A DNA stretch of 64,000 nt from Klebsormidium nitens (lineage: Eukaryota > Plantae > Klebsormidiophyceae). The notes under the pieces were generated by a model. The model saw nothing but the letters and a program-made list of their open reading frames with translations. It had not been told where the DNA came from and made no database searches. Location of the stretch: the NCBI GenBank assembly GCA_000708835.1, contig DF237042.1, positions 62,001 to 126,000 on the forward strand, written 5' to 3'. The position numbers and the translations under genes are program-made. Each line of letters begins with the position of its first letter. The stretch's first letter is position 1. This document shows positions 1 through 64,000 of this stretch, in pieces.

Positions 1-1
1 G

Positions 2-112
2 CAAGCGAAGGGGGAGCAAGTGAACCAGGAAGCCAAGGGGGCCGCCAAGAGCGCGGGTGATTATGCGCAAGGAATGAAGGAGACCGTGGTGGGGCCGAAG
101 ACCACTTACTAG
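2..112 (+). CDS. 3' end of an LEA-like (group 3-type) hydrophilic protein, partial
   Basis: Frame 2 reads QAKGEQVNQEAKGAAKSAGDYAQGMKETVVGPKTTY* (TAG 110-112). The A/K/E/Q/G-rich composition is typical of LEA_4-like repeats. The 5' part lies outside the window. Confidence 0.5.
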   Translation, partial: QAKGEQVNQEAKGAAKSAGDYAQGMKETVVGPKTTY

Positions 113-132
113 GTACAGCAGATTCGCTTTCT

Positions 133-165
133 GCATCTAGCTGTGTAGCATCTAGCTGTGTAGCA
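133..165 (+). repeat. 15-bp direct tandem duplication (GCATCTAGCTGTGTA x2 + GCA) in the 3' UTR
   Basis: Read directly: 133-147 = 148-162. Confidence 0.9.
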
Positions 166-1402
166 AGGCCGAAGGATGATAGGGAACTTATGCTTACACG
201 CTGCTGCTTGAGGTTCCATGCAGGAAGCTCAGAGACGATAACGCAATACTTGTGTATATCCATGATGTGTGGAACGTAAACTGAGGTAAATTGTGGGAAT
301 ACTGACATTGTTAAGAAAGTCTTAATCTGAAAGTCTAGGTTGTTCAGTGGTGCCGAACAGTCTGATTGTGGAAAAACAGGCAATTTCTTGCTTAATGATT
401 CTGTTAACAAATGTGGGAGTCAATGCAAGGTTGAGATCTAAGTTGGGGGCTTAGCCTGTACGTAAAGTAGACTCACTGGACTATAGCGATATTGCAGCTT
501 GCCTTCTGCGAGACACAAAGCGACTTGATTCACAGAAGCTATGCTAGCTTTATTGACAACCGTCCTCGACGAAAAGCCTAACAATCGCTCCTTCCTGAAT
601 TTTTCTGCATATTCCACAATCACATGAATGGTCTGTATATCAGACCACGATGACTCTCTATCATGAAACCAAGCTTCGGAATATGTGAAGCTGCCATATC
701 CTAAACTTCCCTAAACAATCGAATCAAAAGGATCCATCAATACCTGAGAATTTATGGCAATCATTCACAAACACGAGCGGGGCTAGCCGCTCCATCTTTC
801 TCCGCATTATTATGTCCATGCGGCAAGTTCCTCAATCGTCAACATGTCAATACTATTAGTCATCAGATTGCATAAGAAAAATGCATCAGCTGGCCGCCCA
901 TCATGCATGCCATAAACCGCTTCAGTGATATGATCAAAAGAAACCGTCGAAAGTTATGCTGGTCATGTGGGGATTTGAGCACATTATTCCAATCAAGCGT
1001 TCGAACGTCTTTTCACCGTATCGGATGTGCGCCGCACGGTCGAACGTCCTTCACATGGATCAACTGATCGATCCGAGTTCCTTGACATCCAATAATGCTT
1101 GAAGTAGAAATTAAAATGTGTCCCAGCGCGGCTACAAACGTGACCGTTAGTCACATGTTTCGACGCAATTGCGTGATTGCATTTGCAATGCGTGATCGAC
1201 TTCGAAGCTCCAGTGCCCGATGCAAGACCGCTTCTCCATCTGACCGCGTCAGTACTTCGGTTACTTACAAGTACATAAACTACATCAAGTCCTTCTATAT
1301 AGAGAACTGCATGACGTCGCGCCCCTCTATGTACCTCACGTGCAAAGAAACCAAAGCTTGTACCGTCAGGCACGCTCTCTATAATGTATACTGCACCATA
1401 AG

Positions 1403-4070
1403 TTAGAAACGAGAGCCCGGCTGCTTCAGGAAGTCAAGTTCTTCCGAAGTACTTTTCCGCCCCAATATTTGATTCCGGTGCGGAAACCTGCCAAATCGGA
1501 GAATGACTTCTCTGTGCTTCACAGCAAACTCATGGAACCCGTCACAGAGCTCGGCAACGTCGGCGGGAGCTGCCGACTTCAGGTCCACGAAAAGCTGGCA
1601 GGCGCGGTCTTGATCCTCCAAGTCTGACGAGAAACGAAGAGGCGTGTTTAACGAAATAAGTTGGTGGTACCGCCATCAAAAAGAGCGACAAATCTAGCAG
1701 AAGGACAGTGGCTGTCTGAGAGCCTGCGAGCTGGCAAGACATGAAGAAAGTGGACTTCTTTTTGGGACACGAGACACGACGAGTGCACTCCAAAGGGCAC
1801 AGGCAACTGGACCCGGATTCTACCAAAGTAGGCATCAGATCATGGGTTCAAAATGCATGACAAAAGAAAAGCATGTCCGCACGTCAGACCCTCTTGCCCA
1901 CAAAGAGAGCGCAGCCGGAGGTGTTGCATGGTAGATTCGACAAAGTGCCACCCCACCTTCCGAGTGCTCGAAGGGCATGTAGAAGAACGAGCGCTCCAGG
2001 CAGCCGAACTTTTGATCGAAGCCTCGCTCAATGGCCCTGCACCGCACTAATGCACGGATTGCCTTAAGTCCGATTAAGTTGCCGCTCTAGTTGCTGCAAA
2101 ATCATCCACGCCCGAGTGCTCCCGAAGCATAGCCCGAGGCGAAGTTGCCTACCTTTCTACCAAACGACTTTCCGCAGTCGCAATTCTGCTGAAGAACAAG
2201 GCAGATAAGGCCTGATAGATTGCAGGGCAGGATTCCAACGGCTTACCTTTTGGCAATCCTGAGAGCCTGAGCGTCCTGAACAAATTACAGAAAAGAGTGT
2301 CACATGGACGTATGGCGATACGGCGTGACCAAGGAGAAACTCTGAGCAGTTCATTATGCAAGGGAACAGAATGTGGTCAGCGGTTGTCGGGCACGTCCTT
2401 TGGTTTCGTCGTTTGACGTGCGAACAGAAGGACTCTGAGGCAAGCGCCACTACTAGTAAGAATCTGAATGCTCACAATAAGGAGAACCGAGCTGGGGAGA
2501 TGAATGTGCCCAGCGATACTAGAGAAGGGCAACCAGACCAGTAGTTTGATTATGGAGCAAAGGGAAACAATTCTGCACCTTAGAGGAATACACGCACGGG
2601 TCGAACTATGTGCGCGAGAGACGTTGTCAAGGGCAAATGCGATCATAGTCGCAGCTGCGAGCAAATTCGTATCCAAACAAACTCGTTCTTGACAAAGCCG
2701 ACTTCAACCTCATACAAATCTTCGATTGAAAACATTGTGAGTAGAGCAAGCAGAGTGCGGAATCCGAACGAGAAAGCTGAGCCCACCTGAGCAAACGCTT
2801 GCGGCGTGTCCCGATAGACATTGCGGCTAAACTGGTCGAGAAGGATCACCAAGGCCAGGTTGCTGGCTGGCTCCTCCTCCCAAGACGCAAACTCCCCCCT
2901 CGCCGCCCGTTCGATCAGCGGTCCAAACTTGTTTTCGCACAGCTTGTCAAAGTCCAGGTCCTTCCTGAACCAGCGCTGGGTCATTTTCTTTGGTGGGGGA
3001 CCCTGAAAAGAGAAAAACAACACATTCATTCTCCAACTGCTATCTTCGATGTTAGGGAATCAAGTGGATCTTTGGCAGGACAATCCCGGGACACCATGGT
3101 GGTGGGGCATCTACATTGAACCTGATTGCCAACTTGCTGGAAAGAGTGACCAGATTCATTTCCTTCGTACATCCAACTTGGAAGCCCCACACGCATGGAC
3201 GTGCTCGCTGACGGCGCTGTTTCCAGTTCGAATTCAATCCTTGAAAATCATTGAAACTGCCACAACCCGGCGACTTCTCGTCAAGAGTAGCAATGGCAGG
3301 TCACGTACCATATGGTGCAGACGGACTGCTAGGTTACAAATCTTGAACTTTCTCGGTGGCGTTCGAAGCCAGCTTGTGTATGCAAGGACAATAGCTCCTG
3401 CGGAACAACTACAAATGCAACTTTTCCCTCAGAAACAGACAGCCAATCCGCACAACTAGAACAGAGACAGCTTCACTCCAGTTGATGCAGAAAATCCCTG
3501 AAGCAGACAATGGGAGGACACACTTGACTTCGGATTCCCACTTACTTTTGTTAGGTCGCTGGCGCCGAACCAGAATGCTAGGATCTCGTCAACTGCAACT
3601 TCTTCCTGCGCCGGTGCTGCCGTCTCTGCCACGTCGCTGCCATGCGATGTTGACTGAGCCCCAAAGCTGTGTACCTTTCGCAATAAAGGTGGCGCCGCAT
3701 CCAAATGCAAACTTCTGCTGCAATCTATTCTGCAAGCTCTTTCCGTCTTTCCAGTGAGCCCTGTATTTAGCCCCACACTTCTGGCCAATGTTGCAACCGG
3801 AAAGGAGGAGCTTGGCACAGACTGGCTGAGAGCCAGTGGCAGAGAATTTTCCCAGGAAGCTTTTTTTGAGCCAGTTTTCTTTCTTTCCTTGTCAAGCGCT
3901 GGCTTTTGCACCCTGTAAAACTCCGAAGCCAATGCTCGATGTTGAAGACCTTGTGATCCCCGCTGCCAACTGCCAGCGTGGTTTGCCGAGATTGGCCTTT
4001 CCGTTCCAATAAGCGTGCAAACACTAGCTGCCAGATGCTGTCTTCTATGAAGATCTTTACGGTTTTGCAT
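1403..4070 (-). CDS. DUF924-family protein with a long N-terminal (organelle transit-like) extension
   Basis: Exons 4070-3546, 3002-2787, 2275-2247 (29-nt microexon DAQALRIAK), 2036-1957 and 1623-1403 splice in frame via GT-AG. Family motifs: VDEILAFWFG, WF..D..FD, LALVILLDQFSRNVYRDTPQAF, FFYMPFEHSEDLEDQ, HREVILRFGRFPHRNQILGRKST.EE..FL. The start codon is uncertain. Confidence 0.88.
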
Positions 4071-5123
4071 ATGCCTAATCGTCCCGCATACTGCGTTCAC
4101 GAATCTGCACGTTGTATTGGACGCCAATCCCAGCATCTTCGCAATTGGGCATCCAGCAGCTTTTAAATTTGAGCTGGCTGCGGCGCACTGTGCTTCACAT
4201 TTCCCGTGTTTAGAGATAAAAGCTCCAAATTAAGCAAGTCAAAGTTAGTGACTACATCAAGAGATTCACTCCCGCTGATTTCACAAACGAAAGCAGTTCC
4301 TCTCCAACGAGATGACAGGATTGCTTCAATCAGATTTGTCAAGACAAGGGGAATGGCTGCATCATTTGCTCACACTGTCAACAGGGCCAGGCGCAGGCCC
4401 AGGGCCAGGGCCCGCCTAATTCTCAGTCACTGCAGTGCAGTTGCCGCCATGACGAGCTCATAAGCTATGCGCTCGCGCTGGAGGAGATCTTCCGCAGCCA
4501 ATTATAGCAGCTTCGCACGAGTTGGGCACGTCACCCCAATGACGTACCTCCTCCTCCAGAATCTAAATTCCTCGACATGTTCAGTTTCCCGTATATGCCG
4601 CGGATAGTTATCCTGCCCCGGCAAATATCTGCCGCGATCCGGTCACTGCAGGATCTGAATCACCCGCGGTAACGAAGCTGTTTGGGGGCCCGGTCCAGCG
4701 AACCGGTGGCACACGTACAGGAATCCATCTGGAATCCACGTCAAAGTCGGAAAGGTACGCCTCTCTCGAAGAGGAATCTCCGGTTTGATAGAGCCCGCCG
4801 CGCGGCAGCGGCACGTACTGGGCTCGGCATAAGTCAAATTCAATCCGCTCAGCTCAGCTTGAACTATAAGTTGTAAGTTAGAAACACACTGTTCCTGAAC
4901 AGTGGAAGGAGGTTGAGAGGTCCTCTGTTTGAAAGGCTGTGCTGCTCTCATTTGATCGGCAGGCTCCGAAGGCCACCGAGGCGGCGGCTCTTTTCCAGCT
5001 TTTAGGGCATCGGAGGGGCGAATGTGAAGTTGCGGAAAAGGAAAGAAAATGGGAGTGTTGGAGTTGCGAGCAAACGGAGGCGTTGCACCTGAAATTGCAG
5101 GAACCAGCACGCAGGAACAGGGC
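4071..5123. promoter_or_regulatory. Divergent (head-to-head) promoter region between DUF924 and the RCC1 gene, with clustered GGCCC/TGGGCC site-II-like motifs at ~4383-4414
   Basis: Flanking start codons point outward. CAGGGCCAGGCGCAGGCCCAGGGCCAGGGCCCG is seen directly. The site II (TCP) assignment is an inference from plant promoters. Confidence 0.5.
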
Positions 5124-8100
5124 ATGGAGGCTCCCAAGGCTTTTGCCTGGTAATGGTTCTTGCCCAAGTTCTGGTTGCTGGTGCTTATAATCAATCTTTT
5201 ACGACTGTCATGGGTTGAAGAATCACAAGGACTATTTATGCTTACCGGCCTTGCATTTGGCATTATGTTAGGCGTTTTCGAGAGTCTGTAAACTTGAAAG
5301 GGGTGCGAAGTTGCCGCGCTGCTCTTTGAAAGCGGACAGGCATGGGCGATCATTGCCTTGGTTTGCGTTGGTTGCGTGTTGCCTTTCCAGGACTTGGTCC
5401 TTCATCAATCAACGTGCTTCGTGCTAGATGCGTTGTAAGTCAAGATCCATGTGACTTGTCTGTGTGTGGTAGACATCATGATGCTAGTTGAGCAACTTCG
5501 TCAGCTTGGTGTGCAAGGGTCTCAGCAGAACCCTATGCTAGATGCAGTTCTGAGCTACTTTGTCCATCCTAGAAGCTGGAATCATTCCCTTCTGCAGTTG
5601 CCGTCACCTCCTGCAATGATTTTTGTGATTCCAGTTACTGTTGTTGTTCGGTCTAATAGCTGCTACAATGACCAAAGAGTTTGAACCCAGAGGAGTGCCC
5701 GCTTTGTGTTTCTTCGTGCTTTTCATTTTGACCAAGCGGATCGCTGTAAAATAGCGTGCTGCTGGGCTACTTTGATTCCACCATTTTTCTTCGCGCATTT
5801 CTTATTTCAGCAATAAATTTGGACAGGCCACCAGGATTGCTGTTGCACAATTTGCGGGGCTCTTGATGCCCCCTAACATTTGGCTCCGCTTGCGCTCCTG
5901 CCAGCGGTTGTTTCGTGCATCTTCGGAATGCAAGCAATATTATTGTCAGTCACCATGTTCAGCATCCTAATGCAATCAACCCTTCACTGGGAGCTTTCCT
6001 TTCGCCTCTCTTGCTGCGGATGGCCTGGGACATTGTTACCTTATGCAGGGAAGCCGGTGAGAAGTGATTGCCTGGGCGCACCTTTTGTTGCAACTTTCAT
6101 TCTGGTTCTTCCAGCTAGAAGTGAGCTCAAATTGGAAAAGCTGCTTTTCCAGGGGCGTTGGTGAGGACGGGCAACTAGGGCAGGGCACCCTCGAGGACGA
6201 GCACTGGCCCACTCCCGTCAGCCCACTGGATGGCTTGGAGCTGGAGCAACTAGTAGCGGGCAGCCGCAACTCCCTGGCAATCACAAAGCAGGGGCGAGTG
6301 TACACTTGGGGCTGGAACCAACGGGGCACATTAGGGTTTGCTGGAGAGAACAAGGCGGAGAGTGAACCGCAGGAGCTGACAGGGCTGGCGGGGAAGAAGA
6401 TTGTGCAGGTGAGAGCCTGGGAGGGCAAAGAGGGCGGTGCTGTGGGGTTGTAGTGGCCTTATTGTAGAAAGGCGTTCTTGATTGCAAGCAGCTTTGGTTG
6501 AGGGATAGCAAGTGGCCGCAGACTCAGATTTTTAAGGCTTGATTTGGTTGAGCTGTGAGCTTCTGGCACGGATATAAGTTGGCGCTTCACTCCAGGGAAG
6601 TGTTTCAATCATGCATTTATCGGCGCAGTATCAAAGATGGTCAATCAACTGAGAGAACAGATCTCTTACCTCAGGGCAATTGAGGTCGGGCACTTCTGTG
6701 CTCGCCTCATCCAACCGTGTTGCAGGATCTGCTGCTAACTCATTCCCGAGTTTGCCGTTGCCCCTTGCATCGTTCCCTGTCAATTGTTCACACCATTGGT
6801 TCCTTTCCAGGCCACAATTGGGGGCTGGCACTGCCTTGCCGTGGATGACACTGGCCAAGCTTACTGCTGGGGTGGGAACGAGTACGGTCAATGCGGGCTC
6901 CCCGTTGAGAAGCTGTATGTTGGGAGCCGGTTTGTGAAGAAGGACATTGCGCCCCCCCGGCCGTGCGCCGCAGGGCTCAAAGTGAGGACGGTGTCAGCGG
7001 GAGGAATGCATTCGCTGATACTGACCATGGAGGGGGAGGTCTGGACGTGGGGGCAGCCACTGGTGGCGACGGGCTAGTGAGTGTGCGCCGGCCTTTTGGA
7101 GTCTGAACGATGAAATGGGCTGTAATGCCTGGAAAAAGGGCATCGTTCGGCTTAAAGTGGGAGAGCTGCCTTGAAGTTTCTTGAGAGGGGCGCGATTTTG
7201 ATGCCATAGGCCAGCAGCTTTTGCACAAGTTGGTCCTGACGGATGAGTGCGCATCTGAAGCAAGGTCCCTGTAACATTGTTCGTTTGCATGATCAAAGTT
7301 GCAGCAAAGCTTCAATCAATCAGTGACACCGAGGCTCCTTCTTTCGATGGGGACCTTGTAAGATCGTTGTGTCCTTTGTTGATCGGAGGGCTTCACTTGC
7401 AGATTCTTGAAATTGGATAGATTCTTTGTTGAGGTGGGTAGATCTTGAAGGTTGTCTCTACAACCAAGGCCAACAAACTTGTAAGCATCCTGGTGCCCTT
7501 TTATTCTTCCAGAACGTTTGCAGCGTGCTTTCAACTTCTATTGTTTGTTTTCTGTTTTCTGTGGGTTTGGTTTCGGAGTGACCCCTTACAAAGAATTTCT
7601 ACGTTCCTTCAAAGAACAACGGTTCGATTTCAGTTTGCGGCAACATTTCTCCTACGCTCCATCAGAGCAACATTGATTGAGTAACTAACGAGTGCTTCCC
7701 CCTGTCGCCATGCAGTTTTGATGTTTGGAAGCCCCACAAAGTGATCGGCGTACCGCACGCCGTCTCGGCTGTCGCGGGCGCTTTCCACAACCTGGCGCTG
7801 ACGTCAGCGGGCGAGGTGCTGGCCTGGGGAAATGGCGGGTACGGCCAACTGGGCCAGGGGGACACGCACAACCGGCCAAACCCGTCGGTGGTGCAAGGGT
7901 TGAAGGGGCTGCGGATCTGCCAGTTGGCAGCGGGGGGGTGGCACTCAGCCGCGTTGACGGAGGATGGACAGGTAGGCTACTAGGAATCTCAATAGGGCTT
8001 TGTGGGTCAATGTTCAAAGTCGTCTGCTTGACACCGGACCTATCGAATGTGGCAGGCGCTCGAGAACGAAAATTTCAAGAATTGGCTCGGAGACAAAAGG

Positions 8101-10332
8101 TAGTTCACAGTGCCTGTTAATGACATTTTGGGTCGTTGGGGAATCATGTTTCAGAGGTGTTATCATACAAAGCTCTCGAGAGTTCTAGCTCGGTGCCCAC
8201 TGCATCCCGGCCGCATATAGATAGGAACAAGACGTTTCCAGAGTTGATTCTGCGTCAACTATTAACCAATTGCTTCCGTTGCGCCAATTGCTCGCCTTCA
8301 TCCCGGACCTTTGTGACCTTCGTGTGATCCCAGACTTTGCTCTGGGGAACATAGAACGTGGAAGAGAACCTCTTCGAAGGGCGTTGAAGTCCACAGTGGG
8401 AAAGAAGTCCGAAAGAACCTCTCAAAGGTGCTGAGCAAAGCTTTTTTCCATGCCAGCTGTACATGTGGGGCCGGGGCGAGCACGGGCGGTTAGGCCTGGG
8501 CACAGACAACAAGGACAAGCTGCAGCCGATGCGCGTGGAGCCGCTGGCTGGGGAGCACGTCAGACACGTCTCCTGCGGAGGGTCCCATTCGGCAGCACTC
8601 ACTAAGGATGGCCGCCTCTATGTGGTAAGAGCACAAGAGAGTTCGCGAGTTTCGGTTCTACCCGGCAGTTCGTGGAGAGTCAAGCTTCTCGTTTCTGCGA
8701 GGGGCCGGAGGCAGCAAGATATTGTATCCCTGTACGCTAGCTCAGCGCTAAGCGATCTTTAATCTCGATAGATAAGAATAAGTCAACAGTTCTACTGCAA
8801 TCCAGTAATGTACTTTGCACGAGTGGCTGAAGAATGGCCTACAAAAGCAGCAGCTCATGTCCTTTCTAACCGTGGTGCTCTTACACGATACGACCGGACT
8901 CGGCGATACTAATGGAAGGTTGATCAAGAACAAAGTTCTCAGACCAAGTTTCGGTAGCTCCGGACGGTGGCAGAAGTTCTGCACTTCTAGTGTAAAACTA
9001 TCTCAACAGATGAGAAATGCTCTGAAACGGCCGTTCCTGTTAAAGGCAGCTTCACGAGTTGTTTCACGTGGCGTCCAGTCGCCGTCATAAAATCGACCCG
9101 TTCATCTTGAAGGCTGCTGACCCTGGTACGACTTGCTGCGTCACGCTCTTTTCCACGTCAGCCGCCAATGGGCGGCCGCTTGCTCTCTTCACTGCCTGCC
9201 CTTACGTCTTTTCCACTTCAATCCGCAGATGGGACGTGGGGAGTTCGGTCGTCTCGGTCACGGCAGCACCAAGACCAGCAACCGGCCGGTTCTCGTCACC
9301 GTCGGGCCAGGGCCCAGAAGTGCGGACAACAGCCCTGACGCACGACGAGTCAGCTTCAGCCGCGTTGCATTTGATGGCACGAACAGCGACTCCGAAAGTG
9401 AGACGCCGCGGCGGCCTGACGACGAGGCGGCGGTACGGCCCTCTGTGAATGGGGAGAGTGTGAACAGGGACGGCAGCTGGGGCGTCGTGGGGGTGACATG
9501 TGGCGGGCGGCACACGCTTGCGCTGGCGCAGCCGGGGTGGCCTAAGAGCATGTTTGAGGGGCCGCTGCAGGGGGCTCAGAAGGCGGGGGAAGCGTGGGCC
9601 GTTGAGGAAGGGAAAGAGGGGGAGGAGGGGAAAGGGCCTGCGGAGAGTAGGGGAGAAGGTGCAGAAGCTGACGGGGAGGGGGAGCCTGCCGGACTTGCGC
9701 CGGATACCGAAAGCGTTGCTGTGGACAGTGACGCACCGCTAACGGGTGACGGGGTACACAGTGCTCCGCAGGAGAGGCACGTGGACCAGAAGACACCGGG
9801 GAGCGCCCCGCTGTTGCAGGAGGCCGATGGGCGGGGCACGCATACCAGTCAGCCGGTGAATGTTCCCGGGCGGACGGCGCACCCCGCGAGCGCCAGCAAC
9901 GAGATCACGCAGAGCGCCCCCGAGGGCTCCGGGGGGATCCCCCGGGAGGACGAGGCCGCAGGGCCGAAGCCTGAGACGTGTGCGCCGGCGTCGACTGTGC
10001 GGACCCAGACCCCGCACAGGGAGCACCGCCAGTCCCCGATGCGCGGGGCCGGCGGCGCGGCGCACCACGGACACCGGACATCGTTCCTGAGCGACGACGA
10101 GGACGGCGACCACGACGTGGATGACGTCAGCAGCTTGGGGTCGCAGCCGGGGGACCGCTCGAGCCCGCTGAGCATTTTGGAGACGCACGACGTGCCGGGG
10201 TGCTTGGAGGCGTGGGTGTGCAACCGGCAGCGGGGCCAGTGGCCCGAGGAGGTGGGGATCAAGGGGAAGCAGCTCAAGGAGGACCTGAAGCTGGCGGGGA
10301 TTATCCCGGAGGACGTCAGCGATGCGGGCTGA
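5124..10332 (+). CDS. RCC1-repeat (UVR8-like beta-propeller) protein with a long acidic/disordered C-terminal tail
   Basis: Exons 5124-5149 (MEAPKAFAW), 6153-6408, 6811-7076, 7716-7971, 8457-8624 and 9229-10332 are all phase-consistent. Repeated RCC1 motifs: WG.GE.GQLG, GG.H..A(L)T..G.V..WG, WGRGEHGRLG. Confidence 0.92.
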
Positions 10333-12089
10333 GTGAATGCTGCGTGTAGAGAGGATCCACGGCCGTGAGAATGGAAAATGCGGGCGTTACGTCGGATGTT
10401 GCCTCTTGCTGGGGCGGTTGGCTGCAAAGACAGTCAAGTTAGGATCTGGTGCGAGTTGACCAGAGCCAGCAGCTTTTGGCCGTTGAGAGTTGTTTGCTCC
10501 TGTTCATTGTAGCGAAGACGGTGTTCATATCAAGTTCGAAGAAGGTGCGCGGAAAAGACGACCTGAGACGTGCGCAGAAGGAGAAGTGCTGATAAACGCA
10601 GGGATTACAACGCCCGGAAGTTGCCATTGTCGAGGCAGAGAAGCAAGTTTCAATTACAGTAATTTTGTCGGAGTGAGACCTCGCACTTGTAGAAACTAAC
10701 CTTGGAGGGAGCTTGGGATGTTTCAGGCAAAGGGAAGGTGGACTGTGGAAGTACATAAGGGAACTTTGACAAGTCTTAACTTTAGGAAAAATGGTGTCAA
10801 GCAGGCCGACTCTGAACAAGTTGTTAGTCACCAGTCCGATCGCAAAGTCCCTCCATTCGGAGGTGAGTTCTGGGTGTCTTGTTCATCTGTGGCGGGCCCT
10901 TTTCTTACATAAGTTCCGTACAAAGTCTGGTTCTGCCCGTGTAAACAGTCGAGCGCTAGCACAGGATTGATAATGAACACTGACCACTGTACACTCCCCG
11001 CCCGTCTCTGAGACTGAGCTCACCTGTAGCCGTTTGTGATACAAGCAGAAACAGGTTTTGTTTCGATCGGGGTTCAAGATAATCTTGGGCCTGACCCAAT
11101 CTTTGAATCATGTGGCCTAGGATCGGAAATACATGTAAGAACCAGCTGGCCAAGACCGTCGGTCAGCTACATTGATCGCGGAAGAATTGTGCAACACGTC
11201 TTCTATTTGAAATGGTATGTTCGGTGCATGGACAGGTTTGCATCATTGACACTGCAATAGCGCCACTGAACGTCGAGTCCAGCTCAGTTGTGTGCCCCCA
11301 TGCAGCGTGAAATATACCGTAGCTAGCCGACCGTCCCAGAAGAAAAGGCGTTTTCTAAAAATGAAATATTTATCATTGATCGAATTGATTGCGATGCAAC
11401 TTGACCGACCGTCCATGATGAGCATTAAGCCGCGCGCCACGCTTGGGTGCGCTGGCACACGGTTCATGCAATAGTTGGTTATTAGTAAGCGTACAGCAAA
11501 TTAACGAGTTCAATCGCCGCAAATAAGATAACTTGTGTCCGACGCCTTAACTCAAAATATATGCCGCCCATGCAGTCAACGAATGCAATGTAGGTCATGT
11601 GGATCATTGTCGAAGGCGATCACTCTTCACAAGTAGCCTAGCTATAGATATAGCTCGTCAGTGATTGCTTGCACTTACGAAAAGTAAGACTGTCGGATCA
11701 TAGGCAGTGCCGCGGCGTGGGCCCGGCCGCAGCCGCGCATGCAACGGCCGGCCGCACTCATGGATGCGGCATCCATCAGTCCATTCAGAACTTAGCTACG
11801 TACAAGCCTCCAAACATTGATGCACTGTTTTATGAGGTCGTAACCGTCAGAATGCAACCACTCAGCAGGCTCTGTTCAGAGCTTCCGCATCTTGCGTGCC
11901 CATTTAGGCCGCTGCAACTATCTAGCCGTCCATCTCAATATCTTAGTACGTCTCAGTAGCTAGTGTTTGAATGTTTTGAGCCCTTTTGTGTAGAAGTCGC
12001 TTTACTTTGTCGTCGGCGGGTCCCGTTTGCATGCAGCTTTGACGGTTGAACGGCTGCTCTTCAGGCTCAGGGGCCGCAGCGGTACTCGA

Positions 12090-12830
12090 GACCATGTGAT
12101 CCAGCTCGTTGAGCACCGGTAACAGAAGCACGTGCCGGCATCCGCGAACGTACACTACTGCGGCACCCCCAAGTTCTTTGCATCACCGCCCTACAATTGA
12201 GAAATCGTGGCGTGCCTACGTGTCTGCCTCCAACTCCTAAACGGCCTGCCCGCTTTCGCCTTAGTGAGTCCTCTTCCTTTCATGTGATGCCCCCGTATTT
12301 GTGGTACGCGAGGCGCCCACAGGGCGTCTCAATTGGTCACAACACAGACGCCATCTACTTCCCCGCAGTTGCCACATGCCAACGCCCCCTCCACGTAGTC
12401 TTGCAGGACCTCGTGCAGAGCCTTCTCTCAAAACCGTCCCGCGCACAGCAGCTGATCCACGTCCTGCTCTGTAAGTCCGCTCTGTAGTCCCGTCGCTAAG
12501 GCGCATGTCAGCTTACTATACCTATACTAAAGAGAAATCACTGGAAGATGTTGGTCAGAGTCGCTTTGGTCGCCAGGACGAGGCACTGAACGCAGTAGAC
12601 GTGTCCGTAGCCGGACGGCGCCCGTTGGTCAGAGGCCCAGCACGTCTCGCACAGGGAACAATCGAACGTGGCGTGCCGCAACCGCAAGCCGGGGGCAGGA
12701 TGACGTCAGCCTTCCAGTCTCAGCTTCTTCGCGGCCTTCCTCTTGCGTCTTTTTGAGAGCTTCTCGCATCGTGGACCACCTCGCTGAAGTCAGCCAGCTG
12801 GATACAAGTTGGGTGCAATTTATCCGCCCG
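12090..12830 (-). pseudogene. Decayed inverted copy of the adjacent RBR (RING-IBR-RING) E3 ligase gene
   Basis: The reverse complement aligns with 13735-14450 (e.g. TGGAAGGCTGACGTCATC, GGACACGTCTACTGCGTTCAGTGCCTCGTC, CAGCTGCTGTGCGCGGGACGGTTT). It has stops (GRF*EKA vs GRFHEKA; VTN*D vs VTHWD), frameshifts and a ~30-bp AT-rich insertion near 12512-12540. Confidence 0.85.
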
Positions 12831-13361
12831 CTGTCTTCCCTAACCTCAGCCTGGGAACTTTCATTGACACTGTTGACATTGATGAAGCGTTGAGGCTAGC
12901 TGGCCTGTTAGCCAGCAAGGCGCGAACAGGCCAGCTGCGGTCTTGAACAGACATACACCGGGTGCGGCACGAGATTTGATCGAGTCTATTCGCTTTCTTG
13001 TATGCGGCAGAGAGGAATACTAAGGGCTCGCTCCGACATGGGGCGCTCCAACGTCGCGAATTCGTACCTCGTAGGGCGTCACCCTTTCTAGTATTGCAGA
13101 GGCAGTTTGCGCACCCTTTTTCAAATGTGCTCCGCCAAGATGCGCTGAAGTAAAGAGCTCAGTGGAATGCATATCCGCTCAGCAGGATAGTGACAAGCGC
13201 GTGCGCGGGCGGCCGCTCAACGCGCCGGCCGGGGCCGGCGTTGGCAGCAGTGGGAGCGATAAGTTGGCGCGGGTTCGAGGGGATTTCGCTAGCAAAGTGA
13301 GCCCGGCCAAAGTCAGCGTTGCGCGCGGCCGCGGCCCGCTTCAAAGCTTTTAGGCAGGGCA

Positions 13362-14471
13362 ATGTATTGGGAACCCAACCGGTGCTGGATTGTCGGTTCA
13401 GCACTGCGTGATGAGTTTTTGAGAAGACGCGAGGTCCCAGAAGCAGGAACGAATTTTCTTGCATCCAGGCAAATTTCTTTGCACATTGATAAAGACAGTA
13501 CGATTTTAGCCTGGAAAAATCCTGCACTCGCAGACCTGCCTTGGGTCCTGCAAGCTGGTAGCTCGTCTGCCTGGGACAGATTGCGGGGGCAAGGCTTTCA
13601 CCAGTCACTCCCCTTCGTGCTCACTCGAGAGCGTCCGCAGTTGACTTACGTGAGGCGAAAGCAGGGAGTGAAGAGGGGGTTGAACAAATACAGGATTCTG
13701 AACAAACACAAGGCAACGGTAAAGATGCGCTTCGACTTGGTAGTGCGCTGGCTGATTTCAGCATGGAAAGCCGCCATTGAAGGGACGCTTCGCTTTGCGT
13801 CAACTCTGACAAGAAGGACGGGCAAGAAGAAAGTCGATGAATGGGAGGCTGACGTCATCATTCCCGCCGCTTGCGACTGCGAGGGAGCCTGGCATGCTAC
13901 GTTCGACTGCCCCCTGTGCGGCACGTGTTGCGAACTTGACCAATGAGCTCTCTCTGCCTGCGGACACGTGTACTGCGTCCAGTGCCTCGTCCGAGCGACC
14001 AAGGCGTCCGTGTCCGACTCCAAGCTCTTCCAGTGCGTAACATGCGAACAAGAGACGGGACTAAAGAGCGGGATAACGGAAACGGATGTCGAGCTGCTGT
14101 GCACGGGGAGGTTTCACGAGAAAGCCCTGCACGAGATCTTGCGCGACTACGTGCTGAAGCAGGAGGGAGCGGTGGTGTGTGGCAGCTGCGGCGAAGCGAA
14201 CGTCGTGTCTGACGTCACCCACTGGGACAACCTGCGGTGCCTCGGATGCGCCGGGTATATGATGGGCAAGAGGATTGCCGAGGAGGCGGCCGACAAGGCG
14301 TTCAATAAATTGGAACGCAAGCAAAGGCACGCCACGTGTCCGGGGTGTGAGGCGGTGGTCCAGAAGACTCGTGGGTGCGACCACATGATCTGCAGATGCG
14401 GCGTGGAATTTTGTTACAAGTGCTCAGCACCGCGTCTGGTAACCGGTGGATGCAAGTGTCGCTCATCGTGA
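13362..14471 (+). pseudogene. Intronless RBR-type E3 ubiquitin ligase (RING1, shortened IBR, RING2) interrupted by one in-frame TGA at 13944-13946
   Basis: ORFs 13362-13946 and 13968-14471 share a frame. Read-through gives CPLC...DQ*ALSACGHVYCVQC...CVTC (RING1), CGSC...CLGC, and CPGCEAVVQKTRGCDHMICRCGVEFCYKC (RING2/Rcat with catalytic Cys). Confidence 0.8.
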
Positions 14472-15489
14472 GACTTTAGGATCACTCACGGCCGCTAATG
14501 CCAGGAAGTTGAGAGGATTGATAAAGCTAGGTCTAAGCGGACATGCTGGATAGTGACAATCAGCAAACATTTGGTTGTATCGCAGTCAGAAATAGCGTGT
14601 AGGAAACCATCAAAGAACCAATTACGTGACGACAATTTCAGGCCCACGTTCTGCAAAAGCTTAGAGACTACTTACAAAATACCCGTTCGTGTGTTCAAAA
14701 TAGACATCCCGGCCCGGACAGCCGTCAACTTGATTCTCGACAACCGAGCTACAAACTTCAATTCATCAATGCGCGGAACGCGGCTTTTCGTATGGCAAAG
14801 TTCGATTGACATTGAAATGTTGCTCGCTGCGCACATCTTCTCACTAATTCCAAGCTTCTGTATGCTGTCCTTGTTGAGCATGAAACCTGGTGCAAAGGAC
14901 CGTCGAGCAAGAATCCTGTGAGATGCTGAATAAGCCACAATGTTGCCGATAAGCGGAAAAACAAGATATGCTAGGAGCTCTGACTTCATTTGCAGCATGA
15001 GCCGTTCCTTGACAAGCACCCCGTCCAAAGACCTCGCACATAGGTTGGCTTCCACATCCCAATCGTTGACCTGTTAAGCTTTTGCTATTGGTGGCAATAA
15101 TAGCGATGTCACTAGATTGTAACAAGGTTCGTGAAATGTCGTTTCAACCCACAAAAACCATTCTAAGAACCTTACCAAGTCCGCCCCCGTCTTTAAGGAG
15201 TTTCTTGGTTATTGAATCTGAATTAACCCTCCCAATATTCACTCCCATCGATGTTTCTGTAATCATAGACTTCGAGGCTCATGTACAAATGCAGGGCAAC
15301 ATATCAGCGATATTTGCAATATGCTAGTGGGGGCTGTTCGAATTTGTACGACTTGCACCTTCTGCTTTTTTGAACATACAATTGAGTCTCGAGTGCACTG
15401 GATTGATTGCCTATGATTGCGCTTGCGACGTTCACATCATATTTCTCCTGATTTAAGTAGTTATACACTCTCAATGACCTCAGGGAAGA

Positions 15490-18007
15490 CTACGAGAGCT
15501 GTCCAGAGCAAGGGTAGGAAGATCCAGGCGTCCAGTCGGCGGGAACGCAGTCGTCCAGTGTCACCTGAGAAGCAAGCCACAGAAAGAAATGACATCAGAG
15601 AAGGTTCTGTGATGTGAATGACAACCAAGGTGATACCTGAAATTTCGCCGTTGCACGTTTGGATCGAACTTGAAAGTCTTATGTTTTAGCCGGCCTCTCG
15701 TGTACTAGAAGAAGCAATAAGAGTATGATTTGCAGCATACCTGTGTTCCATCTCCTCCCGTCAGTCGAAGAGACACGGAGTCGGTGACATGACCGTTGAG
15801 AACCCAGTTGACACCCCAGCTGCAAAGAGTGGAGCTAAAGCATCAGTTAAACGTGTAAAAAAGGATTGCCAGGACGGGACAACATAAGTTAGTCTTATGC
15901 GAAGATTGCAGTCGGCTGAATTTTGAGCGCACGGTTTTAACCACCAAGTTTCAGTTCTCAAGCCAAGACCTCATCGGAGGTCGTGGCACATTTTATTTCC
16001 CAGAGTACTCACACATGTGTCATGGATGTCCACTTGCCGCCTCCAGTCTTGGCCTCCACAAACTTGACTGACCCGATGCCGCCAACGTTCTGATGCAAGA
16101 GATGCAGAATGGAATGGAAGTGTGGAGAATCTTCAGCAAGACAGGTATTGCTGGTTGAGGAGCTCTTGATGAGATATACTCAGCTCTTCAAGGTCAAAAC
16201 TCCTTTATTGTGATTCTCCGCAGCTGTCTGTAAAGATTGAACAAGGCAACCGCTGCATTTCGTAGATGCACAGCACCCAATTTTGCCATCGTGCTTCTTG
16301 AGACATAAGGAACGGGGAGCACCTCGAAGAATCTAAACGTAGACACGATGGTGCTGAATAATACCTGAATGAAGATGGCGAAGTAGTAAGGAGTGGATCC
16401 GGCATCGGTGCGGATAACAATGTCACCTTTCACAGGGCATTTGACTCTGCAGAGTGTAACGATTGCAACCAATGAGTCCAACAAACTCGGAGGATAAGAG
16501 AAAGTGGATCCACATGAGTATCTGCTGTCAGCTGAGTTTTCTGATTGATTCGTTAGTTGTCCGTTCAGGAATTCGAGACGCTTGCCAATGATTCTACGGT
16601 ACTGCACAGAGCTTGTAATAAGAAAAGATGCGATTATTCGGCTGCATCTCTCTCTGCAGCATTTGCCCCGTGGCTCGATGAAGAGAACGAAGGAGAAAAA
16701 AGGAAGGAGACAGGTAAGTGACTTACTGCTGGATCTCAATGTCCAAAGTTCCCGTCTGATAAGTCTCGTTGACAATCTGATCAAAGGCTGAGGGGCTGAG
16801 AGCAAAGTCATACTTGGGGCACTCGCGGCATATGTCGACGGATTGAACCTGCAGCAGTTGACAGGTATGAATCACCGCCATATTGTCGAGGGAGTTTCCA
16901 ATTTTTAAGCAGCAGACTTCGACCGGTGCATAGACACCAAGTCAAATGGCAGACTATGGTAAGAAGCATCTTCAGAACATTCAAGTGGCAAACGTACGAG
17001 TGGAGTCTGAACGAGGCTGGTTGATAGTGTGACCTGCCACAAGTAGTTCGTACCGGGATCTGTAACATCCTGGTGCTACAGAGAATCATAGTCAGCTACT
17101 GTACGTTGCCAGGTATTGACCGAACAGCTTACCATGACACTGCTGTCAGACTTGCAAAAAGTCTTGGAATTGTTTCCGGGAACGCATGAGATCAGGTAGC
17201 ACTGACCACATCCAAGGCCGGTCTGCACAGAAGATGTTCAAGAGCGTGTAATTATGTCAATGATTCGGCATCAAGAGCTGAAGTCCGCAGCTATTCCTAA
17301 AAATCAGACATCCTTTTTGAGAGCAAAGCATGGTCACTTGAGGATGGGACAAATCAGCAGACGCATCCTCGGTGAGCATCTTAAACTACCTCAACTTCGT
17401 AGGGTAAGACTTTGGAACATTACGGGACAACCTCCCAACGGATTTCAGAGACGAACCTGGAAGAGTTCAGGACCGAGAGCAACAATGTTCTTGTGTGTAG
17501 CGTTCCCTGCAACAAAAGATTCAGAAAGACTTTTTAACTGCACATTGGTTTGACGCCGCAACAAAGTCCAGAGGACGCCGATGCTGATTGTTTGCACTTC
17601 TCTTTAAAAGGTAAAGGATCAGTGCTCGCTTCTATACGTTCATCTTTCGTCAAGACCGCACAGAAATATGCCTAGAACAAATTTGCACTCACCGTAGCCA
17701 CAGGCTCCTCCTGCAGGTTCAAAGAAAATCTATCAGCTCGCATCAATCTGCATGCATCAAACAACTAATTTCATACGAATGACATCCTTAAACTGGCATA
17801 TTCAGTAGACATGTTTGATCTTGACTCACAGTGTAGTCTCCTCTGCCAACAACAAAGATGTGACTTACCGACACCGTTTCCATGGAGCGTCGCGGTGGCA
17901 TTCAGGGTGATTGGTTTTCCGATGGGAATGTAGTCTCCGGAAGCAAAGGTACTTGACGCGGTGAGGCACACCAACAGAAGACAGGAGAGAGCGAAGGATC
18001 GAGCCAT
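15490..18007 (-). CDS. Secreted expansin-family protein (DPBB + CBM63-like domains), 243 aa, 9 exons
   Basis: Exons 18007-17869 (signal peptide), 17710-17693 (GGACGY), 17506-17457, 17222-17133 (GLGCGQCYLISC), 16848-16727, 16446-16365 (VKCPVKG), 16089-16013 (NVGGIGSV...WTSM), 15819-15741 (WGVNW) and 15564-15490 (VPADW). All are GT-AG and phase-consistent, totalling 732 nt. Confidence 0.93.
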
Positions 18008-19264
18008 CTTGATGGTCAGGATCTCGCGACAGAGACTAGTGCAATGCGCTCCAATTCGAGAAGTTCCTCAAGGAAGCTGCTGATGTGCTGATTAAGAGCT
18101 TCTCTGTGTCTCAAGAAGCTGCAAATAGCCGCAACTCTACAATCCCTTTTCTCCCTAGTCCTGATCAGAGCAACAGCTTCAAGTCTACAGTAGTCATAGC
18201 ACTCTTTTCTCCGAGTTTTCAACGCTTTCTTCGATGAGCTTGCTCCAAAAGCCTTGGAGAACATTCGAAGTCGAAGCCTTCACAAGGGTCTGTGTTGCGC
18301 TGCACTGCCAGCTGATCAGGAGCTTTCCCGGTAGATACACGTGTCGCTTTGTGACCCGTCAGAGGTTTTGCGTGGTTCAAAACAGGCAACCTCCCAAAGC
18401 AGGCGTCTGCCGCTTAGTTGGCATATGGAGGCAAACGTTTCATCTGCTGACGCTTTTGACTTTCCGGCCAATCACAGCAAAGTGAGCGTGACACCCACTA
18501 GTGCTCGTGCTTACGACAGTCTGAGCTCGAGCATCAAGACTTTGCGCACTGAGCTTATCATACACGAACGCCTTGCATCATGGGACTCATACGCTGATGA
18601 TCTGCAAGGTGACCAGCACAGCCTGACCCGTTGTCATCTGTGGCCAGTAGAACATATCAATCAAATTCAAGAGTGCCATCTGGATCAGTTTAGCGCGTGT
18701 GTAGCATTGCATACTTTTCGAACGAGACGTCAGCCAGCTCGCCACCGCATGGCGGCCGTTCTGCGCGCATGATCATTCTAAGCATATATACCTGGACGTT
18801 ATATCGTACGAGCAACAGCTTGGCTTGCGCGCGCGAACGTACCACCTTTCAGAAACTCAGCTCAACGAGTTCATAATCTTTCACAAATCTTATGTCGGTC
18901 AGTACGAAGATCTTCGTCATGTTCAGGACTCATTTAATGTTCGGCATCATTTCAAAATCCATGGTACACGCAATATATACCTCCATGATGGTGCACTTGG
19001 AAAGGCATGGTCAACAGCTAGTTGACTTGTAGAACACTTGCATAGCGATACAAAGCACTCTAATCGCAAGGGTAACGATTGACGGGAAAGCTGAACGTAG
19101 GGTGCATCTACTCTTGCACCTCCGACGCCCAGTCCTTGGACATAGGACCTGCGGGCATTTGTCCGGACTAGATTCGGGCCATCGTTCTGGTTCTGAGGTC
19201 ATCTCACATACGCGTCCTGGTAGTCAATCATTAACCACTTTCTCCTGTAGATCAACCTCCAACT

Positions 19265-22200
19265 TCAAGTCCGCTCTGTTACTCCACCAGCCAGTGCCTT
19301 CAGGAGCCTGTTTACCAGGTCTCTACTTCGCTCGTTTATTCGGTACCTAAGATCCAGTTGCCCAAAAATTTGCGGGTTCCCGAGTCTGTACTTGATGTCT
19401 TCGCTACACGTGGCAGTCAGCGTGGAACGCGCCGAAGACGAGCGTTCGCAGATCCACGTCAGCAGGGTGGCGTGCTGATAGATGGAGATCTGCAGAAAGA
19501 CGGGGGACTAAGCAAGAGGATGTGACTGCTCCAGCTCCATCAAGCTTCCTTGCCGCTCTACCAATACCAGGTTTAGCGGAAGCAAAGAGGTTCTTGGAAG
19601 TCCTGGGCAAGTCAGCCTCTCCTTTTTTGCAATATTACTCCGCTTTTAAAGCACACTGTTGATTCCATTTAGGGCGGCAACGATCAGGCAGTCCAGAAAC
19701 TTTGTCTCTGGCAGCGACACAAGCCAGAGGGTCTTGGCAGGGATGACGCGAACAGCGTGCAAAATAACACTGCACCGTGTCTTGCGTCGCACGGCCAATC
19801 TACTCGCATACAAAACGTTTTAATGCCCCACTCTATCTCGACCTGACGTTAAAGCCCTCGGCACAGTCGCAGAAGCCTCTGAATCTGCACACAAACTGGG
19901 GTAACGACAGCCGTCCTCCAATCAGACCCGCAGACTATCGGCGCGAAGCGCAGACCGTTTTGACGTTGAAGCAGAACCTTCCGTTCAACAGCGAAGTATC
20001 TCAGATATGGATGCACAGCCCGCGCATCCAGTTAGCAGGCGGAGGCTCTCTTGGTAACGCTAAACCTCCCTTTCCGGCCACGTGGCCTCTCGGCCCAGAC
20101 GGCGCAGGCCCTCTCCCTTCCAACTGGAGGACGCCAGAAGAGGGACGCTCACCATAACTGCGGCCCCCGCCTTGAACACCCCCGTCGCGGCGCTCCGTTC
20201 GCTGTACAGCAGTTCCACGAGGCGCCGGAAGAGCAGGCTGAGCTTGCGCTCGTTGAACCCGGGGACGCGAATCACGTAGTACAGCAAGTAGTCGCGGGAG
20301 TACTTGGAATTGCCGAGCGCGGCCTGGTCCGAGATGGACAGCAGGTGGAACAGCACGCCCGCCTGCGGACGTCCGGAAAGGAGCGCTGTTCAAAAGTCGG
20401 CCTCAGGTACTGTCGAGCTCAGTGACTGAAGGGTCCGGACTCCGTTTGAGAAAGTCAGCGGGGCTTGATAGTGATTCAAATATTTGGACTGGTTCCTGTT
20501 AGGCGAAAGCGACACCAGCAAATGTTTGTGCCAAACTGAGGGCATACATGGAGTTGCCCGGCATCTATGTCCCTTAAACCAACCATGACCTCCTTTCGAC
20601 CTGCCACCCGCTTCCACCGCCCCGTTCTATGAGACTGGCAACGGTGTCCTTTCTTACCATCTACATCATTCCTCTCTAGAACGCGCAGAACGCGAAGCAA
20701 AGCCAAACTAACAACCAATCTGGTTCTAAGATGTTATGATATGATGCTCGCGCAGAGAAGCGTCCTTGCCTGCAGGTCCAGGATCTGTTTTGACAGCTGT
20801 CGCGCGACCTGCCGCTGCGCGCCCTGCAGTCCCGGCGGGGTGGGGAAGTCCTCCATGAGCGTGGCCAGCATGGAGTGGAACGAGTAGTGGCGAGGAGGGG
20901 TGAGCAGTGACTGCCGCGCCGCGATCGCCTCGCTCTTGGACAGCATGCTCGTCAGGCACGCCAGCAGCGTTACCTGCGTCGTAGAACGTCAGCAGTAGGT
21001 CAGCAGCGTGACCGAGCATGGACAGGGGCACCGAAGGGATGAATGCGCGGGGACTGGCCAAGTCGGACAAAACGCGTGCTTGAACTGCTTAATGATCAAA
21101 ACAACGTAGCAAAGTTCTAGGCTGAAAAGAACGCAACGGCACTGCCAGGAAGCTATCTGATAGTTGATCTGATGCCCCTCTGATCAGCGACGCCAACCGA
21201 AGCAACGCTTCGCCACAGAGGGAGGAGACAAGACCCTGGGCACAAGTCTTACTTGCAAAACCACTTGCGATTGGGTTTTCAATTAGTGTCTCCGACTGTC
21301 TCAGCTTTTCGAAAGCACGTTCTCCCGCTCGGTGATGCTGTGACGTCAAAACAGCAAAGTCCTGGGACAGATCCCTCACCACATACTGCAGCCCCTCGAC
21401 CGCGGCCGCGCACTCGCGCACCGACGGCGCGCGCAGAGTCCGGCCGCCGCTCTCGCCGCCCCTTCCGGTCAAACTGCCGTCCAAATCAGACGATCGCCGG
21501 TCGCCCTCCTTCCAGGGGGCCCCGTTCCCATAAGCGTTTACCCCCCTGACTGCTTGCGGCCCATGGCCGTACCTATACACCCCTTCAAGTTTTGGAGTCG
21601 AGGGGGTCGAGTCGCCCGAGATTCTGCCCCCCAGGGGAGTGCTCATCGAGTTCCGGATTCCTAGGATCGTTCGCCGGGGGGTGATGGGCTCCGGCGTGGC
21701 CTGGCCGAACTGCTTGGGAGTCCCCGGTTCCCGGATCTTGTTCCCCGACGACTTTTGCGGGGAAGGTTTGCCTCCAGATGACGCGTTCTGGGCGTGTGTG
21801 CCCTCCCCGCTGTGCAGCTCCACCATGACTTTCTGTACCGCAAGGAAAACAAGCGGTCACACTTTGACAGCAATGGATGGTGAATCGTCGAACACTCTGT
21901 GGCGAGTTGACATGTAGTCGCGCCAGGCGCCTGACTGGGATCTTTCGCAGGCAACTTGATTCGATGGCGGGGACAAAGAGGTGCAGTGCATAGCCGCAGC
22001 AAGTCTGCTTAAAAGAGCGATCATGGTGCCGGTCCATAATCGATAGATCAGCACTTGCGTGCTAGTTCGACTTGGGAAAGTCGCCAAGCCGGTAAAGCAT
22101 CCCTCTCAAGAGTGTTCAGTGGTGACAATCTCGATAAACAGTCAGAACAATGTGCTTGTGCCTCCATCTGCCTCCTGTGTCCTTCGACCTGAATGCGAAG

Positions 22201-25200
22201 GATCCTTCTGTTCTGCAAAAGCCACGTCGAAAAAGCGCATTATCTTCAATCAGTCCGCTTCTTTCCACCGGCCAACGGGCCTTCTTTGCACGCACCTGCT
22301 TGAGCTTGGTGAGCCGCATCTCGTCCAGCAGGCGCGAGAAGACACCCGACTCGAAGAAGAGCTTTTTGATGGGCGTGCTGTGCTCGCCCGCCGAGCCGAT
22401 CTCCTCGAACAGCTTCAGCTTGTCCGGGATCGAGTGCGCCACCAGCAGCTCCGACTTGAGCTCCGAGAACAGCGCCTGCGAGCGCCACGTGGCAAGCTGT
22501 GAGCCGCCGTTCGTGCTGCATCGTGACTGCTTTCGACTGGTAAAACAATCAAGCTCGATATCCGCAGCCAGGTACGGTTCGTCGTCGAAAGTGAACCCTT
22601 GAGGCCGCGAGCTACCGGTTGCCGCTGGAACAAGCTGCCAAGAAGCTGCGTCCGTTCGCTATCAACGCCACCTAACCGAGCGACCGCCTTTGTTCTCCAT
22701 TCCTCTGCCAAATTCGTCCATCGAAATCCGTTTGCGACTGACAGCAAACGGAGACCGCTCGGCGACCCCTCGAGACAAGGCAACACACGTTCGTCGCTAC
22801 CAATTGTAGACGCGCGCAAATTGGACTACAGGCGCTCTATTCTCATAGGAGAGGAAGGAACGAAGGGCTTCAGATGAAAGTGTGCTTGAATGAAGAGGTG
22901 CCGCTTCTCGTGAATGGCCCGCACCTTCATGGCGGCCTCGTCGTGGTGCTCCTCGCGGCCGCCCACGTTCACCTCCCCCGCGCGGCTCTGGTCCACCAGC
23001 GCGTTGTAGCACACGCTCGACAGCACGAACTGCAGCCGCGAGCCTGCCACGTGGAAGATTACGTCAGCAATCCATTGGCAGATAACGGGGTCGGGCTTGA
23101 GGGCGAAGAGAGGGAGGATGACCAGAAATACTGCACATTGCTCTTGTAACTACAGCAAGAGCAACACGGATCAACGGGAGCTCGTGCGGACTGTTTGGGC
23201 GAGGCGCCTTTGCCATGACTGCGTCAGAACCATGAGCCCTCCTGCCTGCGAATTCCCTTCAATTGTGAAAAGAAGCTGATCATCTGACCAGGAACATCTG
23301 GTCAGCTGCTGGCCGAATCCTCACCTGAGCCCGTAAACAGCTCCAGCGCTTTGTTCTCAGGCCCGAGGTTCAGCGCCAGCCCGGCCGCGTGGTGCTCGTC
23401 GTGCTCGGAGTCTTCGTCAATCGGAGCGACTGACACGTGGCAGATGCAGTGCAGCGTGAAGGGGTGCAATACACGCCGGCACAGCGTCTGGTGTACCGGA
23501 GGGAGCGGCTTGTCTTTAAAATGATCTGCAGGGGAGGTCATTGGATCGACACAGAGCAGAAACCTAGCTGGCCCTTGCAATGGACGGAAAAGAGTTGCCT
23601 GTCAAGAAATAGAAAGTCGATGCGCGTCGATTGCGTCCCTAAGGATGACAGCCGTTGATCTGTTACGGCCTTTAAGATCGGGGAAAGAAAGGGCGAGCCC
23701 GGTGTCTTCAAGAAGCTGGTACAGCTTAGAACAGACGATGGCATACGAAGGCTCAGAAAGAATTGGAAAGTGCCGGTGTCGCTGAATCTGGGCGCAGCGC
23801 GAGCCTTACCTATGGTGACTATGTCCAGCACGTTGACCATCTCCCGGACGACGGTTCCCCGTTTCGCAATCGTGACCAGGACCAGCTCTTTGTTGGTCAC
23901 TGCCGCGTATCTCGACTCTGCAACAGGGCGGCGTCAGCATTGTAAAAAGAGGGAAGGAACACCCGCAAGGACAGAAATCCGCGAGGTGAAGCGCCACGAA
24001 TCAGCTGTTAGTGGCTTTGGAGTCAAGGGCGTTGCCTTCTTTACAGACGAAAGCAAGGAGGTTTGATCATTGAAGTTACACGCACAAAGATCGGACCGAA
24101 AGCAATTCATTTCACAAAACCTGGGGGGGAGTAAGATCGGACAAGAACCTAACACACTGCAGCGATGGTGGGTCCTGGAGCTTTCGAGCTACAACTGACG
24201 TAGTCAACCTTTTGAGGACCACATGGAGCAACTCTCGCCCTGTTGTGCGCTTGGCGAAATTGGGGGCTAGCTTCCAAGACAAAATGCAAGACAGCTTCCT
24301 AGTACACGGCTCACCTCGCCGGCCCTTCCGTCCACCCACCACAACCTTTTCTTGCACAAGGGACGAGTCTTTGAGCCACGGGGGCGCAAAACGACTGAAC
24401 AGCATGTCTGAGGACGATGCGCCTATCGCAGACTGGACCTGCATCTGAACGTCCAGGGTTTCGACCATGCGTCAGATTCCCGCTCAGAAAGTATCATCTC
24501 TCGTGTCAGGACAATGTCTCTCATGACAACGGCTCATGACAATGACTGGGTTACACTTCAGATTTAGTGCCTCTATAATGATGACAACCACGAGTCAGTG
24601 ACCTGGTTGTGCCAAGAATTGTCACTGCAGTGTCGTCCGAGGCCGGCAGGTATAACTGGCAAGCTATCATTATTGTACTCATCACACTTCCTGCATGCGT
24701 GGTTCGTTCCATAGCGCAAAGCACAGCCAGAGCATGCTTGCAACTCACCTTGGTCTCGACCCTCTTCATTGACTTCGTCGCAGGTGGGGCGGACTGAACC
24801 ATGGTCTGCCTGCTGCCACTCTGCGCCTCTGGACCCTCTTCTAGACTTTCAGGGATTGGCGCTCGAGGCGTCGCTGCTCCGCTGGCCTTTCCCCACTTAG
24901 GCGATAGCGGGGTCTGCATGCCCCCCAAGTGGCTAGATCCCCCCTGGCTGGTAGGATGTTCTGCATACCTGGATCCTTGAGAAATGAGAGGCTGAAGGCT
25001 GCCGCTGCCATAACTGATGCTGCTGTTGCTATTGGCGCCTCCACTGTTGTTGTAAGCTGCTCCGCTATTGCTATAAGTGCCTACGCTACTGCTATAAGTT
25101 GCCGCACTATCAGTATAAGTTGTCCCCCTGTTGTTATAAGTGGCCCCGCTATTTCCATTAGCTACACCCCCCACAAGCGGAGAAGCAACCCTGGAGCTGC

Positions 25201-25630
25201 CCCGCCTGTCTGGGGATGGCTGGAAACTTGTTGAAGCGTTTGGCTGCCAGCTCCCCCGCAGGAAGCTATTGTGCCCTTCATAAGCTCTCTGCTGATAACT
25301 AGAGTAGTAGCTCGTGGATGCACTCTGGTGCGCTGACCTACGATCATTCTCCTGGTCATCAGGGGCTCTGTCACGGAGGCTGTTTGCCTGTGTCCTTACC
25401 GGACTGTCTGCTTGCTCAGGGGAAGAATCAGACATACGGGGCCTTTGCCGGGGGGTCACCAGGAGGGTCCTGGGAGGGGGGGTGGCGCGCAGCCACTCCT
25501 TTTGCGGTGTCCTGGGAGGTTTGTCAGTGGAGTTGCGGAGCGCGTTGTTTGACATTAAGGCACCAGCCTGCTGCGGGTCATCAACATGACTGCTGAATTG
25601 CCCCCCGATGCTGGGACTTGTGTCCACCAT
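19265..25630 (-). CDS. C12orf56 / DUF4551-like protein with a long low-complexity N-terminal region
   Basis: Multi-exon model: 25630-24749, ~24445-24150, ~23910-23810, ~23530-23320, ~23050-22880, ~22520-22305, ~21830-21305, ~20975-20775, ~20370-20150, 19491-19265. Segments RYAAVTNKELVLVTIAKRGTVVREMVNVLDIVTI, LLFHLLSISDQAALGNSKY and ISIYQHATLL...EDIKYRL resemble remembered C12orf56 motifs. Some junctions were not fully verified. Confidence 0.62.
25004..25150 (-). repeat. Coding 21-bp/7-aa degenerate repeat (SGATYNN-like heptads x7)
   Basis: SGATYNN RGTTYTD SAATYSS SVGTYSN SGAAYNN SGGANSN SSISYGS; TATAAGT recurs every 21 nt on the + strand. Confidence 0.85.
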
Positions 25631-26780
25631 CTTGGCTTTCTATGCCCCCACAAAGGGGGGCGATTATTCTACTGCAATCTATGATATCGTTGCAAAACCC
25701 TCAATTGTCTTGTAGAACCGTACATGTCTTTAGTGCCACATCGTTCTAATGAATGCAGGATGTATGTGGAGGTGGAAGACAGCAAACCTCTCCGGCTAGC
25801 GGGGATCGAATGGTGTACTCTTCGCCCTTTGGTCAAGCAAGCAGCAAGGAGTCTCAGCAAATGGAGTCCTCTTCTACTCCTGAAAAAGGGAGATCCCCCA
25901 AGCGCATGCTGCGCATGAGGAATAGATGCGCCTGATCAAAGGAGTCTATCCTGCAACCAAAACATAATCTGCGGTCAAATCCTGGCAGCATTGTCCATGA
26001 AGACCCTTGGCTGCAAGCGAAGTGGAACGGGCGCTTGATCATATAGAGGCAAACTCTGTCCAACGAAGAAGGGACAGAGGGGCCCAACTGCCAGTGCAGG
26101 CATCCAGACTGCAAAAATATCTGCAAGATTCTCTTCCAGATCAGACAAATACATCAGACGTAAGTATCATCAGCTTGTCCATTTCAAGCCAGCCTCGAGC
26201 GAAGCATATGCAGAATGTCGAGACGAACCCTAATTTGAACATCGGCGTCGAAGACCCTGGCCCCTTTCGCGAGCACATCCGCTTCGACACGCAAATTTTG
26301 GGCCTCCCCACCAGCGCCAATTTGACTTGCTCGGTGTGCAATGCGGCCTGGCGGCAGGCCTGGCATCTTCTTTCCAAACTTCTGTTTCTTCTTCTTCCCT
26401 CTCTGTCACTCTGACAATCAGGAAATGCAGCTTTGCCGTTTATCAGTTTCGAGGCGGGTGTGTAGACCTGCCGGAGTTGCTGAGGTCCAGGAATGATTTG
26501 AACAGCTAGCGGTCGTGCCGGGGGTCATGCCAGCATTGAAATGGCACCAGCATTCGCTGATGTGTGGTGGATGTTGGCTCCTCAGCCTTCACCTATGCTT
26601 GTCAGGAAACCCACGAAGAGTTATTGAAAGCCTTCCAGCTCGCGCTTCTTGATTGCTGGCTCGCTGTCAGCGGAGGGGCTAGTGGAGCTGCAAATTTCTG
26701 AACCTGCGCTCCTATTGCTGCTTGACATCAAGTAGAAGCACACGTAAGCGACAGTATTTCATCATACTTTATCAGCCCTG

Positions 26781-27726
26781 ATGGCATCAGCCCCAAGCGA
26801 AGCGCTGCCCTCAAGCCCAACAAGGGTCCTGTCCAAGGAAGAGGTGGAGCTTAGAGCCAAGAATGTCATGCGCAATGTCCGGTGCCTCACATGTCCAAAT
26901 CAGAACATAGAAGATGCACAGACCAACATTGCCATATTGATGAGAAAGGTGAGACCAGCATCGGAGCTGCGGCCCCTGAGCACACCATTCCATCGTTTGG
27001 TGTCCCCTTGTCCTGCTCTCACTACAGTACAACATCCCCTGTGCGTGAGGTGGTCGTGGCGCTGATGGAAGGATCACTCCTGTTGAGTCTTGCTGCCAGT
27101 TGTGAATTGCGCGATCCGGCAAGTGCCACCTCTGAGAGCCACAAAGCTTCACGAGTCATGTGGTTCAATGTATCAACCTTTTCCCGCAGATGATTAGAGA
27201 TGAGATTGCCGGTGGAAAGCAGGAAAAGGAGGTGTACAAGACGCTGCAGGACAAATATGGCGACCATGTGCTGTACTCCCCCCCATTTGATGCCCAAACT
27301 GCAGTGCTATACTTGCTGCCGGTGAGTTTTACACACCATTTACAGCAGTGTTTTTTTGAGGGGTGGCGCAATATCTCACGATGCGTTCCTTCTCAGCGTC
27401 TCTTCTTTCTTCAACTTGTGGAGGACTCAACACCCAGAGCAGATGTTCATTTCTGGCCAGACTATATCCAACACAGCACCAGGCGGTTCCTAGAGACATT
27501 GCAGGTTTCTTAAACGAGCTGACTCTACATTTTTGTAATCTCAGGCTACTTTACTTTCTCTGGGCAGGTTATCATGCTAGGAGGAGCCGCAGGCTTGACC
27601 CTCATGTCACGAAGACGACCGCCAAAATCTGCTGACCTATCGGAGGCCATGCTGAGGGGGCTGCCGCTGAAACCGGAAGAATACGCAACGTTGAAACATC
27701 TTCTTCGGCCTCCTCCACATCGATGA
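26781..27726 (+). CDS. CCMH: Mitochondrial cytochrome c biogenesis protein CcmH
   Basis: Exons 26781-26948, 27190-27321 and 27568-27726. RCLTCPNQNIEDAQTNIAILMRK (RCxxC motif), IRDEI..GK, L.DKYGDHVLYSPPFD.QTAVLYLLP, then a TM helix and a plant-type RGLPLKP..L..LL.PPP tail. Confidence 0.93.
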
Positions 27727-29317
27727 GGGGCATGTATCAATATGACTGCCCCTGATTTTAGCAAGGAAAGAAATTTCCCCAGCCCATTCTGGTTCCCAAG
27801 TTGTTTGTATCATATTGTGTCGAGCTTCGTGATAAACTGCCTTAATGCCGAGGACAGCAGAGCTGCTGCAGTCGATTGATCTTTCCGAACATGAAAGTCA
27901 ATCATCAGGAAAGGTCCACAACTTCGTTGAGTTGCATATTAGCACAACTTTTCGGGGCACCAGACTTTTAAAGCCACTTGAATCTGACGGTTATGTCTTC
28001 CTCGTATTAAATGGACCTGACTCGGATGGCAAGGGCACCGTGAATGTCATCCTGACGTACATACATTGCGAACTAGATGCTGCTTAAGTCAAGATTGCAC
28101 CATCCTGGGCGGCGAACATCGGAGACCATTATTATTTAACCGAGGCCACTAGCTGCAAAGATTGGTCCGCGGTACGTAGGTTTTCCATGGAAGAAGGAGC
28201 GATCGTCGGACTAGATGAACAACACCGAGGGCCTTGGTTGCATGGGGTGACAACTTAGATGCGATCCAGGTCGATCTACCACACAATAGGCACATCTCAC
28301 ATGCCCTGAGTGATTCGTCATCCCGGTCCAGGGCCGATAAGGCTGTGATCTGCAGCTGGCTAACGTGACCCGCTCAGCTGCTTGCGCAGCATGCCGCACG
28401 AGTAGTGGACAGTTTCAAGCTCAATGCAACATAAAGACGCTTTCGCGAATGATCCATGTACCATGCCTATTCTAAGCATCGATCGTGGCAGGAGCTCTTG
28501 ATTGCGGCCGCGTCGACAATTACTCGGATTCCATGATGCCAAGGATCCAAACGATGCCGGCCGCGCGCGTGATCGATCGATCGGTAATTTCGATGCCGTG
28601 CACGGCAGGTACGCGGTACATATACGCCGTATACAGGCTCAGGTCCGTGGGGACAACTGGCAGCTCCTGTACTATTCTACCGTCCACAGCAAACGCATGC
28701 AGATCGATCACGATCATTCATGCACGCAATCAATCATGTAACCAGAGTCACTATCAGTGCGCGAGCGCCTGAATCCAAACAAGGGCATGCATGACCCGGC
28801 GCACTGCAAGGTTCATCATATTGACAAAGCGACCCGCGGGAGCAGTAAGCTGCATTTCAAGGAAGGCTGAGAAGTGACAGTAGGACAAGAACTCCGGACT
28901 GAGTAGCCAAAGGCAAAATCAGATAGAAATTACTTTTCCAAGAATCATGGACAGCCACGATATATCAACGAACAGTGCCGCGGCATTAAATTGAGATGAA
29001 GCTAGCAAGAGCCGCGCAGGACAACAAGGATGAAGTTCCAAGAAGCTACGGCTCGGCTGAACTACATCAGGCCTTTGCGCGTAAATCGCGGCAGTATATC
29101 AAACATGGCAACTCGGTACCTGTAAGATTTTCTTCCGCACAACACCTGTGCGGCATCGTCTCTGTCGTGCCGGTCCAAAACCTGATTACCCCTCTATCGT
29201 TCAAAGCTGATCGGTGCACTGCCAAACCAATCAGCCAGTTATCTGCGATACTAATGGTTGGAATGTGCACTCTGATTCCCAAAGATGCGAAACACTTTCG
29301 TCCGACTGGTCAATCTC

Positions 29318-31899
29318 TTAGACCGACACAACCGTAACCTTATCTGCCTGATCTTCGTCCGCAACCTTCGAGGAAGCGGCCCGAACCTCGGGAGGAGGCG
29401 GGGGCGTATACAAGCCAAGGGCGACTTCGACAGACTTCTTGGCGAATGCTAGTCTGGACTTCCGGCGGTTGGCCCTGTTCTTGTGGATGGTTCCAACCTA
29501 CGCAGAGAAAAAGACGAAAGTTTGACATCTCATTCTTGCTACTTGATAACAATGAACATCCAGACTTTGTCCCTGATGTATCTCGAAAGCATCTTTGCAA
29601 AGCAAACCACTCCAAGGTCTATGATGCTAGGCTTCACAACAAACTGGCCCATACCGAGCGTTCCATGGACGCCAGCGCTTGCAAGATTTCCTCACCTTGG
29701 CAGACTTGTCAATGATCTTGTAAGCCTCCGAGATGTACTTTTCTACAAGGGTGAGGTTCTCCTGCGCGTCCTCGGGCTTGCCCTTCAGCTGCTCAGTCAG
29801 CATCAAGACCTGCGCCACAACAGAATCACACCTCAAACTCCAAGCTTTGATACCCAACCCGGCTTTTGGTCTTTAAACGCCTGATAGAATCTTCCCAGCG
29901 AGCTACTTCGTCTCAATTCCTGACAGGAGGTCTCGGAAAATGGATGAATCTGTTTAGGTAGACGAGGAAGCGGAGAAGGAAACTCAATAAGGCTGCTTGC
30001 CAAAAGCTGGAATAAGAGATACTATCATTATCAACAAAACTTAGTGCAGGCAAATCGTAACCCGAGACCAGAATATTGAAATCATCCAGATCCTTCCATG
30101 TACGGATGAGCTGTGTGGCGTTAGGTCTTGATACGTGTCTCGCATAGCTACCCGTGAAGTCACATAAAAATTACTCTTACGATAGTAGTCTCTGATCTGC
30201 CTGTCAGTTCTCTGATTGAACCATCGAACCTCCTGTTGCAGGCACCACCATCATTGAGCGACCAAAGTATCACTAGGTTGGGCTTCACAAGGTTGGGCTT
30301 CAAGCGTTGGGCATACCTTATGCGTAAGTGGACGTTTCTCCTCAACATCAACATGGCAACCTCTACCACCTTCTCTTTCTGCATCAAGCTGAAATGAATC
30401 ACCATGAGAGATGCAACCAAGCAGAATGGTCAAGTGCCCACCTTCTTGATCCTGGTTGACATTTCGGACTTCCTAGCCTTGTGGTACGCCCTCCTCTTCT
30501 CGTTTTGCCTCGTCCTCTTCAACGCGTTCTGCTTTGCAAGAATCTGCAAACCTGGGGCAGTCTGGACGCTGACCTGTCGCCGCGCCAATGCTGCACAAAC
30601 AAAAAGCACTTGAATTTTGGAAGTGCAATGTTTCCAATGCTGTCACATTGAATCCTCTCCAGATGTTATGTGAGTCTGGCTCTCTCTTCCAACAAGGTGG
30701 CCGTTTATGTTATCACGCAATTTCCGTCATGTTTCATCCTCTAGCCAAGATGTTTAGATGGAAACTGGGTCTCTCTTTCCATAGAGGTGAACACATATGG
30801 ATCGAGCAATTCCATTACGTTCAACACTGTTCCTTGTAGCGACCGCCAGTTTTTCAAAGGACAACATACAACATGAATGAAAAGGGGTGACGACAGCAGT
30901 TGCTGCCTATTAACATGCCCGATGAGCACAACAGAATGGGCAGCACAAGCATCATTCACACCCTTGACTCAAGAGCTGCCCGAATAAAGACAAGCCCGAC
31001 AGTACATTTGCAGGTGCTGTTAGGGCCACCCAATTTAGCGGTGCGAGCATTCAGCCGATCATGACTGAGACCAACAGTGATCGTCAAAGTTCCACCAGCA
31101 GTAAAAGAGAGCAGCACACAAAACACCCTCTCAGACGAGAGCTATCTAGAAAAGGGCCCTCGCCAAAGTGATCAGGGCGGTGTGCACTAGCCATTTTTTT
31201 GAACTGCATTCTCATTCTTACAAGCAGACTCTTTAAGAACACGCCATGCAAGTTTCTCATACGGAAATCGGTTTCCTTCCAAAACATTCAACAAAATCTA
31301 TCCGCAGAGTTTCCACAGGCAACTTTCGCTGTTCCAGCCCATGAATTACCCTTAGACCACAAGCCGGTAATGGTGTGCGCAACTACTCTAGAAGCACAGG
31401 GCGCCCAAAAGGGTGCCGTGATGTTAAGGTGTGCCTACCAGGCGCTCGATTCTTTGGAATGCAGCCAGATAGAAAACGACTTTGCAAAGTGGAAACCTTC
31501 ATTCCAACTTGAGAATGTTGACAAATGCGGCCCAAGCAAACACAACCCCTCCACTGTTGATAAAGCCAGTGTCAGAACATGCTCAGGGTTGAGGCTACTG
31601 GACAAGCGATTCTCACAATGAGCCCTGAATACATCCCGCAGGGAAAGCTGAACAATAAACCCTAACTGCATGCCCGCAAGGAAAGCTTAACTGAGTTGAC
31701 ATTTGGCAAATGTGGCCACCATACCTGGTAGTCTGGGAGCAATGAACGATGCTGAAGAGAGCTGCCTGGGAGCTCCGCTCAGCGCGCTTCCTTGCATTGA
31801 CCCATACTGCGACCCAGAGATGCTGCACCCGTTCCTAGATGAGGAGGCCAGTGACAACCTTTCGAACCCTTGTACCGCTGCTGTCAAGGATGATGCCAT
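29318..31899 (-). CDS. RPS20: Nuclear-encoded plastid 30S ribosomal protein bS20c
   Basis: Exons 31899-31725 (Ser-rich transit peptide), 30590-30442 (AKQNALKRTRQNEKRRAYHKARKSEMSTRIKK), 29809-29696 (ISEAYKIIDKSAK) and 29497-29318 (VGTIHKNRANRRKSRL); phases are consistent. Confidence 0.92.
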
Positions 31900-33105
31900 G
31901 CCGTCACTCGATCAAAGTCGTTGCAGGAATAATGCTGAGTAGAGAAGTTTTCCGCACCCAATCCAGACCACACGCGGCCCGGCCCCTCCCTCAACAGAAC
32001 CGAAAGAAGTTCCTGCCTACCTCACAGACACAACCTTGTCCACAGGCCTGCCAGCTACAACTGCCCAAACTTCTTCCCCTGTCCAATATTTGCAGCCCTA
32101 GAAGTTGCTTTCCCACAAGTTGAAGAAGGCCGGCACCTCCTGGACCTCGGTGCTCTGCACTGAACTCTGTCAAAGCTTCTGCACCCAAGGTTGTCGAAAC
32201 TGGGTTAAGAGCAGTACCATACAAAGTACGGGTTAGACGCCAGGTTTCCATCGAAACCTCTGACCGACGCTCTCACTCTCAGGCACTGAGCGCGTTAACC
32301 ATTGAAGGCAGGGTTTGGCCTCTGCGGCCTGGTATGAGAAACCGAATACGTTTACGTTTAAACCATTTAATCTCTTAGTACCTGAACAAGTGCGCGCGCG
32401 GAACATACATTACTTGATGCTGAATTAGCTGGAGTGTGTCGATCTGTAAGTTCATGTCTTGAAGCTTGCACGCGTTCGGTCGCATGCATTGCTGCATCTA
32501 TGCGCATGGGCGAGGGCCCAAGTGCTAACAGTGTGGAGCTCGCAGAGCGACTGATGTCACACCAGCTTCTCTACTCCAACTTGTAAAGGATCATTTGCTC
32601 TAAAGTCACATGATGCTTTATGCACTCAATCATTGAGTGCATAAAGCGGTGGTATGCGCCATTGAATGGCGTGTACCACCGCCAATACATGGTTGGATAA
32701 CATCAACATCGATGTGTTGGCCCTGATGGGTTCATATCAGGTATGCATAATCAAGTCGAACAGGCTTGTATACGTTACTACAATGTCACGCCAATATGTT
32801 CTAGCTAACTGATATCTGGTACTTCAGCATATCATAGTGTGTGCACGATGATCAATTGTGGGCCATCATTATAGGGATGGACAGTGGCATGTTGTCGCCG
32901 GTTGTCAATCGCAGATTATGACATTTCAAGGTGGCACCTTCAAGACACGAAAACCACCTCCTGACTTTGTGAGTTGCCATATGGCGGAAATGTGCTCGAA
33001 ATCACATGCACGCTAAGATGACCAGGCGCAAGGTAGGGCCAGAAATGTGCCTTCCTCAGCAGATTCCTCTCACCGACTGATGTTTTCGACACGCATGCTC
33101 AGAAA

Positions 33106-36100
33106 CTACTTGTCTAAGTGATCCTCAACGTAGTCCGGATTCGGCTTCAAAATAACGAACCCTTCTAGGATTGACGTAAGCGGGATGTACTTTTCCGTAG
33201 CGAGCTCAGCACGGTCACCGGTCGCAAGAAGCACTGGCGTTGTGTGCGTTTGGAATCCGGTGATTGTCTTCGGCCTGCCTGCTTGACCCACAACATCTAC
33301 CGCTTGTCCGACGCGAACCGACACCGGGAGGGGCTTCAGGTTTTCGTCCACGGTCAAGAGCATCCGAGGCTGCAGCGTGGGGGAAAAAGGCATTCGTTTC
33401 GTTCGGAAGAGTGGGTCAAGGTGAGGTTTCTCTGATCGCACAGGCTAGTTTGAAACTTTTATGACCGACCAACAAGGTTTCGACCTTCGCTGCTTCCCGA
33501 ATTCTGAAGCAACTACCATCAATTGGTTTCCTTTCATTCAAATCCGTCCACTTCGCTGAAACTTGGGCAATCGTCCTGTGGCGGCATCCAAGTGGTGGAA
33601 TCCAACACGGGCGTCCTTAGCATTAACATACGCATACACGACCGCGAGACAGAGGGTGATATCCGTTCTCACCTGCAGCGCGGGCACGACGAAGTAGAGC
33701 GCGTAGTGGTACTTTGCGAGGATGATGTTCTTGAAATCCATGCAGCTGTGCAGGAACGCGAGCAGTCCCGCCAGCCCGACTTGGTGCAGCAGGCCCCGGT
33801 CCGCATGGAACGGGTTCAGCGTCAGCAGACCCTTCCCCAAGTGGACCAACCCCTGGGTGTAAAGAAAGCAGAGAAACCGTGAACACGAAGCGCCAGTCCA
33901 ACGGCCTTCGCAGCAAAGGGCAGTAGGTGAGAGGCTCTGCCGTTGAAGGGACCGCACGCAAGCACAGGAGACGAGCGTAGTAACAGTCTTATAATGGGCG
34001 CTCCCCGTGCAGGAAATGACTAAGAACCAGGATCAAGGGAGACTGATTGGACGGTAAATCCAACAAAGAGGTGGAGCCTCGATTGTGCTTCAATCAGCGC
34101 ACGTCCTCTTCGGCACCAGAAAGCCGCTCCGGATGAGGAGCAAAAAATGCCCCTTAGTGATAATATGAAGAGAACGCATCGGGCGTCCCGCGAGCTTCTG
34201 ATCCACGGACAACTGAAAGCGTGACACTCAGCTTCTTAATGCTGGAGGAACCAACAAAAGCTCTCGACGAGCGCAGCATGGACTGAATGACCTCCCAAGA
34301 TTCCAGTTGACGTCTTTTACTGGGCGAACCAGATTACGTATCAACCTCAAGGAAACCGAAAGCGCACCTGGGCTATCCTGACGGTGAAGAGCAGGTTGGG
34401 CTCCTTGTAGTAGTAGCTGCTCAGGTTCCGCAGCATGCCCGCGATGCGCGCGTTGTTGGTGCCCCCCCCGATGAGCCCCATCGCCACGATGGCCCCCATG
34501 GCCACCTCCTGGTCCGCGTCGTGGCTCAGCCGGCTCAGCGTGTCCATCACGCTGCGCACAAAGAAATGCGTTGACTTCTTCAGTTCCACCATTAGCCTGA
34601 GCGGTTTGTGGTCTCATTCAAGCCTACCTAAGTCGATCAATCAGAACAAAATTGTGTGTGTGAATACAGGAGAAACGCCAAAATACGCTGCGTGCAGGGG
34701 GGCAGCGAGTCTAACATCTTCAAGTTGGTGAATTTCTGGGGGGTTTTAAGAGTAATAAGCTCGGCGTGTCCATCACGCTGCGTGCAGGGGGGCGAAGAGT
34801 GATTCGTTTTGATGTTCAGAAGATCTGGGGGCCAGCATATCTGGGGGCCTTCAGGATTCAAAGCGCAGATTGTTCGTTAAAGTGGGCGTAGGCGTCACGC
34901 CGGCGGCATGGCCGAAGCGTGGCGACTGCACAAGTTAGGCAAGCGAGCATCGTCTGACAGATTCAAGTCGTGCTTTTCTGCCGTCCGATTTGAAATGCAC
35001 TCGCGAGTGCATACGCCCACTTTAAGCACTAGAGAAGAAGCTGGGTTTGGCTTTTGGGATGCCCGTCTTGCCTCTCCATCGAGCTGTCAAGAGGGGGGTG
35101 GAGAGGAATCAAACGTCGGGGTGTTTTATGTTTCTGGGGATTCTAGAATTTGAAGCTCAGTGTATCCATCACGCTGCGCAAGACGGGCAGAGACACTCTA
35201 TTTTTAAAATGATGAATTCTGGGGGAGTAAGGATATGAAGCTCGGCACGTCCATCACACTGCGACCAAGGGACACGGATCTCTACGGTCCCACCAAAACC
35301 GGAAGTGCTGCCAGGGACTTAAGGGTGAGAAGGTCAGTGTGTCCATCACGCTGCGCACAACCAAAAAGTGGTAAACTGCAAATTGAAACGGTGGTTCAAA
35401 TCCACCTTTAGCCTGATGCAAGCCGTGGTCTTATTCAAGCCAATCTAAATCGATTAATTAGAAAGGTTGTGTGTGTGAACACAGAGAGAAACCGCAAGAT
35501 TTGCGAGGGTGAGAGCACAGCTCCGTTCTGAGAGCCAACCGACAGAGCCTAATCCACCCCGATTGACGGCAAAACCAGATCTTCAACTCACTTCTCGACG
35601 CCCTGGCACTTACAAGACGAGAACGCCTTTGCCTGCAAACCTTGTTGTGAGGCTTCTAGCATGTCGTCATAACGGACGCAAATAGCTGGATGTTTTCTCG
35701 CCTTTCTTCCAAAAGCCCCGGTTGCGTTACAGTCAAACGGCTCTAGACAAATGTCTTCTTATGCAAGCTCCTTGCTGTGCATGTCTGCCAGCGTCCTTCT
35801 TTGGCCAACACCGCCTCAAAGGACTGAATCGCAGAGCACGGGCTCAGAGTCGCTTTCGAGCATCAAAGCGTCGACCAGCTTCGAAACGACCAGCGCCTTA
35901 CAAGCACCTTCTCTATAGGAGAGACAAGAACTCCTTACAAGCAGAACAAGGCACCTATCCACGTCCATGTTTCTAAGGACAATACGTGGCGCTCACGTCA
36001 TTCGAGGGTTGGAGATGGACAGGATGCCGAGCGCGAGCGGGACGGCCCTCCGGATGCCCGGCTCCCCGTACTGCAGCAGGTGCTCCAGGCTGCGGATGGC

Positions 36101-39100
36101 CATGTCCTGGCCTAGCTCCTCCGCCATGGCGACCAGCGCGATGCCCAGCACAGCCGCGCCCTGCATAACAGAGAGATGGTGGTCGCCAACAAACAAATGG
36201 ATAGCACCAAGGAAGGCGGAAATGAAAAGGCTCCTCCACCACGGAATACAGCGCAAGACTGTCGCGTGAGAAGGAAAACGGGTTGTTTGCTGTCCGACAA
36301 AATACCGACAGAACTGGCGACAAATCAGAAGCAGCGTGACGCAATATATTCTGCACAGAAGAGGGTATTTGCAGCCCCGGCATGGCGACCTGTGCAGAGG
36401 CCAACACAAAGTGCCCTCCAAAAATAGGGTTGCTCAGTTGCCCTGCTGAATATCGATGTTACTGGCGGTTGATGTGGGGAAAGAAATCAAAGGAATTGAG
36501 ATCGAAAGCACATGCCCGCGGATTGAACTTCCCACGCAACTCTTTACGAAACCATCCGTACCTGGTGCGCCACCCCCCCGGGCGTCTTGTCCTCCTCCAG
36601 ATGGTCCCCGCAGATGGACAGCAGGCGCTGCACCTTAAGAACGTTGCCAGTGCCCGCATACGCGCACGAGTCCAGTATGATCTGCGCGTGCATCGACACC
36701 TTCTCGTGAAGCGTCTTCACCACCTCTACCGTTGCGTCCACCGCTTCCTGCAGCAGGATGACAACAGTGGGTCACCTTTTGACAAAGGTTCGCAGAAAGG
36801 AAAAGGCGCCGTCTTTGATCCCATGACTCGCGACCTTAACGGAGAGAAAAGGCAGGTGAGCTTTCAACACTGATTCACTTGACAAATGAACAAGGATTCC
36901 TAACGGCTTGGACGGGCAACGGGGCAGAAGCGACTCGCGAATGCTTCTGGTGGCCCCCTTGACCCACACGCCCACTTGAAGTGGTCACTTTTCGGTGTGC
37001 ATCATACCTTGGAACGCTAAGCCGCTTTTGAAACTAACGCCAACAACACCAAGCAGTGATCGCCGGAAGAACCATCCCAGGATGCAAACCGCGACATGGT
37101 CTGCATCCTAGATCCTACTTCAGAAGGAGCGACGCAGTGAAGCTTGATCTAGCTTAGGCAAAGCGCTCAGAAAGTAGTCAATCGAAAGCAAAGTAGGAAA
37201 AGCGCTTACCCCCTGCCCCAGGAAAAGGAGCCCAAGCGCCAGCAGGAAGTAGCGTACGAGCGGGTCCGCGAGTTCGGTCTCCCCGCGCTCCATCAGCGCT
37301 TGCAAGATCGCCATCGCCACGTCATCGTTGCACGTGCCCACGTAAACCAGCCCCAGGGAGAGCGCAGCGAACGCAGCGACGTCTACTCCGACGGAGCTGT
37401 CCAGAACCACGGGAGTCAGCAGCTCCAAAACCTGCGATGGGGAGAAGCGGTGTCGTTGGTTAGTTGAGCAAGAGAAAGACAAAAATGAGGTAGCCGCTTC
37501 TTTTCGAAATGTGAAATGTCTTTCAAATAAATTTGAAGCACAGAACCACCAGCCCCCCAACGCAGCTGGACAACGTGAGATGAGAAGCCGTACGGATAGG
37601 GGGAATGCGGAGAGACATGGCGCGAAGAAAGCACGTCCGCAGCTTTTTGGCATCGCCTATCTTGGTTTATGAAAAACACTTCGGTTCACAGGTGTATAAT
37701 GTATGGCATCAGAAGGAGATGGCCGATGGCCTGAGGGGTACAAGGGAGTTGGTAGGAGAAGTGAAAGAGCCTCTGATTAGTGACTTTTCTTAACCACACA
37801 AAAACCGATCTCCCCAAACCTCCTACGTCGTCAACCAACTTGCAAGCAACACAGTCCTTGCAAATCCGGAGGGCCCCTCACCTCCTCCCTTAAAACTCAG
37901 GATCTCCTGATCCTGTTTAAGGCAGCACTTTTTCCAGAGCATACAACCAACTTGTGACCAACTGCCCGCAAAACACTCCTGCACAGATGTCCGCCCGCGC
38001 CATCTCTCTGCCGCCTCACCTCCTCCTTTTGCACGCCCGCGTACGCGAGGCCCAGCCCCATGATGGCCCCGATGCGCACCGCGGGGTCGTCCTTGTTGAC
38101 CGACTCGGACAGCAGCGCGAACGCGGGGTCGGACTCGTGCCGCACGCCGCTGCTCACGATTCCGATCGCGAGAGATCCCCCCGCAAGCACGAAGTTGTCG
38201 GTGCTGTACAGGTACTTGTCGATCTGGGGCAGGCCGCCGTCCACGTCCCACAGGTGGATCAGGCCCTGCGAGAAACAAGAAGAGGGGATTAGTGCTGAAT
38301 AAAGCGAAGGGCGTGAGGCACGCACCGCGTGCTTCGGAGTGGAGTCAAGGAAAACGGTGCGACAATGAGCTTCAGAAGAGGCGCTACCTTTGAATCGTAT
38401 CAATCCAAGACAAGCAAAGCCCTCTGTAAAGTAAATATGAGCAGAAGATAGAAGATAGAAGATAGAAGATGCCTGCCATGCCGATATCCGGACGAGAACC
38501 GATGAAGCTGAGATTGGGAGCGCTGGGACGCCCCGTAGAACTCCAAAGGTTATGATGTACCGCAGCCTCGAGGGCCATGTCATTATTTAGCAATCAACAC
38601 GACCCAAAGGAGAAAAAAAGAAGAGAATTACAACCTGCTGTACCACTGTCTGAAAAGTCTCCTCGATCAACGCATCCAAGCGTTGCTGTTTGCACTTTCA
38701 AGGTGGACACTAATCAAATGTTCTCCCAATAGGTTCTCAGGAACTCCGCCCCCTGCTGACTGTTAGTCTTGCTACCTTCCCTGTGTTACTCTTCGGCCTG
38801 AATCGAGGAGCAAAGAAGACGACCGGATTCTTTCAAGTGCAAGGCCACAGCCTTTCAAGAAGCAAAGCGACTCACCACACTGGCAGCCGCGCTCGTCTTC
38901 CCGTGCTCCTTATTTTTGAACAGCCAGTTCCCGCCCCCGGCCGCAGCGCTGCTGCTCGCCTCCTCCCCAGTCCCCGTCATCAGCTTGTCCGTCCCAAATC
39001 CGGCGTTAACCAGCCCGTTAACGAAGGTCGCCGCCAGATTCTGCCGCGCGGAATCCACGTTGGCATTGGACGGTGTACGGCTGTCGATCAGGTGCGCTTT

Positions 39101-42100
39101 GTAGATGTCGTCAGGGGTCTTGGCTTCCATGACGTCAAGGTCACGTGCCAGAGTAAGGTAGCCCTCGCTCAGCTTGGAGTTGCTGATGATCTCTTGCAGG
39201 GCGTCGCGCTCGTCATCGCCCGCCAGGCTGATGTCACTCTCCAAGTCAAGAGCGAAACCCTGCGAAGCAAACGTTGGTCAGCGCAGATTCAACCATAACA
39301 GTTCCACCGGACCGCCTAGAGTAGGGGACGAGCTTTCGAGTCCCGGGGGGAAATTTTGGAGGCAGAGTGGCTACTTGATTGGATATTAGAAGAGAGTGGC
39401 TACTTGAATGGAAAACAACAGAGTGGCAACATGAGAAGCAGATAAGTTGTGTTATAAGGTCCGTGTCCTTCAAACAAGCACAGATGCTCGCATCATGCCT
39501 TTCTTGCCCACCCATCGACCAGCTCACTCGTTTACCGAAAGCAATGCCCATGGATGCCTTCAGTCAAACAAACAGACTCCCCTGAGACTCACATCCAGCA
39601 ACTTGCCAACACGAAGACTCGCCCAGATGACTCACTTGTCTGGCGAGGATGTACGCGAGCTGCTTCTTCTCCAGGGGGTCCTCGCACGCGGAGAAGGCCT
39701 CCGCCACAAGCTCGCTGCTGTTAAGGCGCAGCGCGGTGCGCAGGGCGTCGTCGTAATTCTTCACCTTCTTGAAGATCTTGAACGCCGTGCGCAGGACCAG
39801 GCTGTCGTCGGGCTCCGGCACGTAGCTGCAGCAGCAACAGACGGTGTGGAGAGATGTGATGAAGACAGAGTTTCAGGATATGAAATGGGTAACGGAGAAG
39901 TGAGCACGAGGTTTTGGAAGGTGACATCTGGAGTTGGAGGCAGTAGATTTTAATGTAAGAGGTGAAGTGGCTACTTTCGAAGATAAGAAGTGGATGGAGA
40001 TTCGGGAATTCGGCCAGGAAGGTCAATGCCTCTAGACTATTCTGGAGAACGGCTTCAGCTTGTCTCAACGCTCCAACATGTCCAAAACCCTAGGCAACTG
40101 TGGTGCTGACAGTTCGCAGCTCTACTGATAAGGATCGTGATCTCATAACCAGATTCAAAAGAGACACCTATGCTGAACAACCGCAAGGCATGCTGTAGAC
40201 GCGTTCCTCACGTTCGCAAACGCCGCAACCTGCGGTGATCAATAAACCGAACAATGTCGACTTCGTGATAATGTACGCCCCTCTTTTAGTGCATGACGAC
40301 AGATGACTCTTAACGGGCAAACTCGTGGTACTCCTGACACAATCGCCATCCTATGTCACAATCAGACCCAATCATTCTAAAGGAGGGACGACGGCCGCTC
40401 CTGCTCGCCTCATATACAACCTTTTCATTCTCCACGTCAGCTTTCAAAAAGCACTGTGCACCTCATCGAAACCTAAGCAGCGGAGGAACCCAAGCAGGCA
40501 AAAGCAGATCCGCAGAATCTTTTCCGGACCACCTAGACCAACTCCCAGACCGTAAACCTCCCCCCAGACAACGAATGGCGCCCCACCTGGCAAAGCTGAG
40601 CAGGTAGAGGCAGGTCCTGCGGAAGTTGTTCTCCCCCACATGCTCCATGAGCAGATCCAAACTCTCCACCTCCATCAACAAATCCACCGCTTCCGGTTCC
40701 GCATTGTGCTGCACGTGAAAGGGGATGATCTGGCGCACGAGCGCCATCAGGTCCTCTGACTTCTTTTCCTCAGCCGTCCGAACCTGGTACTCCTCTCCGA
40801 TCTCGCCCGCGAGCGTCCGGATGTACTCGTGGCCCCATGAGCCGACGTTCTCGAGGGAGCCCTTGAGGCGATAGTGTAGAGATTCCTGTGGGGTGGTGGG
40901 TTGTATCAGACTCGAGCAACCAGTATGTGGTTACTGGTCTGGTGGAACGGTGCGTTTAGGTTGCTTCTCTGATTTGCTCCTTCAAGTTCTGAACCTTTCT
41001 TCCAGTTGAGCATATGGGTAGATGGGGAAGACGACCAGTGGGGGGAAATACTGAAGCATTTGAGGAGTCCTATGTGAGGCCCTCAGAAAAGCAGCCCTTC
41101 TTGAGATGCTCACTACTAAAGTAGAGCGCACAAAGATACGCAACTCCTGCATCTGTGACAGTCCAACTGCACTGAATCAGAAGAGTTCAAGATCAGACAG
41201 GCACCGACTGAGTGCTATCTAAGTCAAAGCAAACAGTCTGACATTGAGGTGTTGCTTACCCGACTGCCTTCAGGAGACATGGTCATCGCCAGGACCGAGA
41301 GGATGTCCGCCAGCATAGTCTGCCAGAAGGGGCCATCCAAGGCATCAACATATTTGCAAAGGGTCTGTGTAGGACACTTGCTTGCTTTTCACAAAGAGAA
41401 TCCAAAGACAGGAGCAGCTCAAGATGGAAGCAACCCACCAACCACACAAGTTTTCCAACATACAACATACTGAACTTGAAGGAACTGGCTTTCTCCCGCA
41501 AGGTTTTCAAGCCAGTCACAATTGTAATCACAGCAATCGCAGTGGTGGCAGCAACTCAGCAGCAACTCACTTTGTTTTCTGACGGCTTGAGCGCCTCATA
41601 GCAGGCCTTCAGCGTGTCATAATGAGGTCGCAGGAACTTGAGGGGCTTGGGCACCGACGTCATAGAACTGGTCGAGTCTTTGATCTCAGTCCTGCAGTAC
41701 CGAAATGGGCCTAGCTGAATGCACGTGACCAGACGTCTCCAAAGATCGTCGGACATTTGTTTGCATGAGTCTTCGCTAACCAGTTGAAAAATCCCAACCT
41801 AACACCGTAAGAAAACCTTTTACCGTGCAACGACCGCACACCACCGCCAATTGCCAGGACTGACGACTCCAGTCAGCTTTTTATAAGCTGGAGTACGTCG
41901 ACTGCTCTGCATGAGTCCCTATGCAAGTGAGCTGGCAACACTGATCATACTACACAGAAGCTGAACACCTAAGATTCAGTACTGAAAGCGAGGAGTCAAA
42001 CGGTACCTCAATTGTTCCAGCGCAAGTTTCTGCACTCCCGCCTCCTTGTCCTGCACTCTTTCCACCATAAGCTCCAGGTTCTCTTTAAGCGCTGCGTCTT

Positions 42101-42677
42101 CTTCACTCTGCAAAGCATCGCCAGTGAAAGCCATCGACTTGTGCCTTAGGTGCTTGCAATGAATCAAAAAGCACTACTGAGGAACTTTTTGCCATCAGCA
42201 CATGCACATACACGGGGTGGTGCAGCTAAGTTTTTTTCCCACATGCTTTAGTGAGAGCCAAACTTCACTGGCGGGCCTGATCATCATTCTGATGGAGCTT
42301 GTTGTGAGGATCCGACACCCTGATGATTGATGGATCAGCCGCTCCACTAAATTCGGGCGCCCTCAAAGATTCAGGCGCATTTGGAGATAAATGGTAAGAA
42401 AGCCAACTGCACACTGACAAAACTGAAACATCGTGGTGGTCAGCAAGAAAAATTATCCAGCCCGAGAGCTGACACGATTGACGAGCAGCAGCTCAATGAA
42501 GACGAGGAGCAGGTTAGGGGTTCTGCTCACCAGATCCTCTTCCTTCTCATCCTTCTTCTTCTTGGCGTCTTTATCCTTCTGAGGAGCGTCCTTCTTAGCA
42601 TCTTTGACGGTGTCAGACACCGGCTTGTCCTCATCCATCTTGTCCTTCTTCACATCCTCTTTCTCAGGAGCGCCCAT
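33106..42677 (-). CDS. RPN1: 26S proteasome non-ATPase regulatory subunit 2 (RPN1/PSMD2)
   Basis: About 14 exons with hallmark peptides [106 protein letters not shown] and [30 protein letters not shown]; TAG at 33106-33108. Confidence 0.98.
34530..35500 (-). repeat. Intronic array of duplicated 3' splice site + exon-start units (GCAG|CGTGATGGACAC) within RPN1
   Basis: True acceptor AG at 34553-34552. Copies have their AG at 34689-34688 (partial), 34779-34778, 35175-35174, 35260-35259 and 35352-35351. The block 35340-35495 is a diverged duplicate of 34540-34680. Confidence 0.9.
38444..38470 (+). repeat. Intronic 7-bp tandem repeat (GAAGATA)x~4
   Basis: Read directly in an RPN1 intron. Confidence 0.9.
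39364..39434 (+). repeat. Intronic short direct repeats AGAGTGGCTACTTGA x2 plus one degenerate copy, ~28-bp spacing
   Basis: Copies at 39364-39378, 39393-39407 and 39420-39434. Confidence 0.8.
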
Positions 42678-43301
42678 GGTGGCAATTGGCTGCGCAAACA
42701 ATCAGAGCAGAACAGCCAAGCGAGTCGGGCGTTGCTACCTGAGTGGTTTCAGTACAAGCACAATTGCACAGTGCTTAACAGGCAACCTCCAGGCCCTTCA
42801 ATGTTTTCCAGGCCCTTAAAAATGAACGTTTCTGCGGCTTCTGCTTGATCTGATTCTCGAACGGAGACAGACCAGGCGAAATTCGCCAATTTTGATAGCC
42901 TGAGGAGCTCCTTCCCAGCTTCTGCTTCTTTAGGCGACCGACTAGAGTTAGAAAAAGGCAAGCTGGTCGCTGGTTCACTTAGGCACCACAGTGGGAGTCC
43001 ATCATCGGACGCTTTACAATGCGCCCGGAGCTCATCGACGGCTTTGAAGCAATTTGGACTCCAACAACATTGACAACGACGTGGCCCTGCTCAAATTTTC
43101 CTAAAACAAAAGGGCAGCAGCAGCAGCAAGGGCGGCTATTTGGTTCCTCTTCCAAGATCGCTCCTAAAAGGGATTTTTCTGACTGTATCACAGAAGGAGA
43201 AGACGCCTTCTCGATAGAAGGTTTGGAAGAGTGGCGATTTTGCAGGCAGGCGCTGAACTTTATCAGGCTTTGTGCTGGTATAGGCGCCCTTCAGTATAAG
43301 G
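42678..43301. promoter_or_regulatory. Compact bidirectional promoter/5' UTR region between RPN1 and NDUFV1
   Basis: The divergent ATGs are 624 bp apart. An acceptor-like TTTGCGCAG just upstream of the RPN1 ATG suggests a 5'-UTR intron. Confidence 0.6.
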
Positions 43302-46221
43302 ATGGATCAGCTGCTCCGGGCCACTGGAAAGGTGGCTCGGAGTCGGTTCCCACGCGAAGCTGTCCTGAGGGCACTAGGGGTGGGCGCAGAACAGACCCCT
43401 AGAACTGGATGCAGATCTTTTTCTGCCACCACGCCTCCGACTCCACCCGCTGAAGTGAACAAGGATAAGGCAGTTGGTTCCACGGCAGAGGCAAAGAAAG
43501 ATGGGACCGCGCCTCCTCCGCCCCCGCCGCCCCCTCCAGAGAAGACTTCGTTTGGGGGCCTGAAAGATGAGGACCGCATCTTCACCAACCTGTATGGTTT
43601 GCACGATCCCTACCTCAAGGGGGCCATGAAGCGGGGTGACTGGCACCAGACCAAGGTAAGTAGCTGTGAGTTGATCTCCTGTTCGTGGATGGTCTGGAAG
43701 TCATTTAGGAACGTCCGTTCAGTCAACACTTGCGCTGCCAACACAGAATTACCGGATTACAGTCTGCTTTGCCTCATCACCAATACTACTCAATAGGGTT
43801 GCTGGCAATGCTGCTAAGTGTTGATTGGAATTCGGATTAACCAGATACCTGCAGAATATATGCAGAGGCATCCAAATGGGTCCATGCTTGTGCCGCGCTT
43901 GCGGTCAAAGCTGTTGATGGATTTCAGAGGTTGCAGTTTTCTCCATTCATTTCGTCGGACATATTTGTTGGCCACCTACGCAGGATTTTTTTGGGCAGCC
44001 GCATGTGCAGCACTCTATCATTATGAAGGTCTTTGTTCATACAAGCTGAGCTGCTTTTCAAAAAGTTGGGAAAAAAGAGTTTCTTTCCATCGTCTTCAAT
44101 CTGTGCAGGCAGTTGATCACATCTCCTGGTTCATTACTGCTTTACAACAGGAACCAGCGAATTTTCCCAATTCTTCTCTCACTTCGGCAAGGCATCTCCC
44201 CAAGCTACTTACATAAGTCCAGGGGTGATAAGAAGGGACAGGTGCTTGTAACTATCATACTTGGCATGGGGTACGAACACATCCCATTGACCACGCCCCA
44301 TTCTCCATTGCAGGAGCTAGTTCTCAAGGGCCCGGACTGGATCGTCGGCGAGATCAAGAAGTCTGGTCTGCGAGGACGCGGCGGCGCTGGCTTCCCCTCT
44401 GGCCTCAAGTGGTCCTTCATGCCCAAGGCGTCAGACGGGAGGCCGTCTTACTTGGTGGTCAACGCAGATGAGTCTGAGCCTGGGACCTGCAAGGACAGAG
44501 AGATCATGCGCCACGATCCTCACAAGCTCCTGGAGGGGTGCCTTATTGCGGGAACGGCCATGAGGGCACGCGCGGCGTACATCTACATCCGGGGGGAGTA
44601 CGTGAATGAGCGGCTGGCACTGGAGAAGGCGAGGCAGGAGGCCTACAAAGCAGGTAAGGGCGCCGCTGTGCTTTTTGACAGGTGACAAAACCCGTGTTAT
44701 GATATTTGAGGTTTGTATTTTTTCCTGCTCATCTCCTTCGCTGTGATCAATATCAATATATATCGCTGTGACCAAACCATGACCATCAGGCGCTGACAGT
44801 GGTTGTGCCCTTCGAAGGCTGCTTTCCAGCGTTTGGACATCACCTTCACTGCCTACCATTTCGACAACTGCTTAATTAGCACTTGCACTCACTTTTCAGC
44901 TTCCTAAACCTGCCAATCAGCCCTATTTCCTTCCCCCTCTTTCTTTCTTTGCCCATCATGCTTTTGCTTCTCGCTCTTGTTGACATACTCCCCCCCTTGC
45001 CCCAGGCCTGCTCGGCAACAATGCAGCCGGCAGTGGCAAGGACTTTGACGTGTACATCCACTTTGGCGCGGGCGCCTACATCTGCGGCGAGGAGACCGCG
45101 CTCCTGGAGTCGCTCGAGGGCAAGCAGGGCAAGCCGCGCCTGAAGCCCCCCTTCCCCGCCAACGTCGGCCTCTACGGCTGCCCGTCCACCGTAACCAACG
45201 TGGAAACGGTTGCGGTGGCCCCGACCATCCTGCGCCGTGGGCCCGAGTGGTTCTCCAGCTTCGGGCGCAAGAACAACTCGGGCACGAAGCTGTTCTGCAT
45301 CTCGGGCCACGTGAACAAGCCGTGCACCGTCGAGGAGGAGATGAGCATCCCGCTCAAGGAGCTGATCGAGCGGCACGCGGGCGGGGTGCGGGGCGGGTGG
45401 GACAACCTGCTGGCCATCATTCCGGGGGGGTCGTCCGTTCCGTTGCTGCCGAAGAAGGTGTGTGACGACATCATGATGGACTTTGACGCGCTCAAGGCGG
45501 TGCAGTCGGGGCTCGGGACGGCGGCGGTGATTGTGATGGACAAGAGCACGGACGTGGTCGACGCGATCGCGCGGCTGGCGTACTTCTACAAGCACGAGAG
45601 CTGCGGGCAGTGCACGCCGTGCCGCGAGGGGACGGGCTGGCTGTGGAGCATCCTGGAGAGGATGAAGGTGAGGCCGACCGCAGGAAGGAAGCGAGATTTG
45701 TCCACGTCCATCCTTTTAGGCATGCATGCGTGCTGTTGTCTATGAAGACCTGGTCTACAGATGCCTGTTTGCGCGCCAGTGACTTGCGGCGGAGTGGACG
45801 TGGACAGCGGATCTTGGTCTGCTTGCGCATGTTACACTTGCAACACGCTGGTTTTCGTTCGCGGGCTTATTTGGTTGAGCGGCCTTATCGGGAAGAAGAT
45901 GGTCATCCCTCCGCAATCGCCTACTCTCTGTGCATCAAGATTTGTATTCGGCAGTGCCTCGTTTTAAACGGATAGAACAGCAATCAATGACAATCATTGC
46001 GCTTTCTCCAGGTGGGCGATGCCAAGCTGGAGGAGATCGACATGTTGCAGGAGATTACGAAGCAGATTGAGGGCCACACTATTTGCGCTCTTGGCGACGC
46101 GGCTGCTTGGCCCGTCCAGGGTTTGATCAGGCACTTCCGACCCGAGCTGGAGCGCAGGATTTTGGACCGTGCTGCGCGCGAGAGGGAGGAGGAGCCGGAA
46201 GAGAGGTTGGCGGTGGCATAA
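43302..46221 (+). CDS. NDUFV1: NADH:ubiquinone oxidoreductase 51-kDa FMN subunit (complex I)
   Basis: Exons 43302-43655, 44314-44653, 45006-45667 and 46012-46221. Motifs [45 protein letters not shown] and the 4Fe-4S motif [11 protein letters not shown]...TICALGD; N-terminal mitochondrial presequence. Confidence 0.98.
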
Positions 46222-47885
46222 TGCATCCAGGCAATACATAGCAGCAAAACGAAGGTCCAAATATTGTCGAATATCAGAAGGGAGGTACGCTGGTGGTATG
46301 ACAGGGGTGATTGTTCGGCTGGAGAGGTACTAAATGTCAACCATCGTGCGATCACGGACCTTTTCAAAGCAGAACCGGTTTAGTCAGCTTGGGGTGCTTG
46401 TACGGGGAACCCTTCTACCAATGCCACGCATGTTGCTTCACTAGTTCCCTTACCGCAGGCCAAACATACATTTTGTGAAGTTTCAAGCTTCCCCAGTCGA
46501 TCCAAATATGTCAGTCGATTCTTGAGCCACATGGTCAACCTAAGGCTCCAGGCTTTCGTACCCGACCAGTTGGACCCAACTTGGCGACTGAGCTTGTAGT
46601 CTGAGGCTCAAGAAAGCAAAAAATGCTGGACTGCAAACGGCCAGATGCACATGCTCGGAGGGAAGTTTGTATTGTATGCATGATAGAAGGTTCACTCAGA
46701 TGGCATCAAGCTCTTGATACTGGAACGTGATCAGACGAATTGCAGCCCATGCAGTGTAATCGTCATTATAAGTTATCTACGCGGCACTGTGCATGCAACT
46801 TGTCTATCGCAGCTAGTATCCCCGGCCGGGCCATGCACCTTTTATATAATCCGTTCAGTTATTGAGCAGGCTCGTGATAAGTTGCATGTGCAAATCATAC
46901 TATGGCTAAAATCATTGATCTTACATAATTAATATGTTCCGACGTTTTGATTCGCATTACCGTAACATTGAATCATTTCTATATAAAGGATTTGTACATA
47001 TGTATATATGTCTGATCGATCGAGCGCCAATAATAAGACGTTCGGGCATTCAATTGTTGAGTCATATATATTGGGCCGCGGCATGGCGGCCCCCTGTACG
47101 TACCGTCCTACATACCATGCATGCATGGTGCACTGAGGCCGCCCTAGCTCTAGTGCGGCGGCAGTGTACCGCCCGCCCATTGATTGATTGGTTGGATCAT
47201 TGCCCATGCATTAAACCTAGTTCGCCGCGCTGAAGTGCGCTGGAATCGCTGCATGCACAAGCTTCGTGCAGATACTTGATTATGCATTTGTGAAATTACA
47301 GTCATATTTTAAAAATCATGATGGCACTGTTATCGAATGTTCAACACTGGTGAGCTTAATTGATGCAATTCAATTTAGCTTACTTTCTATTACTTTTCAG
47401 GATATGCATATGGATTGGACGGTTACTTGAGGAGACCGGCTCCGATGATCGAATCTGGCATATTGAGCGATGTCGGGCACGTATCTAACATGGATGGTGC
47501 CGCCGTATAGGCTGGCCGGGCACGTGCCAAGTTGCAACGTATGGGCCTGTTGCAACGCAGTTTCACATGGCTGGCCTCCACGACTTCCTCGGGTGCTGCT
47601 TAGTGGCTGATGACGAGTCATGCATGCATATAAGTGACAAAGCGACCTATCGCGACATCAGCTCAGAAGTAAGCGTTGGCTGAACAAAATACAAAATAGC
47701 AGCGAGGTACTGGACTCGGGATCAGATTCGGATTGACCGTTGCGTGCTGCATAACCTTGAAGAACAATATCAAAATGGAACAAGCTCAGAGCAGGCTTCT
47801 ACCCGCTATTGCCATTCTTAGGTACACTACACCTCCGCTCAATGGGGCAGCGATTGTAAAGGGTATACAAGGAACGAATGGTCGT

Positions 47886-50800
47886 CTAAGCTACAGGCTC
47901 TGGAATCTCCTCCCCGCCCTCTAATTCTTGGTCGAAATGCCACACACCGTAACCCTTTCCAACCCGCCTGAGCTGTCGCACCTGCTCGGCAGTCCGCTTC
48001 AACTTCTCAATCTGCAGAACGAAGAGCCTTGATAAGTGAGTTATGTAAAGAAAACAGACGGCAGCTTCTGATCAGGCGGGCTTGAAAAAGAGCCTTTAAC
48101 AACGGTTTGACTCAAGTCTCGAGCTTCTTGCTGAACGCGTCGTTATTGGATGAGCTGCTTCAGTTCTTTCCCAGATATTCGGTTCTTAGCAGGTCAAAAG
48201 AGGGGGTTTCTGCAAACCATTCCTTTGGTACGTCGTATTTCCTGATTGCTCGCTTCAAATGTTATATCATGCAATCCCGGACGGTTCGTCGACAATGCCG
48301 GATGGAACATACGAAAGATCCAAGCTGATAAGGCAAACTGTAAGCAAACATTTGAGCTTAGGAGCGACTCCGAAGATCCACAAGGAAGCCTTCCGTTTGA
48401 GACTAATAACCAGCCTCGGAGTGTCAATCCGGGTTGGGTTTGTGCCTGGAGTTTCTGACGAGCCCGTAGCAGCAGATGAGCGCAAAGCAACTTGCCCCAT
48501 CTCAATGGTTACTCAACCACAGAAAAGCAGCAATTCCTTGGAAGGCCTCCACCTGATGTCTAGCTCTTACCTGGGGATGCAAGTATGTGCTCTTCACGTA
48601 GTCGTCCGCTTGGGGATCGCCGACCTCCGCAATCGCCTGAGCAAACGAGCAGAGACGCGAGAGTCAGAGGTTGAAAATCTCAGTGCAGAGGAGCTACCAG
48701 AGATCCGGCGCACATTGCATCAGTGCAGATCGTTTAACAACAACGGGAACGATCTTAAGGGCCCCGGGGGAACGTCCGACTCCTCGAACCATGCCCCCCA
48801 CGCCAGGAGGCCTCGTCCAGATAAGACAAGACTCAAATCTCGTCCACTCAACCAAGCATGATTTCGGACACTCTGATGCGCGAATCTGAGGTTCATATCG
48901 ATATTGCTCCCGAAAGTGCTTCTTTGTTCTCAATTCCCAGGTTCTCTGCCATCTTCATTGCTTGCCCCTATAAAAAGATTAGTAGTTAAATACCTTTCTA
49001 AGTAGGACAGCTTTTGAGTCAAATCCAGAAAGGGGGTCACATCGATCTTGCTTCGCAGCCCACTGTACACAATTGCAATCCACGATGCTTGTCCCGAGTA
49101 CAACCCCAAACAGAACGAAAACTGCTCAGTGGATCTTATACACAGGGAAACGACTGTCTGCTGTTGGGTTCTTTTAGATCAATCTGCTTCCGATTGGATA
49201 CAACTAAGCAGCCAAACAATTGGAATACAAACCACAGATGCCGCGCGGACTGCATCATGTTCGCTATGTCAGTATCACTATGCCCTCTCTGAAAGGACTG
49301 GCTTCTGCCCTCATACCAGTATTGCATCCAGAATTGACACATCGGCCCAGAAGAACGTGTGATACCCACAACTTATAAGCCGCCTCAGCGTCTGCAAGGC
49401 AGCAATGTAGCTACGATCCTGAACAGAGAAAGCTCCAGCGGCCTGGATCGTCCAGACTCTCATCTCCATATTGCGAAAATCTTAAAAGCGGTCTCACCGC
49501 CTGCAGTGCAAGGTACTTTTCGTTCTGGATCTTCTCCAAGCCAAGCGCCAGCTCAAACGTGTTGAGCGCGTCCCCCTTCTCGGGATCGTCGAACTCGCTG
49601 AAGGGCGCCTGCAGCGGCAGCAGCTGCACTCGTCCTCCCCTCCGATTCTGGTAGTCCGTCAGCTTGAGCGCGTCATCCAGCTCGTATTTGCTTCGGTCAT
49701 AAAAGTACCTGTTTGACAACAAGGGGCCGAAGACTCAGTCGAAAGAGGTCGTCAGCGAGAGACTGCGAAGTTGAGAGGTGCGGCCTGGGAATGCACTGTT
49801 CAGCTTGTATTTGCTCTGGCTATAGGAACACTTGCGTGGAGGCCTCTCAATGCTCTTGAAAGAGGACCGGGAGGGTAGTTTGCAAAGCGTCCAAAGAGGC
49901 AATGTTGGAGCATTGGCTATACTCGGGGGGGCCTCTCTTGAGGCTGTCGGTTTTGATGTCGATTCATGCAGGAGCGACTGTGTTAACCGACTCGTTCTTC
50001 CTCTTGATAGGGAATACAGCTCAATATGTACTGAGGAACTCCATCCAGAGTTGGCTTCTCATTCAACTACATGAAGCTGAGGTAAAGGAAGGTCCTTTTT
50101 GAAGGTAGGGGCACTCTTGAATTTGGTGACTATTCTAGTTTCAGTGGATAATTCGGACGCACACTTGCGCTCTGGGCACAACTGGCTGTCAAGAACATGG
50201 TCAATAGTCGGAATGTGTACCGCTTGAGAATGCTCGAAGGCTAGGGCGACGCTGACAATCAGCGTCGGAGCCCTCAAATTTGGAAGGAATGTTGGATGTA
50301 CAACAGCATTGCCATTTTCCTAAATCAGTCAGACGTTCTAATCATTATCGAAAAAGGTTGGAGAATAATATCTCAAAAGCTCTTGTCTTTATCAATTCTC
50401 CAGCGGGCACCTAACGCAATATTCCCGAACTAGCGGCGAGGACTTGAGTCACTCACTTGGCGACGTTCTGAAGCGCGATGTTGTCCCGATCGAAGAAGGC
50501 CGCCATGCTGTGGAATGCATAGCTGAGCGTATATGCAACATTGATTGAGTCATTGATGGCGGTCTCCGTGTCTGGAGAGTAGCGCTGCCTGGCCAGCGAT
50601 GTGTCGTTGCCTCGTTGGTCCACAAGGTCAAGGATGCCAGACTCTTGAAGATCCTGCAGAAAAGTATCCAGGCTTCATCGCTGACTTCCTTGCGGTGGTT
50701 TGAAACAATATCCAGGTAGTTCTGGAGCAAGCTGTCTCAGTACAAATGACTGGTTGTAAGCGAAACTTTACGGCTTCTTCAAACGAGAAAAGTCAATACC

Positions 50801-51691
50801 ATGGCCACATGAGCTCGTATTTACAGCATACATGAACGACCATCCAGCGCAGGCGCCACATCCTGCACAGGACCTTTCTCTTGGGGGTCACCGTCAACAA
50901 TTATCCCGCCACACTCTCTGGTTTGGTGCCTCTGAAAGTGGACCACTTGGTAACATTGCCACTAGGTTTTCAAGAATATGTATCATAATGAGCAAAGGCT
51001 CAGATTCCTCATGACTTTCTAAATAACAAGGCTCCTCAGTAAGCCCAACTTTGATGAAGGGTGAACATGTCTCACAATTGCATGCACACAACCTATACAC
51101 GCTTGTCAGAATCATCTGCATTGAAATGACAAGCCAGCTGTTACTAAAGCCAATTCATAGAATCAATTGACACCCCCCAAACTCAAAATGGCAATACTAA
51201 ACAGCTGCTGTGGTTGGCATTCCTAGTGCCAAAAAAACATATATGGACAGAGAATCAAGAAGCATACAATAGGTGCGGTACAATGTCAATAAGAGAATGG
51301 AAATAGCTGATGCATGCACAATGCCGAAGATATATCACGCTAGAAAAAACGGCTTCTTGATCAGAACTGTACGGCATACTTGCTACAAAGAGATGCAGCT
51401 TACCTGCATCGGCCTGAAAATCTCGCCCCCAAGCACCTCTTCGCTAATTTCTTCTGTACTTCCAGCCGACACGGTTTCTAAGTCCCGATAGCTGGAGTTG
51501 CCATCTGCTGCTGCCACGATCGAAGCGCAACGTCTCCTTGAGTTAAACATGAATGGCGCGCGCTGCTTCATGAAAGCTGGCGCAACTCCTGTTGAGGACC
51601 TCACAGCATTCTGAGAGGTGGTACAAGAGGCAGGAGAGAATGCCAAAGCTTGTAGGTTCAGCACACCAGCGTGCGCCAGTGAAAACGCCAT
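47886..51691 (-). CDS. FER: Plastid-type ferritin with a degenerate ferroxidase centre
   Basis: Exons 51691-51404, 50653-50457, 49708-49498, 48636-48571 and 48011-47886 are phase-consistent. The core is gaplessly colinear with plant ferritin ([53 protein letters not shown]) and includes a transit peptide and extension peptide. Confidence 0.95.
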
Positions 51692-52531
51692 AGCTGCGGC
51701 GCAGATCTGAAACGAACCCTGATCTTTACAATGGCCAACCGTGCTGCCGCCCAGAAACAAGATTACAGTCTTCTCTTTAACTCCTTGTATGCTGGCGTCA
51801 AAGAGAAGCTGGAATTGGGACACTGTCAGTGTCAACATGGCAAACGTCAGGTTTGTGCATGCAGAGCACACGCCGAAATCTACCGTCGAGAACGCCACTG
51901 ATGATGATCGGAGCGCGTAGAAGTAGCCACGTAACCTACAAACTTCGGGCGAGGTCCTTGGCGCGTCACCTTATCAGTGAGCGGTTGCCACCGGATGCAG
52001 AACTCTGCTGGTGTAGTGCAGGGTGTCGCTATACTAGGTTTATAGACCTATTAGGTATGGCCGGTATTACACAGGAGCTCCTCTAAGTTGCTCTATCTAA
52101 TTAGGCAGGATAGGGCCCCAAATGATGCCCTCCCCATCCGAGCTTAAACTTAGCTCTTGAGAGCTCATTCAGCAACTCTTTGGGCCACAGCGCCTAGGTT
52201 CTTTGCGGTGGCATTCAGTATCTGGTGCAGCTCGTCTGGCCTGCCCATTGCCTAGCTTTCGGAGAGCTGCGTGGACTTCGCTTCACTTCATGAGCTTCGC
52301 GTCTGAAGCATTCAGATTGCTTTTACTTCGAAAGTCTTATCCCTTCAGCTTTGAAGGGCGTACCTTTGCATCAAGCTGAGAGTCCGATCAATTGCTTTCT
52401 TGGAAAGCCAGATCACAGCGGCGTATGTCATGGTGCCATTGATCTCAGAGGCACACTTCGAAGACCAGATGCTTGGGGGGTTTGCCACATAATCAAAGCC
52501 TGGGTATTCAGACGAGGCTTAGAAGGGAGTC

Positions 52532-55025
52532 ATGATGCAGCTTCTCAACAAGGTCGACTCGATTGAGCTGGAAAAATGCATCTCAAAAGCGGAGAAAGAA
52601 CCTGATGAAGCTGCAAGGTAAGTCACAAAAGTTGCTGAGCTCAAGTGGTGGCCCTCACCACTTATATCAGGAAAATCATAAGGGAACTTATAGAGCAACG
52701 TACATGACAGTGGCACTTGCACCTTGCACCTTGGGTGCGAGATGCTTCTGACCAGGAGCTCTGGGAAGGGAGCCAGTCGTCTGTGGACAGCATTGCCCCC
52801 TCATTGCCCCATACAAAGTTCCAACATTCAATCGTTTTCCCAACTCAGTAGCAGCGGACAATCATTGACATGATAGGCAGGATCTTACTACAGGGAAATG
52901 TTGGTTTTTTCTTGTTCGCACGTGCTGAAATCCAACTTGGGCCGTCTTCTAGTAGCCCACTTACACATAGCGTCTTGGAACAGGCTGCTGGCAACGAGCT
53001 ACGGTCTTCCGGATCCCATGTTCGACTCGCAAGCAGCGATTCAAACAGATTTCCTTGTGGACGTGCTGAGGTATGCTGCCGATCACTCGTCCTTACTTAA
53101 GTAAATGACCAGTTTTTTTGTGGATGGCTGTATGAATCTTTTCAGACAAGCATACGAGTACGGATGCAAAACTACCCTGAAAGGCTACAAAAGTCCACAT
53201 GGGTGGTAACATGGTACGACAATGCGTTGCACGTCACCGTGCTAGTCCATTGATCCAATTGCTCTGCAAATACCATCATCGTTGGCGATCATGGTGCCCC
53301 TCCACTTCCTTCTCATGATTGCATCTGACACAGTTATTACGAAAGCAGGTTCTGCTTAAAGCACGGCTACAGTCTTCAACAGACCTCGACCTTGCACAGC
53401 ATTGCACATGGTCTCGTCGAGCAGACAAAAGGTAAGCAGGTCAGGCGCTTGTGCAGTCGCACAGACGCCTGCATCGAGTTCAGCCAGCTTCCTCATGGGA
53501 GCGTTTCGTACCACCACGGAGGGTCACTTTTGTAGTTCCCATTCAGAAGCTAATAACATTGCTTGCACATGGCGGTTTGAGGTGCAGGTCAAGAACAATA
53601 GCAGTGTTGATTTCTGTCTGCCAGGCTTGCAGTAACCTGGTTTCACATATCTCGTTTCGATTGTTTACAGCTGAACGAAACGGGTGAAGCAAATGCAGCT
53701 CAACGAGGTACTGGAATCTGAGGTTTAGAGACTGTGTCAATGAGCAATGGTTGGTCTATGCAGGGGGCGCTTCGTTTGCTGAGCTCGAGACGTTGTTCAA
53801 GCAACAAATGCTGGCCTTCGTGACTCTTAAAAGTGGCAGCGATGCACCGCTGCTCTTCACCACACTGGATGTGAAGCATGTCACCGACTTCTTCACAAGC
53901 GGGTAAGTCGCGAAGCTCAAGTGTGCCCAAAAACGTGATTCATACTCTACCTGAAGCGATGTAAACTGGAGCGATGTGAAGGACATGCAGTCTCTTACTC
54001 AGTTAGGTCTTCAGGTAGAGAGCAGTAGTGGTTTCATAAGTCAGTCGAAGATCATTTGATCTCGACGTACATGATGAGCCCCGATGTTACCTGGATCGGT
54101 ATGCAACGCGGAAGTGACCTCTTGCGCCCGGCTAAGCAGACCGTTGAATCAACTCGAAGCTGAGCCGCTGGTAAAGCGTTTTGCGTGCTTTTGCAGTTTC
54201 TTCCAACACCTCCGGCTGTATCAATATTGTCTTACGAAGGAACAGGCGCACCTGGCCTTGCAAGAGCAGGTCATGCTAGAAACAGCGGAGCTGGGCTTTC
54301 CTCCCCTGTCCGAAGCTATGACGGAGGCAGAACGCGATGATTGGCAGGTGTGTTGTGTTCTGTCCGCCTTTGAAGCAATTTTCCTGAAAACCTCTTGTTC
54401 TGCGTCGGCTAAAAGTCGGATGAGCTGAGATGGAAAAATGACGAACAGACTGCTGTGGACAAGCACTTGATCAATTCGTACTGCTCGCAACTCCAATGGA
54501 CCTGTTGTTTCTTAAAGGCAGTCGCGTTACAATGAACACTTCATTGCTTGACTGACGCCGTCGTCTTCTGTCCAGTCCGGTAGAGCCTTCCAATGTCTGT
54601 TTCGATGTTATCGGTGTCGCTATTTCACTCATTCGTTCTGTCGAAGCTTCGAGAATCTTGCAACTATGATTTTTGCTCAACATGAGTGTATTGCTTCTGA
54701 GCAGGCGTCTCGAGCGGCGGCAGCGGCTGCTGCAGAGGCGGAAAGGAGGGCCAGGGCCGAAGCTGAGGAAGCCGCGCGCTTGGCAGCCGTCGAAGCCGCT
54801 CGGATCGCTGCCGAAGAGGAAGCCAAGAAACGAAAACCGCAGACGTTGGAAGAAGCCGTCGAGTTTGCGGTACGGGATCGGTTAGCTGCGGAACGGAAAG
54901 CGATCGAAGAGGAGCATGCAAAACGAGAGAAGGAGCTATTGGACCGGATCGCGCAGCTTGAAGCGGCGCGAGCCAAGATGGCAGGCGACGGGGGAAATAA
55001 GAGCCGCGGGTCCATTCAGGGTTGA
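52532..55025 (+). CDS. CLAMP-domain flagellar central-pair protein (CFAP119/C1a-32-like) with an Ala/Glu/Arg coiled-coil tail
   Basis: Exons ~52532-52617, 52984-53070, 53349-53431, 53764-53902, 54197-54347 and 54705-55025 are phase-consistent. FTTLDVKHVTDFFTSGFFQHLRLYQYCLTKEQ matches the remembered CLAMP signature F....V..I.DY....YF.HY.LY.Y.FT. The 5' end is uncertain. Confidence 0.78.
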
Positions 55026-55928
55026 AAGTCGAAGTCCAGTACAGATCATTTTGTGGATCTACCTCAGATTCGTGGTCACAGTACGCTCATGTTCGGCAAG
55101 GGACTTGTCATGAGCTATGTTTTCTGCATCAATCCTACAGTCCCTCAAGTAGGAAAGCGCGACAGTCGGTCATTTGAGTCATACTAGTACGTTTCCAAAT
55201 GCGCGCTCACTGGTTAGAGGGTATGAAAGCCGGGGAGTGCCATTTGCAATCTTTTGTTCCTTCAGAGCTACTATGCTTTGAATCGTATTATTTGATGCGG
55301 CAACGGGGACAACGGCCTCCATTGCATACGAATGATCTGCAAGATCAGGTTGTTGATCGTCCGAGGGCCGGGCCAGTGCCCGTGCGTCCATGGAGGATCA
55401 TGTCACACCAATGCATTCTTGGCATCGACGCGAGCTGATCATTCAATCAAGGGCTAGTCCTAGCAAGCTCGCGTTATCAGATTGCATGCATTATCATTGC
55501 AAACTGCATATGGCCGAGCAATGAAGGCATGCAATCGTTCAAGAAAATGTCGTGTAACGTCGTGTCATTTCGGCGTTGACCCAGCGTCTTATGATCTAAA
55601 ATACGCCACATACGTGATCATACAGCTGATGCCGCATGTACAACGGGCGGCCCCGCCGGGCCCCCCGAGTTGCGACAATCCCATCTGCATCTTACCACAT
55701 CATTCAACGAAAATCTTTGAGAATATGAAAAGTTATCATGCCTTGAACATGTGCATCTCGACATGTTTTTGGATATTTATATCAAGACGCATGGGCGTGG
55801 TTGCCGCGGAGCACTATTTGCCACTGGTGGGTCCGGCTTGCGAGAACTTTTCCGCTTTGCCTTGACGTTCTATCAATCTTTGATTGCTCAGCTGCTTTGT
55901 CCAGGAAACCGTCCTCGTCAAGGTTCTG

Positions 55929-58900
55929 TTAGATCCCAAGCTTTAGAGCTTTTGAGGTGCTCGCTGCTTGAGCACATCTCACTAGCTTGGACATCGCGGA
56001 TCCTCGGAGACATGCAAATCTGCTGTCAACAGCCAACTGCTCAAGCTGTTCTAGTATCGCTCCCGTTATACGGCCAAAGTATGCACCGAACATGCCCGCG
56101 TTCCGCGCGTTCCTGTGCTGGAGAAATGACGACTGCGTTTCGAAATGCTGACGGACCCACCTTTCGAGCAGCCCTGTGCCATGAAACGGTGTGACAAAGA
56201 TTAGTCGCAGCACTCTCCTTGAGGCGACCAGGTGACTGTACAAGAGTACGATGTTCAGAGGCAGCTCAATTTCGGCTTCCAGATTTTATTGAAAGCTGCT
56301 TTGTCCTGGCTGCTAATGCTTCTCAAAAGTAAAAGGTGGAAACGAGAGCTTGACAGTCATGCTCTTTGACCGCGTCTTTGTTCACGCATGGTAGTCAAAA
56401 TGCAGGTAAGTAAACGGGAGAGAAATGATAAGCGGTGAAAATTCAGTCGGTTGAGCACCCCTCACTTTCGTCTGACTTTGCCGCCGTCTCTGTCCAAGAT
56501 CTGCTCAGGTTCATAACAATGGAGTCCGCGACATTGAGCCTGAAAATGAGAGATGGACAAGATTTTTGCCGACAGGAACATTATTCGGTGTAAGGCTTGG
56601 TCAAGCGGAATCCATTTCGGAATAGTCTCATCCGTTGTGTAAATGCCCCTATCTGAGCTGAAAACGGCTGCGTTAGCTCGAGGCGTGATAACCACAGAAG
56701 ACACACGAGTCCCCACCCGATGGAACCCCGATATAGGGATCATGCCCTAGTGACGCAAAGTCCCTGCATGGAACGACGTGCTCACATAGAGAACGAGGCC
56801 TCATAGGCCTCCGCAACGGCCGCATCCTGAAGCACGTCCCGTTCGAGTAGAATGTGAGCGACTGCCGCCAGCTCTTCTTCGACGAGAACAAGTACCCTCT
56901 GGGCAACTGGAGGGATCTTGGCAAGCTTCACCAAGACGTCACAAATCTGCTCGCGCACAACCTCCGCACGCTCCTCTTGCCCGGGCTGACCTGCTGCGTT
57001 GAAGAAAGAGCAGACTGGTTTTCCAGTATGAAGGCGGCTTGATCCCCTCTTAAATTGGACATAGGAGCTTTGAAACTCTGGACGCGCATCTCTGCGATTC
57101 GTGTAGAAGGTTCTGCGAGCTTGCACTTCGAGACTCACATTGTTTTGGGAACGGTCAAATGGAAGGTATGATCTGTCGAACGCGGTGCGCATCCTTCGGA
57201 TAAATTTGTGTTACTTACCGCTGTCACGAAGGCCTCGCAATGTCTTCAACAAGCAGCTAATCAGGCGCTCAACTTCCAACAGCGCTCCATCGCTTGTTAA
57301 GTCAGTGACTGCTGGCATATGAGGCACCTCCTTCGAAGCCTCTGCCAAAGAGGACAAAGGATGCTCATTTCAGTGGCCCAGCTGAAATTTTGGTTCAGCA
57401 TGCAGATAAGGTAAGAAGATTAAAGAAGCTGGATCAGTGAGTGAGGGGCACGATTGCGAGATTCCATTCTCGAAGAAAAGCGCAGCCAGAGTGAAGAGTA
57501 CTTTAGCTTTGTATCCTCACCCTGTAAGAAGTGGATTGCCTCTCTCAGATGATCCTCGCTTTGTCGGTTCATGTCCTGTTTAAAGATACAGGTAAAGCGT
57601 GATTCTCTAGGCTTGAACTCAAAGAGCATCTCAGTCACTGACCCGTAAGAACAGATTCGCTTCCTCTTTTCGCTTCTTTGCATTCCTGTGGGGCTTGAGG
57701 AATTCACGAATGAAGTTTGGAGAATAAACTGGAGCTTTTATCATACCTGCACCGAGACCAACGCAATGACGAAGTCGACAACCATTGCCGCAATGTGTCT
57801 CCTGCTTTCCTCAAACGACGTACTGTCCGAACGATTGTGCAAGCCGCCTGCATGTATGCGCACCAGTCTGATCCTGGACGTCCAATTGGATGTATGGAGC
57901 TCTATGCTCGACACTCAGGATGACGGCTACCTCAGAACACGCGAAACGTATGTGCAACTGCCACAGGAAAACTAGAGAAATGTACAGATCTTTCTTTGCA
58001 GGTCGGTTGTAGCTCTCAAAGAAGGATCAGCAAGAGGATATGAAGCTTCGACTTTGACATTGCGAACTTGCCTTCGTCCTTGTGATGGATCCGGTGAAGT
58101 GTCAGTACTGCAAGCAGAGCTTTTGATGGTCAAATCAGGATGTACGTCAGAATATCAGTTTCACCTTTAAAGTCCAGGGATGATCTCCGCTTTTTTACCC
58201 GAGACAAGAAGCAGATTATGCACCGTCTACTCAACCTCTTACTCCAAGTCAATTCTAGGACACTCGTTAAAGGCTCCAATGTGATGAGAAGTTGCTTATA
58301 TTTTTGAGTTTCTCAATAGGGTAATTCATGTCTCATCCTTTAGCTGGCAGCTTCTAGTTTGATCTGCTGACTTGCGAGCAATGCTTCCATTGTTGAGCAG
58401 AGCACTGAACGCACCGTTTTGAAGAAACCTTTGAACTCTTCTGGTATGTTCGCCACATGCGGCATGGTTCCCCATGTCCGCATCTTCATGCCCTTCGTTC
58501 TCAAGCGTCTCTTGCCGTTCGTTGAGTGCTGGGAGTCCCTTGAGGATTTCCGGTGCGTCTCGATCTGCATCATGATCAGAAACACTGGAATCTCCTCATC
58601 TTTTGCGTTTGGTTGACGCTCTTCAGATACAGCTGCTGGGAAGAAGATTGATCCTGGTCAGGCGGATCAGAAGCTTTTTCCAGATTTGTAGATTATGCTT
58701 TCTGCGTCACCTTCACCAAAAGACAGTACAACTTACCACCCAAGCGCCGCAGCGTTCGTCGCATTTCCTCTGTAGATTCCTCGAGCCCCTGGGCCTATTG
58801 AAGATTGATTGGGCACGTTCAATCGTACATTTGGGCACAGCTTCCTTTTCTTCAACACCTCTGACGACTTCGTGTACCATAAGGGTCTACGTTGGCTTGA

Positions 58901-59411
58901 AGTAAATAAGCATCCGCTGAGCTGCAAGCGCAAGCTGTCATTCCGACTACTGAACGGAGTGTGCTACAAGCTGCAAGCCATGGCACGATAGCACTACTCT
59001 TTAGGGGCATGAGACACCAGGAAACTCAGCAATGCTTGAACGGTCAAAGTACGTTTTGAACAGTATTGCACCAGGAAATGAAAACGAGAGATACTCGCTA
59101 GATCTACTCGCTAGATCTGCATATGAAACTACTCATTTTGAAGCAGAACATAATCTGGAATTGACTGGATGGAACCGAATTGGTAAGGAGAGACATCAAG
59201 TAGACAAGTAGCCCAAGCATGCCTCTAGACTTGCCATTCGTTTCCACTTCTGAGCTTCCGCCCTGTCTTGTTGCCTTGATCGAACGATTGCCATCGCTAG
59301 GCTGAACTTAAAGTCCCCAGATTCTGTGTCCTCCATGGAAGCTGGTCCCATCCGCGCAACCAGTTGGTCTACGGCAACTTCAGCAGGGTTCGAGACACGA
59401 ACAAGTGCCAT
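55929..59411 (-). CDS. PRD2: Meiotic double-strand-break protein PRD2/MEI4 homolog
   Basis: N-terminal KFSLAMAIVRSR...AQKWKR resembles PRD2 LRLAIAVSLLRSK...ALRWKQ. Phase-consistent exons give SEDHLREAIHFL, EQICDVLVKLAKIPPVAQRVLVLVEEELAAVAHILLERD, SMLNVADSIVMNLSRSW and LLERWVRQ...NARNAGMFGAYFGRITG, colinear with remembered Arabidopsis PRD2. The exon structure at 58400-59230 is unresolved. Confidence 0.7.
59092..59117 (+). repeat. 13-bp direct tandem duplication (TACTCGCTAGATC x2)
   Basis: Read directly in a presumed PRD2 intron. Confidence 0.85.
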
Positions 59412-60109
59412 TTTGAACGCCTGACCAGGCAACGACTACTGGCTTAAGTTCGTGATGCAGAGTTGCTTCGTATGTTTACGAAGCTTAGCAAGTGCGTCGG
59501 GGGGGCAACATTGATCAAAGAAGATTGATCAGGTATTGCATTTGTGACAGCGCCTCAGAAGGAGCCGCTTCTTCAGATCATTAGCCCGTCGGCAACATCC
59601 CACTCTGAAGGTTTGGCCTAGGACCTGGACGCGAGGCAACAACTAGTGCCACCCTATCATAGTATCATGCATGATGCTTGAAAGATGAATTGAATGCTCA
59701 ACATTGCCAAGGGGCGACTGCGTGGCCTCTATTACGACCTCTCGATCGTCCGATAAGGGGAGCTCGCTGATCGAATGGACAGGGCTTCGGGGTGGTTTGG
59801 CCGGTTCTTCAAACTGGTCCCAGGAGCGTAAGGCCTAAGTTTGGATCACTTGGAAAGGTTTACTGAGCAGTGAGCTAGTGAAGTGAGCGAGCACAAACGA
59901 GCACACATCATGGTGGCAATTCATAGGTTATCCTTCCTGTAGTGTTTACTCTCTTTCTCATCTATTATGTACAAAGGGCTGGGAGTTGGAGCTGTCTTCA
60001 GTTGATCAGTCCTGAGCTTTTTAAGATTGTGACGTGATACCCAGGTGACTGCTTGGTGACCTCTGAAAAGGCGCTTGTTGCTCCCCCATCGTAGCTGCAG
60101 CAGGGCATT

Positions 60110-63100
60110 ATGCTCTTGAGAAGTTGCCAGCAAGGGCTCACGCACATAGGACACCACCATTTGCATCAAGGTGGCCTTCTAGGAGGCAGCATTTCTAGTA
60201 GACAAAAAGCCGTTACAGGAGGAGTGAGCAAGCAGACTGTGCCCAGATTCTGGAATTTCAGCGCCCTTCAATTGTTGAGCCCAAAGACAAGTACGCACAA
60301 TGAAAGGTTGAGGTCACCAATCTCAATACACAAAAAGCAACATCAGTGGGCATTTGGGCTCAGTACTCCTGCCTCCCATTGCTCAGAAAGGAGGACAGTG
60401 GGAATAAGGGCAGCCATGGCTAGTTCTTCACAGGTCACTTATGAGAAGGGCGGCAGTCACCGTGCACCAAATCTGATATTGCAGGACCACTGGTTCCAGG
60501 TTCCTCTTGACTATGCCAAACCAGATTCCCACTCCCTGCGGATATTTGCCAGGGAAGTGGTGTCTGCTAAAGCATCATCGGAGAAGCTGCCCTACCTGAT
60601 TTACTTGCAAGGAGGTAGGTCAGTCATGTTGCTGAGGATGTTCCCTTTCTGCACCTACTTCATAAACCACTGCAGTGGCTTCCAACATTTTGCCACCATC
60701 ATTGGGCTCTCCCAAGTCTGCCCAAGCCATCTTGGAGTCTCGGGTTAGCTTCGGATGTTGGCAGTTGACCAACTTGGTCGCTCCATCAACACTGATTTCC
60801 AATTGCAAGCATATTTTTGATTGGTTAGTCCAACAGAGCAGTGCACCACATTGAAGGCGCACTGGCGAAGAGGCTGCTGATACTTGTCTCCATCCTTGCT
60901 TCACAGGACCTGGTTTTGAGTCACCTAGGCCCACAGGTGAGAGTGTATTTCCTCTTAACGTGAATCGCTTGCTCACTAGCATCTCTCAAGCTTTGACTGG
61001 CAGGAAAATGGAAGCGGGAACTGCATCTCCATTTCCATCAGCTTACTGTCCATATTCACGTTGTCAGCGTTGGGGCTACTGTTGCGCAGCTACTATGACA
61101 AACAACAGCTGCAACGTTTTTCTGTCCTTGCTGCAGACGAGGGGGGCTGGCTGAAGAAGGCCTGCGAGAAGCACCGCGTCCTTCTACTAGATCAGCGCGG
61201 CACTGGTCTCTCCTCCTCAATATCCGCAGCCGCTCTTTCGGCCATTGGATCCCCCTCCAAGCAAGCAGAGTTTTTGACGCACTTCCGCCAGGACAACATT
61301 GTCCGAGATTGTGAATCCATACGGATCGCTCTCAAGGTCACTCAATGGACGGTGCTTGGTCAGAGCTTTGGAGGGTTCTGCACGCTGACTTACCTGAGTC
61401 TGGCACCTGAAAGCATAAAGACGGCATTGATTACTGGAGGCCTAGCGCCTGTCTCATACGGCTGCACGGCGGATGCTGTCTACATGGCACTTTATGGACA
61501 GGTGATTCTGCAGGTAGGCCGCCACTGCTTGTGCATTCAAATCCAGTCATCTGAATCAAAATCTGCGCAGACTGGACCTTTCACTTATCGGCGCCTATCT
61601 TGCTGAGCTTCAGGTAGTAATGAAACAGACGTTAGTAGCCGCTCCGAAGACTTTCCTCTACTTTCTCGATCCCATTCCTCTCCGTTTGCCAGGCGTGTTG
61701 CAGTTTGATTTGAGCTCAATCCTTGTAAGGTTCTACAGTCATCCGTAAGCAGTAGGAGCAAACTACGAAAGACTGCGACCCTGCCTATTCTTGCAGAACC
61801 AAAAGTACTATGCCCGCTTTCCAGAGGACGCTGCCCTTGTGCGGTCCATTGTCCTGCACCTGGCAGACAGCCCCAGCCTGTCAGTCCCTCTTCCTTCAGG
61901 CGGAGTCCTCACTCCCCGTGGCCTCCAGCTTCTGGGGCTTTCGGGCCTGGGTTCCGCAGGAGGGTTTGAGCGCCTGCATTATCTGTGAGTTTTCTCCTGT
62001 TAGATGCTTCGTCTAGGAACTTATAATCTCTCCTGTCTACCAAACTAATCCAGTCGTGCAACCCTCGTGTTTGTTTCTCAGTCAAGGTCTTTGCATCAAC
62101 TTGAAATGATTGCAAGAAGGGTCCCTTTCAGAAAACATCTGCCTGGGAAGATTCGCCATACACGACCGCCTTGACGAACTATAGATTCCTCCCACGAGTA
62201 CGATTGTACAAGACTTGAAGTCCCGGAGATTTTCGATATCACCTGGGCCTTTTTCTTGCCTGTCCGGCCCTTCGACTTTGCTAGGAGAGTTTGGACGGTC
62301 TGATACAGCTGTTGTTGTGTTCTTCGACTCCTAGAAACGTAAGGTTGGGTAAAGATCATCCCTGTCCCTCACGGCTTCATTCTGCAAAACACAGACTAGA
62401 ACGCGCTTGGGATGCTTGTCTACCTGGAGGACCCGACGAAAGTGGGAAGAGCCGGAAGTTATCCTACACCTTCTTGCGAGGGGTAAGCTTGGAGGCACAA
62501 GCATTCTGGCGCGCTCTGAAAGCGTTCTCGAGCATGTGCTTCTTTAAGAGCAGAGTCTTCGTCGACTTTCTTTTTACCTCTGTCCGAGGAAAGGCGTTGT
62601 TTCTGGGATTGTGCTGCGCCGCTTATCCTTTTTTGCCTCTCATCTTTTTGATGGCACTGCGCAGATTTGTGCGTTTGCCTTCTGACGTGTCCCACCAATC
62701 TCGTCTTGCAGTTCGAGAACTGGCTCTCGTTCGACACGAACCCGCTGTATGCGGTCCTGCACGAGGCAATCTACTGCCAGGTCAGTGCACTCTTCCTGGG
62801 GCAAGCGTTATTCGTGCAGTCCCCTCATGTATAAGCGAACAGTCTTGCACTTTCTGCATCAGAGTCATTGTCAACGATCTGTGGTAGGATGTTATCTGAT
62901 TTCGAAGCTGTACTATTCCTGCTTTGCATTCTCCAATTGATCGTTCTCTTGTTTCGGGCAGGGAGAGGCTTCTCGGTGGGCCGCTCAGCGCATTCGAGAG
63001 CAGAAACACCTCGCCACCAAGTTCGATGCCGTGCAAGCTGCACGGGAGGATCGGCCGGTCTACTTCACCGGGGAGGTGAGCTTGAGCATCTAAACGGCAA

Positions 63101-64000
63101 TGTAATGTGCCGTTGCCAACATAAGACTGCTCTTTCTTTAAAAGCCAGCATTCGAGAGGGGCCTCGAACATCACTCCCAGCGGCTGTGCAAAGCATGAGT
63201 CTTGCATCGCAAGACACTTTACACCGTGCCACTTTCGACGGCTCTTGGTGACTCTCAAGGGCGTCTGGAATCTTTTAGAGGAACCTGGCAGGGTCGACAG
63301 TGATTGTAAACGCTTAGAGGTCTGTCCGAGGTTCTGTATTCTGTATGCTTCTCAACCGACGGGTCTTGCTCTCCTAAATCTACACTCATGCAAGGGCGTT
63401 GAATCTGCTCGGAAAGGATCTGGCAGGTCTCGACAACGATTGCGAGAATCGAGTCTTCTCATGGGTTCTGTATACCTTTCATCCTTGACATCAATTCTGA
63501 TGCAGATGATCTTCCCCTGGATGTTCGACGAGTTGGCCGGGCTTCGGGAGCTCAAAGAGGTCGCTGACATCCTGGCTGAAAAGGCAGACTGGGGCGAGCT
63601 GTACCGCACAGACGTTCTTAGAGAAAACAACGTGAGCACGATCGAGCCGCTCTTGGTTCAAAAAATCAGGGAGCCTCTGAGAGAGAGCCGGGAAATGATG
63701 CTTGAGGATCGACTGTGCCGCTCGCCGCCGGGGCTTGACAGCCAATTCCAAACTCGGGCACCCAAGAAGTTACGCGGCCAGTCTGCGCTTCATAAAGTGC
63801 GGAAATCGACATGAAACTATACTCTCCGCCTTCGCGGAAACTATCGAACACTCCGTCAAAAACAGCATCTTGGTTGCGAGGTTATTGGGCCCGAGAAGCT
63901 TTTGTTCCAACTCTGCGAAAAGCGCTCGGTAGGCTGTTTCCGGGTGGTGCTTTTCCGCGAGTGTTGCCTGTTGGGAAGTGTAACTTTACGGAAATGTCTT
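60110..64000 (+). CDS. Proline iminopeptidase / prolyl aminopeptidase (alpha/beta-hydrolase, S33), 3' end beyond the window
   Basis: Exons 60110-60614, 60907-60936, 61137-61513, 61797-61984, 62395-~62483, ~62712-62780, ~62961-63076 and 63506-63631. Motifs F.VPLDY, YLQGGPGFESPRP, LLDQRGTGLS, nucleophile GQSFGG, NPLYAVLHEAIYCQG and YFTGEMIFPWMF. Confidence 0.93.

What the first reader, a model, noticed from the sequence alone, without database searches (positions are those of the whole stretch)
47886..51691. Full-length plant-type ferritin that has lost its ferroxidase centre and iron-entry residues (candidate L-like or non-iron cage subunit)
Seen: the spliced protein aligns without gaps to plant ferritin, with human-H numbering E27->A (GCA at 50536-50534; [11 protein letters not shown]), Y34->F, E61->Y, H65->D ([16 protein letters not shown]), E134->K and E140->P ([16 protein letters not shown]). 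E62, E107, D131 and Q141 are kept. The transit peptide, extension peptide, AB/BC-loop motifs and the E-helix [11 protein letters not shown] are intact, with no stops or frameshifts. Known: E27/E62/H65/E107/Q141 form the di-iron site and D131/E134 line the 3-fold channel; characterised plant ferritins are ferroxidase-active, while inactive L-type chains are known from animals. Inference: a plastid pseudo-enzyme ferritin that co-assembles with an active paralog to tune the cage, binds another metal, or has a structural/stress role. This would be an unrecognised two-subunit ferritin system in the green lineage.
Basis: partly seen in the sequence, partly recalled or inferred. Interest (0 to 1): 0.78.

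Follow-up and report, generated by a model that had tools for sequence, protein, structure and literature searches.

The report
Non-catalytic plastid ferritin in Klebsormidium
A green alga related to land plants has an expressed, strongly conserved plant-type ferritin gene in which the iron-oxidising site, the iron entry pore and the iron transit site are all replaced, so the textbook rule that every plant-type ferritin subunit is catalytic does not hold for these algae.

Summary
A five-exon minus-strand gene (51691-47886) encodes a 295-aa plant-type ferritin, identical to GenBank GAQ81875.1 "Ferritin" of Klebsormidium nitens. It carries E27A, Y34F, E61Y, H65D, E134K and E140P (human-H numbering). 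E62, E107, D131 and Q141 are kept.

- **Expression:** spliced contigs from four studies carry all four joints, with no letter differences from the genome.
- **Selection:** it is not decaying. Mature-region dN/dS is 0.02-0.05 against two Klebsormidium orthologues, while introns have diverged to 50-60% identity.
- **Conservation of the signature:** Mesotaenium, an unnamed transcriptome and, largely, Chara share the same replacements.
- **Phylogeny:** the tree gives one streptophyte-algal clade of ferroxidase-less ferritins (99/98 support; 98/94 with the signature columns removed).
- **Fold:** the predicted structure matches soybean ferritin.

My best reading is a non-catalytic cage subunit of the plastid ferritin system. 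It resembles the animal L chain in role only and arose independently.

A canonical partner was shown only in Mesotaenium, not in K. nitens. No paper describing such proteins was found.

The scan had already flagged a more divergent ferroxidase-dead ferritin pair about 25 kb away in this genome. This gene is a third paralogue, and the best conserved.

The parts
51404..51691 (-). Exon 1 (codons 1-96): start codon, plastid-type presequence and the start of the extension-peptide region
   Evidence: joint 51403/50652. The first 62 residues have 0 acidic, 6 basic and 25 Ser/Thr/Ala residues.
50457..50653 (-). Exon 2: extension peptide and helix A, with S132 (Q23), A136 (E27, GCA 50536-50534) and F143 (Y34)
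49498..49708 (-). Exon 3: helix B, BC loop and helix C, with Y170 (E61), E171 (E62 kept), D174 (H65), E220 (E107 kept) and Y227 (L114)
   Evidence: Matches Pfam PF00210 and aligns gap-free to soybean and Ulva ferritin.
48571..48636 (-). Exon 4: start of helix D, with D244 (D131 kept), K247 (E134), P253 (E140, equivalent to the soybean SFER4 E173 transit site) and Q254 (Q141 kept)
47886..48011 (-). Exon 5: rest of helix D, DE turn, helix E (motif [11 protein letters not shown], with Tyr275 where canonical proteins have the 4-fold-channel His), C-terminus and the TAG stop
51692..51786 (-). 5' untranslated region, minimum extent
   Evidence: Spliced contigs reach 51786 (X1) and 51778 (X19); there is no depth at 51789-51900.
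47700..47885 (-). 3' untranslated region, minimum extent (the contigs run past the stretch that was laid)
   Evidence: table 8

Best explanation
This is a real, transcribed and selectively maintained gene of Klebsormidium nitens. It encodes a plastid-targeted plant-type ferritin subunit that still folds as a ferritin and very probably still assembles into cages, but that no longer performs the ferritin iron pathway. The inner Glu of the 3-fold entry pore is Lys. Site A of the di-iron ferroxidase centre is gone (E27A, H65D), as are its Tyr34 and Glu61. The Glu that passes iron from the centre to the cavity is Pro. The gene belongs to an old paralogue lineage found in the streptophyte algae Klebsormidium, Chara and Mesotaenium. 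That lineage split from the catalytic plastid ferritin and is absent from land plants in the databases searched. I infer that it works as a non-catalytic cage subunit, equivalent in role to the animal L chain but of independent origin. It would either mix with other ferritin paralogues and lower or tune the iron uptake of the cage, or form cages of its own that are not iron stores. E62, an acidic residue at position 65, E107 and Q141 stay conserved, so a reduced, probably single-metal site may remain. What is shown: the gene structure, expression, selection, the residue replacements and their conservation, the clade, and the fold. What is inferred: plastid location, cage assembly, loss of activity, and co-assembly with other subunits.
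For: - Gene model and identity to GAQ81875.1.
- All four splice joints appear in contigs of four runs from four studies. Exon depth is 36-790 against 0-34 in introns, with no letter differences.
- dN/dS over the mature region is 0.023 against a Logan genomic orthologue (dS 0.48) and 0.046 against a JGI transcript.
- Introns are only 50-60% identical, while the mature coding sequence is 91% identical at the nucleotide level.
- The same replacements occur in Klebsormidium (three sequences), Mesotaenium P0039 and P0005. A27, F34, D65, Y114 and P140 also occur in Chara P0189 and P0249.
- The profile search of 1.84 billion representatives scores the subclade at 400-415 bits, and the next hit, a canonical ferritin, at 259 bits.
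- The careful tree supports the streptophyte variant clade at 99/98, and at 98/94 after removing 21 signature columns.
- The AF2 model has pLDDT 92.3, and its best structural matches are soybean SFER4 at TM 0.87/0.92.
- Sixty of 77 highly conserved canonical columns are kept, and the replaced ones are enriched for iron-path residues.
- P253 aligns to chain position 173 of soybean SFER4, the residue changed in the E173A entry 3A9Q; the 3A68 entry title describes a metal transit site.
- Mesotaenium has both a canonical gene (P0123) and a variant gene (P0039).
Against: - No biochemical data exist. Loss of activity is inferred from residues, and E62, E107 and Q141 plus a carboxylate at 65 could still bind metal.
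- No canonical ferritin partner was found for K. nitens. My searches could not cover its whole proteome or genome, so co-assembly there is unsupported.
- Cage assembly was not modelled, because only single-chain prediction was available.
- Cavity-facing carboxylates on helix B are reduced. This argues against an L-chain-like nucleating role.
- Plastid targeting rests only on the composition of the presequence and on homology.
Confidence: 0.6

Rival explanations
1. It forms a homo-oligomeric cage, or a cage built only from variant paralogues, with a function unrelated to iron storage. Examples would be a stress-protective or chaperone-like cage, in the manner of the ferritin homologue artemin of Artemia cysts, or a container or buffer for another metal, in a desiccation-tolerant terrestrial alga.
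For: K. nitens has at least four variant ferritin genes: this one, the pair on L004, and P0260. No canonical ferritin turned up. Both the entry pore and the cavity carboxylates are altered. E62, D/E65, E107, Q141 and the new Y114 are conserved, which suggests a remodelled site and not a decayed one.
Against: The absence of a canonical K. nitens ferritin is not established. Mesotaenium keeps a canonical gene beside the variant. There is no long C-terminal extension of the artemin kind. No expression data linked to stress were available.
Confidence: 0.22
2. It is still an iron-oxidising ferritin, using a remodelled centre (E62, D65, E107, Q141, perhaps Y61 or Y114) and another entry route, so the changes adjust activity without abolishing it.
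For: Three of the six centre residues and D131 are retained and invariant in the clade. The carboxylate at position 65 is conserved as D or E.
Against: Site A loses two of its three ligands (E27A, H65D). Tyr34, Glu61, the transit Glu and the inner pore Glu are all replaced together, and these replacements are fixed across lineages. From general knowledge, E62K/H65G and comparable site-A mutants of H-type ferritins lose fast ferroxidase activity.
Confidence: 0.12
3. It is a decaying duplicate (an incipient pseudogene) or an artefact of annotation or assembly.
For: It lies about 25 kb from two other degenerate-looking ferritin genes.
Against: The frame is intact. The mRNA is correctly spliced in four studies with no sequence differences. 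dN/dS is 0.02-0.05. Orthologues with the same signature occur in other classes of algae.
Confidence: 0.02

Closest known systems
Plant (plastid) H-type ferritin, e.g. soybean SFER4 (PDB 3A68), Setaria ferritin (7XZ4), Ulva pertusa ferritin (3VNX)
   Same: It is 49-52% identical over the mature protein. It has the same fold, including the extension-peptide helix and helix E, and a gap-free core alignment. It has a plastid-type presequence, and the BC-loop and DE-turn/E-helix motifs are conserved.
   Different: Glu27, Tyr34, Glu61 and His65 of the ferroxidase centre are replaced. So are Glu134 of the 3-fold pore and the transit-site Glu (SFER4 E173). In Klebsormidium the 4-fold-channel His is Tyr.
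Vertebrate L-chain ferritin
   Same: It is a ferritin subunit with no complete ferroxidase centre, encoded beside catalytic paralogues (shown here for Mesotaenium).
   Different: It has an independent origin, nested inside green-lineage plastid ferritins. It keeps Glu62 where the L chain has the Lys62-Glu107 salt bridge. It has fewer cavity carboxylates than canonical plant ferritin, where the L chain has more. Its 3-fold pore Glu134 is changed to Lys. The L-chain features are cited from general knowledge and the review PMC7557750.
Neighbouring ferroxidase-dead ferritin pair of K. nitens (GAQ81881.1 and its 322-aa head-to-head partner; scan finding s1-267524) and Chara braunii GBG66951.1, GBG73203.1, GBG67961.1
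   Same: They fall in the same streptophyte variant clade (99/98). The Chara proteins share A27, F34, D65, Y114 and P140.
   Different: This gene is far less diverged, at about 50-55% identity to canonical ferritins against about 35-40% for the pair. It keeps E62, E107, D131 and Q141. Its closest relatives are in Mesotaenium, in a separate subclade (100/95).
Artemin (ferritin homologue of Artemia cysts)
   Same: It is a ferritin-fold protein without ferroxidase residues in a desiccation-tolerant organism. This comparison is from memory and was not tested here.
   Different: There is no long C-terminal extension. It is plastid-targeted and of plant type. No chaperone evidence exists.

Membership tests
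Ferritin family (Pfam PF00210, eukaryotic 24-mer ferritin fold) | Domain match above Pfam's gathering score | tested here: met
   PF00210 scores 69.3 bits against a cut-off of 24.5. The canonical Mesotaenium protein scores 110 bits.
Ferritin family (Pfam PF00210, eukaryotic 24-mer ferritin fold) | Four-helix bundle with a long BC loop and a short fifth helix E | tested here: met
   The AF2 model has pLDDT 92.3, with helices at 38-65, 73-99, 123-152, 155-186 and 190-199 of the modelled part. TM-score to 3A68 is 0.87/0.92.
Ferritin family (Pfam PF00210, eukaryotic 24-mer ferritin fold) | Assembly into a 24-subunit cage | not testable with these tools
   Only single-chain prediction was available. 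Interface-rich motifs (BC loop, DE turn, helix E) are conserved.
Plant-type plastid ferritin | N-terminal transit peptide plus an extension peptide before helix A | tested here: met
   The presequence has 0 acidic and 25 Ser/Thr/Ala residues in its first 62. The extension-peptide region aligns to soybean and Setaria with small gaps and is modelled as a helix. Actual import was not tested.
H-type (catalytic) ferritin subunit | Complete ferroxidase centre: Glu27, Tyr34, Glu62, His65, Glu107, Gln141 (list as given in PMC7557750) | tested here: not met
   The residues are Ala, Phe, Glu, Asp, Glu and Gln, so three of six are replaced. Glu61 is also replaced by Tyr.
H-type (catalytic) ferritin subunit | Acidic 3-fold entry channel (Asp131 and Glu134) and, in plants, the transit-site Glu (SFER4 E173) | tested here: not met
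   Asp131 is kept, Glu134 is Lys, and the transit Glu is Pro.
Vertebrate L-type ferritin | Descent from the animal L-chain lineage | tested here: not met
   It is nested within green-lineage ferritins next to the canonical streptophyte proteins.
Vertebrate L-type ferritin | Lys62-Glu107 salt bridge in place of the centre, and extra cavity carboxylates for nucleation | tested here: not met
   Glu62 is retained. Helix-B inner positions 57, 60, 61, 64 and 67 read D, K, Y, D, L, against E, E, E, E, E in canonical plant ferritin. The L-chain definition is from general knowledge.
Streptophyte-algal ferroxidase-less ferritin clade (defined in this scan) | Shared derived states A27, F34, acidic 65, Y114 and P140, plus monophyly on the tree | tested here: met
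   Signature. Clade support is 99/98, and 98/94 without the signature columns.

The most novel reading that the evidence does not exclude
The clade is not a 'dead' ferritin. It would be a re-purposed plastid nanocage with a remodelled single-metal site (E62, D/E65, E107, Q141, lined by the new Y114 and F34) and a closed cation pore. It would serve a function other than iron storage, such as buffering another metal or protecting against stress. Klebsormidium, which carries at least four such genes, may have no catalytic ferritin at all.
Probability: 0.15. Interest if true: 0.85.

Novelty: new variant of a known kind. Interest (0 to 1): 0.62.

Why it matters
Reviews state that all plant ferritin subunits are H-type and that each carries a ferroxidase centre (PMC7557750). 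Non-catalytic partners are regarded as an animal feature. Here an old, conserved and expressed lineage of non-catalytic plastid ferritins appears in the algal relatives of land plants. It arose independently of the animal L chain and seems to have been lost, or never kept, in land plants. This gene is the least diverged member, about 50% identical to ferritins with solved structures. That makes it the most tractable one for testing what a ferroxidase-less subunit does in a plastid cage, and how iron handling changed when plants moved onto land. It is also a natural design of a ferritin cage with the whole iron path switched off.

Tried and rejected
1. **Search for a canonical ferritin of K. 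nitens.**
   - None appears among the listed hits of the two full-length word searches.
   - None appears among the 150 best representatives.
   - The representatives nearest to the canonical Mesotaenium protein are closer to rice ferritin and look like broken land-plant gene models.
   - This is not proof of absence. The lists are truncated, clusters at 50% identity can hide a member, and no tool let me search the K. nitens assembly.
2. **Metagenome scan with canonical P0123.** It gave two unrelated loci at 50% identity, which were of no use.
3. **Literature.**
   - Nine searches found no paper on ferroxidase-less plant or algal ferritins.
   - Long et al. 2008, on Chlamydomonas FER1/FER2, is not held in the library.
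   - The supplements of two papers held nothing on these genes.
4. **Pseudogene reading.** Rejected on expression and dN/dS.
5. **RNA editing restoring canonical residues.** Rejected, because the transcript contigs show no letter differences.
6. **Convergent active-site changes as the cause of the clade.** Rejected, because the clade survives removal of 21 signature columns.
7. **Second ferritin gene in the window.** None was found.
Full report
**Observation.**
The minus strand between 51691 and 47886 holds a five-exon gene: 51691-51404, 50653-50457, 49708-49498, 48636-48571 and 48011-47886. All four introns are GT..AG. The joined frame is 888 nt and encodes 295 aa without an internal stop. 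The product is identical to a public protein, GAQ81875.1 / A0A1Y1HTC2, named only 'Ferritin [Klebsormidium nitens]', on scaffold DF237042.1 at 109886-113691. The window holds no second ferritin gene.

GCA at 50536-50534 is Ala at the place of Glu27. The other sites are Phe for Tyr34, Tyr for Glu61, Asp for His65, Lys for Glu134 and Pro for Glu140. Glu62, Glu107, Asp131 and Gln141 are kept.

Against solved plant ferritins (Setaria 7XZ4, soybean SFER4 3A68/3A9Q, Ulva 3VNX) the protein scores E 1e-45 to 1e-61. Residues 115-284 align without a gap, and the only gaps are three residues in the extension-peptide region. The Pro at residue 253 falls on chain position 173 of soybean SFER4. That is the residue changed in the E173A entry, and the 3A68 title describes it as a metal transit site.

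**Expression.**
Contigs of four public runs from four studies were laid on 47700-51900. All four carry the four joints exactly as in the model, on contigs of depth 36-790, while intron-only contigs have depth 0-34. There is not a single letter difference or indel. The mRNA is therefore made and spliced as predicted, and it is not edited back to canonical residues. The transcript reaches at least 51786 at its 5' end and runs past 47700 at its 3' end. These are contigs, so they give no information on level or condition.

**Selection.**
A genomic contig of a related Klebsormidium (L003, Logan SRR23617307) carries the orthologue with the same five exons. It has the same downstream neighbour, the NADH dehydrogenase 51-kDa subunit. 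A JGI transcript (L002) gives a second orthologue.

| Comparison | Region | dN/dS (Nei-Gojobori) | dS |
|---|---|---|---|
| Window gene vs L003 | Mature protein (residues 97-295) | 0.023 | 0.48 |
| Window gene vs L002 | Mature protein (residues 97-295) | 0.046 | 1.43 |
| Window gene vs L003 | Presequence | 0.32 | 0.42 |
| Window gene vs L002 | Presequence | 0.16 | 2.28 |

The four introns are only 50-60% identical between the window and L003, while the mature coding sequence is 91% identical at the nucleotide level. This is strong purifying selection and rules out decay.

**Relatives.**
Word-based searches with the full protein and with a four-sequence profile found three proteins with the same signature:
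- P0003, a Klebsormidium-like JGI transcript;
- P0005, a Logan transcript from ERR12684110, organism unknown;
- P0039, Mesotaenium endlicherianum ME000241S03683.

Mesotaenium also has a canonical ferritin, P0123, with all centre residues.

A full HMMER pass over 1.84 billion representatives, using the profile of the mature parts, put the subclade at 400-415 bits and the next protein, the canonical P0123, at 259 bits. Nothing closer exists in that library, and no land-plant member appeared.

I tabulated the key sites in all 150 best hits and looked up names. This showed further variant ferritins:
- Chara braunii GBG66951.1 and GBG73203.1 (A27, F34, E62, D65, E107, P140, Q141) and GBG67961.1;
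- K. nitens GAQ86105.1, on another scaffold, and GAQ81881.1, on this scaffold;
- a Chlorokybus protein;
- a separate group in Chlorella, Micractinium and metagenomes.

**Tree.**
The careful tree used IQ-TREE with LG+C20 PMSF on 47 rows. It unites this gene, its Klebsormidium orthologues, Mesotaenium P0039, P0005, the three Chara proteins and the two other K. nitens proteins with 99/98 support. This clade sits next to the canonical streptophyte ferritins. This gene's subclade with Mesotaenium has 100/95 support. The Chlorella/Micractinium variants form an independent clade among chlorophyte ferritins.

Shared active-site changes could in principle pull the rows together. I therefore removed 21 signature and iron-path columns and rebuilt the tree, and the clade stayed at 98/94. 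The simplest reading is a single old duplication before the split of the Klebsormidium, Chara and Zygnematophyte lines. The non-catalytic copy was then kept in these algae and lost, or never kept, in land plants. The order of these events is inferred, because the root is set by an outgroup of animal-type ferritins.

**What changed and what did not.**
Take the columns that are at least 90% conserved in 187 canonical green-lineage ferritins. All five subclade sequences keep 60 of them and replace 17. The replaced set contains Glu27, Tyr34, Glu61, His65, Glu134 and Glu140. That is six of the ten classical iron-path residues, against 11 of the 67 other columns (Fisher p = 0.006). It also contains Gln23 and Leu114. 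Leu114 is Tyr in every member, Chara included.

The BC-loop motif, the DE turn and helix E are almost unchanged. The AlphaFold model of residues 86-295 has mean pLDDT 92.3 and the full ferritin helix pattern, including the extension-peptide helices. Its best structural matches are soybean SFER4 chains at TM 0.87/0.92, followed by the other plant and algal ferritins.

The first 62 residues contain no acidic residue, six basic ones and 25 Ser/Thr/Ala. This composition fits a plastid transit peptide. It is an inference and import was not tested.

**Mechanism.**
The pattern is a cage subunit in which each station of the iron route has been switched off and everything else kept:
- the entry pore, where the ring of Glu134 has become Lys;
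- the oxidation site, where site A has lost two of its three ligands and Tyr34 is lost;
- the hand-over to the cavity, where the transit Glu has become Pro.

Mutating site A ligands abolishes fast ferroxidase activity in H-type ferritins (general knowledge), so I take the protein to be non-catalytic.

It is not a copy of the animal L chain. Glu62 is kept, where the L chain has the Lys62-Glu107 salt bridge. The cavity face of helix B also carries fewer carboxylates than canonical plant ferritin: D, K, Y, D, L against E, E, E, E, E at positions 57, 60, 61, 64 and 67. A mineral-nucleating role is therefore unlikely.

Glu62, Asp/Glu65, Glu107 and Gln141 are invariant or conservatively kept across lineages that separated very long ago. 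This speaks for a remaining function of the site, perhaps a single metal ion.

Whether the subunit mixes with a catalytic partner is open. Mesotaenium has such a partner, but I could not find one for K. nitens and could not search its genome directly.

**Relation to earlier notes of the scan.**
The scan had already flagged a head-to-head pair of ferroxidase-dead ferritins. They lie at 138.5-148.5 kb of the same scaffold, about 25 kb from this gene, and a follow-up tied them to Chara. I fetched that locus (L004) and confirmed two ferritin genes there. They are much more diverged from this gene, at about 30-55% identity in short segments. My tree puts all of them in one clade, with this gene in a separate, slowly evolving subclade shared with Mesotaenium. 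The third note, s1-334366, falls by its coordinates inside the region of that pair.

**Novelty.**
A review states that all plant ferritin subunits are H-type with a ferroxidase centre (PMC7557750). Nine full-text searches found no description of ferroxidase-less plant or algal ferritins. The library lacks most subscription journals, so this is weak evidence of absence. The gene itself is public and auto-annotated as 'Ferritin'. I class it as a new variant of a known kind, because non-catalytic ferritin subunits are already known from animals.

**Limits.**
- There is no biochemistry and no multimer model.
- There is no information on the conditions of expression.
- The organism behind P0005 is unknown.
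- The presence of a canonical ferritin in K. nitens and in Chara is unresolved.
- dS against L002 is close to saturation.

Noticed in passing
L004:4796-14810 (DF237042.1 about 138.5-148.5 kb, roughly 25 kb from this gene): A head-to-head pair of much more diverged ferritin genes: a 322-aa product and GAQ81881.1 of 242 aa. With this gene and GAQ86105.1 on another scaffold, K. nitens has at least four ferroxidase-site-variant ferritins.
   Followed up: partly
P0240, P0338 (Chlorella vulgaris), P0296 (Micractinium conductrix), P0237 (metagenomes): A separate clade of chlorophyte (trebouxiophyte) ferritins also lacks the ferroxidase residues (e.g. Y/D27, A62, D65). It has 99/98 support as an independent group among chlorophyte ferritins, so the loss happened more than once in green algae.
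   Followed up: partly
P0205 (Marchantia paleacea KAG6550650.1) and P0197 (Chlorokybus atmophyticus Chrsp110S01579): Two further plant-type ferritins have replaced centre residues. The Marchantia protein is a long branch inside the land-plant canonical group and could be a decaying copy or a faulty gene model. The placement of the Chlorokybus protein is unstable.
   Followed up: no
window 43302-46221 (minus strand of L005:15471-18390) and L003:8313-8492: The gene downstream of the ferritin encodes the NADH dehydrogenase 51-kDa subunit (Complex1_51K, NADH_4Fe-4S). The same neighbour lies beside the orthologue in the related Klebsormidium contig, so local gene order is conserved.
   Followed up: no
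window 47985-51058 (introns): Low-depth contigs (depth 2-34, against 36-790 for the spliced form) cover parts of all four introns in the RNA-like runs. They could be unspliced precursor or DNA carry-over. No alternative joint was reported.
   Followed up: no
window 47949-47951: Tyr275 replaces the His of the GKGHG motif (4-fold channel) in the three Klebsormidium sequences only. Mesotaenium and P0005 keep His.
   Followed up: no
P0122 (Dendrobium chrysotoxum, 522 aa) and P0004 (Salix viminalis, 490 aa): These proteins have two complete canonical ferritin units in tandem. They are probably fused gene models of adjacent ferritin genes. They scored high in the profile search only because of the doubled domain.
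   Followed up: no
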